Below, in pieces: positions 1-64,000 of a DNA stretch of 64,000 bases. The position numbers and the translations under genes were made by a program. Within the stretch, counting starts at the first letter, position 1. The number at the start of each line of letters is the position of its first letter. The notes beneath the pieces were generated by a model, which saw nothing but the letters and a program-made list of their open reading frames with translations, was not told where the DNA came from and made no database searches. Source of the DNA: a virus; the IMG/VR virus record IMGVR_UViG_3300049436_000052, positions 1 through 64,000 of that record; one strand, written 5' to 3'.

Positions 1-385
1 CATTTGTTGATAAGTTAGTTCGAGAATAAAATGATATGTGATTACTTTGACCATTCAATGCGTTTGCGTTTAAAAATGTGTTAGCAGTTCCATTAACTCC
101 ATTTGGAAGGCATCCGTTTGCACTATGAGTTATTGTTCCTGAAAAAGATAACCTAAACGCTATATCTAAATCTCTGGGATCTTTTAAATTAAACTTATGT
201 GTTGTTGCAGTTCCACCAACAAATGGATAGATGGCTTTCATTTTAGTCCATAAATTATTAGACTTTAATCCCACAACCAATGCATTTATTGCACTTTGTT
301 GTGTCGATCCTGTGATACCAGCAGCAGTTATAAATGCTTGTGCATCACTATCACCTGATTGATTATATGGATTTATTATAAACAT
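1..385 (-). CDS. Partial virion/tail-associated protein (runs off the window edge; not in the ORF track)
   Basis: ATG at 385 gives MFIINPYNQSGDSDAQAFITAAGITGSTQQSAINALVVGLKSNNLWTKMKAIYPFVGG..., open to the edge; lies at the end of a tail-fibre-like operon. Confidence 0.6.
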   Translation of the reverse strand, partial: MFIINPYNQSGDSDAQAFITAAGITGSTQQSAINALVVGLKSNNLWTKMKAIYPFVGGTATTHKFNLKDPRDLDIAFRLSFSGTITHSANGCLPNGVNGTANTFLNANALNGQSNHISFYSRTNLSTN

Positions 386-414
386 TGTTTTATTTATTAC
401 ATCCAGTAAAGGAT

Positions 415-936
415 TTATGTGTTTTTTTCCCATCCTTCATCTAAATTTGGTTCTTGTTCTAATTCAATTTGTGATTTCAAATTAGTACTATGTTGATTAT
501 TTTGAATTATTTTATTAGTTCGATTAACATAATCTAACATTATATTTTCTTCATCTTCAGTTAGATCAATATTATTTAGCTGTTTTTGAATTAAACCTTG
601 TGCAATAAAAAATAAATCTTCATTTCTCCACGAATAGTTGGCTAATCTACATGCATTGTCAACAGATTGAAAAATATCAATATTTGATCGTTTAATGTAT
701 TGATGTTCAATTAACCATTTTTTAAATTGTGTATATATTGGATGGGGTTCATTCGTTGGTGTTTCATCCTTTTCATAATCATAATATCTTTGATCATAAT
801 CAATTATCGAATATGGCTCATATGTTATAAAATATGTATAACCAGAACCATAATCTTTTGGATTGTTTTCATCGATTTCGATGTTATGGGAGATAATATC
901 TCCCGTAAGAATATTTATTAATTTTCCTATAATCAT
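415..936 (-). CDS. Hypothetical protein, paralog of 942..1538 (possible tail-fibre accessory/chaperone)
   Basis: Shares YEPY, EPHP...K(K/Q)WL and a C-terminal P(N/D)LDxGW with its neighbour. Confidence 0.5.
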   Translation of the reverse strand: MIIGKLINILTGDIISHNIEIDENNPKDYGSGYTYFITYEPYSIIDYDQRYYDYEKDETPTNEPHPIYTQFKKWLIEHQYIKRSNIDIFQSVDNACRLANYSWRNEDLFFIAQGLIQKQLNNIDLTEDEENIMLDYVNRTNKIIQNNQHSTNLKSQIELEQEPNLDEGWEKNT

Positions 937-941
937 CTTAT

Positions 942-1538
942 TTATACGTTTTCATCATAATCATTAAGATCCCATCCATTGTCTAAATCGGGATTATTAT
1001 TTCCTTCAATTAAAATATATTTGTCATCTTTTGCTTTGTCATTTTCTCGTATATGATTTGCAATATGTCTAAAGATTCTAATTTGTTTTTTCTTTTTATT
1101 ATTTAATGGACTGTTAGTTTCAGTATATCCTATATAATCTAACAAACTATCAAGAGCCAGATAAATAGTTTTATTTCTTTTTGAAACAGGAATATTAGTT
1201 TCAATACTATTAGATTCGGCCACATCAACTGCTGCTTTTTGTTCAGTAGTTGACTTATTTTCTGTTGTATATGTTACTAACCATTGTTTGACTGTTGGAA
1301 AATCTGGATGTGGTTCATCTACATAACTTCCATTACCATTTAAACCATTAACGATTACATTAATTAATCTCTCATCAACCAATGGTCTTTCATATGGTTC
1401 ATAATTACAAACAATTTCCAATGAAGGATCTAATGATTGTAAAATACTTGCCAACCACACTTCTTGATCTTCAAGAGTATCTAAATTCCAATTCAAAACA
1501 TTTTTTGTTGATTTTTCTAATAAAATAAATTGTGCCAT
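942..1538 (-). CDS. Hypothetical protein, paralog of 415..936
   Basis: Same shared motifs; tightly packed operon. Confidence 0.5.
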   Translation of the reverse strand: MAQFILLEKSTKNVLNWNLDTLEDQEVWLASILQSLDPSLEIVCNYEPYERPLVDERLINVIVNGLNGNGSYVDEPHPDFPTVKQWLVTYTTENKSTTEQKAAVDVAESNSIETNIPVSKRNKTIYLALDSLLDYIGYTETNSPLNNKKKKQIRIFRHIANHIRENDKAKDDKYILIEGNNNPDLDNGWDLNDYDENV

Positions 1539-1572
1539 TTTTTTTTATTGTTTTTAGTTTAAAGTTATTTTT

Positions 1573-2076
1573 TTAAGGTCTTGGTGGATAATTGTAAAAA
1601 TCAGGAAAATATTTAATAGGATCTTCTAAATATAATTTTTCTTTCTCATTTCTTAATTCTCTACATTTCATCAACCAAGCACTCAATTCTTTTATATAAT
1701 TTATTCTTTCTTCTGTTGCTTCAAATAAAAATTCTTGAAGGTGTTTGTTTCTTTCCCAAATAGGATATTCTCTGTCAACATAAATACCCAACTCATCGTT
1801 TAATTTTTGAATAACCTCATCTTTATTTTTCTCAACAAGATAATGTTTTCTATTACAGATTTTTAAATGTTTATATTTTTGATGTGTTTCATTTATTAAT
1901 TCATCAGCATATTGAATATAGTATTGTTCGGTGTTTGGGTTTTTAACCAGTTGTTCATTAATGAAATAAATTTCAATATTTGGATCAAGCCCTTCAATGG
2001 GTTCAGATATATCAACCCTAGGATAATGATCTTCTTTTATTTCTTTAGTTTGTTTATTGTAAATAATTACATTCAT
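1573..2076 (-). CDS. Hypothetical protein (possible tail-fibre assembly protein)
   Basis: 167 aa ORF directly downstream of the fibre-like gene. Confidence 0.45.
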   Translation of the reverse strand: MNVIIYNKQTKEIKEDHYPRVDISEPIEGLDPNIEIYFINEQLVKNPNTEQYYIQYADELINETHQKYKHLKICNRKHYLVEKNKDEVIQKLNDELGIYVDREYPIWERNKHLQEFLFEATEERINYIKELSAWLMKCRELRNEKEKLYLEDPIKYFPDFYNYPPRP

Positions 2077-2077
2077 A

Positions 2078-3997
2078 TTAAGTTCTCCTCATCATTAAAT
2101 GTATAGTTAAACCCTTTCCCTTTGTAGTGATTCCTACTTGTGTTATTCTGGTATTTAATTTAACACCTTTTAACCAGTTAATAACAGACAATGTTGGTTG
2201 ATTGGTTGCTGTTAAACTACTATATTCGCCAGATTCTATATTTATTTTATTTACACCAAATGCTGTTACTCCTGAATAATAAATATCTGCTATAAATGTT
2301 GAACCCGAACAAACAGTATCTAATGCTCCGAACACGCCCAATAATGTGCAATTAAAAGGAACTGGAAAACTAGCGGCATTGTTATTTATAGCTAGGTCTG
2401 TTGTAATATCGCTTGCAGTATATGATATAAATTCATAAACACCAGTTCCACCAGTCCAACCATTAATTATCGCTTTGTTATAATAATTTGCTGGTAGAGT
2501 AGTTCCAGTAAATGTGGTAAATGTGATTGTGTTTAATTTATTATCAGTAACTCCAGAAATGTAAACTATTTTGTTGTTAGTTTTACCACTATAACTATTT
2601 ATTTGAGATTTATCATAATAATTATTAGGTAAAGTAGTTCCAGTAAAAGAATTAAAATCATTAATTAAATAATATTGATTGTGATTGTGTGCATTTTCAA
2701 AATCACTTAATGTATTACCACTTAACCAACTTGGCTTTCCTTGAATTGATGACCAAATGGGTGATTGATTTAATTTAATTGGAACTGATATATATGCATT
2801 ATTTGTTGATTGACCATATGTCCAAGTTACTGTTCTATTTGCAGTTGTTACAACATATACCTTAACAACTAATCTATCTGTTAAACTTAATCCAGTAAAT
2901 GCGTCATGCGTTTCTTCTATTTGGTATTCAGTTACACCTGTTGTGGTAATCGGTTTTAGCCCACTTTGGAAAAGTAATGTTTCTATGTTACCAACTCTTT
3001 TATAAAAATCAAATCGCATATTTGAACTATCCCCAATATTTGTTTGAGCATGAAAATGAATAATCCAAACACCACTTGTTATTCCAGTTACACCTAAACC
3101 TTCACTTGGAGTTATATATGTATCAACTAATTGTGTACCGTTTACCGTAACAGTTTCAGTTGCACCAGTTAAAGATAGAACTGTTGGACTTAGTTGTTCA
3201 TAACCTAATACATCAGAAAATTCGTGTTGAAAAATATAAATTCTATCACTTGATTGAATTGCAGCCAAGTTATTAATTTGAGTCTGAAGATATGATAAAT
3301 CGGTTGGTAAATTAGTTACTTGATTTTCATTAATACTAATACTAGACATTGGATAGTGAATAGCTAGATTAGAAGTATGTCCTGTGAAACTATTATAATT
3401 ATTAACCGTTACACCTGAAATATAATCAATCTTACTTAGTGTTTCACCAGTAAAAGTATTAAAATTACTAACTAAATTATATTGTGAATGACTATGATTA
3501 TTTTCGAAATCATTTAAAGTAGTGCCACTTAACCAGCTTGGTTTATTATTTATATCATTCCAATTACTAGTCCCACCACTAGGAGAATAAATTATTATTG
3601 TGTTAAAACTAGTTCCAGTTATTGATTTTATTTTTGTAGCACCTGATTCTATAAAGTTATATATTTTACCAGTGTTGCCAGTTACTCCAGAAAATAATGA
3701 ATCAACTTGTGTTTTATTATAATAATTAGTAGGTAAAGTAGTTCCAGTAAAATAATTAAACGTACTTGCACTTAATAGAGGTATTATTGCGTTATATACT
3801 GCTAATGTGCTTGTATATCCAGTAATGTTTGGATTTTGTAAATTATTTTTCTTATTTGCAACATTTTCTGCAATATATGGAGGTCTGATAACTGGTGTTT
3901 GAGGATTATAATCTTCTATGATCACCATGTCTTTTTTTCCATCAAAAGTTCCTAGACCATTGTTTGTAATTTCAATATATTCTAAAACATTGCTCAT
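2078..3997 (-). CDS. Tail fibre-like structural protein with internal repeats
   Basis: Thr/Gly/Asn-rich; repeated FTGTTLPxNYYxK and two copies of KPSWLSGxTLxDFENxHxHxQY. Confidence 0.55.
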   Translation of the reverse strand: MSNVLEYIEITNNGLGTFDGKKDMVIIEDYNPQTPVIRPPYIAENVANKKNNLQNPNITGYTSTLAVYNAIIPLLSASTFNYFTGTTLPTNYYNKTQVDSLFSGVTGNTGKIYNFIESGATKIKSITGTSFNTIIIYSPSGGTSNWNDINNKPSWLSGTTLNDFENNHSHSQYNLVSNFNTFTGETLSKIDYISGVTVNNYNSFTGHTSNLAIHYPMSSISINENQVTNLPTDLSYLQTQINNLAAIQSSDRIYIFQHEFSDVLGYEQLSPTVLSLTGATETVTVNGTQLVDTYITPSEGLGVTGITSGVWIIHFHAQTNIGDSSNMRFDFYKRVGNIETLLFQSGLKPITTTGVTEYQIEETHDAFTGLSLTDRLVVKVYVVTTANRTVTWTYGQSTNNAYISVPIKLNQSPIWSSIQGKPSWLSGNTLSDFENAHNHNQYYLINDFNSFTGTTLPNNYYDKSQINSYSGKTNNKIVYISGVTDNKLNTITFTTFTGTTLPANYYNKAIINGWTGGTGVYEFISYTASDITTDLAINNNAASFPVPFNCTLLGVFGALDTVCSGSTFIADIYYSGVTAFGVNKINIESGEYSSLTATNQPTLSVINWLKGVKLNTRITQVGITTKGKGLTIHLMMRRT

Positions 3998-3999
3998 TA

Positions 4000-6489
4000 T
4001 TAATAATTTTTAACACTATTATCTTGTAAACTATTTGTTGTAATGTTTGTAATAAATATTTTATCAAAAACATTATCAATATCCAAAGGATCTGCCCATT
4101 GAAATAAAATTTCAGCAAACAATATTTCATTTGGATGTTGTGATGTTATTTCATCTGGAATTATAAAATCATATGTGGTGTCATTAATCCAAATTAATTG
4201 TAACCAGCCACTTTCTATGTTTTTCTTGAATTTAACTAATTCAACAGTTGGGTTAACTCTACTTTTAACTACTACTTTTATATCAATCATTTGATATAAA
4301 TCTCTATAAGTACCGTCTGCATTTCTGTATCTGATTGATTTTCTAATGTCAGATCCAGATGTCCATTGTGGAAGTTGTGGATAGTTTTGATTTGACGAAA
4401 TTATTCTACCACCTTTTGATATTTGTAGATTATACGCTGAATTATTTCTTGTTTCGATAATTGCATTATGCAATACTTCATCAGGATTTAACGCAATATT
4501 GTAAACTCTTAATTTTTGTATATTTCCAATATAAGATGAATTAAAATATTTTTCAACAAATAAATTATCTTTTCTTTCATCTTGTTTTATAATATCAGCA
4601 CCTTTATATGTAAAATTTGTAATAAATAAAGGTCTATTTAAATTAAAAACATTTGTTGTTTCTATTAGAATACCAATATAAATTAAATTTTTACCTGAAT
4701 TTTCAGTTGTTCTAAATTTTAATTTAATAGGTTTCCAACTATTTTCACCAGTTACAATGCTATTAAATGAAGTTTCCTGAAGACTTGGTGGATTCGAATA
4801 TTTATCATATCCATATACATAATCCATCTCATCAGTTACTTTCACACCACTAACACCATAATACATTACGCCATTTCTAATATATTGATATTCTTGTCTA
4901 TCTGGAAATGGATATAATTGTTGATTAGTTGGTGTTGAATTATTGTTAAATAACAATGGTATTTCATAATCTATTTCATCAATAACACTAATGTCTGATG
5001 TTCCATATGTTAATAAAGATATTTTATTTTGAATACGATTACCATTTTCATCAACCGTTTTAAAAAATCTATCATTAAATAAGGATAACTCAACTTCATA
5101 ATCTCTATTTGATAATACAGTAATTGGAGTATTGCATTTAATAAAATATGTTAGAGCGCTTGTACCACCAGTATATTCAACACGCATAACAGTCATTGGA
5201 TACTCGATTGATGAATCACAAATATCTCCAATTCTAAAAGTTGAGGTATCAGCACTTAACAATAAACCAGATAATGCAATATTACTTAAATCAATTTCAC
5301 AATCATTTGGAATTGGATTGTTTTCAACAACAAAATTTGTGTTAATATATTCTGTATCGCCACTATTATATAAAACATATTCATTGATGTCATAATGCCA
5401 AGAATGTTTTAATCCAAAAGATCCCCCACCCCATGTAATATTATAAGGAACTCCAATCTGTTTTTCCTTATCGTTTTTTAAACCAATAAAATAAAATTCA
5501 TCAAAATCATTAATTTTCCAAAATTTTCTACCATTAACATAAAAAGTTAAATCACCCTTTCTTCTTAAATAACATTTATAACTACTAATATCGTATTTCT
5601 CAATAATATCATAAGGTTTGTAAACAATATCGATTATTGTCCATCCAATTCTATTTATCTGATTTGGTGATTCATTTTCAATTAAATTACCATTATTGTT
5701 AACATATTTATATTTTAATCTTTTGTCGGAAGTAATTTCAAATGAAATTATATTGTTATTAATATTTCCAGACTGTTCAGGCGATATATCATCAATAACA
5801 ACATCCGAATATTCTGGACGTTTAAATGCATTTAATTTTGTTGTACTTTCAATATTAGAATTTAAATAATTATTTTCAGAAGTTGTAATTCCACTAAATT
5901 CATATTGATAACCAGTTTCATTACCAACTATTTTAACTCTATTTGTTTCAACAATCCCACATTCGCCACTAAAGAATAAATTATACTTATCTTCAGATCT
6001 TGTTCCCATATGATAAAAAATACCTTCTGTTTGTGGAAGAATTTCAATTATTGTTTCAATTGTAATTCCTTTATTATATCGTGGAGGAAGTAATTGATAA
6101 TCATAATCTTCTAACTTAAAAAATCCTTGTAAATATCCACCATCTAATGAAAAATAATAACCAACTGAGCTTCCAGTTATTGGAGTTATTGTATAACCAC
6201 TGTAATATGTCCCTCCACTTTCATTGTTATAACCAACTCTATATAAATTAAGTTTATTATCATTTTGTGTTAGTGTTAAACTATTTATCATATCATTGGT
6301 TCTACCATTATCAAAAGCAGTTAAACCAAAATCAAATAATTCTAAATCACTTGAAATTGCATCATTCCATTTTGTTAAACTAACCAAAGTTAAACCTGTA
6401 TTAAGATTCCATGATTTTAATTGGGTTATATCAATATGAATTGCAAGATTATCTGTTATGATTGTATTAAGGCAATTTAAATTCATCAA
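4000..6489 (-). CDS. Virion structural protein with a LamG/concanavalin-like segment
   Basis: 829 aa; YIGNIQKLRVYNIALNPDEV resembles a LamG C-terminal motif; late promoter motif at 6503-6509. True start is probably ATG at 6486. Confidence 0.5.
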   Translation of the reverse strand: MMNLNCLNTIITDNLAIHIDITQLKSWNLNTGLTLVSLTKWNDAISSDLELFDFGLTAFDNGRTNDMINSLTLTQNDNKLNLYRVGYNNESGGTYYSGYTITPITGSSVGYYFSLDGGYLQGFFKLEDYDYQLLPPRYNKGITIETIIEILPQTEGIFYHMGTRSEDKYNLFFSGECGIVETNRVKIVGNETGYQYEFSGITTSENNYLNSNIESTTKLNAFKRPEYSDVVIDDISPEQSGNINNNIISFEITSDKRLKYKYVNNNGNLIENESPNQINRIGWTIIDIVYKPYDIIEKYDISSYKCYLRRKGDLTFYVNGRKFWKINDFDEFYFIGLKNDKEKQIGVPYNITWGGGSFGLKHSWHYDINEYVLYNSGDTEYINTNFVVENNPIPNDCEIDLSNIALSGLLLSADTSTFRIGDICDSSIEYPMTVMRVEYTGGTSALTYFIKCNTPITVLSNRDYEVELSLFNDRFFKTVDENGNRIQNKISLLTYGTSDISVIDEIDYEIPLLFNNNSTPTNQQLYPFPDRQEYQYIRNGVMYYGVSGVKVTDEMDYVYGYDKYSNPPSLQETSFNSIVTGENSWKPIKLKFRTTENSGKNLIYIGILIETTNVFNLNRPLFITNFTYKGADIIKQDERKDNLFVEKYFNSSYIGNIQKLRVYNIALNPDEVLHNAIIETRNNSAYNLQISKGGRIISSNQNYPQLPQWTSGSDIRKSIRYRNADGTYRDLYQMIDIKVVVKSRVNPTVELVKFKKNIESGWLQLIWINDTTYDFIIPDEITSQHPNEILFAEILFQWADPLDIDNVFDKIFITNITTNSLQDNSVKNY

Positions 6490-6501
6490 AATATTTTTAA
6501 T

Positions 6502-6541
6502 TATAAATACTTAATTATTTTAATAACATTTAAGTATTTAT
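6502..6541. promoter_or_regulatory. Divergent pair of putative late promoters (GTATTTAT on each strand)
   Basis: ATAAATAC at 6503-6510 (minus strand) and GTATTTAT at 6534-6541 (plus strand), between divergent genes. Confidence 0.65.
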
Positions 6542-6582
6542 GTTAAAATTTAATCACAAGAAAAATAATTCATTACATTTTT

Positions 6583-6876
6583 ATGAAAAAAAATATAGAT
6601 ACTAAAACCAAATTATTCGAAAACATGAAGAAATTAAATTCGAATTTTGAAATAAAAGAAGTTATTAATGAAGAATTTGGTTTAGAAACAGAAGCAAATG
6701 TTTTTGCAGGAGTTAATTATAAAATGAAGGTTGATAAAATAAAAGCATTTTTAGATAATTTATTAACAACTAAAGAATATGACGGAATTGATTCATTATT
6801 TCAATTAACTGTTGGTAGGGGAAAGAAATTTAAATTCACTACTGTCAATGAAAATTTAGAAAACAATAAGAAATAA
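6583..6876 (+). CDS. Small late protein, putative head internal/core protein
   Basis: N-terminus DTKTKLFENMKKL resembles DTKQRLFEIMQKV of 52779..53084; INE and VNE motifs. Confidence 0.5.
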   Translation: MKKNIDTKTKLFENMKKLNSNFEIKEVINEEFGLETEANVFAGVNYKMKVDKIKAFLDNLLTTKEYDGIDSLFQLTVGRGKKFKFTTVNENLENNKK

Positions 6877-6883
6877 CTTTTTT

Positions 6884-7690
6884 ATGGAACAAAATAATCC
6901 ACGTTTTTCTACAAATAAATTCTGGAAAGAAAATAATATTTCTGAATTAATTAAAGAAATTGTTGAACCAGACAATGTTGATGTTTCGTCTTTGAGATTT
7001 AATGAAACATTGTCTCCATTAATTTGGGAAAACGATGAAAAATTAAAAACAGATGTTAGAAAAGCTTTGTTGTTAAATGCAAAACGTTTTATTGAATTTT
7101 CAGGATTGGAAAGTTTAAAATTTAATGACATTGTATTAACTGGAAGTTTGGCAAACTATAACTATAATGAAAATTCTGATTTAGATGTCCATATTTTAAT
7201 TGATTTTACTCAAATTTCAGATAATGTTGAATTTGTTGGGGATTATTTAAAAATGAAAAAACAACTTTGGAGCGATTTATTACCAATTCAAGTAAAAGGT
7301 CATGATGTTGAATTGTATTTTCAAGATATTAACGAACCACACCATTCAACAGGGGTTTACTCGCTAATGAAAGATGAATGGGTTAGAAAACCAATAAAAC
7401 AACTTGTCAATATTGACATTGCAGATATTCAATTAAAAGCATCCAATATCATGAACAAAATTGATGATTTGGAAACCAATAAAAATAAAAAGGATTTTTT
7501 AGAGAAACATAAGGCACTTAAAGATAAAATAAAGAAATATCGTCAATCTGGTTTAGATGAAGTTGGAGAATATTCTATTGAAAATTTAGTGTTTAAAATT
7601 TTAAGAAATACTGGTTATTTGAAGAAAATGATTGATCTTAAAAATGATTATTTGAGTAAAGAACTTAATCTAAGAGAAAATTTGAAATAA
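6884..7690 (+). CDS. Pol-beta superfamily nucleotidyltransferase
   Basis: hG[GS]...DxD motif in VLTGSLANYNYNENSDLDVHI, with a candidate third acidic residue in DVELY. Confidence 0.8.
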   Translation: MEQNNPRFSTNKFWKENNISELIKEIVEPDNVDVSSLRFNETLSPLIWENDEKLKTDVRKALLLNAKRFIEFSGLESLKFNDIVLTGSLANYNYNENSDLDVHILIDFTQISDNVEFVGDYLKMKKQLWSDLLPIQVKGHDVELYFQDINEPHHSTGVYSLMKDEWVRKPIKQLVNIDIADIQLKASNIMNKIDDLETNKNKKDFLEKHKALKDKIKKYRQSGLDEVGEYSIENLVFKILRNTGYLKKMIDLKNDYLSKELNLRENLK

Positions 7691-7691
7691 C

Positions 7692-7943
7692 ATGAAGAAA
7701 ATTTTTATTGTAAAAAAAGAACAGTTAGAAAGTTATATTGATGATAAAAAGTCAAATAATACTTTTTATGAGATTATTGAAAAACTTCATAATAATAAAA
7801 AATTTTTAAATGAAAATGTTTCAATAGAAAATGCAAATCAATCGATTATTAATACTTATAAAAGAAAAGGTTTAATTACACCAAAAATTTATGAAATGTT
7901 GATTAAACATAAGGTGATGAACGAAAAATATGAAATAATTTAA
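7692..7943 (+). CDS. Hypothetical late protein
   Basis: 83 aa, abuts the NTase gene; FLNE motif. Confidence 0.5.
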   Translation: MKKIFIVKKEQLESYIDDKKSNNTFYEIIEKLHNNKKFLNENVSIENANQSIINTYKRKGLITPKIYEMLIKHKVMNEKYEII

Positions 7944-8026
7944 AATTTACATTTTTTTACTAGATTTCAACTATTTATAAAAAAAAGTTTAAATAAAGAA
8001 TAATAAAAATATTAATATATTTAATA

Positions 8027-10141
8027 ATGAAAAAAAATATAACAGAAGAGGCTTATTATGAAAGATTAAGAAATTTAGCCGATACTAAAAAAATATCAAA
8101 AACTGATAAATTAGTTAATAATCTTGGAACATTAGTTGATTATAAAAGTGCTTCGGATGGTATTAACTATGGAATTATTAAAGAAAACCACAACTACTAT
8201 ATTAAAGTAGGGGGTAAAAAAACCAACCCAGACGTTTCTGATTTTGCATATATTGGTGGGTTAAGTAACATTACAGATTTCCAATACAAATCTTTAGCAG
8301 AAGCTGAGAAACAAAGAAATATGATTTTTCAAACAATTTCAGATGGAATATCACATACTTCAAATAAAAAGAAATTGAATGAAAATAATGCAAAAGAAGA
8401 AATTGAAGCATCTAGTGAAAAGGTTGATGATTTAGATGCTGCTACTGATGCTGCTGAAGTTGCGCCTGAAACAGAAGAAATTCCTGAACCTGAAATTCCA
8501 ACAGATGAAGTTCCAAGTGAAGAAATGCCAAGTGATGATGGTGCTGTAGAAGCTGGTGATGAAGCAATGCCAGAAATACCTGTTGATGGTACAGAAAATC
8601 CAGAAGCACCTGCTGATGGTATGGAAAATGATGAAACTGGTGAAGATGTTAGTGGTGGTGATTTGGAAATTAAAGAAATTGAAAAATCTGTTGGAAAATT
8701 AACCAATAAAATTAGAAATAATGAACTAACCCCAGAACAAACAAAATCATTTCTTAATTCGTTAATTGCATCATTTAAAGATAAATTACCTGAATTGGAA
8801 CTTGATGACAGGAAAAAAGCAGCAAATAAAATATTAAAAGTTGAAGATGAAAACGAACCAGAAGATGTAGATACTGAAAATCCAGAAGAAATGGAAGAAA
8901 GTGAAATGTGTTCTGAATGTGGTGGTTTTGCTAAGTATGCAGAATCAAGAGGCTATACCAAAGAATCTATTATGGAATGTGATAATGAAGAAATGACCAA
9001 TTTAGTTAGTGGTTATGCAAATGCACATAATGATGGAATGAACGATGGTAATTTTGATGCTGTTGCTCTTTTTGTTAATCCAGAAGTTGTAGATTCCCTA
9101 AAAAATGATTACGGTCATGAAGAATATGCTGAAAAATTAACACCACATATTGATTCATTGAACGAAACTACTGATGAAGATAAGCAACAAAAAATTGATG
9201 AACTTTGGGGTGGATTAAGTCAATTAGGAAAAAAAGCTGGTGAAGTAATTGGTAACACTGCAAAAAAAATTGGACAAAATGTTGCTCAGAAAGCAAGCGA
9301 TGTTAAACAAGCCATTGGACAAAAAGTTGGTGATGTTAAACAAGCAGTAGGTCAGAAAGTAGATCAGGCAAAACAAGCTGTTGGAAAAACTGTTCAAAAT
9401 GTTAAACAAGCATATTATACTGGTGAAAAAAATGCAGCAGTTAAGAAAGCAGAAGAACTTGCAATTAACTTAGGAAATCAATTAAAAGTAATTAATGCAA
9501 ATGCTGTTAAAGCAGGTCAAGAACCAATTAATATTAATAGTGTTCTAACAACATTAAAAAATCAATTAGGTTTAAGTGGAAAAGCAGATCTTTCAAAATT
9601 AAAAACCGCAGAAAATGTTGAATTAGCTTCTGATTCTGATAATTTAGGTATTGTTGCAGAAGGAAAAGTTAATGAAATTTCTCCTGAATTAGTAAACAAA
9701 GCAAAAAAAGTAGCAGTTAGCAAATTTTATAATGAAAAAGATCCACAAAAAAAGGAAAAACCATCTGCTGGATTATCAAAAGAAAAGAAAAGCGAAGTAG
9801 TAAAAAAAGCAAAGGCTGGTGAAGATATTGGTAAAAAGGGTAAAGACTTCGGAAAATTAGCCAAATCAGCAGCAAAAGAATATGGTAGTAAAGAAAAGGG
9901 TGAAAAGGTCGCTGCTGCCGCAATGTGGAAAAATGTTAAAAGAGAAAGTGTTGAAACTGAAAAAAAACAAATTAATGAAACCGAATCCAAAATAAGAAAA
10001 TATGTTCGTAGACGTCTTGAAGAAAAAATGGGAAAAAGAAAAGCTTCTTTAAATGAAAACAAAAAATCGGAAACTTTAAAGAAATTAGACAAGTGGATTG
10101 ACGAACAATATGAAATTCTTAAATCAAAATCTAAAAAATAA
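8027..10141 (+). CDS. Prohead core/internal protein (acidic, repetitive)
   Basis: Late motif at 7971-7978; acidic low-complexity linkers, many [LIV]xE sites, 11-aa KQAVGQKV-type repeats, basic C-terminal module. Confidence 0.55.
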   Translation: MKKNITEEAYYERLRNLADTKKISKTDKLVNNLGTLVDYKSASDGINYGIIKENHNYYIKVGGKKTNPDVSDFAYIGGLSNITDFQYKSLAEAEKQRNMIFQTISDGISHTSNKKKLNENNAKEEIEASSEKVDDLDAATDAAEVAPETEEIPEPEIPTDEVPSEEMPSDDGAVEAGDEAMPEIPVDGTENPEAPADGMENDETGEDVSGGDLEIKEIEKSVGKLTNKIRNNELTPEQTKSFLNSLIASFKDKLPELELDDRKKAANKILKVEDENEPEDVDTENPEEMEESEMCSECGGFAKYAESRGYTKESIMECDNEEMTNLVSGYANAHNDGMNDGNFDAVALFVNPEVVDSLKNDYGHEEYAEKLTPHIDSLNETTDEDKQQKIDELWGGLSQLGKKAGEVIGNTAKKIGQNVAQKASDVKQAIGQKVGDVKQAVGQKVDQAKQAVGKTVQNVKQAYYTGEKNAAVKKAEELAINLGNQLKVINANAVKAGQEPININSVLTTLKNQLGLSGKADLSKLKTAENVELASDSDNLGIVAEGKVNEISPELVNKAKKVAVSKFYNEKDPQKKEKPSAGLSKEKKSEVVKKAKAGEDIGKKGKDFGKLAKSAAKEYGSKEKGEKVAAAAMWKNVKRESVETEKKQINETESKIRKYVRRRLEEKMGKRKASLNENKKSETLKKLDKWIDEQYEILKSKSKK

Positions 10142-10166
10142 TAAAAAACGTTAATACTAAACAACT

Positions 10167-10195
10167 AAAAACCTGATGAATAGTCAGGTTTTTTT
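10167..10195 (+). terminator. Rho-independent terminator
   Basis: aaaaacctga-tgaatag-tcaggttttttt. Confidence 0.75.
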
Positions 10196-10236
10196 ATTTT
10201 TAACAATTATTAACATAAAAAAATGTATTTAATGAT

Positions 10237-10266
10237 AACAATTTCATAAATTTTTCGTATAATATA
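10237..10266 (+). promoter_or_regulatory. Bipartite phage promoter AACA-N15-CGTATAATATA
   Basis: One of 4 copies with identical spacing; 13 nt upstream of ATG 10280. Confidence 0.7.
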
Positions 10267-10279
10267 GAAAAAAGATACT

Positions 10280-10708
10280 ATGATACAAAGACTATTTGAT
10301 GACTATAAATTTACTAGAACCTATATCGGAGGTTCAAAAGCAAAAGAAAACAAACTTTTAAAAGAAGTCGATAAAAATGAAGATTGGATCAGATACAAAT
10401 CTTTAGCAACAGAATTCTTTGATGATAGTTTAAATGTTATCCTATCTTGGAAAATTATCACAAAAACAATCTCTCAAATTATTGGTGTTATTTCAATAAT
10501 TTCATTATTTGCTTTTATATTAACAAATGGTTTAAACTCCAAATATACAGCAATATTTGGAATAGTAACTGCATTAATATTTTTTATCGTTTCAAAAGTT
10601 TTAGAAAAAAAACTAAGAAAATGGCATTTTAGTTATGACCTAATCTTAGGTTTTATTCTAAACAAAATCGAAGAAACCACTAAAATAAAATTATCTAAAA
10701 ATAATTAA
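10280..10708 (+). CDS. Small membrane protein with 2 predicted TM helices
   Basis: Hydrophobic IIGVISIISLFAFIL and AIFGIVTALIFFIVS; has its own promoter and terminator. Confidence 0.65.
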   Translation: MIQRLFDDYKFTRTYIGGSKAKENKLLKEVDKNEDWIRYKSLATEFFDDSLNVILSWKIITKTISQIIGVISIISLFAFILTNGLNSKYTAIFGIVTALIFFIVSKVLEKKLRKWHFSYDLILGFILNKIEETTKIKLSKNN

Positions 10709-10744
10709 TAATGCATTTTTTCTTTTTAGTTTTTTCATATTTTT

Positions 10745-10768
10745 AAGCCACATATTGTGGCTTTTTTT
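10745..10768 (+). terminator. Rho-independent terminator
   Basis: aagccaca-tat-tgtggcttttttt. Confidence 0.75.
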
Positions 10769-10800
10769 GTTTTTATAAGTATTTATAAAAAATTATAAAA

Positions 10801-11277
10801 ATGGAAAATAATGACGACAATTTAAAACTGATCTACATTTATAAAAATGGTCATAACATTAAAGGAGAATCAATGTATGAATTTATTTTTTCGAAAGATC
10901 CTTCAAATATTGATGCCGAAGAATGGGGTTGGAATCTATCTCCTGCTTGTGATAATGCTGAACCTCCTAGTGAGAATTATATTGATGCCACAATTACATT
11001 AAGAACAAAACAATTTAACTTATTTTGTTTACATGAATCAGTAAATCACGAATATATTCATGGTTATCATACAATACACGCATTGGCATATGAATCTGAA
11101 AATATTGATGAAGATGGATATGAATCTTACGAAAATATGTTTGATGATAACTTTGACATGCCTTTACTTGTTTTTCATTATGGAACTAGCCTAAAACAAA
11201 TAAAAGATCTTTTAAATCCCAGAAACGTTATTTTTAAAAATAATGAATTTGTGGATATTAGTTCAATAAAATTATAA
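10801..11277 (+). CDS. Hypothetical late protein upstream of the terminase
   Basis: 158 aa, acidic; late motif at 10779-10786. Confidence 0.55.
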   Translation: MENNDDNLKLIYIYKNGHNIKGESMYEFIFSKDPSNIDAEEWGWNLSPACDNAEPPSENYIDATITLRTKQFNLFCLHESVNHEYIHGYHTIHALAYESENIDEDGYESYENMFDDNFDMPLLVFHYGTSLKQIKDLLNPRNVIFKNNEFVDISSIKL

Positions 11278-11416
11278 AGCATATAGTATTTATATTTGCA
11301 GATCTTACCAAATTCGGATGATTCTGTTTCGAAGCTTGATAGAACCAGATTTCTACCAAGCTTTGCGTTTTTTAGAATGATAGTATTTATAAAAAAATAT
11401 AAAATATTATCATTAT

Positions 11417-14400
11417 ATGACAAAGAAAAAAACTCCAACAACCAACACCAACTCACCTAAAAAAAAGGTAGTAAAGAAAAAAACCGAATCAGAAGTTCTT
11501 GATCATGTACCAGTTGTACCATACAATTTTAAACTTGAACATGAAAAAGAAGAAGCTAGAATAAAAGCTTTTGAATTAAGAAAAAAAGGAAGAAACTTAG
11601 AACCTATAATCGTTACAGAGGAAGGTTTAACAAAAAAAGCATCTGAATTAAGTTTTGTCGAATGCCAACACGAAATAATCCGTTGTGCAACAGATCCTAT
11701 TTATTTTATTGAGACATATTTAACTATCTTCGATCAAACTCAAGGTGATGGTGGTATGATCGTACCTTTTAAATTATTCGATTTTCAAAAAAAATTGATT
11801 CATACATACCTAAACAATAGATTTATTGTAGCAAATAAGTATAGACAAGCTGGTATATCAAAAACCACTGAAGCATACGTTGCATGGTATTTAATGTTTA
11901 ATATGAACAGAACAGTTGCAATTATTGCCAACAAATTGGAAACTGCAAAGGATGAAATAATGAACGATATCATCGGTTTCATCGAAAATTGTCCAGAATG
12001 GTTAAGACCAAAAACTGGTAAGGAAAGCGAAAACAATTTGAAAGATACTCAAAAAATGAAAAGATATGATAATGGTTCAACCATTAGTGCATTTTCAGCA
12101 ACAGGAATTCGTGGACCCGTGCCAACTTTAGTGTTTTGGGATGAAGTAGCATTTACACAAGACAATGACAAATTTTGGCTTGCTACATATCCATCATTGC
12201 AGACTGGTGGTGGTGCTATTATGGTTTCATGTGTAACAAAAGATACTTTTACATATACAGATAAAGGAATTAAACAAATAAAAGACTTTATTCCAAATGA
12301 AGATTTGGGTGGTCATATTATTGATGAATACAATGTTCTTGGAATAAATAAACTAAGAAAAGGAAATATATTTTTCAATAATGGGTTTGTTGATACTTTG
12401 AAAGTAAAAACTACATATTCTGAATTAGAATCAAGTTTAAATCATAAATATTGGGCATATAAAATTAAAGAAAATAAATATGGAATTTATAAAGCATCTG
12501 AACTTGAAGTTGGAGATTATGTTTCAATTCAATATGGTATGGAAATTTGGAATAATAATAATGATTGTTCCGATTTTAAACCAACAGAATCAATTAATAT
12601 AAAAAATAGATTTAAACCTACAGAAATAACTCCAAATCTAGCATATTTAATTGGACTATATATTAGTGAAGGTTATGCTTTTGATAATATTAGAAATGAT
12701 TTTGTTCATACAACCCAATTTACTTTGACTTGTGGTGATTCTTTATCACATATATTTGATGAAATTGGATTTAAATGTTATTTTGATGGTATCCATTATA
12801 CAATTAGTTCAAAACAGTTGGGAGAATTTTTTAAATATTTAGGTTTTGATTTAAAGAAAAAAGCCAAAGAGAAAATTATACCTTCAAGACTTCTTGAAAT
12901 GAGTAGAGAAAATATTGTTGCTATGTTACAAGGTATTATGGATGGTGATGGGTATGCTTCATATGATGCTAAAAGAAATAAAATAAAAGTAGGTATTGGT
13001 TTATCATCAAAAGAATTAGTTCAACAAATTAGAATGATTTGGGGAAATTTTGGAATATTAACCGACTATCAAGAAGTTCTAGTAAAACCAACAAAAAAAG
13101 TAAAAGTTTTTTCGAATTCATATAGAATTGTCGCAACTGGAGAATTTGCTGAAAAATATTTTTCTGAAATTGGATTTAGATTTGAAAGAAAACAAGAAAA
13201 AATTCAACTATATGACAAATCTAAAAACAAACATGCTGGAACTTTTGACAACATTCCTAATGGATGTAATTATTTGTATGAGATATATCAAAAAATAAAA
13301 ACATATGGCGAATTAACAGAATTACATGAAAATGACATAAAAATTAGACATCAAGTACAACATTTTCCTCAATTAATTAATTCTCCATCAAGTAGAAAGG
13401 TGTTGTTGAGATTTATTGATTTCGAAAAGGGACTTTTAACTAAAAAATATCTTGAATCACTATCTCCAATTATTAACGAAAATATAATTTGGACACCAAT
13501 TAAAGAAATTGAAAAATCAAAAAATTGGACGTATGATTTTTCACTTCCAAATGACATTATTGAAGAAAACGATTTTCATCACTCTGTTGTATACTCCCAA
13601 ATCATTGGCTACCAAACACCAAACGGTCTAGATTCGACGTTCTACAAGACTTTCAGAGGGGCACGCTCTAAAGAGAACAATTTTGCTGCTGTTGAACTAT
13701 GGTGGTTTTGCGATCCTAGATATAACAAGGGTTTGGTTTGGTTAAAAAATAAAGGTAAGACAAATCAACTAAAAATTGTTGATGAAAATTGGACTGATGA
13801 AGAACGAATAAAATTGATGGATGATGGTTGGGAGGCGTCTAGTCCTTGGTTTGAGGATCAAGTGAAAAATGCTAATGGGGATATGAAGAGGATAGCCCAG
13901 GAGATTCAATGTTCGTTTTTGGGTTCTGGTGATAACTTCATAGCTGAAGAATATTTAAAAGACATTGAAGAAAACATGGCTTGTGCACCAATTAGACAAG
14001 AATATATAGATTCAAATATGTGGATTTGGGAAGATCCACAAGCAGGTGAGGATTATATAATGGGTGTTGATGTTTCCCCTGGTCATGGAGAAGATTGTTC
14101 GACAATTAATATTTTAAAAATTAGTGAGATTGTTGAAGAAAAGGTTATTATAAAAAATGATAAACCAAAAAAAGTTAAAATATCTAAACATAAAATTGAA
14201 CAGGTTGCAGAATATTATGGAAAGGTATCTCCCCAAATGTTATCAGAAATAGTATATCAATATGGTAAAAGATATAATGACGCATATTGTGTTGTTGACA
14301 TCACAGGTGGTTATGGTTATTATACGATTGAAAAGTTGATTGAAATTGGTTATGCCAATATTCATTATGCAGATGTTAATCATAAGAAATTAAGGGATCA

Positions 14401-14878
14401 GTTATCTGGTTATGTTAAACAAGGTCAAAAAACTATGTCTGATGGTTCTGTGGTTAGTATTGATTTAATCCCTGGGTTTTTTATTGGTTCAAATCGTGCT
14501 TCTGTTTTACTTGAATTACAGAGAACAATTCACATGAAAGAAATTATTATTAGATCAATGAGATTATTAAATGAATTAAAAACATTTGTAACTGTATCTG
14601 GAAGTCGGGTTGCTGATCATAGACGTAGTTTTCATGACGATTCAATTATGGGCTTATCAATTGCCCTATATGTTCTTAATTATGATATTGATAGATTTAA
14701 ACAAAATAAAAAAAGAAATGAAAAGATGTTGGATGCTTTTTTAACAGCAAACGATATTAAAGAAATTGAAATAAATAACAGAGATAAAAATAATAAAATA
14801 TTTTCAGAAACTAGTGTTTCTCCGTTAAATCCATATGCTGCAAATTCTTGGTTGTTTAAAGGTTTGAAAAAGAGATAA
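11417..14878 (+). CDS. terL: Terminase large subunit (T4 gp17-like) with one intein
   Basis: LFDFQ, KYRQAGIS (Walker A), VFWDE (Walker B), spliced MVS|TPNG, YIMGVD and HDDSIM nuclease motifs. Confidence 0.95.
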   Translation: MTKKKTPTTNTNSPKKKVVKKKTESEVLDHVPVVPYNFKLEHEKEEARIKAFELRKKGRNLEPIIVTEEGLTKKASELSFVECQHEIIRCATDPIYFIETYLTIFDQTQGDGGMIVPFKLFDFQKKLIHTYLNNRFIVANKYRQAGISKTTEAYVAWYLMFNMNRTVAIIANKLETAKDEIMNDIIGFIENCPEWLRPKTGKESENNLKDTQKMKRYDNGSTISAFSATGIRGPVPTLVFWDEVAFTQDNDKFWLATYPSLQTGGGAIMVSCVTKDTFTYTDKGIKQIKDFIPNEDLGGHIIDEYNVLGINKLRKGNIFFNNGFVDTLKVKTTYSELESSLNHKYWAYKIKENKYGIYKASELEVGDYVSIQYGMEIWNNNNDCSDFKPTESINIKNRFKPTEITPNLAYLIGLYISEGYAFDNIRNDFVHTTQFTLTCGDSLSHIFDEIGFKCYFDGIHYTISSKQLGEFFKYLGFDLKKKAKEKIIPSRLLEMSRENIVAMLQGIMDGDGYASYDAKRNKIKVGIGLSSKELVQQIRMIWGNFGILTDYQEVLVKPTKKVKVFSNSYRIVATGEFAEKYFSEIGFRFERKQEKIQLYDKSKNKHAGTFDNIPNGCNYLYEIYQKIKTYGELTELHENDIKIRHQVQHFPQLINSPSSRKVLLRFIDFEKGLLTKKYLESLSPIINENIIWTPIKEIEKSKNWTYDFSLPNDIIEENDFHHSVVYSQIIGYQTPNGLDSTFYKTFRGARSKENNFAAVELWWFCDPRYNKGLVWLKNKGKTNQLKIVDENWTDEERIKLMDDGWEASSPWFEDQVKNANGDMKRIAQEIQCSFLGSGDNFIAEEYLKDIEENMACAPIRQEYIDSNMWIWEDPQAGEDYIMGVDVSPGHGEDCSTINILKISEIVEEKVIIKNDKPKKVKISKHKIEQVAEYYGKVSPQMLSEIVYQYGKRYNDAYCVVDITGGYGYYTIEKLIEIGYANIHYADVNHKKLRDQLSGYVKQGQKTMSDGSVVSIDLIPGFFIGSNRASVLLELQRTIHMKEIIIRSMRLLNELKTFVTVSGSRVADHRRSFHDDSIMGLSIALYVLNYDIDRFKQNKKRNEKMLDAFLTANDIKEIEINNRDKNNKIFSETSVSPLNPYAANSWLFKGLKKR
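12230..13615 (+). mobile_element. Intein with LAGLIDADG endonuclease in the terminase (462 aa)
   Basis: Starts CVTKDT, contains YLIGLYISEG and MLQGIMDGDG, ends IIGYQ before Thr+1; removal restores STPNG. Confidence 0.9.
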
Positions 14879-14979
14879 TAAAAATTTACTAAACAATAGA
14901 ATTTTATAACATGTCCAGAAAAAGTATTAAATCTGGGCATATATCTATTTTTTGTTCAAAAACTGGACAAATGATTTAA

Positions 14980-15222
14980 CTATTCACTTTCATTGGATTT
15001 GATTTGTTCTTTTTCTGCGTTAATTTTTGATTCTTCTGGATTATCTAATCCAAGATTTTCGGCAATTCTCATTATTAAATCTCTTTCTTTTACAGTAAAT
15101 GGTTTTTTAAAACCAGTTTGCTTCGAAGCGATTAATAGCTTATTTAATAAAGTAATAAAGGTATCAATGTCTTCATCTTGTATCTGGAGATTTAATGCTC
15201 TAAGTTGTTCGATTTGAATCAT
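14980..15222 (-). CDS. Hypothetical protein
   Basis: 80 aa ORF with plausible composition. Confidence 0.5.
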   Translation of the reverse strand: MIQIEQLRALNLQIQDEDIDTFITLLNKLLIASKQTGFKKPFTVKERDLIMRIAENLGLDNPEESKINAEKEQIKSNESE

Positions 15223-15296
15223 TTTGTGTGAATTAGCACTTCATGTTATTTTATATAAATAATTCGAAAAAGATTTTATTTAATTAAAATTTTTTA

Positions 15297-15623
15297 TTAA
15301 ACATCAAAACGAAAAGTTTCGTCTTTTGGTGGTATTATTTCACCATAAATTGGTTCAGATTTATTCCATTTACCGTCTTTACAGCTAAAAATAATTTTAA
15401 AAACTCTAGTTGTTGGAAATATATTTAAATTCCAAGAACCAGCATTATTTTTTATTTGTTTATAAACAAATTCAACAGTATCACCAATCTCATTAGCCTC
15501 AATCAATGTTGGATTTAGCCATTCAAGATGAAATAATGTATTTTGAGTATTAGGAATAGTTGATCTGCTATTCAATAATGAATTGAATGAACAAGATGAT
15601 TGTTCTAATTTGTTTTTTTCCAT
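15297..15623 (-). CDS. Hypothetical protein
   Basis: 108 aa in a packed minus-strand operon. Confidence 0.5.
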   Translation of the reverse strand: MEKNKLEQSSCSFNSLLNSRSTIPNTQNTLFHLEWLNPTLIEANEIGDTVEFVYKQIKNNAGSWNLNIFPTTRVFKIIFSCKDGKWNKSEPIYGEIIPPKDETFRFDV

Positions 15624-15635
15624 GTTAAAGATTAA

Positions 15636-16244
15636 TTAAATTACATTATTTTTTAAAATTTTTATTTCAAGTTTTAATTCTTCAATAACTCTATTAAGTT
15701 CCATTATTTCATTTTTCCCATTTAACCAATAATTATAAAATTTTCTACATAAAACATTTTCGAATTCCAATTTATTTTTATGAATAAATGGTGCTTGTTT
15801 TATTATTTTTAGTTTTGGATATGTTGTTTCACTAAAATAAATTAAACCTGCATATTTAGGAATTTCATCTACTTTAATTAAATCTTTTGGAACGACATAA
15901 AAAAACTTATTTGGCCTAAAATTATATAAATGTTCAGTTAGTATCGTTTCTTTAACTTCTGGTTTTTTTGTTTGTTCATTAATTTTCCAAGATCTATGTT
16001 CTGTAGTGTATTTACCTTCTGATAGTATTAAATGTTTTGTTATTTTTTTCTTATCATTAAAAAAATCTGCTCGATTAATTTTTACTTCGAATTCATACGA
16101 ATAACCATTTCTTTTTTGAATAAAAAAATCACTTTCCCAATCAGATTTGAATATAAGGGCATTTGATAGTTTGTAAACTATATTTGATGTGTTGTATGAA
16201 TTGCATAAAACTTTAATTATAGTATTTTCGTTAATTGTAGCCAT
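15636..16244 (-). CDS. PD-(D/E)xK nuclease-like protein (MmcB-like)
   Basis: WESD...EFEVKINRADFFND...PNKFFYVVP...AGLI. Confidence 0.65.
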   Translation of the reverse strand: MATINENTIIKVLCNSYNTSNIVYKLSNALIFKSDWESDFFIQKRNGYSYEFEVKINRADFFNDKKKITKHLILSEGKYTTEHRSWKINEQTKKPEVKETILTEHLYNFRPNKFFYVVPKDLIKVDEIPKYAGLIYFSETTYPKLKIIKQAPFIHKNKLEFENVLCRKFYNYWLNGKNEIMELNRVIEELKLEIKILKNNVI

Positions 16245-18061
16245 TTATATTATAACGCATTAAATTCTCTATTTTATCAAGCGTATCATTAATTTCAAAA
16301 ATTATTTCATCAAATAAAACATATCGTAATTTTGTTTCATAATTATCTAATATTTTATTTCTAAACAATAAAACCACTAAATTAGTAATTAGTTCATCAT
16401 TAACGTTATTAATAAGTTTTTCTTCAAAAGATCTTATATTCATTTTTATTTAGTTTATATTTAAATTAATTACATATAATAAATCGTAAGAAACATTCCT
16501 TTCAATTCCGTTTAATTCAATATATAGAATATTTGCCAAATCTTCACTAAGTAATTTAGTTTCATAAAAAAAAAGAAAAGTGTTTTTAGTAATTAACTGA
16601 TCATTGATATTATGTTCAATTCTTCTGCAAAAATTTATTACATTCATTTTCCAAACCATTAAATTAGTAATTAGTTCATCATTAGTGTGATTAATGAGTT
16701 TTTCTTCAAAAGATCCAATATTCATTTTATTAACAATGTATTAAATTATTTGGATTTTTTACTACAAAAAAAGTTCTATTGGAAATTGTTTCATTAATAT
16801 CATTCATCTCCAAATTTATTTCTGCAATCATTTCGCTAAGTTTAAATCCTGTGCTTACATTTATAAATGCAAAACGATAGTTTTTATCTAATTCACTATT
16901 ATTTATTATTTCATCAGAAATGTTATTTAGTAGATTTTCTCTAAATTTTTTAATATTCATTTTCCAATCTTTTTACTAAATCGAATAATTAATTCACCAA
17001 CAAGTAGATCGTAATCATCATCTGGCCTAGCAGGAATGAATCTTGATGGAATTTTACCAGTTTTATACATTTCATCAGTAAGATAATCAACCCGCTTTAA
17101 AAGTTCTTCATCTGTTAATGTACATAATCTAAAAGTAGAAATAGTATTCATATTGTCATTCTTTAAATATATTTAAAACTTATATTTTTATCACAATTAC
17201 TATGATAATTTATAGCATCTAATTCATTTTTAATTTCAACAAATAATACACTAAATAACATTCGTTCAAAATCATTTAAATAATAATCATTTCTAATAAT
17301 GGCAAATTTAATAAAATCATCTTTAACAACATTTGTTAATTTCTCTGCAAAACCATCTACGAACATCATAAAATATAGTTAGAATCCATTGGTGTTAAAT
17401 GATATAATTCTGCTAATTCTGAACTTAATAGTCGATATATATTCTCATATATATAATATGAATAAATTAAAATATCTGGATCATATTTAATTAACTCATC
17501 CCCTAACCCAATAATCAATTTTCTTCTAAATGGATTAGGAACTTTCATATTACTATCAACATAGCCAAAATTAAGATCCATGTTATTCTATCCTTTAATT
17601 AAAGTCATTTATTAAATCTTTAAACATCGTCTCTAATTCAAAATATTTCAAATCAAAACCAATTAATCCAATATTTAGATAAATAGTTTCACTATAAGAC
17701 AAACCACGTTGATAATCTTCAATTAATAGATCTTTAAGATTTTTATTAAGTAAAAATTCAAAAAAACTAATATTCATCTAATTAATATTTTTTACAAATT
17801 TACGACAAACACTTAAATAAAAATTTAATAAAAATAAATAAATGTACCACCAATATCTGAACAACTATATATACTACTTAATTCAGCTTTTATCTGAAAA
17901 TAGAGTTCATCAGCTAAATTTGATTCAAATTCGTCAAAAAAATCACTTCTATCAAGAATAGAGTACACAATAAAACTATCTTTAATTTTAAACGATAAAT
18001 TATTTACAAAATTTTCAATAAAATTACTAGTTATTAATCTATAAAATTCAATGACGTTCAT
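16231..18061 (-). CDS. Tandem cluster of 8 microprotein genes (16231-16443, 16450-16725, 16730-16960, 16957-17151, 17163-17369, 17366-17581, 17595-17777, 17825-18061)
   Basis: Abutting or overlapping 60-91 aa ORFs; most start MNI/MNV-x-x-F followed by L-x-N...DE(L/I)I. Confidence 0.65.
17772..17806 (-). promoter_or_regulatory. Bacteroidetes-type -7 promoter (TAAATTTG) with leader, duplicated at 18056-18090
   Basis: tcgTAAATTTGtaaaaaatatt(a/g)attagATGAA occurs twice. Confidence 0.65.
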
Positions 18062-18110
18062 CTAATCAATATTTTTTACAAATTTACGATAAAAAATCAT
18101 TCAAACCAAA
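18056..18110 (-). promoter_or_regulatory. Bacteroidetes-type promoter TTTG-N20-TAAATTTG at the head of a microprotein island
   Basis: CAAATTTA at 18079-18086 and CAAA at 18107-18110 on the plus strand. Confidence 0.65.
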
Positions 18111-18211
18111 TTATTTAATTGTAAGATAATTTTTTAGTATTTATGATAAAAATTTACATACTTTTCAAGAAATGAGAAGTATTTATATAAAATTATAAAA
18201 TTTTATAAATA

Positions 18212-21200
18212 ATGGAAAAAAATAGCATTTATCAAACATTAAATAAATTATTGAATTTCGATGGAACAAATTTCCAATCTCAACAAACAATAGTCGATAC
18301 CCCTAAAAGAGAAAAAATAATTATAAAAGGTGCAAGCCCTGAAGAAATTAAATTAAAAGCTCTTGAATTAGAACAAAAAAGAGAACTTCAAAGAAAATTC
18401 TTCAAAACAACTGAGAGAGGTCATCAAAAAGCACTTCAATATGAAGCAGCAAGATTACAAATGTATCTTGATTTCGAAAGTATGGAATATTACCCACTAA
18501 TCGCAAGTGCTCTGGATCTTTATATGGAAGAAGCAACAACAATTGGATTAAACGGAAAAATGTTAAATGTCTATTCAAATAAAGATAGAATCAAATATCT
18601 TTTAGAAGAATTATTTTATGATATTATAAATGTTAATGTTAACCTACCGTTTTGGACGAGGAATTTGTGTAAATATGGAAATAATTTCAATTTATTATAT
18701 GGTGAAAGAAAAAAAGGGATCTCATATGTTAAACAACTTGTTAACTATGAAATAGAAAGAATTGATAAAATCGTTGATGGAAAACCCACTGTTAAATTTA
18801 AAGATAGAACAACTGGTGATGAATTTAATCCATTCGAAATCGCACACTTCCGACTGTTAGGAGATGATAGAGCGATTCCATACGGAAGTTGCTTAGAATC
18901 AAATAGTTATATAAAAACTATTGATGGTGTAAAAAAAATAAAAGATATTAATAAAAATGATATTGTAATTTCATTTGATTTAAAAACTCAAAATAAAATT
19001 CAATCAAAAGTATTGGATACCATATATAGTGGAAAAAAAGAATGTTTTAAAATATCAACAAGACACAATTTTGTTGATGGTTCAAAAGAACACAAAATAT
19101 TAATATACGATAAAACAAACGAAATTTTTAGATATGAATTTATTGAAAATCTAAAAATTGGTGATTATTTAATCATTAATAATTATGATAATAATAATAG
19201 TGAAAAGCATATTGATAAAACAGAGGAATATACAATAGACAGAATTAAACGTGAATATCATTATTTTAATAATATTAATTGTATTCCAGATATTGTAACT
19301 GTAGATTTTGCTAGATTTTTAGGTTTTATGTATGGTGATGGGTGGATTTCAAAAAATAAAGATGTTATTTTTGCTTTAGGAATATATGATGAACAAAATC
19401 ACAAATATATTGATTTACTTGAAAAATTTTCAGGAGTTAAACCTAGATTGATTAAAGGTAATGTTTTAAATAATTATAAATATAGTCAAGCTATTGTTGG
19501 TTCAAAAATGTTTGCAACAATATTAAAAAGATTAGGATTTTATGGAAAATTTAACACTAAAAAAATTCCTGATTGGATTTTTAACTCATCTTATGAAATT
19601 AGAGAAGCGTTTTTAGATGGCTTTGTAGATGCAGATGGATCTACCTATATTGATAAATGGAACTGTGTTAGATACCAAATTGAAATAAATAATCATGATT
19701 TAATTCATGGTTTGAAATATTTGATTCAGTCATTGGGTTATAAAAGTGGCAAAATAACTCATAGAAATTCAAGATCTAGTTATATTGAAGGAAGAAAAAT
19801 AAATTCCACAGGATCTTATTATTTTTATTTTTTCAAAAGTAAAAACAAACAAACTAAAACACATGAAATAAAAAATAGATTAACTGAAAATTTTATAATT
19901 GAACCTATAATTTCAATTGAAACTATAGGATATAAAGACGTTTATGACATACATGTTGATAATGAAAATCATAACTTTTATGCAAATAATATTGTTGTTC
20001 ATAATTCAATTTTAAACAAAGTTAGAAGAGTATTTCGTCAATGTTTAGATGGAAAAACAAAAATTTATACATATAATGGATTAAAACACATTGAAGATAT
20101 TAATATTGGCGATGATATCTATTCATTCGATTATGACACGAATAACGTTATTAATTCAAAAGTAAAAAATGTTTCTAATAATGGAATAAGAGAGAGATTT
20201 AAAGTAACTACAAATGACACTAATATTACATTAACTAATGATCATTTATTGTTGACTTATGATATTAATAATAAATCTTATAGTTATAAAGATATTAGAT
20301 CTATTGATAAAGATATTGATTATTTAGTATCTCCAGTAATAGATGATGTTGATATATATCAAAAAATTATAGATATTGAATATCAAGGAAATGATGTTGT
20401 TTGGGATATTGAGGTAGATAATGAACTTCATAATTTCATTGCAGAAGGAATTGTTGTTCATAATTGTGTTATGGCCGAAGATGCGATGTTAACAAATCGT
20501 TTAATTCGTGCAGGTTCGAAACGTGTATATAAGATTGATGTGGGGAATATGGATGATGATGATATTGATCAATATGTAATGAAAGTTGCCACAAAATTTA
20601 AGAAAAGTACTCAGGTAAATCCATTTGATGGACAAATTGATCATAGATTTCATATAGCAGGAAACGATGAAGATATTTTTCTTCCAGTTAGAAATGCAAA
20701 TAGTCAGACAGGTGTTGATACGCTGGACGGATCGAATAATATGAACGAAATTCAAGATATTGAATTCCTTAGAAGTAATTTGCTTACAGGTTTAGGTGTT
20801 CCAAAGCCTTTTCTAAGTTTTCAAGATGCTGGTGGTGGTGGAAAGAATTTGGCACAATTTGATATACGATTTGCAAAAAAGGTATCGAGAATTCAACAAG
20901 CCATGATTCAAGAATTGAATAAAATTTCGATGATTCATTTGTTTTTATTGGGTTATTCAGGTGATGATTTATCTGATTTTACATTATCACTTACAAATCC
21001 ATCAACACAAGAAGATTTGTTAAAAGCTCAATTAGTTAGAGAACAAGCTGGTGCATATGCAGAATTAACTCGTTCAGAATCTGGTATTGGTGGAATGTCT
21101 CATACAAATGCAAAGAAATTCATATTTAACATGAGTGATAGGGAAATTGTTAATGATCTTAAACAACAGAAAATGGAAAGGGTTATTATGCAAGAATTCC

Positions 21201-21733
21201 AAGACACCCCAATCGAAATTAGGAAAAGTGGGTTGTTTAAAGATATTGATGATAAATATGCCCAACCAGTTCAAGGAATGCCAACAAGTGGTTCTACTGA
21301 ACAACCAAATCTTCCTCCTGTTGGTGGAGGTGGTGGAATGCCTTCTCCTGAAGGCGGTGCTTTACCTCCAGTTGGTGGTGGAAATGCTCCTGAAGCTGGT
21401 AGTCTTCCTCCTACTGGTGGTGGTGAAGGTGGAGCAGAGGGCGGTTTACCTCCATTAGCTGAAAATAAAAAATTCTATAAAAAGTTTACTAACGAAGATG
21501 AATATAATTCATATCTTGAAAAATTAGTTTATGGGTCTGTTAAAAATCAAGAATATATTGAAAACGATAGAAAAAAACTATTGATTAAAGAAACTGATGA
21601 AAAAAACTTAGAAATGGTAAGTAATGCTGAAAAAATTATGAAAGAATTTGATGATATACTTAATAGTAAAGATAATGATATTATAGATGAAAGTCTTGAT
21701 ATTGATGATTTTAATATTGATGATGAACAATAA
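18212..21733 (+). CDS. gp20: Portal protein (T4 gp20-like) with two inteins
   Basis: IAHFRL...PYGS, AEDAMLTNRLIRA..KRVYKIDVGNM, EDIFLPVR and LGVPK motifs; late motifs at 18137-18144 and 18179-18186. Confidence 0.93.
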   Translation: MEKNSIYQTLNKLLNFDGTNFQSQQTIVDTPKREKIIIKGASPEEIKLKALELEQKRELQRKFFKTTERGHQKALQYEAARLQMYLDFESMEYYPLIASALDLYMEEATTIGLNGKMLNVYSNKDRIKYLLEELFYDIINVNVNLPFWTRNLCKYGNNFNLLYGERKKGISYVKQLVNYEIERIDKIVDGKPTVKFKDRTTGDEFNPFEIAHFRLLGDDRAIPYGSCLESNSYIKTIDGVKKIKDINKNDIVISFDLKTQNKIQSKVLDTIYSGKKECFKISTRHNFVDGSKEHKILIYDKTNEIFRYEFIENLKIGDYLIINNYDNNNSEKHIDKTEEYTIDRIKREYHYFNNINCIPDIVTVDFARFLGFMYGDGWISKNKDVIFALGIYDEQNHKYIDLLEKFSGVKPRLIKGNVLNNYKYSQAIVGSKMFATILKRLGFYGKFNTKKIPDWIFNSSYEIREAFLDGFVDADGSTYIDKWNCVRYQIEINNHDLIHGLKYLIQSLGYKSGKITHRNSRSSYIEGRKINSTGSYYFYFFKSKNKQTKTHEIKNRLTENFIIEPIISIETIGYKDVYDIHVDNENHNFYANNIVVHNSILNKVRRVFRQCLDGKTKIYTYNGLKHIEDINIGDDIYSFDYDTNNVINSKVKNVSNNGIRERFKVTTNDTNITLTNDHLLLTYDINNKSYSYKDIRSIDKDIDYLVSPVIDDVDIYQKIIDIEYQGNDVVWDIEVDNELHNFIAEGIVVHNCVMAEDAMLTNRLIRAGSKRVYKIDVGNMDDDDIDQYVMKVATKFKKSTQVNPFDGQIDHRFHIAGNDEDIFLPVRNANSQTGVDTLDGSNNMNEIQDIEFLRSNLLTGLGVPKPFLSFQDAGGGGKNLAQFDIRFAKKVSRIQQAMIQELNKISMIHLFLLGYSGDDLSDFTLSLTNPSTQEDLLKAQLVREQAGAYAELTRSESGIGGMSHTNAKKFIFNMSDREIVNDLKQQKMERVIMQEFQDTPIEIRKSGLFKDIDDKYAQPVQGMPTSGSTEQPNLPPVGGGGGMPSPEGGALPPVGGGNAPEAGSLPPTGGGEGGAEGGLPPLAENKKFYKKFTNEDEYNSYLEKLVYGSVKNQEYIENDRKKLLIKETDEKNLEMVSNAEKIMKEFDDILNSKDNDIIDESLDIDDFNIDDEQ
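18890..20005 (+). mobile_element. Portal intein 1 with LAGLIDADG endonuclease (372 aa)
   Basis: CLESNS...FLGFMYGDG...FLDGFVDADG...IVVHN|S. Confidence 0.92.
20042..20464 (+). mobile_element. Portal intein 2, mini-intein (141 aa)
   Basis: CLDGKT...TNDHLL...VWDIEV...IVVHN|C; no endonuclease motifs. Confidence 0.9.
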
Positions 21734-21793
21734 AAATATTGTGGGATGTAATTTAAACATTTACACATAATTAAACTATTTATATTAAATTAT

Positions 21794-22594
21794 ATGATAA
21801 AAATGGAAAACATTAACATTGGAATTGCTAATTTGGTTATAGCTAATAAGTTAAAAAACGCTTATTTGGAAAATAATTTAATTACTGAATCAAGAAAACA
21901 CGTTTCTGATTTTTTTGAGCTAGTAAAAAAATCTCCAATACTTCAATTAGAATTTAAAATTTTCAATAAAATTGAAAATAAATATATCGATAATGATACT
22001 ATTGCAACTCGTTATATTGATAATAATATTAAACTATTTGAAGTATATACTTTAGGTGAAATTGAAGATGAACATAAAAAATTAAAAAGTTTTATTGGTC
22101 TTAATGAAAATCTTCAATCTTTTGATGAAGTAAAGGTTAAGTTATATAATTCCATTTTTGTTTTAATTAAAGAATCGTTGAATGATTATAGTAAAATTGA
22201 TGTTGATGCTATCCACGAATCGTTTTCATATGTTCTTAATTATATAAAAGAACCTAAAACAAAAGAAATTAGTGATATTATTAATAATAAATCTGAGGTT
22301 AATGATGAAATCATCGAAATTGCAATTGAAAAATTTAATGAACGCTATAATTCACTAAACGAAGAAGAAAAAGATTTATTAGAGAAATTAACCAAATCTA
22401 ATAGGGAAGAAAAGAAAACGTTATTAGAAGATTATAAACAAGAGAATTTAACGATTCTTGAAAATTTAAATAAGGATGAGATTAAAGATAATATCACTCA
22501 AGCAATTAGTAAAATTAATAACATGAAATATAATCATGAAACAATTGTTGATGATATCATTTCGTTATATGAATTAAAGAAAAATTTGTTATAA
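21794..22594 (+). CDS. Late protein downstream of the portal (putative head morphogenesis/core protein)
   Basis: Late motif at 21776-21783; helical, acidic, LITES and LNE motifs. Confidence 0.55.
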   Translation: MIKMENINIGIANLVIANKLKNAYLENNLITESRKHVSDFFELVKKSPILQLEFKIFNKIENKYIDNDTIATRYIDNNIKLFEVYTLGEIEDEHKKLKSFIGLNENLQSFDEVKVKLYNSIFVLIKESLNDYSKIDVDAIHESFSYVLNYIKEPKTKEISDIINNKSEVNDEIIEIAIEKFNERYNSLNEEEKDLLEKLTKSNREEKKTLLEDYKQENLTILENLNKDEIKDNITQAISKINNMKYNHETIVDDIISLYELKKNLL

Positions 22595-22870
22595 TTAATT
22601 ATTTTTAGTTAATGATTCATCAATCATTCTTTGTATTTGATGATTTTCATTAGAAAAAGAAGAAAAGTAAGTACCTAATAAATATTTAGTTTTCAACTCT
22701 TCTAGCAAATCGTTAGATACTTTATATTCAAAACCAAAACACACTAAAAATCTTAAATAATCAGAACAAATAATATTTCTAGCAGGTTTATTAAATTCAC
22801 CTAGATGTGGAAAAAATTTATTCATTTTTACATTTCTTATGCCATTCGTCATATAGTTTCTCAATTTCAT
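22595..22870 (-). CDS. Microprotein (probable true start MNKFFP at about 22825)
   Basis: The internal ATG overlaps the stop of the upstream gene. Confidence 0.45.
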   Translation of the reverse strand: MKLRNYMTNGIRNVKMNKFFPHLGEFNKPARNIICSDYLRFLVCFGFEYKVSNDLLEELKTKYLLGTYFSSFSNENHQIQRMIDESLTKNN

Positions 22871-23114
22871 TTTCTAAATACTCTATTTTTGTTCTATATG
22901 ATTCGCCAATAGTCCAACAATTTTTACAATAAACAGTTCGATAATCACCATCACTATGATCTTCATGACCAAGACATTTATTACATAAATCTTTTCCACA
23001 AATTTCGCATCTGGCAACAGAACACGCCATTCCAATTTCTATTTCACTTCCACAATCATCACAAAATTTATGATTAATTATTTTTTCTTGGATTATAGTT
23101 TCTTTTTTTATCAT
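22818..23114 (-). CDS. Cys-rich zinc-finger protein
   Basis: CDDC, CEIC, CNKC and CKNC motifs. Confidence 0.65.
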   Translation of the reverse strand: MIKKETIIQEKIINHKFCDDCGSEIEIGMACSVARCEICGKDLCNKCLGHEDHSDGDYRTVYCKNCWTIGESYRTKIEYLENEIEKLYDEWHKKCKNE

Positions 23115-23128
23115 AATAAATTTATTAT

Positions 23129-23359
23129 TTAAGAAAATAATGGGAGTGTTGAAGAATATTCTTCATAAAAATTAGTTTCAAAGATTTCATCAAAAATTAC
23201 TATGAACAAATTATCCATTTCAGAATGTTTTGTAATTACCAAATCAAAATAAATTTCATTTAATAATTCAAAATTAATAGATTTATCCTTGAATTCGTTA
23301 AATTCATTACTAATTTTATCTGAAGATTTTCTTAAATTATTAAAACTAAATTTGTTCAC
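23129..23359 (-). CDS. Microprotein
   Basis: 76 aa, acidic/aromatic composition like other island microproteins. Confidence 0.45.
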   Translation of the reverse strand: MNKFSFNNLRKSSDKISNEFNEFKDKSINFELLNEIYFDLVITKHSEMDNLFIVIFDEIFETNFYEEYSSTLPLFS

Positions 23360-23367
23360 ATTAATAA

Positions 23368-23898
23368 TTATTTATATTCTTTTTTCTTCAATTCCAAAAA
23401 TTCAGTTAACGATGTTGCATGTTTATAAACTCCATTATTAAATGTTGTTAAACGTTTTCTATTTTTACGACTTCCATCAGAAATATAACTAATATGAACC
23501 CACCCAGGATTGTCAATTGTACCCTTTTCCCATATCATTTGATCCCAATCAAGATTATTAACAACAAACATAAAAATGTCTGAATTTTTCATCTTAATCA
23601 TATCTCCATCAATGTCTGCGGCAGTTCCATCCATATGTTGTGATCCACTTGCTCCCTTAACTGCCTCGTTTAATTCAGCATTTCTAAAAATAGTTGTTGT
23701 TGGAATTTTTTTACCAAAATGTTCGCAAATTGGATCATATATATGCTTTCCCAATTCGATTAAATTATTTAATTGTGCTTGTGTTGGGGTATTTAATATG
23801 TTTCTCCAATTAGCAGAATCATAAGAAATTCCGTCATAATATGTCATCCACTTTGATAAATTATAGTTTGTTAGATATTTAACTTTTGTTGTTGCCAT
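23368..23898 (-). CDS. Peptidase M15A-family cell-wall hydrolase (putative endolysin)
   Basis: FRNAELNEAVKGASGSQH...AADID...WVHISY zinc-binding motifs. Confidence 0.85.
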   Translation of the reverse strand: MATTKVKYLTNYNLSKWMTYYDGISYDSANWRNILNTPTQAQLNNLIELGKHIYDPICEHFGKKIPTTTIFRNAELNEAVKGASGSQHMDGTAADIDGDMIKMKNSDIFMFVVNNLDWDQMIWEKGTIDNPGWVHISYISDGSRKNRKRLTTFNNGVYKHATSLTEFLELKKKEYK

Positions 23899-23949
23899 GT
23901 TATTATATTTTTTATTAAATTTATTTTTTTTACAAAGTTATAAAATTTA

Positions 23950-26900
23950 TTATATTCCATAAATACTTTTCTTTAATGTAAGAAAATCTTCTAAAGTATA
24001 AACATCTTGTGTATATTTTTTATTATGAAATATTGTATATCTACCTCTATTTTTACCAACAGACGTATATGCCACATGCACCCATCCAGGGTTATTTCCA
24101 TCACCTTCCTCCCACAACAATTGATCAAATGGTAAATTTTGTGCAATATAGAAATACACATCAGAATTTGAAGGATGATCAACACCAGATCCATCCATAT
24201 CTAAGTCAATAGCTTTAGCCAATCGATGCCAAGAACTTTCAGTACCACCAACACCATTATTAAGTTGTTCATTTCTAAAGAATGTTGTTATTGGAATTTT
24301 CACACTAAAATGATCACAAATAGAATCATAAATTACTTTTGCTGTTGTTTTAATTGTTTCAAGTTCTGAAGCGGTTGGAGTATTATCAATATTACGTTTT
24401 TTTGCTGAATTATATGAAATTCCATCATAATATGTACACCATTTTGAAATTAAATAATCGTTTGGATATTCAACAATCGCACTTCCAGATACAATATTAT
24501 TAAACACACCCATATTCATATCTAAATCATCTAAACCAGCAAAAACAACTGGACTTGTAACACGAGGAATGGGATATTTAAGTATTTTAGTTCCTGAAAA
24601 TGTAGTCATCATTTTATTTGGAGTTATTACATGTTCAACACTTAAAATTAAATAAGCACCATTAAACATTGGTACGTTTTCCAATTGAAAATATTGTGTT
24701 GGTTGAATCATAACATTGCCAAATGCAGTAACAGTTGCTTTATATGCTCTATTTTCATAAACATTATATAGACTTTGTCCTTTTGGAATTGGCGCATTTA
24801 GTTTATTATCACCAGCCAATCTTGATAAAATTTGAATCGATTCATTTGTTTCTGGATATTCTTTCGAATCAATTTTAATATTAGTAAACATTGATTGATT
24901 TTGTTCTCCAAATCTAACTCTAAATGCTCTCACATTTCTCCAAGGAAAATCAGAATAATTTTCAACTTGGTTGTCTAAAGTTGGATTCATGCCACTACAT
25001 TCTTGTGTAGTAAAGTCTGTTAATTGTTCAAGATTCTCAACACCATCATTTTCAAAACCATTTGCACTAATAGTTGGATAACTTGAACTACCACCAATAT
25101 ACATACAAACAAAAGCCGGACTATTCGCATTTATTCCACTTATATCAATTTTAAATGTATTTTTCCAATCATCGTTTTTATAACTCATAAAGTTTTGAAG
25201 TGGGAAAAATTCAAATCCATTTGTTGATAGTATTTGAGATAATGCAGAATATAATGTAATATTTGGATCATCAAATAAACTTGTTAATATTTCGGCGTTT
25301 ATCATTGTATCTCCAATTGGATTCATTGCACGATCAACAAAAACAAAAGAATCTATTAGATTTTTATTATTCCCAAATGGATAACCATTAAAATTACTTT
25401 TGGGGCTAGACAACCATTTATCGTTAATATTTTTAAATGAATAATAGGTTTGTGTCATAATATCTTCATCTGCTAATAATTTTTTTTGTTGCTCTTTTTC
25501 TTTATCTTTTGATTTATCGACATTAGATATGTGATTCAATATATATTGAAAAAATAACGAAAAATACTTATCATTAACCAATCTATCATTTCCTTCAAAA
25601 CTATTGATTGAGGTATATGTTTTTGTATATGAATCTTCAATTGGTTTAAATGTAATTTGACTATATACTGCAATATTTTTTCTACTTATTAATGGTTTTA
25701 TAATATTATTATAATATTCAACATTCCCATTATCTTCATTTGGATTTAAAAATTTACTGTAAATATCTTCTTTATCGACATCTATTTTATTTGCTTCTCC
25801 ATATAATTTTTTTAGTTGTGTTACAATAATAGGATAACCAATACTATTATCTGATAAAAAATCTTCATAAATTAGTTTAAACGATTTTTTGTCATTTTCA
25901 GATAAGAATTTATCAATATCATGAATATCAGCAAATACAAAATAACCCTTATGATTAAAACTATTTTCATTATTATTGTCTTCAACCACATTAAAGAAAT
26001 TTATAACATCATTTATCCAATTTTCTTCAATTGCACTCACAATAGCACCAATATATGCAAGCATAAATGTTGGTAATTCAATAATTGCTGGAATATTAAA
26101 AATAAAATCATTTAACCTATTTGGAAAAATGTTAAATGGACTTAATGCATATCCAAAGTTAGATAATAAAATAAATGCACTTAGTTTAGGATTATATTCA
26201 CTACCACCAACATTAATAATTTTTTCATAAATATTTGTGTCATAATTTGATAAAACATTTGACCAAAGATCAACAATATTTCCACCTTGGGATAATATGT
26301 AATTGTCAATTGTTAGTGTTTCGAATCCCTTTATACTTAATAATTTATTACCTTGGTTTAAAACTTCGTTATAGTCTTTTATTTTTGAAAATATCGCATC
26401 AAATGTTGATTCTAATCCACTATAATCAAATTCGTATAAAAATCTTGTTTTCCATTCAATACTATCATAAGTACTACTACTATTTAATGCCCTTCTTATT
26501 GTTTTAAATGGGATGTCAATAATATGTGGTAGATTTTCATTGGTATAAGAAACTAGTTTTTCTCCACTGTCAAGTAATGGTATTTTAAAAAAATATTTTT
26601 CGTAAAAATTGCTATTATTCTTTATAAAATTATTAATTGGATTATCAATTCCTTCAGTCAAGGTTAATTCATTAATATTACCAATATTTAAATTGACACC
26701 TCTAAAATTAACATTTTGCTTGTTTGTATAAATTGAACTAGTGTTTAATGTTGAATCAATTAAAAAATATTCTACTTTTTCATTAGGAAAACTAAATAAA
26801 TTAATTTGTTCACCATTATATGCATCAATTGCAGATGTTATATATTCATAAAAATTATTAATATTATTGGTAAATTTATTTGCATTAATCTTAACATTAT

Positions 26901-28917
26901 CAATATAATCTGGTGTTATTAGCGAATTAACCAAATTTAGTGCTTCTGATTCTGCAAATAATTTAATGTAATTATTTTTGTTTATGTCCGTTGATGTTTC
27001 ATAAAATTCATATGGCATAACTCCTTGTGATAAAATATAAAACCTTTTCAAACTAATTTTAATAAATTGCATTAATTTATTGTCAATCGATTCATTTATT
27101 CTACCACTATCAATATTAATATATGGACTGCTTAAATTTGTATTATCAATTTGTGAATCAATTGGTGAAATGGGTATCCAAACATTACTTCCATCTTCAT
27201 TTTGATTGGCTTTCATGTTACTCAATTCACTTAATCTTGCTTGTGTTTGAAATGTATTAATAAAATTTTTAACTAAATCCATTTCAGGAAATTCAATCTC
27301 TTCACTCAATTTTATTGGGGCAATTCTTTCTTCTTTCGTACCACCACAAACACTTTTTCTATCAATAATCAACGGAAATGCATATATTTTATCTTTGTTT
27401 TTTATTGGATTATTATCAACAATCTTAGACTTAGAATCTGGTTCATTATGTTTATTTTCTGCAATTTCAGAAGTTTTTCTTAAAATTTTAAAAAATGTAT
27501 CTACATCATCCAATATAATTTTAAAAATATTATAAATAGTTGGCTGCATGCCCAATTTTCCAACAATCGAATTATTAACAATTGTTCCAATTTGTTTTGA
27601 TAAATCACTCTTATCTTTTTGAAAATCAAATTTCTTTTTATATAATTTTACATAGTAATTTGTTAAATCAAGTCCTATGTATGTTGTAGTTTCATTTGTT
27701 GTAGTAATAATATTTGAATTACCAATAAAAATAGAAGGATTAACGATATCATTTTGATTTATTTGTAGTGTTAAAACATTTGTTGTTAATAATGAATTTT
27801 TATAACTATTTAAACATGAATTTATTCCATTTATGTTCGATAAATTTGGAGATGCATAAACAATATATAACCGATCTTTAATATTTGTCGGAATTGTAGA
27901 ACTGCCTGAAATTTGAATAATTGTATTATATTCATTAAGACTTCTCATTTTTGTTATTGTATATGTATCACCAGTATTTGGATATGAATTACCATCATGA
28001 AAAAAATCTGAATCATACTTAACATGAATTAAATGTGGAATACCAGCATTTTTTAAATTTTCATCATTTTTATAATTGTTAATAACATTAAATTGATTAT
28101 CAATTAATTCAATGCTTTTATTAATATTATCCAATTCTTTTGTTTCATTTCCTGAGTTAATCTCTTTCTCAATTGAAGAATATAAATCTTTTACTTTTAA
28201 AATTAATTCATATGTGTTTTTTGGTTGTATTGATGTGTCTGAACTTAATGAATCCTCTTCTTCAATTAATGGAAAATTAATTACATATCTGAATGGAATA
28301 TCTGCCAATGGTGCAAATGTCATCGCAACAAATTGAGCATCTATTACAAAATTACCATTTTCAGCAATAAACTCAGAAGTATATTTTACTAAATGTAAAT
28401 CATATTTTAATGCCTTTCCATAATAACCTTTAACAGTTAAATGAAATAATGGGGGTGGAAATTCAAATAACATTCTATATGGCGAATTTTCCTGATTAAA
28501 AAAAGATAAACCTCTAATATCTACAAATTGAACATTAACTTGTGGAACATATGACGAATTCACCAAAATCTTTATTTCTGCTATTCCAAATCCTTCATAT
28601 TGAATCCTTGTACCAGTACTACCATCATAATAATTTGTTGTAAACTTTAAATAATTCGGATTATTAACATCATTATTTTGATTAACCCCCATAAAATTAA
28701 CATTTCTATCAACCTCTAATCCAGTTTGGATAGTTCCAATACTATTCTCACCATTACCTGTAGTCATTACCACGGTTCTACCCCTACTCTCTGCTGTTAA
28801 TTCAGCAAAAATATACATGTCTTGATACTGTGGAATCCCATTTACAAATGGAACATTGTTTAATGCCGTTGTGTTAATATTAACTTCATTTGGATCAATA
28901 AGTAGTACATTACTCAT
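23950..28917 (-). CDS. Large virion protein (baseplate hub/tail lysin-like) with a C-terminal M15A peptidase domain
   Basis: 1655 aa; GNVMIQPTQYFQL...GAYLILSVEHVIT hub-like motif; C-terminal SWH...AIDLD...WVHVAY; late motif at 28935-28942. Confidence 0.7.
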   Translation of the reverse strand: MSNVLLIDPNEVNINTTALNNVPFVNGIPQYQDMYIFAELTAESRGRTVVMTTGNGENSIGTIQTGLEVDRNVNFMGVNQNNDVNNPNYLKFTTNYYDGSTGTRIQYEGFGIAEIKILVNSSYVPQVNVQFVDIRGLSFFNQENSPYRMLFEFPPPLFHLTVKGYYGKALKYDLHLVKYTSEFIAENGNFVIDAQFVAMTFAPLADIPFRYVINFPLIEEEDSLSSDTSIQPKNTYELILKVKDLYSSIEKEINSGNETKELDNINKSIELIDNQFNVINNYKNDENLKNAGIPHLIHVKYDSDFFHDGNSYPNTGDTYTITKMRSLNEYNTIIQISGSSTIPTNIKDRLYIVYASPNLSNINGINSCLNSYKNSLLTTNVLTLQINQNDIVNPSIFIGNSNIITTTNETTTYIGLDLTNYYVKLYKKKFDFQKDKSDLSKQIGTIVNNSIVGKLGMQPTIYNIFKIILDDVDTFFKILRKTSEIAENKHNEPDSKSKIVDNNPIKNKDKIYAFPLIIDRKSVCGGTKEERIAPIKLSEEIEFPEMDLVKNFINTFQTQARLSELSNMKANQNEDGSNVWIPISPIDSQIDNTNLSSPYINIDSGRINESIDNKLMQFIKISLKRFYILSQGVMPYEFYETSTDINKNNYIKLFAESEALNLVNSLITPDYIDNVKINANKFTNNINNFYEYITSAIDAYNGEQINLFSFPNEKVEYFLIDSTLNTSSIYTNKQNVNFRGVNLNIGNINELTLTEGIDNPINNFIKNNSNFYEKYFFKIPLLDSGEKLVSYTNENLPHIIDIPFKTIRRALNSSSTYDSIEWKTRFLYEFDYSGLESTFDAIFSKIKDYNEVLNQGNKLLSIKGFETLTIDNYILSQGGNIVDLWSNVLSNYDTNIYEKIINVGGSEYNPKLSAFILLSNFGYALSPFNIFPNRLNDFIFNIPAIIELPTFMLAYIGAIVSAIEENWINDVINFFNVVEDNNNENSFNHKGYFVFADIHDIDKFLSENDKKSFKLIYEDFLSDNSIGYPIIVTQLKKLYGEANKIDVDKEDIYSKFLNPNEDNGNVEYYNNIIKPLISRKNIAVYSQITFKPIEDSYTKTYTSINSFEGNDRLVNDKYFSLFFQYILNHISNVDKSKDKEKEQQKKLLADEDIMTQTYYSFKNINDKWLSSPKSNFNGYPFGNNKNLIDSFVFVDRAMNPIGDTMINAEILTSLFDDPNITLYSALSQILSTNGFEFFPLQNFMSYKNDDWKNTFKIDISGINANSPAFVCMYIGGSSSYPTISANGFENDGVENLEQLTDFTTQECSGMNPTLDNQVENYSDFPWRNVRAFRVRFGEQNQSMFTNIKIDSKEYPETNESIQILSRLAGDNKLNAPIPKGQSLYNVYENRAYKATVTAFGNVMIQPTQYFQLENVPMFNGAYLILSVEHVITPNKMMTTFSGTKILKYPIPRVTSPVVFAGLDDLDMNMGVFNNIVSGSAIVEYPNDYLISKWCTYYDGISYNSAKKRNIDNTPTASELETIKTTAKVIYDSICDHFSVKIPITTFFRNEQLNNGVGGTESSWHRLAKAIDLDMDGSGVDHPSNSDVYFYIAQNLPFDQLLWEEGDGNNPGWVHVAYTSVGKNRGRYTIFHNKKYTQDVYTLEDFLTLKKSIYGI

Positions 28918-29025
28918 ATTATAAAATATTTATCATAAATACCTATTATTAAAATTACTTTAAATATTAACATGAATAATTAAGATTTAAAACTATTTAT
29001 GTTTAATAAAATATAGATTGTAAAT

Positions 29026-30813
29026 ATGAGCAAAATATTAAAACCAAACGAAACGGGATTTGGAATAATCATTGAGGAAGCAGAATTTATCACACCTGAC
29101 TTAAATCAAAATTTATTAAACGAAAATTTTGAACTAAAATCTACAGAATTTAAACCTAATGAACCAATATTAGTTAAATGTATTCTACAAAAATGGGGTG
29201 TAAAAAATAAAAATGGAAGGATTTATCCAAAATCTGTTTTAATCCCCCAAGTGGAAGCATATCAGGAATTAGTTAGAACCAATAGTGCTGTAAGCGAATG
29301 TTTCACTCCTGATACTAAAATAATGACAAAAGAAGGTTGGAAATTAATTAAAAATATTTCTGATGATGAAGAAATATTGACATTAAATAGAGAAACAAAA
29401 AAAACAGAATATCAAAAAATAACCAAAAAAATTAATGATGAATATTCTGGTGATTTATATCACATAAAATCAAATGCTATTGATATTAAAGTAACACCCA
29501 ATCATAGATTTATTATTGAAAATAATAAAAACGAATTAATGGAAATAACTGCATCAGAATTATTCGAATGTCCTGATTATAGTATGTTTTTTAACGGAAC
29601 ATATAAGTTGTTAAAAAAATTTGATTATGATTATTCAAATAATCAAAAATTTGTTTTTGATGGTGTTGAAATTAAAGATGAAGATTTTTATGCGTTTATG
29701 GGAATTTATTTATCTGAAGGTTGGGTTAAACCAAATAGTAATATTATTTATATCTCACAAAAAAAGAAAGAAAATATTGACAAAATTAATCAATTAATAA
29801 TTAATTGTAAATTAAATTTTAATATTGAAACCAAAACAAACGATTGTGTTAATTTTTCTATACACAATAAAGAATTAAACAGATATTTATTTCCATTGGG
29901 TAAAGCACATCAAAAATATATACCAGTTGAATTAAAAAACAATTCTCCACATTTATTAAAAATATTGCTTGATTGGTTTTTATTGGGTGATGGTAGAAGT
30001 GTTACTTATAAAGAAAGAAATGGTAAATTTATCAACAGAAAATCAGTATTTACGGTATCGAAAAAACTGATATATGATTTAAATGAAATTCAATTAAAAT
30101 CTGGTGGTTCTGGTATTATTACAATAGATACTAAAAGAAAAGATAGAACAATAATTGATAAAAAAAATGTTGATGGGGAAGAAATAATAAATGAAAGAGC
30201 CATTTTAAGAATAAATTCAAAGGCATTATTTAATTTAAATTTTTCAAAATCTAAACACATTTATCTTGATAGAAGATCAATAAAAATTAAAAAAATAAAA
30301 TATTCTGGAAATGTTGTTTGTGTTCAAGTTCCAAATGAAACAATTTATGTGATGAGGAATGGTAAGTCTTTATGGACTTTAAACTCTGATCATCCAGAGC
30401 AAAGCATCATCTCTCTTCAAAACATCTCTCACATGATCACAAAAATGTGGTGGGGAAATGGAGAAGAAGAAAATGTCTTATTTGGTGAAATTAAATTAAT
30501 TATCTCCCTAGGGTATATCAAATATGGTATTGCCTCTGTTATTGGTGATAAAATATTATTATATCTCCAAAACAAAATAAGACTTGGAATATCATCTCGT
30601 GGTGTTGGTACTTTAAAAGAAATCAATGGAGAAAATGTTGTTCAAGGCGATTTCGAATTAATAGGATTTGACTTAGTTGCCACTCCAAGTACCCCAGGTG
30701 CTTATCTCTTTCCAATAAATAATAATCATAGTGGTAAGGTTGAAAATAAACCTGATGGAACATTTATCAAAGAAACAAAAATAGTTAATGCGATTAATAA
30801 ATTTTTAATCTAA
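29026..30813 (+). CDS. gp21: Prohead core protease (T4 gp21-like) with intein
   Basis: KNKNGRIYP, spliced SE|SDHP, LGISSRGVG and FDLVATPS motifs; late motif at 28993-29000. Confidence 0.93.
   Translation: MSKILKPNETGFGIIIEEAEFITPDLNQNLLNENFELKSTEFKPNEPILVKCILQKWGVKNKNGRIYPKSVLIPQVEAYQELVRTNSAVSECFTPDTKIMTKEGWKLIKNISDDEEILTLNRETKKTEYQKITKKINDEYSGDLYHIKSNAIDIKVTPNHRFIIENNKNELMEITASELFECPDYSMFFNGTYKLLKKFDYDYSNNQKFVFDGVEIKDEDFYAFMGIYLSEGWVKPNSNIIYISQKKKENIDKINQLIINCKLNFNIETKTNDCVNFSIHNKELNRYLFPLGKAHQKYIPVELKNNSPHLLKILLDWFLLGDGRSVTYKERNGKFINRKSVFTVSKKLIYDLNEIQLKSGGSGIITIDTKRKDRTIIDKKNVDGEEIINERAILRINSKALFNLNFSKSKHIYLDRRSIKIKKIKYSGNVVCVQVPNETIYVMRNGKSLWTLNSDHPEQSIISLQNISHMITKMWWGNGEEENVLFGEIKLIISLGYIKYGIASVIGDKILLYLQNKIRLGISSRGVGTLKEINGENVVQGDFELIGFDLVATPSTPGAYLFPINNNHSGKVENKPDGTFIKETKIVNAINKFLI
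29299..30384 (+). mobile_element. Intein with LAGLIDADG-type endonuclease in the prohead protease (362 aa)
   Basis: CFTPDT...VTPNHRF...FMGIYLSEG...WFLLGDG...RNGKSLWTLN|S. Confidence 0.9.
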
Positions 30814-30817
30814 AAAA

Positions 30818-30985
30818 ATGAAAAGAAAAAATTTATATGACGAAATCTTTACATTCAAATGTAATAGATGTTATAATATTTTTAAAGGTGAAATTGGCAC
30901 ACCTTGTCCAAAATGTGGGACTAGTGATGTTACAATATTAGTAAAATTTAAAATTAAAAATTTTTTAATGAGTTTTTTTGGTTGA
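30818..30985 (+). CDS. 55-aa zinc-ribbon protein (below the ORF-track cutoff)
   Basis: MKRKNLYDEIFTFKCNRCYNIFKGEIGTPCPKCGTSDV...; starts 4 nt after the protease stop. Confidence 0.55.
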   Translation: MKRKNLYDEIFTFKCNRCYNIFKGEIGTPCPKCGTSDVTILVKFKIKNFLMSFFG

Positions 30986-31058
30986 AACTCACTTTTTTAC
31001 AAAATTAAACTATTTATAAAAAAAATTACATAATTAATTAATAGCAATTTAACAAAAA

Positions 31059-33104
31059 ATGAAAGACGATAAGAAATCGATATTAAAAGAGGCAATAGCT
31101 GATCTTAATGAAATTAAAGAGGCTGCCGATGTTAATGCTAAGAAAAAATTAGCTGAAGAGTTCCCAGAAAAGTTTAATGAACTTTTAAAGAACGAACTAA
31201 ATCAAAAAAAAGAGTCATATAAAAAAATTGACGAAAATAAAGAATCCGAATTAGTGGATGATAATAATAACGAAAAAAAAGAAAATGATAATTCTGTTAT
31301 GAAAGAAACAAAAACAATAAAAAAAGGACCTGTTGGTGATGGGAAACCTTTTGCAAAAAAAATAAAAAATGAAGAAGTAGAATCTACTAAACCTATTGAA
31401 GAAGTTGTTGGTGATGGAAAACCTTTTGATAAAAAAGTTAACAAATCACTCCAAACTGAAGAATTTGACATAACAGAACTTGACAATTCTATGGTTGGAA
31501 GTGCTATCGAAAACGCTGATAACGAAGACCAATTTTTGACATTAGACGAAATCGAAAAAGAAATTAACGACATGGAAAATTTAGATGGTGAACTAGATGC
31601 TATTGAATCTGGTGAAGAAACTGAAGAACCTGTTGAAACTACTAATGAAATCGATATTGACGAACTTAAAGAAATTAAGGAAAAAATAGATAATATTATT
31701 CAATCTTTGGAAGGTAATGTTGGAGGTTCTGAAGAAGAATTAGAACCAGAAACTGATGAATTTTCAGGTGAAGAAATGGAAACTGAAGTTGAACCAGAAG
31801 AAGAAATGGAAGAAGGTGTTCTTGATTTCCTAAAATCAAAAAATCTTGAAGAACTTAACCCTAACGATCCAAAAGATCAACAAACAATTAAACAAAAATT
31901 CTTAAATACATTTAACACAAGCATCAGACAATTTACTCAAGTTAGAGAAGCTGTTAAAGGTATTGGTTTTGATGAAATGTTAAGTCTTTTAATTCAAAAC
32001 AAAGAAGCTGGTGCTAATGGTGGTGCTTTAGGTGTTGGTAAAATGGGTTTGGGTATTCGTCCAAAAAATGTTAGTTGGGCTGGTAAAAGTAGAAGTCGTT
32101 TGGGTGAAGAAAATGTTAATGAAATCTTTGGATTTAGTGTTAAAGATAAATTTTCAAAATTAGATCCTAATGATGAAGCTGGTGTTATAAAATTATTCAA
32201 CGCTGCCTTTGGTGATATATTAATGAATCCTAAAATGGGAATCATTAACAGAATCGCTAGTAAAACATCTATTCCTGAAAAATATGAATTATTAAGACAA
32301 TATGTTGAAGGTAATGGCGGAACTTTAAGAATTGGTAATGATAATAAATTAACATTAGGTTCTCAACAACTAAAAGACAAATCAACAACATTTGCCGCAA
32401 AAGGAAGAAATCGTTTAGGTGAAGAACAATACATGGAAAACGAACAACCAATTACTGATGAAGAAATTGATGCTATTCTTAATTCAGATGATGAAACTGA
32501 AGAACCTGAAATGGATGAAGCTCATGGTGTTTCATATGGTGAAAGAAGAAAAATGACTGGAAGACACAATCCTGGCAATGAGTATTTATCATCTATGGAA
32601 AAAGATCAAGCTCCTTATGTACAAGAATCAAAAAAAGTTAGCGCATTAATTGAAGAAAATAAAAAATTAACAAAAAAATTAAATGAAGCTAAAAAATATA
32701 AAAATTCTGTAAGTACTTTGGTTGAAAACTATAAATCAGTTATCGGAAAATGTCGTGAACAACTAAAAGAAATGACAATATTCAACACTAACTTATCAAA
32801 CGTTAATAATTTGTTAGTTAATGAAGAATTAGCATTAACTCATGATGATAAAATCAAAATCATTAATGAATTTAAAAGCATTGATAAAATTTCTGTTTCA
32901 CAAGAAAAATATAAAGTTATGTTGGCTGAAATGAAAAACAGTAAAAAAACTTTAAGTGAAAATATTGAAGATAAAGTGTCAGCAGATTCGATACAACCAT
33001 CTTCTAAAGAAAATTTAAACGAAGTAATTCAAAAAACTGCTTATGAAAACAATGAACATATTGATAGAATGAGAAAGTTAATGAATTATGGAGGAAAAAA
33101 ATAA
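31059..33104 (+). CDS. Prohead scaffold/core protein (gp22-like position)
   Basis: Lies between protease and MCP; acidic with a coiled-coil C-terminus and many [LIV]xE sites; late motif at 31010-31017. Confidence 0.75.
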   Translation: MKDDKKSILKEAIADLNEIKEAADVNAKKKLAEEFPEKFNELLKNELNQKKESYKKIDENKESELVDDNNNEKKENDNSVMKETKTIKKGPVGDGKPFAKKIKNEEVESTKPIEEVVGDGKPFDKKVNKSLQTEEFDITELDNSMVGSAIENADNEDQFLTLDEIEKEINDMENLDGELDAIESGEETEEPVETTNEIDIDELKEIKEKIDNIIQSLEGNVGGSEEELEPETDEFSGEEMETEVEPEEEMEEGVLDFLKSKNLEELNPNDPKDQQTIKQKFLNTFNTSIRQFTQVREAVKGIGFDEMLSLLIQNKEAGANGGALGVGKMGLGIRPKNVSWAGKSRSRLGEENVNEIFGFSVKDKFSKLDPNDEAGVIKLFNAAFGDILMNPKMGIINRIASKTSIPEKYELLRQYVEGNGGTLRIGNDNKLTLGSQQLKDKSTTFAAKGRNRLGEEQYMENEQPITDEEIDAILNSDDETEEPEMDEAHGVSYGERRKMTGRHNPGNEYLSSMEKDQAPYVQESKKVSALIEENKKLTKKLNEAKKYKNSVSTLVENYKSVIGKCREQLKEMTIFNTNLSNVNNLLVNEELALTHDDKIKIINEFKSIDKISVSQEKYKVMLAEMKNSKKTLSENIEDKVSADSIQPSSKENLNEVIQKTAYENNEHIDRMRKLMNYGGKK

Positions 33105-33135
33105 TTTAAATAATATTAAATAAAAAAATAATAAA

Positions 33136-34803
33136 ATGGGTTTTTTAATGGAATCAGCCGTAGTTGGTAATATCGGCTTAAAACAATTACGTGAACAACG
33201 TGAAATTACCACAAACCGTTGGGAAAAAATCGGTTTGTTAGAAGGTTTGGAAGGCAATGTGAAAGAAAATTGCGCTCAATTATTTGAAAACCAACTTTCT
33301 TATATGATTAATGAATCTAGTGATGCAACTAGTTCTGGACAATTTGAAACAGTAGCATTCCCTGTTATTCGTAGGGTATTCGCTAAACTTTTAGCTAATG
33401 ACATTGTTTCTGTACAAGCTCTGAATTTACCTATTGGTAAATTGTATTACATCAATCCTAAAACATCTGAAAGAGTTAGTCCTGATTATTATCAGCACAC
33501 TTCTCCAGATAACGCTTATCAAAATGCTGCTAGTTTAGCTCCTACTGCTAAAACACAATTTGAAACTCGTTCATTGTACGATGCTTTCTATGCTTCTAGC
33601 TATGCTGACGAAGGAACTTCATTGTTTGATCGTTCAAAAGGTGAAATTACTATCGTAACTGGTGTTACTACTGCATCTACTTTCGTTATTGGAACTGATA
33701 AATTCGTTACCTTAACTGCTAACGGTTTTAGTACTACTTATGAAGGTAAATTAATAGGCCCTGCTGGTGTTCCAATGGATACTGAATCTTTCTTAGCAAG
33801 CTTAAAAGTTTATGCTGATGTTAATTTAGTTGCTCCATCTCCATACACTGCTGAAGGTAGTATTACTGCTGGTGATTCAATTCCTTTCAACGTAAAAGTT
33901 CAACAATATGGTCAAGCCATTGTTTCTAAAACTGGCAAAATCACTCTTGTTGCTGATCTTCAATATGCTGGAACTAACGGTTATCAAGCATTAAGTGCAA
34001 CAACTACTCCTGTTTTCTACTATTCATATAGGGTTTACTCTGATATGGAAGAAGATTCAAGAATGGCTGAAGTAACTTTCGCTCTTGACCAAGTAACAGT
34101 TTCTGTTGAAACTCGTAAAATGAGAGCTATGTGGACTCCTGAATTAGCACAAGACGTTAGTGCATTCCATAATATTGATGCTGAAGCTGAATTAACTGCT
34201 TTATTGTCAGAACAAATGGCCGCTGAAATTGATCGTGAAATTCTTCGTGATCTTCGTAGAGGTGCTGCTTGGACTGCTCGTTGGGATTATAATGGTCTTC
34301 GTAAAGGTACTGTTACTTATTATGGTACACAAAAAGACTGGAATCAAACATTGGTAACTAAAGTTAACCAAATCTCTGCTCAAATTCATAAAGCTACTCT
34401 TCGTGGTGGTGCTTCTTTCATAGTTGTATCTCCTGAAGTTAGTGCAGTATTTGATGATTTAGAATATTTCCATGTAAGTAATGCTGCTCCAGAGCAAGAC
34501 AAATACAACATGGGTATCGAGAAAATTGGTACTTTAAGTGGAAGGTATTTAGTATATCGTGATCCATATGCACCTGCTAATACAATTTTAGTTGGTCATA
34601 AGGGTAACTCTATATTAGAAACCGGATTTATTTATGCTCCATACGTTCCTATGCAATTGACTCCAGTTATGTACAATCCATTTGATTTTACACCTATTAG
34701 AGGAATTATGACAAGATATGCAAAGAAAATGGTTCTTAATCGTTACTATGGTCGTATCTATTGCGATGGTTTACAAACTTTCGGAATTGGTGATTTAAGA
34801 TAG
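33136..34803 (+). CDS. gp23: Major capsid protein (T4 gp23-like)
   Basis: FPVIRRVF...DIVSVQ, TRKMRAMWTPELAQDV, AEIDREIL, GFIYAPYVP and RGIMTRY; strongly biased codon usage. Confidence 0.97.
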   Translation: MGFLMESAVVGNIGLKQLREQREITTNRWEKIGLLEGLEGNVKENCAQLFENQLSYMINESSDATSSGQFETVAFPVIRRVFAKLLANDIVSVQALNLPIGKLYYINPKTSERVSPDYYQHTSPDNAYQNAASLAPTAKTQFETRSLYDAFYASSYADEGTSLFDRSKGEITIVTGVTTASTFVIGTDKFVTLTANGFSTTYEGKLIGPAGVPMDTESFLASLKVYADVNLVAPSPYTAEGSITAGDSIPFNVKVQQYGQAIVSKTGKITLVADLQYAGTNGYQALSATTTPVFYYSYRVYSDMEEDSRMAEVTFALDQVTVSVETRKMRAMWTPELAQDVSAFHNIDAEAELTALLSEQMAAEIDREILRDLRRGAAWTARWDYNGLRKGTVTYYGTQKDWNQTLVTKVNQISAQIHKATLRGGASFIVVSPEVSAVFDDLEYFHVSNAAPEQDKYNMGIEKIGTLSGRYLVYRDPYAPANTILVGHKGNSILETGFIYAPYVPMQLTPVMYNPFDFTPIRGIMTRYAKKMVLNRYYGRIYCDGLQTFGIGDLR

Positions 34804-34835
34804 TTAATAAAATATAAATATCTTTAAAATTTGTT

Positions 34836-34866
34836 AAAAGAGTTGGTTATTTCCAACTCTTTTTTT
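34836..34866 (+). terminator. Rho-independent terminator after the MCP gene
   Basis: aaaagagttgg-ttattt-ccaactctttttt. Confidence 0.85.
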
Positions 34867-34887
34867 ATTTTTGTATGTTTTGTTTGA

Positions 34888-34917
34888 AACAAAATACACT
34901 ATTTTTCGTATAATATA
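34888..34917 (+). promoter_or_regulatory. Bipartite promoter AACA-N15-CGTATAATATA
   Basis: Exact motif, 17 nt upstream of ATG 34935. Confidence 0.7.
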
Positions 34918-34934
34918 TAAAGATATTTAAAGTT

Positions 34935-37190
34935 ATGAAAAAATTAACTTATAATAATTCTATTTTTTTATTTCTTGACATTAATGATATGTCAAATCTT
35001 AAAAAGAACGATTTAAAAAAGATTAAAGAAGATTATTTATTGTCTTATCAAAATTGTATAATTTATAATTATTTTGATCTAAAAAACTATAAAAATATAA
35101 TTAGAGATATAATTAACAAAGCAAAACATTTAAATCAAATAAAATTAAATTTTGAAAAATGTAAATTTTCAACTATTGATGAAACACAAAAAAATCTATT
35201 TTTAAAGACAAATCATATACAAGGAATTGATAATTCTCAAATATTTTATGGTACTTTTTACAACAACGAATTAATTTCAATAATGACATTTATTGACAAA
35301 CAAAAATATAATAAAAATACTAAAGAAAATGAAAGAGAATATGAATTATCAAGATTTTCCACAAAACTTGGATATATTACATCTGGGATTTTTAAAAAAA
35401 TGTTAGACTTATTTATAAAAGTATACCATCCAAAAAAAATAACAACAATTGTTGATTACGATATTTTTAATAAAAAAAATAATATCTATATTAATAATAA
35501 ATTTAAATTAGATAAGATTTTTCAACCTAATTATAAATTTTTATTGAAAACAAATAATCAATTATATGATAAATCTACATATATTAATGAATTTTTTAGA
35601 AATGAATTAATTTCAAAAAACGAAAAAGAACTTATAAAAAAGAATACAATTAATGTTTGGAATTGTGGTAGATTAAAATATATTGCCAGATTTAATGACA
35701 ATGATGAAATCATATATGGATATATTTATTTGATTAGAAATTTGGTAAATAATAAAGTTTGTGTGGGACAAACAGATAGAACATTATCAAAAAGAAAATT
35801 GGAATATTATAATAAATATACTAAAAACGATTTCTATAATCCACATCTATTAAATGCATTTAATAAATATGGATGGAATAATTTTACATTTACTGAAATA
35901 GACATAGCATTAAACGTTGATGAACTAAATGAGAAAGAAATTTTTTACATAAAAAAATATAAATCAAATGATCGAAATTTTGGTTATAATATTGAAAGTG
36001 GTGGTAAAAATTCATCTCCCACTGACGAAACATTATTAAAAATGAGCAAAGCACATTTGGGAATAGTTCAATCTGAAGAATGGAAAAATAGTAGAATTGC
36101 AAAAGCAGGTTCAGAAGAAGCTAAAAAATATGGTAAGGTAAAAACAGAAGAGGAAAAAAAATATTTGAGTGAATTTTCTCCAAAATTTTGGCAAGGTAAG
36201 ACACGAGATGAAGAAACTAGAAAAAAAATTAGTGAAACTAAACTAAATAAAGGTTTAAGTGATAAACAAAAAGATGTAATTTGTAAAAAAGTATACAAAA
36301 TAAATTATCAAACTAAAGAAATTGTAAGTATTTTTGAATCTAGTGAAAAAGCAAGTAAATTTGAAAATGTAAATCAAAGTACCATTTCGAGATGGTGTTC
36401 TGCCACTAAAATTGTTAATGGATATATCTGGTCATTTAAGCCAATAAAAGATTTAGATTTTTCTAAAATTGTTATTAAAGAAGTACCTAAAGTTTTAATT
36501 AAAGAAAAAGAACCCTATATCGTTTCAGAAGAAACCCGAAAAAAACTTTCAGAAGCAAGAAAGAATATAAAACAATCGCAAGAATGGATTGATAAACGAA
36601 TTGATGTTGTTGCAAAACCAGTGATTAAATTAGATAAAACAAAAAATATTATTTTAGAAAAATTTAGATCTTTAGCAGATGCTGGAAGATACAACAAAGA
36701 CAATTTATCTTACGAAGCGATAAATCGTTTATGTTTGGGGTATTCTAAAAACGATGAAAATATTATATGGTGTTATGAGGAAGATTATTTAAATAAAACA
36801 ATTCCGACACATCAAAAAACTATTGTTAGAGAATTTTCAGAACTGTCACAAAATGAATTAGATAACATTGTTCTTAAATATAAGAATAATGAAACTTCTA
36901 TGAGACAATTATCTGAAGAATTTTCTGTGAATTTTTCAACGTTAAATAAATATTTAAAAGATTTAGATAAACCAAAATCCATTTTTAACGAAGGAATTGA
37001 ATATGTTGCTGTTTGTAAAAAAACCAATAAACGATTTGTAGACTATTTAAACAAATCTGGAACAATAACAACTCATATTTCTGAAACATATCCAGAATTT
37101 AAAATCGAAAGTAAATTTAAAAGAAAGAGTGTCGAAGAAAAAACTGGAAAACCTTGGTATTATGAATTTTTTGAGTTTATTAAAAAATAA
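34935..37190 (+). CDS. Free-standing multidomain homing endonuclease (GIY-YIG with NUMOD3/NUMOD1-like repeats and an extra N-terminal domain)
   Basis: YGYIYLIRNLVNNKVCVGQT...R...E...GYNI; ETRKKISE and ETRKKLSE repeats; N-terminal NHIQG...ISIMTF...YELSRF domain. Confidence 0.8.
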   Translation: MKKLTYNNSIFLFLDINDMSNLKKNDLKKIKEDYLLSYQNCIIYNYFDLKNYKNIIRDIINKAKHLNQIKLNFEKCKFSTIDETQKNLFLKTNHIQGIDNSQIFYGTFYNNELISIMTFIDKQKYNKNTKENEREYELSRFSTKLGYITSGIFKKMLDLFIKVYHPKKITTIVDYDIFNKKNNIYINNKFKLDKIFQPNYKFLLKTNNQLYDKSTYINEFFRNELISKNEKELIKKNTINVWNCGRLKYIARFNDNDEIIYGYIYLIRNLVNNKVCVGQTDRTLSKRKLEYYNKYTKNDFYNPHLLNAFNKYGWNNFTFTEIDIALNVDELNEKEIFYIKKYKSNDRNFGYNIESGGKNSSPTDETLLKMSKAHLGIVQSEEWKNSRIAKAGSEEAKKYGKVKTEEEKKYLSEFSPKFWQGKTRDEETRKKISETKLNKGLSDKQKDVICKKVYKINYQTKEIVSIFESSEKASKFENVNQSTISRWCSATKIVNGYIWSFKPIKDLDFSKIVIKEVPKVLIKEKEPYIVSEETRKKLSEARKNIKQSQEWIDKRIDVVAKPVIKLDKTKNIILEKFRSLADAGRYNKDNLSYEAINRLCLGYSKNDENIIWCYEEDYLNKTIPTHQKTIVREFSELSQNELDNIVLKYKNNETSMRQLSEEFSVNFSTLNKYLKDLDKPKSIFNEGIEYVAVCKKTNKRFVDYLNKSGTITTHISETYPEFKIESKFKRKSVEEKTGKPWYYEFFEFIKK

Positions 37191-37212
37191 TATTAATTTA
37201 AATTAGATAATA

Positions 37213-37710
37213 ATGGAAATTGTAAAAGAAATCCCTAAATGTGGTAAACTTATTATTGAGCTTGATCTTAATATACATTTAGCAACATTACTTGATGTTG
37301 ATGAATATGTTGCAGATCATTTTATTCGTGATTTTTATGGTGTAAAATATTTTCAATCTTTTGATAATGATAATTGGGGTAGTGAAAGTGAAGAAATTGA
37401 AGAAACTCCAATAAGTGGTTCAATTTATTTAACATATCCACTATCTGTAAATGTAAAAATAGATGTTAAAGAAGTTGAAACTATTGGTTCATTATTGTGG
37501 CAAATAGCTAAAATATATGAACAAATTTATCAAGAAGAGGAAACATCTACAAAAGATCTAATATTAAACGATGACGATAGAGGAACAGTATATAATAGGA
37601 ACAAAACCAATGGTAAATATGGTATCTGGGGACATGATATTGGTGATTTATATTTTGAAAGAATTTTTATCTATGACAATGAGATTATTGGAATTGGTAT
37701 TGGATCATAA
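37213..37710 (+). CDS. Hypothetical protein
   Basis: 165 aa; NRNKTNGKYGIWGHDIGDL C-terminal motif. Confidence 0.55.
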   Translation: MEIVKEIPKCGKLIIELDLNIHLATLLDVDEYVADHFIRDFYGVKYFQSFDNDNWGSESEEIEETPISGSIYLTYPLSVNVKIDVKEVETIGSLLWQIAKIYEQIYQEEETSTKDLILNDDDRGTVYNRNKTNGKYGIWGHDIGDLYFERIFIYDNEIIGIGIGS

Positions 37711-37735
37711 TAAATATTAAATTATCATTAATCAT

Positions 37736-37767
37736 AAAAACCTCTGTCATTAATTGAAGAGGTTTTT
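37736..37767. terminator. Bidirectional terminator between convergent genes
   Basis: aaaaacctct...agaggttttt. Confidence 0.7.
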
Positions 37768-38593
37768 ATATTTTAATTAATACCATCCCATAATTATTAA
37801 CACCATTTGGTATAATAAGATCTGGTTTTTTTATTAATTTATTTTCTTTAAATGATCGATAATCTACATGATGATGCCATCTATTAAATTTCCAACTTAG
37901 TTTTACAATATCTGGGTGTTGATCAACTAATGATTGTGCAAATTTTAATCGATTATCATTATCAATATAAACATTATCAGTATTACCGCCTTTCATTGTC
38001 ATTGTTTGTGCCTTTTCTTGGGTAAATGCGTTAAATAGTACCGTACACCAGCCATCTTTTAGTACTCTAATTGATAAATCAGTGTCTTCATTATATTTGC
38101 CACGCCATCTATATGGTATATCATTTTTTATTAAAATACAAGAATAGATCCTAGTATTAAGTTTAAAAGCGGGTAATTTAGTTTTTGCTTTCGCAAAAAA
38201 ATCATATTGAAATCCAGATAGTGCGACATTTTCATATCTATCAACAAAATCTTCAGCACATTTAAATATTGTACCAGATGTTACTTTTCCTTGCAAATTT
38301 CTATTTAATCTATTAAAAGCACCAATATTATCATCAACTATCCAATGTCTTTCATGTCCATTGTTAATTGAATGTTCCCAAATCCAATTTCTTGCTGGTA
38401 TTGAACCTTGTCCTAAATAACTAAAAGGTAGAATAAGTATTTTTTCTGAATCAATAACAGATACATAATTATCGTATTCTTGTGGTTCAATTACAATCTT
38501 ATAAGGCACATTCATTTTTTCTAAAGTCTTGCTTGTTAATCGACTTTCCCATCTGCCTTTTGAAACAATATAAATCGGATATTTAGGATTCAT
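37766..38593 (-). CDS. GT-A fold glycosyltransferase (TAGT/GREB1-like), putative DNA base modification
   Basis: PIYIVSKGR, RNWIW, WIVDDNI, NEDTD and KGGNT motifs. Confidence 0.7.
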   Translation of the reverse strand: MNPKYPIYIVSKGRWESRLTSKTLEKMNVPYKIVIEPQEYDNYVSVIDSEKILILPFSYLGQGSIPARNWIWEHSINNGHERHWIVDDNIGAFNRLNRNLQGKVTSGTIFKCAEDFVDRYENVALSGFQYDFFAKAKTKLPAFKLNTRIYSCILIKNDIPYRWRGKYNEDTDLSIRVLKDGWCTVLFNAFTQEKAQTMTMKGGNTDNVYIDNDNRLKFAQSLVDQHPDIVKLSWKFNRWHHHVDYRSFKENKLIKKPDLIIPNGVNNYGMVLIKI

Positions 38594-38828
38594 CTACATA
38601 TCTATTATTTGCATATCTTCTAGGTGGCATATGTGGATACCACAAACTTGATTGTTTTGGTGTTATTTTTTGACCAATTAATTCAGCAAATTTTTCTACA
38701 TCTTCATCATTTCTAAAATGAACAATTATTTTTCTTTTGGAAGTCAAATCTTCTTGTATAAATTCTGGCATATCTTGCCATTCATCTTGCCAAAATTCAT
38801 CATTATTTTTTTTCTTCATTATCATCAA
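38583..38828 (-). CDS. Small partner protein of the glycosyltransferase
   Basis: EWQDMPEF...IIVHFRNDED...F..LIGQKIT...LWYP; stop overlaps the GT start. Confidence 0.6.
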   Translation of the reverse strand: MMIMKKKNNDEFWQDEWQDMPEFIQEDLTSKRKIIVHFRNDEDVEKFAELIGQKITPKQSSLWYPHMPPRRYANNRYVDES

Positions 38829-41800
38829 AATTTCTTTTACTTATTTTTAAATAACGTTCACCAAATCTATCTTTAACATATCCAATTGAAGAAATAAAAA
38901 ATCTATCGATGTAGTTATTGTTTTCATCTACAATTAGAATTTCAGAAAATTTTGTTAGATCTATTTTCATATTAATTTTTTTATTAATAACCATATTTAT
39001 ACGTTTTTGATGTACATTCTAATGAATAAAGAATTTTATATTCAGTATATAAGTCGCTAAACCATTCTTCCAATGTAGCTCTACATTTCATCATTTGTTC
39101 TAATGATGTAAAATAAAAGTTTTCACTTCTCTCTAATATTATATATTCACTAAATGTCATATCTATTTTCATAAAATTATTTTAATTTATTGATTATTCT
39201 TTCTTAAATAAACCTCAAAATCACTACCTCCTGAACTGATTGAATATATTTCCATTAAATGTTCACCAAATTCTTTAATAATATTTTTACATATTTTATC
39301 GAATTCTATATCGTGTTCAATACTATTATATGTGTTAGTATCGTCATTACGTTTACATTTACACATCCAATATTTATCGTATTCATAAACAATTTCTTCC
39401 CATTCTTTAGGAATCAATCCACTTAAGAACTTTTTATTTGTTTTTATTCCACTATTTTTCATATCTATTTTTATCAAATTTTAGGAGGAAACCCATTATT
39501 CCAACATTTATCACAAACGGTGAATGTAATGTTACCAATAGGTTCGTTACAATACATACAAAGGTTTCTCATGCAAGCACATTCTTTAGCCATTTCATTA
39601 CAATTTGGACATGGTTTATCTCTTAATTGTGGATTAAGATCTTTTTCGCCATTTTTTTCTTTTAGAACAACATTTAATGATTTTTCAATTCCAATATTTA
39701 GTGCTTCGTATTTGTTATCATAAGTACCTTTGTATTTCCAAATTTCTTTTTTATTACCATCTTTATCATAATAATGGATCATTAAAATCCATTTATTAAA
39801 TTCATCAAAAAGGTTTATATAAATCCCTTTTTCTTCCAACCAATCTAAAACTTGTTGATATGTTGGTGCTGGTAATTGAAAGGTTTCTTTTGAATTAGTA
39901 GTATTGATATCTTCAACATAAACAGTTTCTCCAAAATAATGAATTCCTTGAAAAACCATGACAAGTTTATCTGCTTCAATTTTTGTATATTGGTTTGGAA
40001 CATCGTTTTGAATAGGATGTTTGGTATAAAAAGCTAAACAGGGTTCATTAAAACCGTTATCATTTAATAGTTGTGCTAGATTTTGAGGTATAAAAAGTTT
40101 TTCTATCATCTTATTATTGTATGATAATTATTAATATGAATATCCCTATTGTGTTTATTTATTTTTAAAATAGCCGAAATTGTTATAAAAACATCATCAT
40201 CAGATACATAATATAATTGGTTTACTTGTGTTAGTTCATCAAGAAACAAAGTTAGTAATTGTGAGTATTCATTATTAGTTTTTTTATCTATAATTGAATT
40301 AAACAAATTAGCATATAATTGATCAGGAAATAAAATATCTATGTTCATTTAATTAATTCTTTAATAGTATATCAAAACTTTCACAAATTTCTATATAAAT
40401 ATGCCGATCAAATTCCCTTTTAAGTTCATCATAAAGTGTTGTAGTAAGATTATGATCAAGTATTTCTTTATTAAGTATAGGAATTAAATTTCTATCAAGA
40501 TTATAATAAACTACTTTCATGTTAATTTTATATTAAATCTTCTTCATTAATTTCATCACTACTGATATAGTCTCGTGTATATTCTACTGAAGGAACAACA
40601 ATTGAATGTTCCAAATATATCCTATGATTTCCTTTAACTGTTACTACTTATCGCAATCAGGAACATCATAGCCAGAATTAATCATATCTTGTATAATCTC
40701 ATTATCTGTTTTATCATTGTTCCATGTTATATATCCGCATTTCACACATCGTTTTTCTTCATTCCCGTAAGGAACTAATTTACAACGATGTATAATAATT
40801 AACTCCATTTCTTTATCTGTCGATTCTTCACTATTTTTATCATTTTCTTCCATATCTATTAAATTGAATTTTTATTTCACATTTAAGTTTGTACTAAATT
40901 AACACAATGCAACATACAAATACTGTTACTTGAGAATTTTGTTTATAAATTCGATAGGATTACAATTAAACTTTTCAGATAAATTATTGATTGTCATTGC
41001 TCTATTTTTAGTTGTGGTTAATCCTATTATTCTTTCGATTTCAAAGAATATTCCATTTTCTTTTAATCCTTTTAAGGTTATTTCAGAAACATCCATTGTT
41101 CCAGTAATTAATTCTTGAAGCCAAAAATCATCCTGTTCATCATCTGATAGTTGATTGTAGTGTTCTTCTATTTTATCAAAATCAACGACTGCAATAAAAT
41201 ACTCATTGTTTAAATCATGTTGATAACCACTTTTAAAAGGTTTTGAAATCTCTGTTGGCTTTGCAAAATCAACCACTTTTTTTGAGCAAATAAAATAAGT
41301 ATTATTACTAATAACAGGTATATTTAATTGCTCAGTTTGTGTCTCTAATATCATTTGTTCTCTTATTTAAGTTATAAGTAATATTATTTTTGTTTTGAGT
41401 TTAATATATTAAAAACTTTTTTAACTCATTATTATATTATTACCATTCAAATATTCGTGTGCCAATTAATTACAAGATATTAAATCTTCTTCATTTACTT
41501 TTAGACAAACTTCAAGATAATACTAAATAATTCCTAATCTATAAGAAATTGTTTTCATTAAAATTTTCATAATAATCTATTTGTAAATCTTCATCATCAA
41601 CAATACCTACTTTTTTAGATACAATCAATAAACAAACAATTAACAATAGAATAAACACTATTATAAATAAAATAACTAATATTATTTTCATGATTTTTCT
41701 TTTTTATAGTTTGGAGAATATGAGGTTATTATTTGAGCAATACATTGATTTTTGTTTTTATCTAAATACGGCAAAAATAATTCACCGCATTCTTCTGATT

Positions 41801-41879
41801 TGCATTGATAAAAACCCATATCTACTTCTTCTAATTCAGATCCACAAATAAAACAAAAATTTATAATATTTTCTTTCAT
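38803..41879 (-). CDS. Run of small hypothetical genes (38803-38994, 38984-39172, 39187-39477, 39474-40109, 40106-40348, 40353-40520, 40644-40853, 40926-41354, 41688-41879)
   Basis: Co-oriented, mostly abutting ORFs; several have Cys-pair zinc-ribbon motifs; 40353-40520 (55 aa) was read manually. Confidence 0.5.
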
Positions 41880-41942
41880 GTTAATTTAGTTATTTCAATA
41901 TTTAATTGTAAATTTTTATACACAGAAAATTTTTATAATCCA

Positions 41943-42797
41943 TTAAATTTGATAAAATATCTTTGAAATGTCTTCTACTTGAAATCCAGCAGCTTTTTTA
42001 TGTCCACCACCGCCATTTGCTTTTGCTAAAACACTGCAATCAACATCTTCTTTGGTTGTATAAAGTGAAATTATCCATTTCTTACCATCAAACTGGAATG
42101 GCATCATAATATCGTGCTTGCTTTCATCGTAAACACTTTTGAAAACATCTGAATTAAAACCACCACCATTTAGGCAAATTGCACGTAATCCATTAAATTC
42201 TATTTCAAATGCTGCTTTTTTGCATTGTAATTCATTTACTTGTGATTGATATTTTAATATGGTTATTCCTTCATGAATTATTTGTTTAACCAAAACTTCA
42301 TTTTCAAAAACTTCTAATGGAAATGAATCAACACTATTACAATAAAGTCTCATTCCAAATTGGAATGGTAATATTTCATTTTCCCATCTTACTTTATCAA
42401 AGTTTCTCCAAGTATCATATTCACCAAGTAACTTAACAGCTATTGGCATTTCTTTATCTGGAAATAAGTGTTTCCATGTTCCCTCACATGCTGCAATTCC
42501 ATTTTCTAAAATCGCATTACAAAAAGTTTCATCATCACCAACAAATTCTTTATAGTCATTTATTGCTGAAATATGGTGGTCAATCCACGTTAATTGCCAG
42601 TTACTTAATTGTGCTATTTTTACCATTGTTTTCATTGGAAGTGAGATATCTGCCATAATAATCGGTTCTCCACTTACCTCTTGTTCAAAAGGTTGTCCAT
42701 AGTCATATCCTACCATTTTAGCATTTGGATATTTTAGTTTGATAATAGCCCCACTTGTGAAACCATCTAAATCTCTGTTGTGATAAACTCCAATCAT
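41943..42797 (-). CDS. DHH/DHHA1 phosphoesterase (NrnB-like)
   Basis: YHNRDLDG, MADIS, WIDHH and GGGHKKAAGF motifs. Confidence 0.9.
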   Translation of the reverse strand: MIGVYHNRDLDGFTSGAIIKLKYPNAKMVGYDYGQPFEQEVSGEPIIMADISLPMKTMVKIAQLSNWQLTWIDHHISAINDYKEFVGDDETFCNAILENGIAACEGTWKHLFPDKEMPIAVKLLGEYDTWRNFDKVRWENEILPFQFGMRLYCNSVDSFPLEVFENEVLVKQIIHEGITILKYQSQVNELQCKKAAFEIEFNGLRAICLNGGGFNSDVFKSVYDESKHDIMMPFQFDGKKWIISLYTTKEDVDCSVLAKANGGGGHKKAAGFQVEDISKIFYQI

Positions 42798-42873
42798 ATT
42801 TTTAATTTTTTAAAATTATTACTTATTATTTCTAAATCTTTAAATTTTATGAGTTTTTTCAATATATTTAGCA

Positions 42874-44207
42874 TCAATCTTCTACCTTAACCATATCATT
42901 TCTGAAATATGCACACACCCTATCTTCTTTTCCATATGGTTTGAAATAAAGTTGACCATCCTCTTTTTTATAAATCTTGTGTTCGCCATCCATTTGAACA
43001 TCTACTATATCACCTTCTTTTAGTTCTACATCAAATTTGTCGAAACATTTAATATATGTGTTTTTTGTTTTTAAGTTATTATTGTAATATTCAATAAATT
43101 CTACTATTGCCAACCAAATTGCAAGTATTTTTGATTCATTGCTCTTATTGGTATCCCAAATACTTCTACCTAATTCATTAAAATGTACTATCATACAATG
43201 AGATTCATTGTTCATTCCAGTAAAAATACCAACATTACAATGTAAATTTTCAATATCTTTAATTATCGGCATAATATCATTCCATGAACAATGATATTGT
43301 AGATTAACTTTTTCGTATTTTGCTTTGATAAACTTATGAATAAGTTTATTTCCTTTGTTAATTTTTTGAGTTGTCATAATTATTAATATGGATAATTTCT
43401 TTCAACAATTCTATGAAATGGTTTTTCTATGGTTTTCAATAAAAAAAGATCTTCTGGTTCAAAATTAAAACCTTTTTGAATATAACCATCTTCAAAGACT
43501 CTTGGTTCATCGAATTCGACACATATTCCAAGATATTTATAACTATTTTTTATAACTTTTCCAGTTTCTTCATAAAAAAAATGAAAATCTTGACTTGGTG
43601 TAATGACTTTAACACGATCACCAATTTGGAAATCTTCGAATTTGTTATTAATTGTATTATATTCAATCATTTTCTCTTGACGAATATCTCTAATACTTTT
43701 ACTCATAATTTAAAATTTTATATATGTTATAAATAATATTGGTGGAACTGAAGTGCATCAGTATATTGTGAATCCAGTTTAATCCACCATTAAAAACTTT
43801 TAATATTTATCCATTATTTTCTTTCCAACGTCTATAACCTTCATTATAACAATATTGATAAAATTCATCACTCTGAATTACAGCCCAAGTATTATCATCA
43901 AGTTTAACTTTTCCAAAATTTTTATTCAAATACCATTTAATGAAAGTTTTAGACGATGAAAACCAACGCATATAAATATATTGAGTTAATGTTTGTATTT
44001 TTTTTAACACGATATACAATATTATAAACCATCAATAAAACAAATGTTTATCCATTCTAAATAAATGCTATGAAACTGTTTTATTCTAACAAAACACAAC
44101 CATCTAGTTTCATATCGACAAGTACCATTAATTTTACATCTTAGGGGAAAGAATAAAAATTTTTCAACAATACGTTCTACTCCAACTTCATAATTATTCC
44201 ATTTCAT
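42874..44207 (-). CDS. Small hypothetical genes (42874-43377, 43383-43706, 43807-44019, 44022-44207)
   Basis: Co-oriented ORFs; 43383-43706 has an SH3-like FQIGDRVKV motif. Confidence 0.5.
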
Positions 44208-44210
44208 CTT

Positions 44211-44864
44211 TTATACGTTATTAAGTTTTTTATAAACTACATATTCTCTTCGTTCACTTAATATATTCATATCAAGTTTGTTGACAATTTCGATAATATT
44301 ATTTTCTTTTATATATTGTTCACTAAACCTTTGTTCATTAGGTTTACAGCACAATGAAGTATATATATATTTCCAATTTGGAAACTTTTTATCGACTTCA
44401 TCTAATTTAACATGTGCATGAACGCAAGTAATACCATATTGTTTATCAGTATCTAAAAATTCGTTGATTAAATTCATATCAACATCTTCGTATTTTTCTT
44501 TAAAAACGTTAAATCTTTCGATCTTCCATCTATTTACCCATTTATAAAGCAAATCTGTTCTTGTTGTTGGATCAATACTTACATTATTACATTTGGTAAA
44601 TAAAGTAAATAATGCACCTGTTCTGGCTCTACTTCCATCACCTATATGAATCCAATTTAAATTAGATATCTGGCATATTTTTTTAAGGTTTTGAAAAGCA
44701 GAATATGATTCAGACATTTCCTTTGCAGGACTATCAGAATCTCTAAATAACTCCCACAATTCTTCGAAACAACCTTTTTTTAACAACCAATTCACATAAT
44801 CGAATCTTGGCAATTGAATAACTGCTGTTTGAGAATTATATCTAATTAATTCTTGATTATTCAT
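44211..44864 (-). CDS. Putative SAM-dependent methyltransferase
   Basis: IHIGDGSRARTG glycine loop, VSIDP, VHAH and LCC motifs. Confidence 0.5.
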   Translation of the reverse strand: MNNQELIRYNSQTAVIQLPRFDYVNWLLKKGCFEELWELFRDSDSPAKEMSESYSAFQNLKKICQISNLNWIHIGDGSRARTGALFTLFTKCNNVSIDPTTRTDLLYKWVNRWKIERFNVFKEKYEDVDMNLINEFLDTDKQYGITCVHAHVKLDEVDKKFPNWKYIYTSLCCKPNEQRFSEQYIKENNIIEIVNKLDMNILSERREYVVYKKLNNV

Positions 44865-44874
44865 TATAAATGTT

Positions 44875-45873
44875 TTATTCGTTATTTTTTAACAAAAATT
44901 CAGGATTTATTGCTTTAAATGATAATCGTCCTAGGTCTGGATCTTGTTTTTCGTTAATTGGTCTAATAACAATACCTTCAGCCCAAACATTGTTACAAAT
45001 ATTACTTTTTATGATTGACATATTAACAATTTTATTTATATCATTTTCAAGAACATAATTAGTTGTAATGATTGGAACTGTTTCTAATTCTAAAGTATTT
45101 GTTATTAATTCAATAAAATCATTAAATGAATAATATTGATATAGATCGATATCAAATGCGTTAAAAAACTTTATAGTAGTTCCTTTTAAATTTAATTTAT
45201 TTCCTTGAACACCTTCTCCGATTAATTCACCTTGGATTGCAATATTTTTTCCAACTGAGAGTAATTTATTTTTAATATCTAATTCACGAACTATTTTCCA
45301 AAAAGAATTTGAATCGTCTTCTAACAATTCTAAATTTCTTGAACAAACACCAAAGATATTATCTTTTACATATAATGTACAACTACTTCCATCTACTTTT
45401 TCAGAGATATAACAAATTTCACCTTTGTGTCTTTCCAAAACTTCTTCTAATACTTGAACTCTGGTTTCATCAGTTTTGGGAATAAACGATGGAAAACGAC
45501 CTTTTGTTGTGCCTCTTAAACATGCTGGTATTGGTGGTTCATATTTTTCAATATTTAAAATATCAGTACAATCCATATCTTCAACAATTTCAAGATCTTT
45601 TGGAAGTATTGATAATGGAAAACAAATTCCTTGTGAAATTTGTCCACGTAAACGAACTGTTCTGATTCTCATACCTCTTGGCTTTAAAAACTCAAATTCT
45701 GGTTTATTTGGTAATAATGAATCAATCTCGCAATAAACAACAAAATCATTCACCTTAAAGTCTCCTTTTTTTACAACAACATTCCATCCTAAAACTAATG
45801 CTTTTTCAATTTGATCAGCATTTTCAATAGGTTCTAAAGATTTTATTCTTTGTATTGTAGCTAATTTACGCAT
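44875..45873 (-). CDS. ATP-dependent RNA ligase (Rnl2/DRB0094-type with N-terminal OB domain)
   Basis: MRKLATIQRI, SQG, PKTDETR, EKVDGSS (motif I), QGELIG, EGIV and FKAIN. Confidence 0.9.
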   Translation of the reverse strand: MRKLATIQRIKSLEPIENADQIEKALVLGWNVVVKKGDFKVNDFVVYCEIDSLLPNKPEFEFLKPRGMRIRTVRLRGQISQGICFPLSILPKDLEIVEDMDCTDILNIEKYEPPIPACLRGTTKGRFPSFIPKTDETRVQVLEEVLERHKGEICYISEKVDGSSCTLYVKDNIFGVCSRNLELLEDDSNSFWKIVRELDIKNKLLSVGKNIAIQGELIGEGVQGNKLNLKGTTIKFFNAFDIDLYQYYSFNDFIELITNTLELETVPIITTNYVLENDINKIVNMSIIKSNICNNVWAEGIVIRPINEKQDPDLGRLSFKAINPEFLLKNNE

Positions 45874-45906
45874 AAAAATAGTTTTATATGTTATTTATTT
45901 AATATT

Positions 45907-46049
45907 TTGCCTAGAAGGATTCCCGATTCTTCACCTTCATTTATTGTCATAATTGTCCATATCATCAATTATCTTTGTGGAAGTAACGACCAATAAGTTT
46001 TATTTGTTCGAGTTTATTAATATTTATCATCGCTTTAAACTATAGGCAA
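45907..46049 (-). ncRNA. Putative enlarged tRNA-like structured RNA
   Basis: 7-bp acceptor-like stem TTGCCTA/TAGGCAA, TA linker, GTTTA/TAAAC D-like stem, GAAGG/CCTTC T-like stem; loops are oversized. Confidence 0.45.
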
Positions 46050-46057
46050 AATATTTT

Positions 46058-48295
46058 TTAAGAATTTAAATTTATATAATCCCAAATACCACTTTCGTAT
46101 CCATAAACACAAGTAATCACTTCTTGATATAAATAATGATCAAAATCATCATCACGATTTCGTATATCATCTAAATATTCCTCACACATTTTGATTAATG
46201 AACTAAAATCTGGATTAGTTTTTGGCTTTGGTCTTATACCATGAATTTCTTCATATGTTTCTGGTGAATCTGGATAAATTGTTTTTAATAATCCAGATTC
46301 TTTTAACTTATTAAATTCGTTTTTGCTGAGTTCTCTAAGTAATTTTACTTTTTCCATATCATTTATTTTCTATTGTTTTTAAAAAATTTTGTGTTTTTTG
46401 TATTTTCTCAGATTCTTCAGAAAGATTTACATATTCAAGTAAATCTTTTATTATTTCGATTGCTTTAGGATAATTATTAATAGCATTTAAAATATAATCT
46501 GCTTTCTTTCTATCTTTTTCACTATCTTTCTTAGACCAAACATCTAATACTAGGTCATCTATAGAATGATCATAGTCAATTTTCATTCCACTACAATCAT
46601 AATCTCCAATTGTTCCTATATGGTATGATGAATCTAATTCACAAAATCCACTTCTATCTAATGGTAATTTAAAGGGTATTTTCATTTTAACAATTTTTTT
46701 ATATATTTAATTATTTCAATTGATGTACTAAATCTATTACAAATTATTCCTTCTGTGTTATTTTCTTTTGTTCCAGCAACTAAATTTTCATCCATTATCT
46801 TTAATATTTGAATATCCATTTCTTCATCAGAAGGTAATTTTATATTTAAATCAAATATTTTAGACAAATCATTAACAATTTTATGAAAATTCATTGGATC
46901 AATCACACCTTCATCATGTAAAGGCATTGTTTTTTCTTGGTATTTATTGAGAATTTCAAGAATTGTTTTCTTTTTAGATTTCATCTTCAAATGGTAATTT
47001 TTTATATTTGTTGTTTAATAAAATTTCAAAATCATCTTCTGAATATACACACCCACCTATATTTTTATATTCTTTATTTAGTATTAAAAATTCCATTTTA
47101 TCATTCATCATACCATTGAATTCTAAAACATAGTTATTAGGATCATTAATAGACATAAATTTATCACCCCTTTCAATACCTAATCTATTTTTTTCACCAA
47201 ATCCAAATAATTTAAATAATTCACTTATCGTATCCATAATTGTTTTAGATTTCATCTTCAAATGGTAATTTAATTGAAAAATAAGTTTTGCTGGTAACAA
47301 TCCAAAATAATATTGGTATTACTATTGAAAACATTGCCATTAGGAATATAATTCCACCAATGACATGTATGAATCTTTTTATAATTTTCATGATATTAAT
47401 CTATTTTAAATGAAATTTTATTAACTAATCCACAAATCCAATTATGTTATATTCTCCCAATCTTTTAAATGTTATAATTTGTTTACCATCATTTCCAGTT
47501 AACAAATTCATGTTATTATCACAAAGTCTAATCATTGCTGTTTTATTTTCACGACCTGTTTGAGTTTGATCTGATTCTAAAAGTAAACCTTTCTGGATAT
47601 TATCTTCTTTATTTTTAAATTCGACAAGTAAATCCTTAGTTTTATTTTTCATTGTTCTTTATGTTTTAACCATTCAATAAAATCATTAAATCCCGATGCT
47701 ATCTCAGCTTCATAGTGAAATGGTTCATCCACATATTTAAGATATTCTTTTTTATATGCGTTTATTAAATTTTCAATTAACAATAAATTACTAGTTAATA
47801 TATTTGTTGTTGAATTTATTGTATTTAATGCTTCTTTTAGAGTTTCTTCGAAATGTTCCTTTGTTGTTTGATTATTGATTAAATAATGCTCCTCTATAGT
47901 AAATAATGTACTACGTTCTATTGTTACCCCAAAATAAGAATATTTTACACGTATTTGATGATTTTCTTCAACTTTTATAAGTTCATCCATACAATTTTCA
48001 TCTTGAAAATAAAGATAGACAGGATATTCGAAATCTGTTTCTTCTTCGATAATTTGATGTTTTTTTATTTTTACTTTTGTCATGTTATTATAAGTTAGGT
48101 TTAATACTATCACCATAAAGATTTATAATCGTACCATCGTTTATCCCCACATTTTTCACACTTAATAACTTTTATTTGTGTATCACTAACATATTTATGA
48201 TTACATACACATCTAACATATATTAAGTGCAATGCTTTTATTTTTTTTATCAATTTCTTATACATAATTTTAATTATATATTTTTCTTTATCCAA
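46058..48295 (-). CDS. Run of small hypothetical genes (46058-46357, 46359-46685, 46682-46990, 46974-47255, 47245-47391, 47425-47652, 47649-48116, 48110-48295)
   Basis: Abutting or overlapping ORFs; 47245-47391 (48 aa, one TM helix) was read manually. Confidence 0.5.
46972..47271. repeat. 29-bp exact direct repeat (46972-47000 and 47243-47271) flanking one gene
   Basis: ttttagatttcatcttcaaatggtaattt occurs twice. Confidence 0.85.
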
Positions 48296-48504
48296 TTATT
48301 ATAAATCCCCATTCCCCAACTAAATGTATAAATGCAAGATAATGCAACAATTCCCCAATTTTTATCAATTATTTGAGTATAGAACCAAAATGGTTGACCA
48401 CACATTCCAACAATAAATCCCCATTTCCTAAATTTATCTTTTCTTCCAACTAAATAAATGGCAGACGCTCCAAAGACAAATAACATTATTTGAGCAAAAT
48501 CCAT
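48274..48504 (-). CDS. Small 3-TM membrane protein (PnuC-like fragment)
   Basis: WGFIVG..GQPFW...WG...GIYNNW pattern. Confidence 0.55.
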   Translation of the reverse strand: MDFAQIMLFVFGASAIYLVGRKDKFRKWGFIVGMCGQPFWFYTQIIDKNWGIVALSCIYTFSWGMGIYNNWIKKNI

Positions 48505-48517
48505 AAATATAAATTAA

Positions 48518-48793
48518 TTAAAGAACATAAGTATTCATCGTTTCAATCCATTTATTAAAAACATTGATAATAAATGGTTTAAAATCTTCATAATCATTTA
48601 TTTCTTCGATAAACTTTCTATCATCATTTTCTGAGTTCCAAAGCATTTTATCACCAAAACCAAAAACATCACAATATCCATCTGTTGTGTAATAAAATCT
48701 GTCCTCAAGATCATCTCCTATTTTTTCGAAAAGTTCTTGATTTAAATCGCTTGCGATCTCAATAAATTTAAGTTGTTCTTCTTGTTTTGTCAT
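48518..48793 (-). CDS. Hypothetical protein
   Basis: First gene behind the promoter at 48808-48837. Confidence 0.55.
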   Translation of the reverse strand: MTKQEEQLKFIEIASDLNQELFEKIGDDLEDRFYYTTDGYCDVFGFGDKMLWNSENDDRKFIEEINDYEDFKPFIINVFNKWIETMNTYVL

Positions 48794-48807
48794 TTTTATA
48801 TTTTTAT

Positions 48808-48837
48808 TATATTATACGAAATTTTTAAAAAAATGTT
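48808..48837 (-). promoter_or_regulatory. Bipartite promoter AACA-N15-CGTATAATATA
   Basis: TATATTATACGAAA at 48808-48821 and TGTT at 48834-48837 on the plus strand. Confidence 0.7.
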
Positions 48838-48840
48838 TTA

Positions 48841-49413
48841 TTAAATAACCATAATATGTTTTCCTTTAACAATATTTAACTTATCCCAAATAAACCAAGC
48901 ATATTCGGTAGAATCTGTTCCTAATGTCAAATCTAGTTCTTTTGCCTTTTCTTTTAAGTTAACATCAAGACCAAATAACGATATAAGATATTCTTTAACA
49001 AAATTTGGGCGTTTTGAGATGACAAATAATTTGTCAGGAGTATTTTCATTCCAAAAATCTTTTCGTTGTTGAGCACCCAACCAATTAATACGTTGAAGAT
49101 AACAAACGGTTTTTCCTTCATTTAAACTTTTTTTGATAAAATCTAATGCTATTGAAAATGGTGGATTGGTTATAATTAAATCAACATTGAAATTATATTT
49201 AAAATAATCTTTTCCTTCTCTTATTTCACACCAATCTTTATTAATATAATTTGGGATGTATTCCAAAATTCTCCCATCACCCTTACAAGGTTCTAAAAAA
49301 GAATTAACTTTAGAAAAATCAATTTGATTGATTAATCCTTCAATAACATAACGAGGTGTGGGATAATTATCAGAAATTATCCTTTTACTACCATTTCTAT
49401 TTGTAGATGACAT
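48841..49413 (-). CDS. DNA amino-methyltransferase (N6-adenine type)
   Basis: DNYPTP, FLEPCKGDG, IITNPPF and YAWFIW motifs. Confidence 0.85.
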   Translation of the reverse strand: MSSTNRNGSKRIISDNYPTPRYVIEGLINQIDFSKVNSFLEPCKGDGRILEYIPNYINKDWCEIREGKDYFKYNFNVDLIITNPPFSIALDFIKKSLNEGKTVCYLQRINWLGAQQRKDFWNENTPDKLFVISKRPNFVKEYLISLFGLDVNLKEKAKELDLTLGTDSTEYAWFIWDKLNIVKGKHIMVI

Positions 49414-49426
49414 ATATTTTTATTTT

Positions 49427-50898
49427 TTAACGGTTACGATAATCATTAACAATATCAACAATTTCATCATAAACCCTTTCAAATTCATTATAGTCAATTC
49501 TTTCATTATCGTCATTACCTGAATAAAATTTGATAAATCTATTTGATGAATTTCCACCACATCCATAATCTACATCAACACCAATTCCCTTTTTAAAAAT
49601 ATAAACATGAATTGGCCAATCACCATAAGCATGACCAGCAGATTTAAAATAACAATAATTTTCATATGATTCGTTTTCTTCAGTTTCATAACAATACGAA
49701 TCATTCTTTTTATATTCAAAACCCTCTAATTGAATAAATTCTAAAATCTCTTTTGAGAAAACATTATTTTCAAAATTATTTAATGATTTCATATGTAAAT
49801 TTTTAAAAATTTAAGAATTGCTATTCACCATTAAAAATATTTATCAAATCAATAGTTGCTTTTTTTAGTTTATTTAAACTATCATTAAAATTATGGTCTA
49901 TGTCAAAAAATGTTTTTTTTCTTAAATAATCAACATTAGTCGCTTTGTATAGTATTTTATCTTTTTCTTTGACAATTAAAAATTCAATTAAATTAAAATA
50001 TTGATCTGATAAACAACCATCAACATCATAAATAATTTCATCCCAATTATTTTCACAATAACTTGGAAATGTCAATTTTATAATTTTTTCAACTTCTTTT
50101 TCTAAATCCATAATATTTTTTTTATAAATCATTATTAATTTCAATTTCTTTTACGTAACTTAATATTTTACTAACATTGTTATAAATTTCCAATTTTTCA
50201 TCCATTTCTTTGGAAATTTCATAAAGAATTTCTTTTAAATTATCAATAGTTAAGGAATCAATATTGAGTGTTTTTGCACATATTATATTCCAACCAGTAA
50301 GTGTGGTGTTTTTTATTTTCTGTAAGCCAGAAATAGTTATGTCATTACCACCAATATGATATTTAATTTCAAATTTTCTATCTTTCTTACCACTAATTTC
50401 AATATCCCATTTCATAATATATGTTTTTATAAATTTAACGTTATTGTGAAACATTTTTCACACTGTAAAATACCTCTTTGTTCATTGAAATTTTCATCAT
50501 AAACCTTATATGATTTTCCTTTAATTTCTTTTCCACAAAAATCACAATGTTTTACATTATCACTTTTCTTTTTACTTTTCTTTTTCATATAAAAATTTTT
50601 ATAAAACTTCTTTTTTATTTGTTTCTTCACCTAAATTGATTCCAAATTTTTTCAAAATTAGATCGTATTCCTCATCACGAGATTTGATATCTTCAAAGGG
50701 ATAAAACCAATTAACATATTCTTCATGTATGTTAAAAAATCTAATTATTGGATAATCATATCCAATATAAGTACGTATCATTTTTTCAAATTTAATACAT
50801 AATTCAATATTAATAGGAAGATTTGTAAATCCACTATTTTCACCTTCCTTTTCATAAAAAGGAACTTTTAAAAATTTTGATATTATAAATGTAGCCAT
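49427..50898 (-). CDS. Small hypothetical genes (49427-49792, 49821-50144, 50122-50454, 50427-50630, 50599-50898)
   Basis: Co-oriented packed ORFs. Confidence 0.5.
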
Positions 50899-50912
50899 AT
50901 AAATTTATTTTA

Positions 50913-51377
50913 TTATATTATTTCTTTCCAATTATTTTCTTCAACGCTAGTTAATTCATACTTTTTATCCTCAGACTTAACAAATACTTTTAAACCAATT
51001 TGAAGTTCAAATAACTTGTTTTCATATTTAATTAATCGATTTTTAATCAAATTATCACGTTCTTCAATTGTTTCTACCTTAATATGATAATTATCATCCA
51101 ACATAAAAGATACCTCTCCCAATGTCTTCATTTGACTAATAATTATATTAGCTATGTTATCACCAATCTAATATAACAATCCTATTGAGTTTTTTATTAA
51201 ATTTGAACTTTCTTCATCAAAATTTATTGTTCTTTTTACGTAAACCTGCTCTGTAATATATCTTGTAAGTTCAACAGCTAAAAACCTATCTTCTGTAGCA
51301 TTACCACTATCGTTTAATAAAACAATATATGGTCGGCCATTTTCCTCAAATTTAATATCATATACTATTTTGTACAA
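50913..51377 (-). pseudogene. Single 154-codon gene split by an in-frame TAG at 51168-51170 (nonsense allele or read-through)
   Basis: ...NSIGLLY*IGDNIANIIISQMKTLGEV... joins the 69-aa and 72-aa ORFs in frame. Confidence 0.6.
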
Positions 51378-51409
51378 TTTGATTAAATATAAATAAAATT
51401 ATTTTCCCA

Positions 51410-51460
51410 CAAAGATATGTATTTATTTTTGTTTTTTTAAAAAACTTGACAAGTATTTAT
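51410..51460. promoter_or_regulatory. Back-to-back host-type (TATCTTTG, minus) and late (GTATTTAT, plus) promoters
   Basis: CAAAGATA at 51410-51417; GTATTTAT at 51453-51460. Confidence 0.6.
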
Positions 51461-51477
51461 GTTAAATTAAGTTAATT

Positions 51478-52596
51478 ATGGCATTAATCACAACAGCAGA
51501 TAAAAACAAATTATATACTCATGTTAAACATGAATTAGGATACCCACTCAGACCTTTTGAACTAAAAGACGAAATGATGGATTCCTATCTTGAAATGGTT
51601 ATCGAAGATTATTCGTCTCTTGTTAATAGTTGGTTAATTCAACAACAATGGACTGGTTTAGAAGGGCTTAGTATTGAGAATGGGGATTTTTTGGCAAGTT
51701 TCACAACCAAGTCTAATGACTATATGAAATCCTTTACACTTGCATATTCGAAGCAGATCGGGCTTGGCACTAATGCTCCAGCTAAAGTAGGATGGGAATT
51801 GAAAAGAGATTTTTTTACATTGTCTGCACATACTCAGCATTATCTCATAAAATCGGGAAGAGAAATAAATCAATTATTATGGGAGACACCAAATGAAATT
51901 GATATGGGGTTAATCGATCCATTTACACTTACTAGTTCATGGTCTGCTGGCGTAATGGGTTGGTCGTATTTGGGAAGACCAGCAAATTTAGTTCAACCAA
52001 CATATTCAATATTATTAAGTGCACAAGATCGAAGAATGAAACAAAGGGTTCTACAATCAACATTGTCATATAGGATTACTGGTTTGGAAACGGGTGAAAA
52101 ACTAGTGCACTTATATCCAATACCCAACTCAAGAATGGAAATAAAAAGTAATTGGAATGATTATGTAAATAGAAAAGTTTGGTACTGGTATTATGATACA
52201 AATAAAAAAAATAGAGATAAATGTTTAGATGAAAATCCAGATATAGTTATTTTATCAAGTGATGTGCCAACAAAAGTTCTGAAATGGGATAGATTAAATG
52301 ATGTTGCAAAACAACAAATAAGAAATTTATTAATTGCGAAGGTAAAGATGGCAATTGGAAATATACGCGGCTATTACGGTGGTGAAATTGGAACACAAGA
52401 AATGAAACTAATTTTAGATTATAAACATTTACTTGATGAAGGTATTAAATTAAAAGAAGATACCGAAAAAATAATATTAGATCAACTTGAAAAATTACGT
52501 TCTGTTAATTTATCTAAGGAAAGGGCTGATATTGGTGAGAATCTTAATACATTTTTATCAAGGCAACCCCTAAAATCGCCCTTTACTTTGTTTTAG
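51478..52596 (+). CDS. Neck protein (T4 gp13-like head-tail adaptor)
   Basis: N-terminal ELGYP...EL.DE; C-terminal K..IG..RG.Y.G...LD...LL.EG pattern; late promoter. Confidence 0.7.
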   Translation: MALITTADKNKLYTHVKHELGYPLRPFELKDEMMDSYLEMVIEDYSSLVNSWLIQQQWTGLEGLSIENGDFLASFTTKSNDYMKSFTLAYSKQIGLGTNAPAKVGWELKRDFFTLSAHTQHYLIKSGREINQLLWETPNEIDMGLIDPFTLTSSWSAGVMGWSYLGRPANLVQPTYSILLSAQDRRMKQRVLQSTLSYRITGLETGEKLVHLYPIPNSRMEIKSNWNDYVNRKVWYWYYDTNKKNRDKCLDENPDIVILSSDVPTKVLKWDRLNDVAKQQIRNLLIAKVKMAIGNIRGYYGGEIGTQEMKLILDYKHLLDEGIKLKEDTEKIILDQLEKLRSVNLSKERADIGENLNTFLSRQPLKSPFTLF

Positions 52597-52719
52597 TTAA
52601 TTATTTATTATATTATTAATTTTATCTACGGTGATGTTGATTTGATTTTCAACATCTTTTAGAAATTCTTTTTCTTTAATTCTAATTATTTTACAATCAT
52701 AATTTTCAATAATAAATTT
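52597..52719 (-). pseudogene. Start-less C-terminal remnant of a Vsr/DUF559-like endonuclease
   Basis: KFIIENYDCKIIRIKEKEFLKDVENQINITVDKINNIINN*, preceded by an in-frame TAA. Confidence 0.35.
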
Positions 52720-52778
52720 TTAACATTATTTAACTAATTCATCTATTTTTTAACAGTATTTATATAAAAAATACGATA

Positions 52779-53084
52779 ATGAAATCAAAAGATACTAAAC
52801 AAAGGCTTTTTGAAATTATGCAGAAAGTTGACAATAGTTATAAGTTAACAAACGTTCTTAATGAAACAAAAGCATTTGGGCAATTACGAAAATCAAATAA
52901 AGAATTATATGATGAAACAATAAAATTAGAAGATAGGATTGGTGGGGATGTATTGAAATTAATTGATGATGCAATAAAAAAAGAAAATTTTAAATATAAG
53001 TCTGATGAAGAAAGAGAATTGGTTTATCTTATAATTTTAGATTTAGTACTTGATCGATATTTAGATAGAAAAACAAAAAAATAA
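52779..53084 (+). CDS. Small late protein, putative head internal protein
   Basis: MKSKDTKQRLFEIMQKVD...VLNE leader; late motif at 52756-52763. Confidence 0.55.
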   Translation: MKSKDTKQRLFEIMQKVDNSYKLTNVLNETKAFGQLRKSNKELYDETIKLEDRIGGDVLKLIDDAIKKENFKYKSDEERELVYLIILDLVLDRYLDRKTKK

Positions 53085-53095
53085 AAAATATTATA

Positions 53096-53650
53096 ATGAA
53101 AAAGAAAAAAGAGATTGTTGATTTAGAAACTGAAAGATATGGTTATTTCATGTCTCAAAATTCTATTGATCTTGATATAATGTATGGAAGGAATTTTTTG
53201 AAAACAGATAATGTGCAATATGTTATTTTGCATAAAATTGATCTGATATCAACTTCCACTCACCGTCTTTATGGCCAATCTAAGGCCAAAGATAAGAAAT
53301 TCTTTGCACCTGTTAAATTAAGTGGATTTATAAAAATTGAAGAATCTAAACAAAATTATTATGGAGATAATAAGGGTATTGTAAGGGATGATACTGGTAA
53401 TTTGGTTGTTAGTATCTATCTTGACGAATTGAAAGAAAAAAATGTTGAAATTGATAGGGGTGATATTCTTGAATATAATTTAAGTGGGGAAAAAGCAAGA
53501 TTTTATGAAGTTGAAAATGCAAATGCTGTTCCTGATACTTCAGATAAGACAATTGGTGGATTCTATAGATTTTATAAAACTATTGTTGCAGTTCCAGTAA
53601 AACAAGATGTTATAGATTTATTAATGGATGATACTAAAGGAGAGTTCTAA
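53096..53650 (+). CDS. Head closure/neck protein (gp14-like)
   Basis: LYGQSK..KF..PV and IDRGDIL...FYEV motifs; position next to the gp13-like gene. Confidence 0.6.
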   Translation: MKKKKEIVDLETERYGYFMSQNSIDLDIMYGRNFLKTDNVQYVILHKIDLISTSTHRLYGQSKAKDKKFFAPVKLSGFIKIEESKQNYYGDNKGIVRDDTGNLVVSIYLDELKEKNVEIDRGDILEYNLSGEKARFYEVENANAVPDTSDKTIGGFYRFYKTIVAVPVKQDVIDLLMDDTKGEF

Positions 53651-55444
53651 ATTCATTATCAATTGTTTTTTCTAAATCAGTTGGTATAAATTTTGTTACT
53701 AACTCATCATATAGTTTATCAAACAAATTTGAATCTAATTTATTTATAAAAAAATCATTCCAAATTGGATTAGATAAAAATAACATATAACTTTCAAACT
53801 TTACTGATTTCATTATTATCTAATTGTATGAATTATTAAATCTTCTAACTCAACATTAATTTCAAAATATGGATCATATCTCATTTCAAGATAGATATCT
53901 CTAAAAATTCTAAGAATATCAATATCTTTTAAATTTAATTCTTTAAACACATTATTACAATTAATATTTAAATCAAAAATTGTAAAATTATTTTTTTTCA
54001 TAACAATAAATTTAATAAATCTTGCATTTCCAAAGCAATATTCTTATTATGGTATCATTACATATCAAATGTTAAATTTAACAGTCTAAGAATATCAATA
54101 TCTATATCATCTTTTAGCAAATCATATAATCCACCAAACAGTTTTGTATCTAAAAACATAGAAATATCGCCTTTTGTATGCTCTTTAAAAGGATCTGTAT
54201 AGTAAATCTGTTGTGCTACTATTAATTTAATATTATTATCATCCAACCAACTCATCATTAATTTCAAAATATAGATCATATCTCAATTCAAAATACAGAT
54301 CCATAAAATCTCTAGTAATATCAAAATCTTTTAAATTTAGTTCTTTGAATACATTATTAATATTAACATTTAAATCAAAAATGATATTTGGAATCAACAT
54401 TCCATTTGATAATATTACATGTCTTTCATTAATCACTATAATTTATATTTTATCTAATTTAATCATCAAATAAAACGCTTAAACTGAATAAATCACTATA
54501 TAAATCCATTATTAATTCACTTCTATTATAAATTGTATGTATAAAACTATTCTTAGTATAAAAATATATAGGTTTAAACGAAATGGGATTATATAGTATT
54601 ATAAATGCTTTCTCTTGATCAATAAATTCCAAATCTTCAATATAATTTGGTATTGATACTGTATTTGAAATTTCAATATGTTTATTATAATTAGGTTTAT
54701 GCATATTTTTTTATTTTTTACTTTTGTCGTTTAATTTCAGAGTGGACTATATTATTTAAAACATTTAAATCAACTAGTGGTTCATGTTTAAGTAATTCAT
54801 TCATTTTCCAAAAAAACATATAATCTACTTTATTTTTTGGAAATAAGCCATAATTATGTCTAACTGCAAAATCTAACTTTTCAAGATCATTTATAAGTTT
54901 TGAATTATTCATAAATAATTTTACCAATTTCTAAACCTAATTCAAGCAACAATATATCATACAATAATTCTAAGCTCCAACTACTCCAACTAATAAATCT
55001 ACTTTTTAGCAATTCATCTTTAAATCCAGAAAAAACGGCAGTATCTAAATCTCTAATTTTCATAAATAGTTTTACCAATTTCTACACCTAATTCAAGCAA
55101 TGTATCATTTATCAATTCATAATAAACAAAATTAAAACAATTACTATCATTAACATTCCAACTAATTGTATATGTTTCTAATAATCTATCTTTAATTCCA
55201 GAAAGAATTCTTTTGTTTAAATCCATGTTATCCATTAAGAAATGTATTTAATTTAGAATTTAATATAAAATGAAAAAACACTATCTAACTCATGCAACAA
55301 TAAAACTTCAGATATTACAAATTCTTCTTGAAATAAAAGTTGTGATTCTTTATTAAACGCATCAAAAGATACTAAATTAGATAATAGTAATTCATCTTGA
55401 ATTCCAGAAAGAATGGCAATATTTAAATCTATTTTAATCATCAA
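53634..55444 (-). CDS. Second tandem cluster of 9 microprotein genes (53634-53813, 53816-54001, 54058-54279, 54239-54436, 54459-54704, 54718-54927, 54905-55063, 55053-55235, 55253-55444)
   Basis: 52-81 aa ORFs with clear paralog sets; 53634-53813 and 54905-55063 were read manually. Confidence 0.6.
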
Positions 55445-56106
55445 AATGGCATATCAACATCATAATCATTGACTTTTGGATTGTATGGTAATTTGACATT
55501 ATCTACAATAAAATCTTCCTTAATTGGATCGTTATCCCACATAGATTTATGTTCAATATGAACAATATTATTTTCATTGAGATATTCCAAATATAATGTT
55601 AATTTATATTGATGAATAATATTTTCCATATATCCATCTAATTTCTCATTTATTGTTATATTTAGCCAATCTATTGGTTGTTCTTCTTTCCATTCTTTAG
55701 GAATAATATCTTTAGGATTTGATGAAGCAAACATTTTTAGTTCTGCCTCATAGTCGTTAATTAATCTATCTAAATCTTTTATCTCATCCTCAACCTCAAA
55801 CTTTGAAGAATAAAGTTTATTATTAAGATAAATATCTGCTTTAAAATCTGTTCCGTCTGCCATATTATTATTGTTTTAATATTAATTAAATTTTTGAATT
55901 ACAATTCCGATTCCTAAAATTAGCGAAATAATTGTTAAAATGATTGCTGAAATTAAGATTGATTTAAAAAATCCTATTAAAGTAATTATTATCTTTTCAT
56001 TTAGATTAGAAACATTATTTGTTCCTACTTGACGTTTACCAATTTCATATGAAACTTTTAATATAATTGGTATTGTTAATAAAATTATTAGCGTTTGATA
56101 TGACAT
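55441..56106 (-). CDS. Hypothetical proteins (55441-55863; 55882-56106 is a 2-TM membrane protein)
   Basis: ORF track and hydrophobicity. Confidence 0.5.
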
Positions 56107-56113
56107 AATGTTG

Positions 56114-56812
56114 TTATTTTAAATTATCTGATTTATCTATTAACCCATCTAAAAATTTTGAGAATTGTTTTGCGTTTGGAAATTTTGAATGAGATTCCAA
56201 CATTTCATGGTATTTCAAATATTCAATCATTATTTTTTTCATTTTATTCATAACATATTCAGAATTTGTTTTTAAGAAATTTATTAATTTTCTTTTAAAT
56301 GCATTAATATCATTTGTAATTATCTTTTTAATACCAGTATGTTTGGCATATTCCATCAATAATTTTAATTCTTCATTGTTTAATGAATTAACATATGATT
56401 CTGAATATTTGTTGATGTTTAGATAATTTTTATAATATGTAAAATCTTTGTATTTTCCGTTTTGAATGTCTTCTTTGGTGAATTTTAATTTATCCATTTC
56501 ATAATATAATTGTGCTACATTTGCTTTTTCTTCAACATTCATTAAATGATAGATAGAATATGAAAGAAACAATAATTTATTATTGTTTTTAAATTTATCT
56601 CGTACATTATTCAATTCATCAGTATCGAAAGAATAGTAGTTTGGATTTCTATCATTAAATCCTTTATTTGTTTTTAATTTAAGTTCATAATCTTCATAAG
56701 CATGATGCAATTCATGTGCAATTAACTCCTTAATATCGTTTACATCTGTTTTTGAAACAACAATCTTTATTGTAACTTTATTAAAAATTTTTCTTCGATT
56801 GTTTTCATAATT
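56114..56812 (-). CDS. HExxH zincin-like protein with a disrupted 5' end
   Basis: The frame is open upstream of the tracked TTG and gives ELIAHELHHAYEDY; no clean in-frame ATG. Confidence 0.5.
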   Translation of the reverse strand, partial: NYENNRRKIFNKVTIKIVVSKTDVNDIKELIAHELHHAYEDYELKLKTNKGFNDRNPNYYSFDTDELNNVRDKFKNNNKLLFLSYSIYHLMNVEEKANVAQLYYEMDKLKFTKEDIQNGKYKDFTYYKNYLNINKYSESYVNSLNNEELKLLMEYAKHTGIKKIITNDINAFKRKLINFLKTNSEYVMNKMKKIMIEYLKYHEMLESHSKFPNAKQFSKFLDGLIDKSDNLK

Positions 56813-56822
56813 CTACATCTTT

Positions 56823-57038
56823 TTATAAAATTTCAAATTTATTTAAAAATTCTTCCTTTTCTCGAACAAAAATTCCTTTCGTTTTACCATCTTTTTTTAA
56901 ACCTTTATAAACCACCATTACCATTCCATCATCTTTGTTTGTAGTATTTATTACATCCATCAAAACTATTTGATAAATTCTACCAGATTTCTTATGTATA
57001 TATTCTTCAATTGTTTTCATCTTTTTCAAAATTTTCAA
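56823..57038 (-). CDS. DUF1653-like small protein
   Basis: YIHKKSGRIY...MVVYK...IFVREKEEFLNKF. Confidence 0.65.
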   Translation of the reverse strand: MKILKKMKTIEEYIHKKSGRIYQIVLMDVINTTNKDDGMVMVVYKGLKKDGKTKGIFVREKEEFLNKFEIL

Positions 57039-57342
57039 TAATCTTATTGTATTCGGTTAATTCACTATTATTTAGTAGAAATTCTCTACGAGTTTCATAT
57101 TCTTTGTTTTTATAAATTTTTTTACTGAAGAATAAACCTTGTGATTCAGCATTTTCAAACTCATTATAGAAACTATTGCTTATATTCAAATAAGAATAGG
57201 TATGACCTCTTTTAAATGACAAATATAACATTTCCAATTTGGGAAAATAAAGACTTTTAAGAATATTATCGGATTTAAATATTGATTCGATGTAACCAAT
57301 ATCACCATTTTCTTCTAAATGTTCATTTCTTTTAATTAACAT
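57007..57342 (-). CDS. KTSC-domain protein
   Basis: SDNI...LYLSFKRGHTYSYLNI...F.NAESQGLFF. Confidence 0.75.
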   Translation of the reverse strand: MLIKRNEHLEENGDIGYIESIFKSDNILKSLYFPKLEMLYLSFKRGHTYSYLNISNSFYNEFENAESQGLFFSKKIYKNKEYETRREFLLNNSELTEYNKIIENFEKDENN

Positions 57343-57359
57343 AGTATATTTTTTTTAAA

Positions 57360-57641
57360 TTAATCTTTAGAATATCTAATATCAAGAAGTTTATCATATT
57401 CCAAATCAAAATCATTGACAAACATTTCTTTAGTGTAATTATTATTGTTTTTTAAATTTTCAATTAATTCAAAAATCATTTTAACTGTTTGATTATTTAA
57501 AATCGCTTCTTTAATATAAATTTCACCATATTTACATTTGGGATTTTTTATTAACGCAGAAAAACAATTAATGTGTGAACAACAACCATCTTCACCACAA
57601 GCTTCACATAATTCACAATATGGACTATATTCTTCTTCCAT
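57360..57641 (-). CDS. Cys-rich hypothetical protein
   Basis: YCELCEACGEDGCC; host-type promoter TATATTTG at 57663-57670. Confidence 0.55.
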   Translation of the reverse strand: MEEEYSPYCELCEACGEDGCCSHINCFSALIKNPKCKYGEIYIKEAILNNQTVKMIFELIENLKNNNNYTKEMFVNDFDLEYDKLLDIRYSKD

Positions 57642-57724
57642 TTTTATTTAAGTTAAATTTTGCAAATATAATGAAAAAATTTTGAATAAAAAAATCAAGT
57701 ATTTATTATAAAAATATTAAATAA

Positions 57725-58492
57725 ATGTCTGTTCCTAGAAAAAATAGTAAACTAACTCTTGATGTTAATCCTCCAAAAATTGGAAATGAATATCTTAAAT
57801 ATGGTTTTGATAGAATTGAAAAGTTAATGGCAGATACTGATATTAAAACTAAATATCTACCACGAACAATACTTTTAGAAGATTTGGATTATGGGGTTTT
57901 TGAATATACTAATAATGATATTAAAATAGTTATTGACGGTAAAATAGTTCCTGTAATCTACCTCGAAAATGAAAGATGGGCAGAATTCAAAAAGACATGG
58001 AAATTAAGTACAGATAGTGATAAAAACCTATTAACACCTTATATTACAGTTAGAAGAACAGATAAAGGTGTTGGGACTAGATTAGGAACAAAATATCGTA
58101 TTCCGCAACCACGTATGTTCAGATATGCACAAGTACCAATTCTTGATGAAGGACAAATAGTCTATCTATTATTTAAAATGCCACAACCAACAAACGTTGA
58201 TTTTACATATGAAGTTGCATTATTTACAAAATATAGAGTTGATATTAATCAATATGATGAACAAATTTTAAAGAAATTTGCTTCAAGACAAGATTATGTA
58301 TTTATCAAAGGAAATCCAATGCCATTATTATTTGAAGGAATGTCAGAAGCAAATCCAATTGAAAATATTGATGGTGATAGATTTTTTGTTTCGAAATATA
58401 CTTTAAAAATATTAGGTTTTATTCAAGATGAAAAAGAATTTCAAATTGTTAAGACATCAAGAAAACCAATGTTAACTTATAGTGTAGTATAA
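57725..58492 (+). CDS. Tail completion/terminator protein (gp15-like)
   Basis: VPVIY...ERW, P.ITVRR and P.PTNVDFTYEV motifs; late motif at 57699-57706. Confidence 0.65.
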   Translation: MSVPRKNSKLTLDVNPPKIGNEYLKYGFDRIEKLMADTDIKTKYLPRTILLEDLDYGVFEYTNNDIKIVIDGKIVPVIYLENERWAEFKKTWKLSTDSDKNLLTPYITVRRTDKGVGTRLGTKYRIPQPRMFRYAQVPILDEGQIVYLLFKMPQPTNVDFTYEVALFTKYRVDINQYDEQILKKFASRQDYVFIKGNPMPLLFEGMSEANPIENIDGDRFFVSKYTLKILGFIQDEKEFQIVKTSRKPMLTYSVV

Positions 58493-59265
58493 CTAACACC
58501 ACTATAAACAAAAGTGTTGCCAACTGGATAACTTTGTTTGATATTTTCAAATTTATCAAATGTATCATTAACTTTATTAGTATATGTTGTATTGATATAT
58601 TCTCTTAAATTAATGTTATGGGAAACGTTGTCTAATCTCCATTTTTTATTTACTAAATCTAACTCTGTTTTAATGTACATTTTTTCTGCTGTTGTTTTAT
58701 TACTATTTTGATTATAGAATAATTTAACACCATTCGATGTTTTTAATGCTGAAAAAAATGAAAATTTAGTATATCCACTAACAATATTAGTTGTCTGAGT
58801 TTCTATAAAAGATAATGGTACTTGCATACCATAAAATTGACCAGTTGTTGCACTACCAATAAAATAACTCGGAATTGTTCCTAATTTTGATAAATATGTG
58901 GTAAATATTCTTGATTGGGTATTAATATCATATGTATCATAAAAATCTAATATAAAAAAACTATTTATAAAATTTAAACTATTTTTTGTAATTTCATCAC
59001 TGGTAAATCCTGCGTTTGTAAAATTTAAACCATATGAACCATTTTTATAAAAATAGAAATTAAGTTTATCTGTAGTATATGCTGAATTGTATTTAAATTT
59101 TCGAGTTTCTTCATCAACAACAGGATTAAGTGAATTATTAGTTACTACTTGGGTTAAGCTATCAATTTCCTGTTGATAATCAAAAAAATTATTCTTAATA
59201 TCTAAACTAAACTTAATTTGATTATCAGAATTATTATATAATATAGTTTTTTTTATTATTGACAT
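58477..59265 (-). CDS. Putative virion structural protein
   Basis: Co-transcribed with 59256..60419; SFFILDFYDT motif. Confidence 0.5.
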   Translation of the reverse strand: MSIIKKTILYNNSDNQIKFSLDIKNNFFDYQQEIDSLTQVVTNNSLNPVVDEETRKFKYNSAYTTDKLNFYFYKNGSYGLNFTNAGFTSDEITKNSLNFINSFFILDFYDTYDINTQSRIFTTYLSKLGTIPSYFIGSATTGQFYGMQVPLSFIETQTTNIVSGYTKFSFFSALKTSNGVKLFYNQNSNKTTAEKMYIKTELDLVNKKWRLDNVSHNINLREYINTTYTNKVNDTFDKFENIKQSYPVGNTFVYSGVSYTTL

Positions 59266-60419
59266 GGTTTTCCAATGTTATCTAATTCGTTATCTAATGG
59301 AGTGATATTTAAAATATTTTCACTGATTATTGTATTTTTAAATGCATTATATGTATATGTATCAGTTAAATCTGGCACAATGTCAATCATCGAACTGCTA
59401 AATAAATATCTTTTTTTATTAACAAACGGATAATCAACACCTTCATTTGTTAATGGATCTGTATATCCTTGTGGTAATATTGTTCTCCATACATAATTTC
59501 CATTACTATCTAATAACGTTGCATAATCAGGTATTGATTCAACTAATTCAATTGAACTATCCCCACTATTTGCATTATATATATCATTGCTAAAATACCT
59601 TAAAGTTAGCGGAATAAATGGTTGGTATTTCCACATTATATTTCCACTAAAAACATTGTTTAAATTTCTAACTGGTGTTGTAATATAATAAGTTTGTGGA
59701 AGTTTTTGAGTTTGACTAAATGTGGTTCTCGAATATTCAATCAAATCTCCATATACTCTATCTCCAATATTTAAAGTAGTTGTACTTAATAATGTTTTTG
59801 TTCCACTACCACCAACAGTACCCCAATTCAAATAATAAACATTTTCACTATCATTAAATGCATTCTTCTTTGGAAGATATTTAACATATAAATATAATTC
59901 ATTTACTGGAAACCCAAAATTATCATAATAGTTAGAAACATCAAAATCAATATTAAAATTATAAATATGTGTTTGATCACCATAAACGTTTTTTCCAAAA
60001 CCCGCTTTAAAAATTTCAATATCGTTTGTTGCCCCAATAACTTCAAAATGTCTGACATACTCAATATTATTGTTAAGTATTTTTGTATATCCTGTCGATG
60101 GTTTTAATAAATAAAATTCAAACGAATTTACCAATGTTTTGGCATTTGTTAACTGTGGTGTGAAATAATCCTTTAAATATTTATAATCTAACTTTAAACC
60201 ATTTAATAATGACAAATAATCAAACTTTCCATAAATCCTATAAATTTGATTATCTTCTCTTTCTGCATCAAAAATTTCCGTTACACTTAATACGTTTCTT
60301 ATATCAAACTCAGTAATTTCTGAAATGTTATTGTTTAGTTCAATTTTATTAAAAGTATCTACATTTACCGAATTAACGTTTCTAAAACTATTTAATAAAA
60401 TTTGTTGTGTAGTATCCAT
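59256..60419 (-). CDS. Putative virion structural (baseplate-region) protein
   Basis: Late motif at 60438-60445; WR.ILPQGY.D...GVDYPFVN motif. Confidence 0.5.
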   Translation of the reverse strand: MDTTQQILLNSFRNVNSVNVDTFNKIELNNNISEITEFDIRNVLSVTEIFDAEREDNQIYRIYGKFDYLSLLNGLKLDYKYLKDYFTPQLTNAKTLVNSFEFYLLKPSTGYTKILNNNIEYVRHFEVIGATNDIEIFKAGFGKNVYGDQTHIYNFNIDFDVSNYYDNFGFPVNELYLYVKYLPKKNAFNDSENVYYLNWGTVGGSGTKTLLSTTTLNIGDRVYGDLIEYSRTTFSQTQKLPQTYYITTPVRNLNNVFSGNIMWKYQPFIPLTLRYFSNDIYNANSGDSSIELVESIPDYATLLDSNGNYVWRTILPQGYTDPLTNEGVDYPFVNKKRYLFSSSMIDIVPDLTDTYTYNAFKNTIISENILNITPLDNELDNIGKPCQ

Positions 60420-60541
60420 TAAAAGAATAATTTTATTATAAATACGTTAAATGTGAATTTGAATAAATATTTGGTTTTTACTACTTTTATAAAATACGAA
60501 AATATAACTATTTTTGTTGACGAAATGTTTGATGATTAAAT

Positions 60542-60763
60542 CTATTTAGAATCATTAATTAATCGATTTAATAAATATTCAAATTCAAACAAATCATCAG
60601 TAATATTTATAAAATTTTCAACATATACTCTACTAATAATAAATGGATCTTTTGCTATTAACTTAAAATTATAATAATCTTTATATGCAATTATTGCATC
60701 AACACCATATAAATTAAAATTTATTCTGAGTTTTTTATCTAAATTTCGTTCAAGTTTTTTCAT
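60542..60763 (-). CDS. Microprotein
   Basis: 73 aa, similar in composition to the island microproteins. Confidence 0.4.
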   Translation of the reverse strand: MKKLERNLDKKLRINFNLYGVDAIIAYKDYYNFKLIAKDPFIISRVYVENFINITDDLFEFEYLLNRLINDSK

Positions 60764-60875
60764 TTTATCATATAAAATTTTAAAAGAAACAATACATTAA
60801 CATAATTTAACATTTATAATTTATTATAAATCAGTAATATGGCCTTTTTATTAAAAATTTATAATAAATACTTGA

Positions 60876-60926
60876 AACAAATTTAATTTCTTTTCGTATA
60901 ATATAGTGAGATTAAAAACTATTTAT
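60876..60926 (+). promoter_or_regulatory. Bipartite promoter AACA-N15-CGTATAATATA followed by late motif CTATTTAT
   Basis: Motifs at 60876-60905 and 60919-60926. Confidence 0.65.
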
Positions 60927-60948
60927 GTTAAATTAAAATTTAAACAAA

Positions 60949-61425
60949 ATGAAAAAAATTAATTATCTTATAGGCTTGCTTTTATTAGCAATTGCTTTAA
61001 CAAGTTTTACTTGTGGAAAAGAAACTGTTGAACCTGAAAAACCATCAACTGCAATAATTACGTTGAATGAATTATATGGGTATTGGGATTTTGTATCTTA
61101 TGAATTGAATAATAAGACATATATTAAAGGTGAATGTAATAATATTGACATAAAAAATTATGAGTATATTATGCTGTCATTTGAATTTATAAAAGATACT
61201 TACAATAGTAAAATAACAGATTTATGTATTAATCCTAATAATCCAAATTCTCGTGGTTTTGTATTAAATGATAATATACTTAATTTTAACGAAAAAGTTA
61301 AATTTGAAGTTATTAGCTACGAACCCAATGAAAATATATTAACTTTAAAATTTTTATTCTACGATGAATCAATACCAGGAGATATACCAATTGGTGGAAT
61401 ATATAAATTACAAAAACAAGTATAG
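60949..61425 (+). CDS. Lipoprotein with a lipocalin-like domain
   Basis: Signal peptide MKKINYLIGLLLLAIALTSFTC; L.G.W motif (LYGYWDFVSY). Confidence 0.65.
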   Translation: MKKINYLIGLLLLAIALTSFTCGKETVEPEKPSTAIITLNELYGYWDFVSYELNNKTYIKGECNNIDIKNYEYIMLSFEFIKDTYNSKITDLCINPNNPNSRGFVLNDNILNFNEKVKFEVISYEPNENILTLKFLFYDESIPGDIPIGGIYKLQKQV

Positions 61426-61448
61426 ATTATAATTTCACATATAACTAT

Positions 61449-61476
61449 AAACCCATCAAATTAGATGGGTTTTTTT
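61449..61476. terminator. Terminator between convergent genes
   Basis: aaacccatc-aaatta-gatgggttttttt. Confidence 0.75.
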
Positions 61477-63580
61477 ATGTTAAAATACCTAATAAATAAA
61501 GATACTCAACACAATCGGAAGCACCCCAACCCTTGTAGAAATAAACATAAGGATCGTAACTACTTGATACATAATTTCCATTAACTTTACCACCATTTAT
61601 TGGTGAATTTGCTTGTGGCCATGTAGATGGTTTATTTGATCCACCATGATAATTATTTAAAGTAATATTTAATAAATCTTCATTTGTAAATCCCCTTTTA
61701 CTAAGTTTTCTCATATTAATTATATCACTCACAGGAACTTCAATAAAATCCGTCCAATGTAAATCAGATCTGGCAAACCACTTGGTATTATAATCACCAG
61801 CAGCAATTTCTTGTAAATTATCTATTGTAAAATACCCATTAAAGGTTGTGTTTCCCGGATTTTGTTTTGTAAAGTTATCACTTGTTCTTACATATCTCAC
61901 ATTACTATAACCCTGATCAATATATCCAATTTGTGGTAAGTAAACAGATAAATTTAACCAGTTTGCACCAAATAATTTAGTTACATATGCATTATTAGTT
62001 ATATTACTTGGAAATTGATAATCGGCATTGTTATAGTCACTATATGTATCTGTTGCAATTATCCCAACATTCCAAAAAGGATCATCAACCCCATCATTTA
62101 CAATACTTCCTTTATAAAACCCAACAGTAAGATTTTGTTCATTATCGTCATCTTGGTGATTGAAAGATAAACCATGAAATCTTGATATACTATAAAACTT
62201 TCCTGCTTCAAATGTATAATGCTGTTTTCTCCACTGATCACTAAAAACACTATCATTTTCTGTAAATAATGCAGTAAAACTTTGATCCTGATTAGCATAT
62301 TGTGGAAATTTTAATTTATAACGTATTGGTCTAACAACACTATTTTGTCCTAAAGTTCCTGTCCAATTCATTGGAATGTCGTCAACTGTAAACTCTAAAG
62401 TCACAAATCCCCTAAATTTAGTAAATATTCCAGATGTTGAAGAATCATCAACAGGAACTTTATTTCCAAAATCATCTGTAACTACTTTACCCCTATTACA
62501 ATTAATAATAAAAACAAAATCACCATCTCTTTTATAAACAGAATATTCACTAGGATCTAATAATAACATTTTAGTTCTAGGATCTGCACCAGCATTAATT
62601 TCAGAATCACTAACATTTGTTGGATAATAATAAACCTTTTCAGTTATTTTACCAATTCTTTTTGAATAAATTCCAATTGTATTATTTGCATCTGTTCTGG
62701 CTCTAAACAATTCTCTTATTCGGGGATCACCACCCGCAAAATCATCACCAAACATAGATCCATCACCATCTGTGAATGCACTTCCAAAAATTATAAATGT
62801 ATTAACCAATGTACTTCTAATTCTAAAATTTTGTTTAGTAATCCCAATTTCGAAATTTTCTTTATCTCCCCAAAATGGAATAATATCAACAGTTACTTCT
62901 TGTGTTTCAATATGTGGTAAATCGTTTAAATCTGTACTTGGTTTTATTTTAGTATTATTTTCCATAAAAAGATTTGGAGAATATCCCAAATTTGTTACCA
63001 TTGATGCTGGTGTCATACTATATTCACCAATATCTGTAATGTCAACACTCATATGTATTGTTTGTGTGCCAATTGGAACACCAAAAATCATATAATCACC
63101 AGAATTATTAGTAATAGCAGTATGTTTATAATATTTCTTATAAACAGTTAAAAATTTTTGATTCGCAATTACCTCTTCTTTAATTGGAAATGATCCAAAT
63201 GGTTGTTTCGGTGAAGATTGTCCAGTTGCTGGATCTATTTTACCAACCCTAGGTAGTAAATTATACCTCTTTCCTTCTGCATTTTTGTCTCTAGGAGTCT
63301 TATAAGGATAGATTGAGTATATCTGTCCATTTTGAGCATCTTCGTCCGTTAGAGGGATGAAAACACTTATTTTTGCGTTTGGAATACCGACTCCACCATT
63401 TGCAATTACTCTACCTACCAAAACACCATAATCTGCATTAAAATTCTGATAAACATCAGTAGTGTTGATATTCATACTTAAAAATTCAATTGTGTCAACA
63501 TTTTCTTCTAATCGTACTTTTAAATATTTATCGTTATTAATATTATCATTATTTAATTCGATTCGCTGAGATCTATTCAT
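61475..63580 (-). CDS. Putative baseplate/virion structural protein
   Basis: 701 aa; beta-sandwich-like GVLVGRV...GIPNAKISVF and TNNSGDYMIFGVP segments; late motif at 63596-63603. Confidence 0.55.
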   Translation of the reverse strand: MNRSQRIELNNDNINNDKYLKVRLEENVDTIEFLSMNINTTDVYQNFNADYGVLVGRVIANGGVGIPNAKISVFIPLTDEDAQNGQIYSIYPYKTPRDKNAEGKRYNLLPRVGKIDPATGQSSPKQPFGSFPIKEEVIANQKFLTVYKKYYKHTAITNNSGDYMIFGVPIGTQTIHMSVDITDIGEYSMTPASMVTNLGYSPNLFMENNTKIKPSTDLNDLPHIETQEVTVDIIPFWGDKENFEIGITKQNFRIRSTLVNTFIIFGSAFTDGDGSMFGDDFAGGDPRIRELFRARTDANNTIGIYSKRIGKITEKVYYYPTNVSDSEINAGADPRTKMLLLDPSEYSVYKRDGDFVFIINCNRGKVVTDDFGNKVPVDDSSTSGIFTKFRGFVTLEFTVDDIPMNWTGTLGQNSVVRPIRYKLKFPQYANQDQSFTALFTENDSVFSDQWRKQHYTFEAGKFYSISRFHGLSFNHQDDDNEQNLTVGFYKGSIVNDGVDDPFWNVGIIATDTYSDYNNADYQFPSNITNNAYVTKLFGANWLNLSVYLPQIGYIDQGYSNVRYVRTSDNFTKQNPGNTTFNGYFTIDNLQEIAAGDYNTKWFARSDLHWTDFIEVPVSDIINMRKLSKRGFTNEDLLNITLNNYHGGSNKPSTWPQANSPINGGKVNGNYVSSSYDPYVYFYKGWGASDCVEYLYLLGILT

Positions 63581-63828
63581 TTAAAACTTTTTTTTATAAA
63601 TACTAAAAATATTTTTCACTAAAATTTTTCAAAATTAAAGAAAATTTAGAACAAAAAAATCAAAATTTAAGAAAATTTTAATCTAAAAATATGAAATTTA
63701 TTAAAATTTAAAAATTTGACCACTTTTTAAGATTCTGTGAATATTGAAATTAATCAACTTTTGGATTTATTTTTAGTATTTATGAAAAACAAAAAAATAA
63801 TTTTAAAAAATAAATAATAAAAATAAAC

Positions 63829-64000
63829 ATGGCAGATTTCGTATTTACCTCTCCAGGTGTTAAGTTCCGTGAACGTGACATTTCTTTTGTGAGCAGATCC
63901 CTTAGTATCACCACTTTGGGGGTTGTTGGAGAAACTTTAAAAGGTCCTGCTTTTGAACCTATTTATGTTCAAGATAAAACCGAATTTGAACAAAGATTCG
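63829..64000 (+). CDS. gp18: Tail sheath protein (T4 gp18-like), 5' part; not in the ORF track
   Basis: MADFVFTSPGVKFRERDISF...GVVGETLKGPAFEP...EFEQRF; late motif at 63776-63783. Confidence 0.9.
   Translation, partial: MADFVFTSPGVKFRERDISFVSRSLSITTLGVVGETLKGPAFEPIYVQDKTEFEQRF

Follow-up and report, generated by a model that had tools for sequence, protein, structure and literature searches.

A microprotein family expanded in one T4-type jumbo phage and its outpost between terL and portal

The window analyzed here is a stretch of 64,000 nucleotides from the 334-kb genome of an uncultured, T4-type jumbo phage, and within its head gene block, between terL (11417-14878) and portal (18212-21733), lies an antisense cluster of very small ORFs, called island 1. 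This locus raises the question of whether these ORFs are real genes, to what family they belong, how they came to lie between two head genes and what their products may do.

A tightly packed operon between terL and portal

An earlier note on this DNA, made from the sequence, had described eight tandem ORFs of 60-91 aa antisense between terL and portal, and all of them were recovered with the same boundaries on the minus strand (Table 1). These ATG-started ORFs cover 95.6% of the 1831 nt of region 16231-18061, and most of them abut or overlap (spacing from -14 to +13 nt). Shuffled sequences (n = 2000) contained on average 0.09 comparable ORFs, with a maximum of 2, and the plus strand over island 1 contained none. 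The microprotein genes of island 1 are real and form one closely spaced operon on the minus strand.

Table 1. Features of the window discussed in the text, with positions counted from its first nucleotide
Feature	Coordinates	Strand	Description
Lineage-specific insertion, ~3.2 kb	14879..18117	.	terL stop to portal promoter region; 11 minus-strand genes
80-aa gene	14980..15222	-	inverted late-promoter box copy upstream
108-aa gene	15297..15623	-	last tightly packed gene of the block; no family matched
202-aa gene	15636..16244	-	co-oriented with m1 and overlapping it; PHROG 2776 (E 2e-18); PHROG 5429 'DNA repair protein'
m1	16231..16443	-	70 aa; solid member, 57.7-59.9 bits; 14-nt overlap with next gene
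m2	16450..16725	-	91 aa; solid member; head-head-body fusion
m3	16730..16960	-	76 aa; solid member, 40-45 bits
m4	16957..17151	-	64 aa; 1.1 bits, hhalign probability 0.2%; stop overlaps m3 start by 4 nt, start free
m5	17163..17369	-	68 aa; solid member, 51-55 bits
m6	17366..17581	-	71 aa; 13.6-17.9 bits, E 0.0014-0.004 per genome
m7	17595..17777	-	60 aa, acidic; N-terminal motif only; 3.6 bits; hhalign P 0.003 over 22 residues
m7 upstream element (second copy)	17778..17809	-	73% over 75 nt; proximal ~30 nt nearly identical
m8	17825..18061	-	78 aa; solid member, 50.8-55 bits; first operon gene; best pairwise partner m5 (E 2e-6)
m8 upstream element, ..TCGTAAATTTGTAAAAAATATTGATTAG	18062..18093	-	32 nt ending at ATG; TTGGTT-N17-TAAATT
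Possible remote relatives, four small acidic genes	53634..55444	-	L-x-S-G-[IF]-x-D-E-L-L type N-terminus

A distance of ~100 bp separates the end of terL from the start of portal in four complete relatives, where both lie on one strand, and therefore the stretch of approximately 14879-18117 is a lineage-specific insertion. The spacer of these relatives, with its two GTATTTATA boxes, corresponds to positions 18118-18211 of the window. A closer relative (L087) also bears an antisense insert at this junction, of different content, and the terL-portal junction is a hot spot for insertion in this clade, of which 171 related capsid loci are present in IMG/VR. Within the L087 insert there is a 62%-identical homologue of the 202-aa gene that adjoins m1. 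Atlas neighbours of the latter include MmcB-like clusters, and an MmcB-like/PD-(D/E)XK-like phage protein may be considered as a lead only. Upstream of the 80-aa gene, the sequence ATTATTTATATAAAAT is 94% complementary to the pre-portal box. The TATTTATA box was rejected as a stand-alone late-promoter test and is informative in an intergenic context only, because its 170 copies do not exceed a rough chance estimate of ~250.

As to transcription, the earlier note had proposed duplicated host-type promoters. The duplication stood, in the form of a 32-nt element that m7 and m8 have in common and that precedes no other gene of the island. Its promoter character fared less well: read by eye, it matches the sigma-70 consensus hexamers at 7 of 12 positions, and it fell below the threshold of the sigma-70 promoter scan and was not listed there. 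It is a weak candidate for a sigma-70-like promoter and does not belong to the canonical early class of this genome. The earlier note had also supposed early expression; the genome's 16 canonical early promoters, of the form (A/G)AAAC-spacer-CGTATAAT, precede neither island 1 nor the larger array described below, and extended -10 promoters (TGnTATAAT) precede neither array. Promoter-like sites are fewer in the island region than in shuffles (18 vs 34), and no terminator-like sites were found in 14800-18300. The candidate Bacteroidota-type promoter TAnnTTTG was dismissed, as it is not enriched genome-wide (698 observed vs ~603 expected).

Size, conservation and distribution of the family

An HMM scan of the genome, named in the earlier note as a check, revealed a family of about 26-29 paralogs: six-frame searches gave 26 matches in the phage's own genome, and the iterated profile converged at 29. 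Approximately 20 of these genes form the main array, located at genome 271.9-278.1 kb, outside the window, and island 1 is a secondary outpost of this much larger array. Single linkage of the genome's small ORFs combined 24 members into one family, whereas the next largest had 3. At the main-array locus an Rfam search gave zero matches, and TTTAATAAA, which was considered as a motif preceding the genes there, turned out to consist mostly of the stop codons of the preceding gene.

The N-terminal pattern reported earlier for seven of the eight island genes holds in part. By their profile scores, m1, m2, m3, m5 and m8 (5/8) are solid family members at 45-58 bits, and with m6 there are probably six. 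The latter probably belongs to the family: its hhalign match (P 4e-4) is on the motif only, it joins upon profile iteration, and its motif starts from residue 15, where an internal Met12 start would restore the register with other members. In m7 the pattern was visible by eye only (3.6 bits); this gene is possibly a degenerate member, which is not established. In turn, m4, with a weak PHROG match only (E 0.0045), is a small gene that lies inside the array but is not related to the family.

The C-terminal helix L-[FY]-x-E-[IL] described earlier proved to be real. The alignment contains conserved columns L/L/L/D/E/L/I in the N-terminal and L/L/E/L in the C-terminal part, corresponding to an amphipathic helix motif L-x-n-n-L-x-D-E-L-I and a helix motif L-[FY]-x-x-L-x-x-E-[IL], respectively, joined by a linker that is variable in length and sequence. 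Members score 45-62 bits against the family profile, whereas the top score among 6450 shuffled ORFs was 13.9 bits, and reversed sequences gave zero matches. Several synonymous codons are in use at the conserved Leu, Glu and Ile columns, and therefore selection acts on the protein. The rapid diversification proposed earlier was borne out by a mean column identity of 23% and by terminal branches of ~1.9 substitutions per site in the family tree; the paralogs are saturated. In this tree the five solid members of the island form one group (support 85/92), and 0 of 500 label shuffles were as clustered. This fits the origin of island 1 from a single founder that was then duplicated locally in tandem.

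The family proteins have a mean pI of 4.6, compared with a median of 8.1 for 583 other small ORFs, and a mean charge of -5 over 66 aa (range 0 to -11), i.e., ~-0.075 per residue; zero 19-residue windows in them reach transmembrane hydropathy. Structure prediction, also suggested in the earlier note, gave an all-helical AlphaFold2 model of m1 (pLDDT 88) and, for another member, helix 2-19, a loop and helix 35-58. The pTM values of these models are low (0.37-0.45), and a hairpin cannot be told apart in them from one long helix or from an oligomer. Family members are soluble, acidic proteins with a predicted helix-linker-helix fold.

The earlier note had recognised no named family, and none emerged from Pfam, PHROGs, NCBIfam or PDB. 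No family in the first three databases matched any of the 22 solid members scanned, the island ORFs gave nothing beyond noise in family databases (E > 0.004), and the best E-value of a PDB profile search was 0.055. Foldseek returned zero PDB matches, and there was no usable match in the ESM Atlas. When collections of 1.84 and 5.8 billion proteins were searched with the profile, own-genome copies alone were recovered. Zero family members were found in six-frame searches of 30 related phage records or in 1.47 Mb of related loci, and the island used as a DNA query against a phage collection (blastn, distant mode) gave zero matches. Single-protein scans of viral contig loci and, in two runs, of metagenome contigs did not find relatives. 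Weak profile matches in the sister phage G012 were rejected, since they fall on arrays that this phage has of its own and that are not homologous, and on low-complexity ORFs of the SEL type (hhalign probability 23%). Thus far the family comes from one metagenome-derived genome only, and among the proteins, related phages and metagenomes searched it appears to have no homologue elsewhere.

Within the window, four further genes at 53634..55444 were considered as remote relatives (phmmer E 3e-4 to 8e-4; profile 14-25 bits; hhalign P 0.0046). Their kinship with the family is not established, the hhalign probability being just 7.6%.

Probable copy turnover and the candidate role of the products

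Probable traces of recombination are concentrated in the 5' parts of the genes. In m2, codons 1-26 represent a recent duplicate of the m1 head, placed in-frame to a complete older member starting at Met27, and the family profile matches m2 twice (16651-16725 and 16453-16647). The m1 and m2 heads share 88-91% DNA identity, against a head background of 54 +/- 7%, and outside the heads the two genes drop to the 50% background. The main array contains more such head patches, with 86-89% DNA identity. In addition, there are a head-only relic of 20 codons (L001:6620) and a decayed copy with TGA at codon 3 (L001:5235). The head-confined patches of 86-91% identity, the m2 fusion and the decayed copies point to unequal recombination. 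The arrays may thus expand, contract and be rearranged through unequal homologous recombination, for which the conserved 5' head would serve as the homology patch; this head spans approximately the first 25 codons and in some cases upstream bases as well. The head identity could partly come from stronger amino-acid constraint instead of recombination. Among the heads compared, the m1/m2 pair is the sole clear outlier in identity.

With regard to function, the products would bind host or competitor proteins stoichiometrically, as small accessory factors in host interaction or anti-defence; the two conserved helices may provide a scaffold or the interface of a dimer, and the choice of target may lie with the linker and surface, which vary. 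This is the weakest step of the proposed mechanism. It draws on the analogy with phage small-protein clusters that inhibit host proteins, e.g., the SPO1 host-takeover module, and, given the size, charge and fold of the proteins and where their genes lie, anti-defence or host-takeover binding, which the earlier note had also supposed, is a fair guess. An operon in a lineage-specific insertion, a private paralog family, head recombination and products acting as small binders, all taken jointly, have in our estimation slightly less than an even chance of being correct.

Several other explanations have to be weighed against the binder model. In a genome of 25% GC, ORFs and motif might have arisen by chance from Asn/Ile/Leu/Lys-rich translation, and weak matches to low-complexity SEL repeats in a relative could be read in the same way; AT bias alone, named in the earlier note as what might explain the similarity, is refuted by the shuffle and reversal controls, the empty opposite strand and the variation of synonymous codons, and may be practically disregarded. 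It is quite unlikely, though less easily set aside, that the genes are an evolutionary by-product, i.e., (nearly) neutral tandem ORFan duplicates that spread via the recombination-prone head and are individually functionless. Reading frames kept open at a base composition in which stop codons are frequent, helix motifs that survive very long branches with varied synonymous codons, and an acidic composition that is consistent and unlike that of other small ORFs all argue against it. On the other hand, decayed copies are present, absence of the family from 30/30 related phage records makes it dispensable for the lineage, and cyanophage 'ORFanage' regions can be deleted in culture without loss (PMC4503421).

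The products might also be capsid-targeted internal proteins, with the N-terminal segment as a prohead tag, injected with the DNA and blocking host nucleases. The T4-type phage does encode a gp21-like prohead protease, and island 1 lies inside the head gene block. We nevertheless consider this improbable, as the C-terminal helix is conserved too, so that there is no tag on unrelated bodies, and the N-terminal motif profile matches zero ORFs above 93 aa (E <= 0.05). Moreover, the family is acidic, whereas T4 internal proteins are basic, and no late-promoter box was found upstream of m8 or m7. A fixed [LI]-x-E column after the head was not seen in the alignment either, although this was judged by eye, without a formal count, and the specificity of this protease may differ. 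Finally, as a sub-case of the binder model, small, acidic and predicted helical proteins could be DNA mimics or inhibitors of nucleic-acid enzymes of the Ocr, Arn, Ugi or SPO1 Gp44 type. This we hold to be highly improbable: their charge density of ~-0.075 per residue is low for known DNA mimics, some members are neutral or nearly so (charge 0 or -1), and no PDB structural match was found, even though Gp44 itself is a small DNA-mimic inhibitor from a small-gene cluster (PMC8208478).

The binder model can be extended to a recombination-driven repertoire, in which a two-helix scaffold would be duplicated, head-recombined and diversified in linker and surface into a panel of inhibitors against host targets. 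We regard this extension as unlikely; were it true, the arrays would be a prokaryotic-virus counterpart to what large eukaryotic viruses have in gene 'accordions' and diversified binder families, and the unrelated small acidic L/E-rich arrays of G012 would be independent solutions to the same problem.

Comparison with known systems

The family is the dominant small-ORF family of its genome, private to one lineage, with traces of copy gain and loss still visible. To our knowledge, large paralog families are rarely kept in phage genomes, and therefore an expansion of ~26-29 microproteins is unusual. Should the copies be dispensable, the locus would still mark the terL-portal junction as an insertion hot spot in a widespread clade of environmental jumbo phages.

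The hyperplastic regions of T4-type phages contain ORFan cassettes shuffled via promoter-early stem-loop (PeSL) elements (PMC2839356, PMC4122927). Similarly, island 1 comprises small, lineage-specific, homologue-free genes between conserved T4-type core genes, its junction is a hot spot, with a different insert in L087, and short conserved patches apparently act as recombination substrates. In contrast to PeSL cassettes, it lacks both an intergenic stem-loop terminator and a consensus early promoter, the patch that recurs is the genes' own 5' coding head, and the cargo is one expanded paralog family instead of unrelated ORFans.

The SPO1 host-takeover module is made up of mutually unrelated genes, situated in the terminal redundancy and driven by strong early promoters. 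This 26-gene cluster includes the small inhibitors Gp44, Gp46 and Gp53, and its products, where studied, bind and inhibit host proteins (PMC6873191, PMC8208478, PMC8892312). Both systems are dense arrays of small genes in a large myovirus; the island genes, however, are paralogs whose products are candidate binders, and canonical early promoters were not found.

In T4, Alt carries a targeting tag in common with the internal proteins. The polymorphic internal-protein (IP) loci of T-even phages have a common capsid targeting sequence (PMC3012670; Repoila et al. 1994, cited there), and IPI* is an anti-restriction protein (PMC3012670). The likeness lies in the T4-type context and in small plastic loci encoding small proteins with a conserved N-terminus and a diversified rest, whereas here the C-terminus is conserved too, the proteins are acidic and not basic, no protease-site motif was seen and no larger protein carries the tag.

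Poxvirus 'genomic accordions', which Elde et al. are said to have reported in 2012, are transient tandem amplifications of an anti-host gene, followed by diversification. In our phage one small accessory gene has likewise been tandemly expanded, with signs of copy birth and death. The poxvirus copies are near-identical and recent, whereas those described here come from one genome and are only 20-30% identical, and the array is therefore old. If its products are diversified binders, the family would amount to a small, naturally occurring library in which new inhibitors of bacterial defence or core machinery could be sought, and to a bacteriophage example of accordion-like adaptation.

The microprotein family of island 1

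All eight minus-strand ORFs claimed for island 1 (m1-m8) are present. They have ATG starts, encode 60-91 aa and cover 95.6% of the 1831 nt; shuffles of the region (n = 2000) gave a mean of 0.09 such ORFs (maximum 2), and the opposite strand contains none. The genes are spaced by -14 to +13 nt, with the exception of 47 nt between the first two, and no terminator-like sites were found within the block. As judged from its layout, the block reads as a single operon, running on into the 202-aa gene and a 108-aa gene. The terL gene and the antisense block converge on an inverted repeat (TGTCCAG...CTGGACA) between their ends, which is not GC-rich but may serve as a bidirectional terminator.

Pairwise BLASTP and phmmer comparisons joined m1, m2 and m3 via their N-termini, and m1, m5 and m8 along most of the protein. 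With these five proteins as seed, an iterated profile recruited about 20 more small ORFs from this genome, scoring 45-62 bits, while the top score among 6450 composition-matched shuffled ORFs was 13.9 bits and reversed sequences gave no matches; the six-frame search with the 22-member alignment (A2) yielded 26 matches in the genome. The earlier note had assigned a common N-terminal pattern to seven of the eight genes. Profile scores and hhalign make m1, m2, m3, m5 and m8 solid members; m6 is a probable one (borderline alone, with 13.6-17.9 bits and an hhalign P of 4e-4 on the motif, but entering the family upon profile iteration), and m7, whose motif is visible by eye although its score is not significant (3.6 bits; P 0.003), is a possible one. 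The remaining gene, m4, is unrelated by the profile tests. Several synonymous codons occur at the conserved Leu, Glu and Ile columns (e.g., CTT 7, TTA 5, CTC 1 and CTA 1 at one Leu column), and therefore the conservation is at the protein level and is due neither to residual DNA identity nor to AT bias.

Positions of the features discussed (window, whole-record "genome" or locus coordinates; L001 is the locus holding the main array)
Feature	Position	Strand	Remark
Early-type promoter sites	window 10256, 34907, 48818(-), 60895		about 12 more genome-wide
Late-type boxes	window 11380-11400, 18178-18193, 31000-31020		and others
terL	window 11417-14878		1153 aa
Inverted repeat	window 14880-14985
MmcB-like / PD-(D/E)XK-like gene	window 15636-16244	-	202 aa; 62%-identical homologue at L087:5968-6606
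Island 1 (m1-m8)	window 16231-18061	-
Portal gene	window 18212-21733		1173 aa
Major capsid protein gene	window 33136-34803		about 30-34% identity to uncultured huge phages, Microcystis phage Mel-JY01 and Rhodothermus phage RM378
Three-member mini-families of other small ORFs	genome 242,969-243,633; 250,277-251,680; 296,404-296,877; 248,348/259,158/260,061		variable 243-300 kb part
Palindrome GTTCCACGTGGAAC	genome 263,483; 265,188; 266,552; 271,610-271,735		last copy L001:1610-1735
Main array	genome 271,929-278,145 (L001:1929-8145)	+	outside the window
Gene interrupting the main array	L001:2765-3154	-	129 aa; weak DUF2726 match, E 0.0015
Copy with in-frame TGA at codon 3	L001:5235-5393		main array
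Head-only relic	L001:6620-6682		main array; 20 codons
Small-gene arrays of sister phage G012	L086:839-1746; L085:1219-1725	-; +

Extent and proposed turnover of the family

Island 1 belongs to the same family as a main array of about 20 head-to-tail members, with a few unrelated ORFs between them; the 129-aa gene that interrupts it looks like a small endonuclease-fold gene. When the genome's 1070 small ORFs were all clustered by single linkage, the family comprised 24 members and any other family at most three; other three-member mini-families of small ORFs lie in the variable part of the genome. Run against 1.84 billion representative proteins, the profile gave 22 significant matches, every one letter-for-letter identical to a protein of this genome, and a word-seeded search of 5.8 billion clusters returned only its own proteins. 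No members were found in 30 related phage records (13 rated at least 90% complete) by six-frame profile searches, for which the own genome served as a working positive control, in a local scan of 1.47 Mb of related loci, or in two metagenome scans. The statement that no named family is recognised is borne out by the lack of matches in Pfam, PHROGs, NCBIfam, PDB sequences, Foldseek against PDB, and the ESM Atlas. The family is real, is found only in its own genome and has expanded to an extent unusual among phages; part of its genomic history can be read. Separate tandem arrays of small acidic, L/E-rich genes occur in the sister phage G012, where five of the genes begin with MKNI(E/D) and two ORFs are made of x-E-L-x-S-E-L repeats; homology of these arrays with the present family was not detectable.

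High DNA identity is concentrated in the heads, i.e., roughly the first 25 codons of the genes. Over the first ~76 nt, the m1 and m2 genes share 88-91% identity; beyond that, identity falls to the 50% background, the family-wide mean for heads being 54 +/- 7%. The m2 gene has two tandem heads, since a recently copied m1 head has been joined in frame to an older, complete member beginning at Met27. Further head-restricted patches (86-89% identity) occur in the main array, one of them reaching 34 nt upstream of the ATG. Together with the head-only relic and the copy with an in-frame TGA, the head-confined identity and the double head of m2 point to unequal homologous recombination between heads, by which copies would be born and lost. 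Such use of the heads resembles what has been proposed for PeSL elements in T4-type phages, in their hyperplastic regions (PMC2839356, PMC4122927).

The insertion at the terL-portal junction

The record has 334,326 bp with a GC content of 25.3%, and the window is its first 64 kb. Its large terminase shares about 36% identity with the T4-type cyanophage enzymes. Capsid proteins at 74-87% identity were found in 171 IMG/VR loci, many of them on 320-365 kb contigs, which places the phage in a widespread environmental jumbo-phage clade without a cultured close relative.

In four complete relatives (G001-G004), terL and the portal gene lie on the same strand, separated by about 100 bp with two GTATTTATA boxes. 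The counterpart of this spacer is window 18118-18211, and thus ~14879-18117, directly after the terL stop codon, is extra DNA. A closer relative (locus L087) carries an antisense insert at the same junction, in which a 179-aa gene takes the place of the array and no family members were found; the 202-aa gene is the only element common to the two inserts and might be what first invaded the site, possibly driven by a nuclease. These two inserts make the junction a hot spot, with the array as a later addition. The five solid island members form one group on the maximum-likelihood tree (support 85/92; 84% of bootstrap trees), and none of 500 label shuffles was as clustered. Terminal branches are very long (median 1.9 changes per site), and the pattern is consistent with one founder copy that duplicated locally a long time ago. 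The terL and portal products exceed by 460-500 aa those of three or four of the complete relatives (portal frames of 667-678 aa; terL frames of 684-695 aa in three records and 438 aa in G004), which apparently are without the terL/portal inteins; the L087 portal (1296 aa) also has intein-sized extra sequence.

Expression signals, predicted fold and possible function

The early-type promoter class, (A/G)AAAC-spacer-(T-run)CGTATAATA or (A/G)AAAC-spacer-CGTATAAT(A), has 16 strict copies genome-wide, nearly all intergenic and strongly conserved, and none of them precedes the island or the main array. The duplicated host-type promoters claimed for the island could be upheld only as a duplicated ~32-nt element with TCGTAAATT before m8 and m7, which resembles the early -10 region, but with 7/12 consensus matches (read by eye) and no entry in the promoter scan; the region has fewer promoter-like sites than shuffles (18 vs. 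34), and the early-promoter claim is weak. The late-type box, GTATTTATA(A/T)AAAA or (G/C)TATTTATA(A/T)AAAA, precedes terL, the portal, protease and other structural genes, and an inverted one lies upstream of the 80-aa gene at the insertion's far end; as the bare 8-mer shows no genome-wide enrichment, it is informative only in an intergenic context. The palindrome GTTCCACGTGGAAC is perfect and has exactly four genome copies, all within 263-272 kb. After the last one come TGTGTATAAT and a GC-rich stretch of ~70 nt (fold z-score -2.0; no Rfam match), about 300 nt upstream of the main array; this may be an operator-promoter pair or a small RNA.

The proteins average 66 aa, with a pI of 4.6 (the median for 583 other small ORFs of the genome is 8.1) and a net charge of -5; Leu, Ile, Asp, Glu, Phe and Asn are abundant in them and Gly, Pro and Ala scarce, and no 19-residue window reaches transmembrane hydropathy (maximum 1.4). 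In the family alignment, two conserved helices, one N-terminal (L-x-x-x-L-x-n-x-L-x-D-E-L-I) and one C-terminal (L-x-x-x-L-x-x-E...L), flank a linker that is 0-37 residues long (mostly 6-17) and often contains Pro. Given this alignment, AlphaFold2 modelled m1 as one long helix (pLDDT 88, pTM 0.45) and a Pro-containing member as helix 2-19, a loop and helix 35-58 (pLDDT 75, pTM 0.37). The protein may be read as a predicted two-helix unit, which probably needs a partner or self-association for folding.

The absence of the family from the 30 related records would also suit a neutral by-product, an explanation that keeps some probability, although frames kept open and motifs kept across long branches argue for function. 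A specific alternative is that of internal proteins, as in the T-even loci, whose diverse small anti-restriction proteins have only an N-terminal capsid targeting sequence in common (PMC3012670). In the present family, however, the C-terminus is also conserved, the proteins are acidic, the N-terminal motif occurs on no larger ORF, and there is no late-promoter box. The earlier suggestion of anti-defence or host-takeover binders is plausible by analogy: small, acidic, helical and soluble proteins with a constrained scaffold and a variable linker, lineage-specific and encoded in plastic regions of a T4-type genome, would best match the known kind of small phage protein that inhibits host proteins by binding them; among clustered examples, the SPO1 host-takeover module is the best studied (PMC6873191, PMC8208478, PMC8892312).
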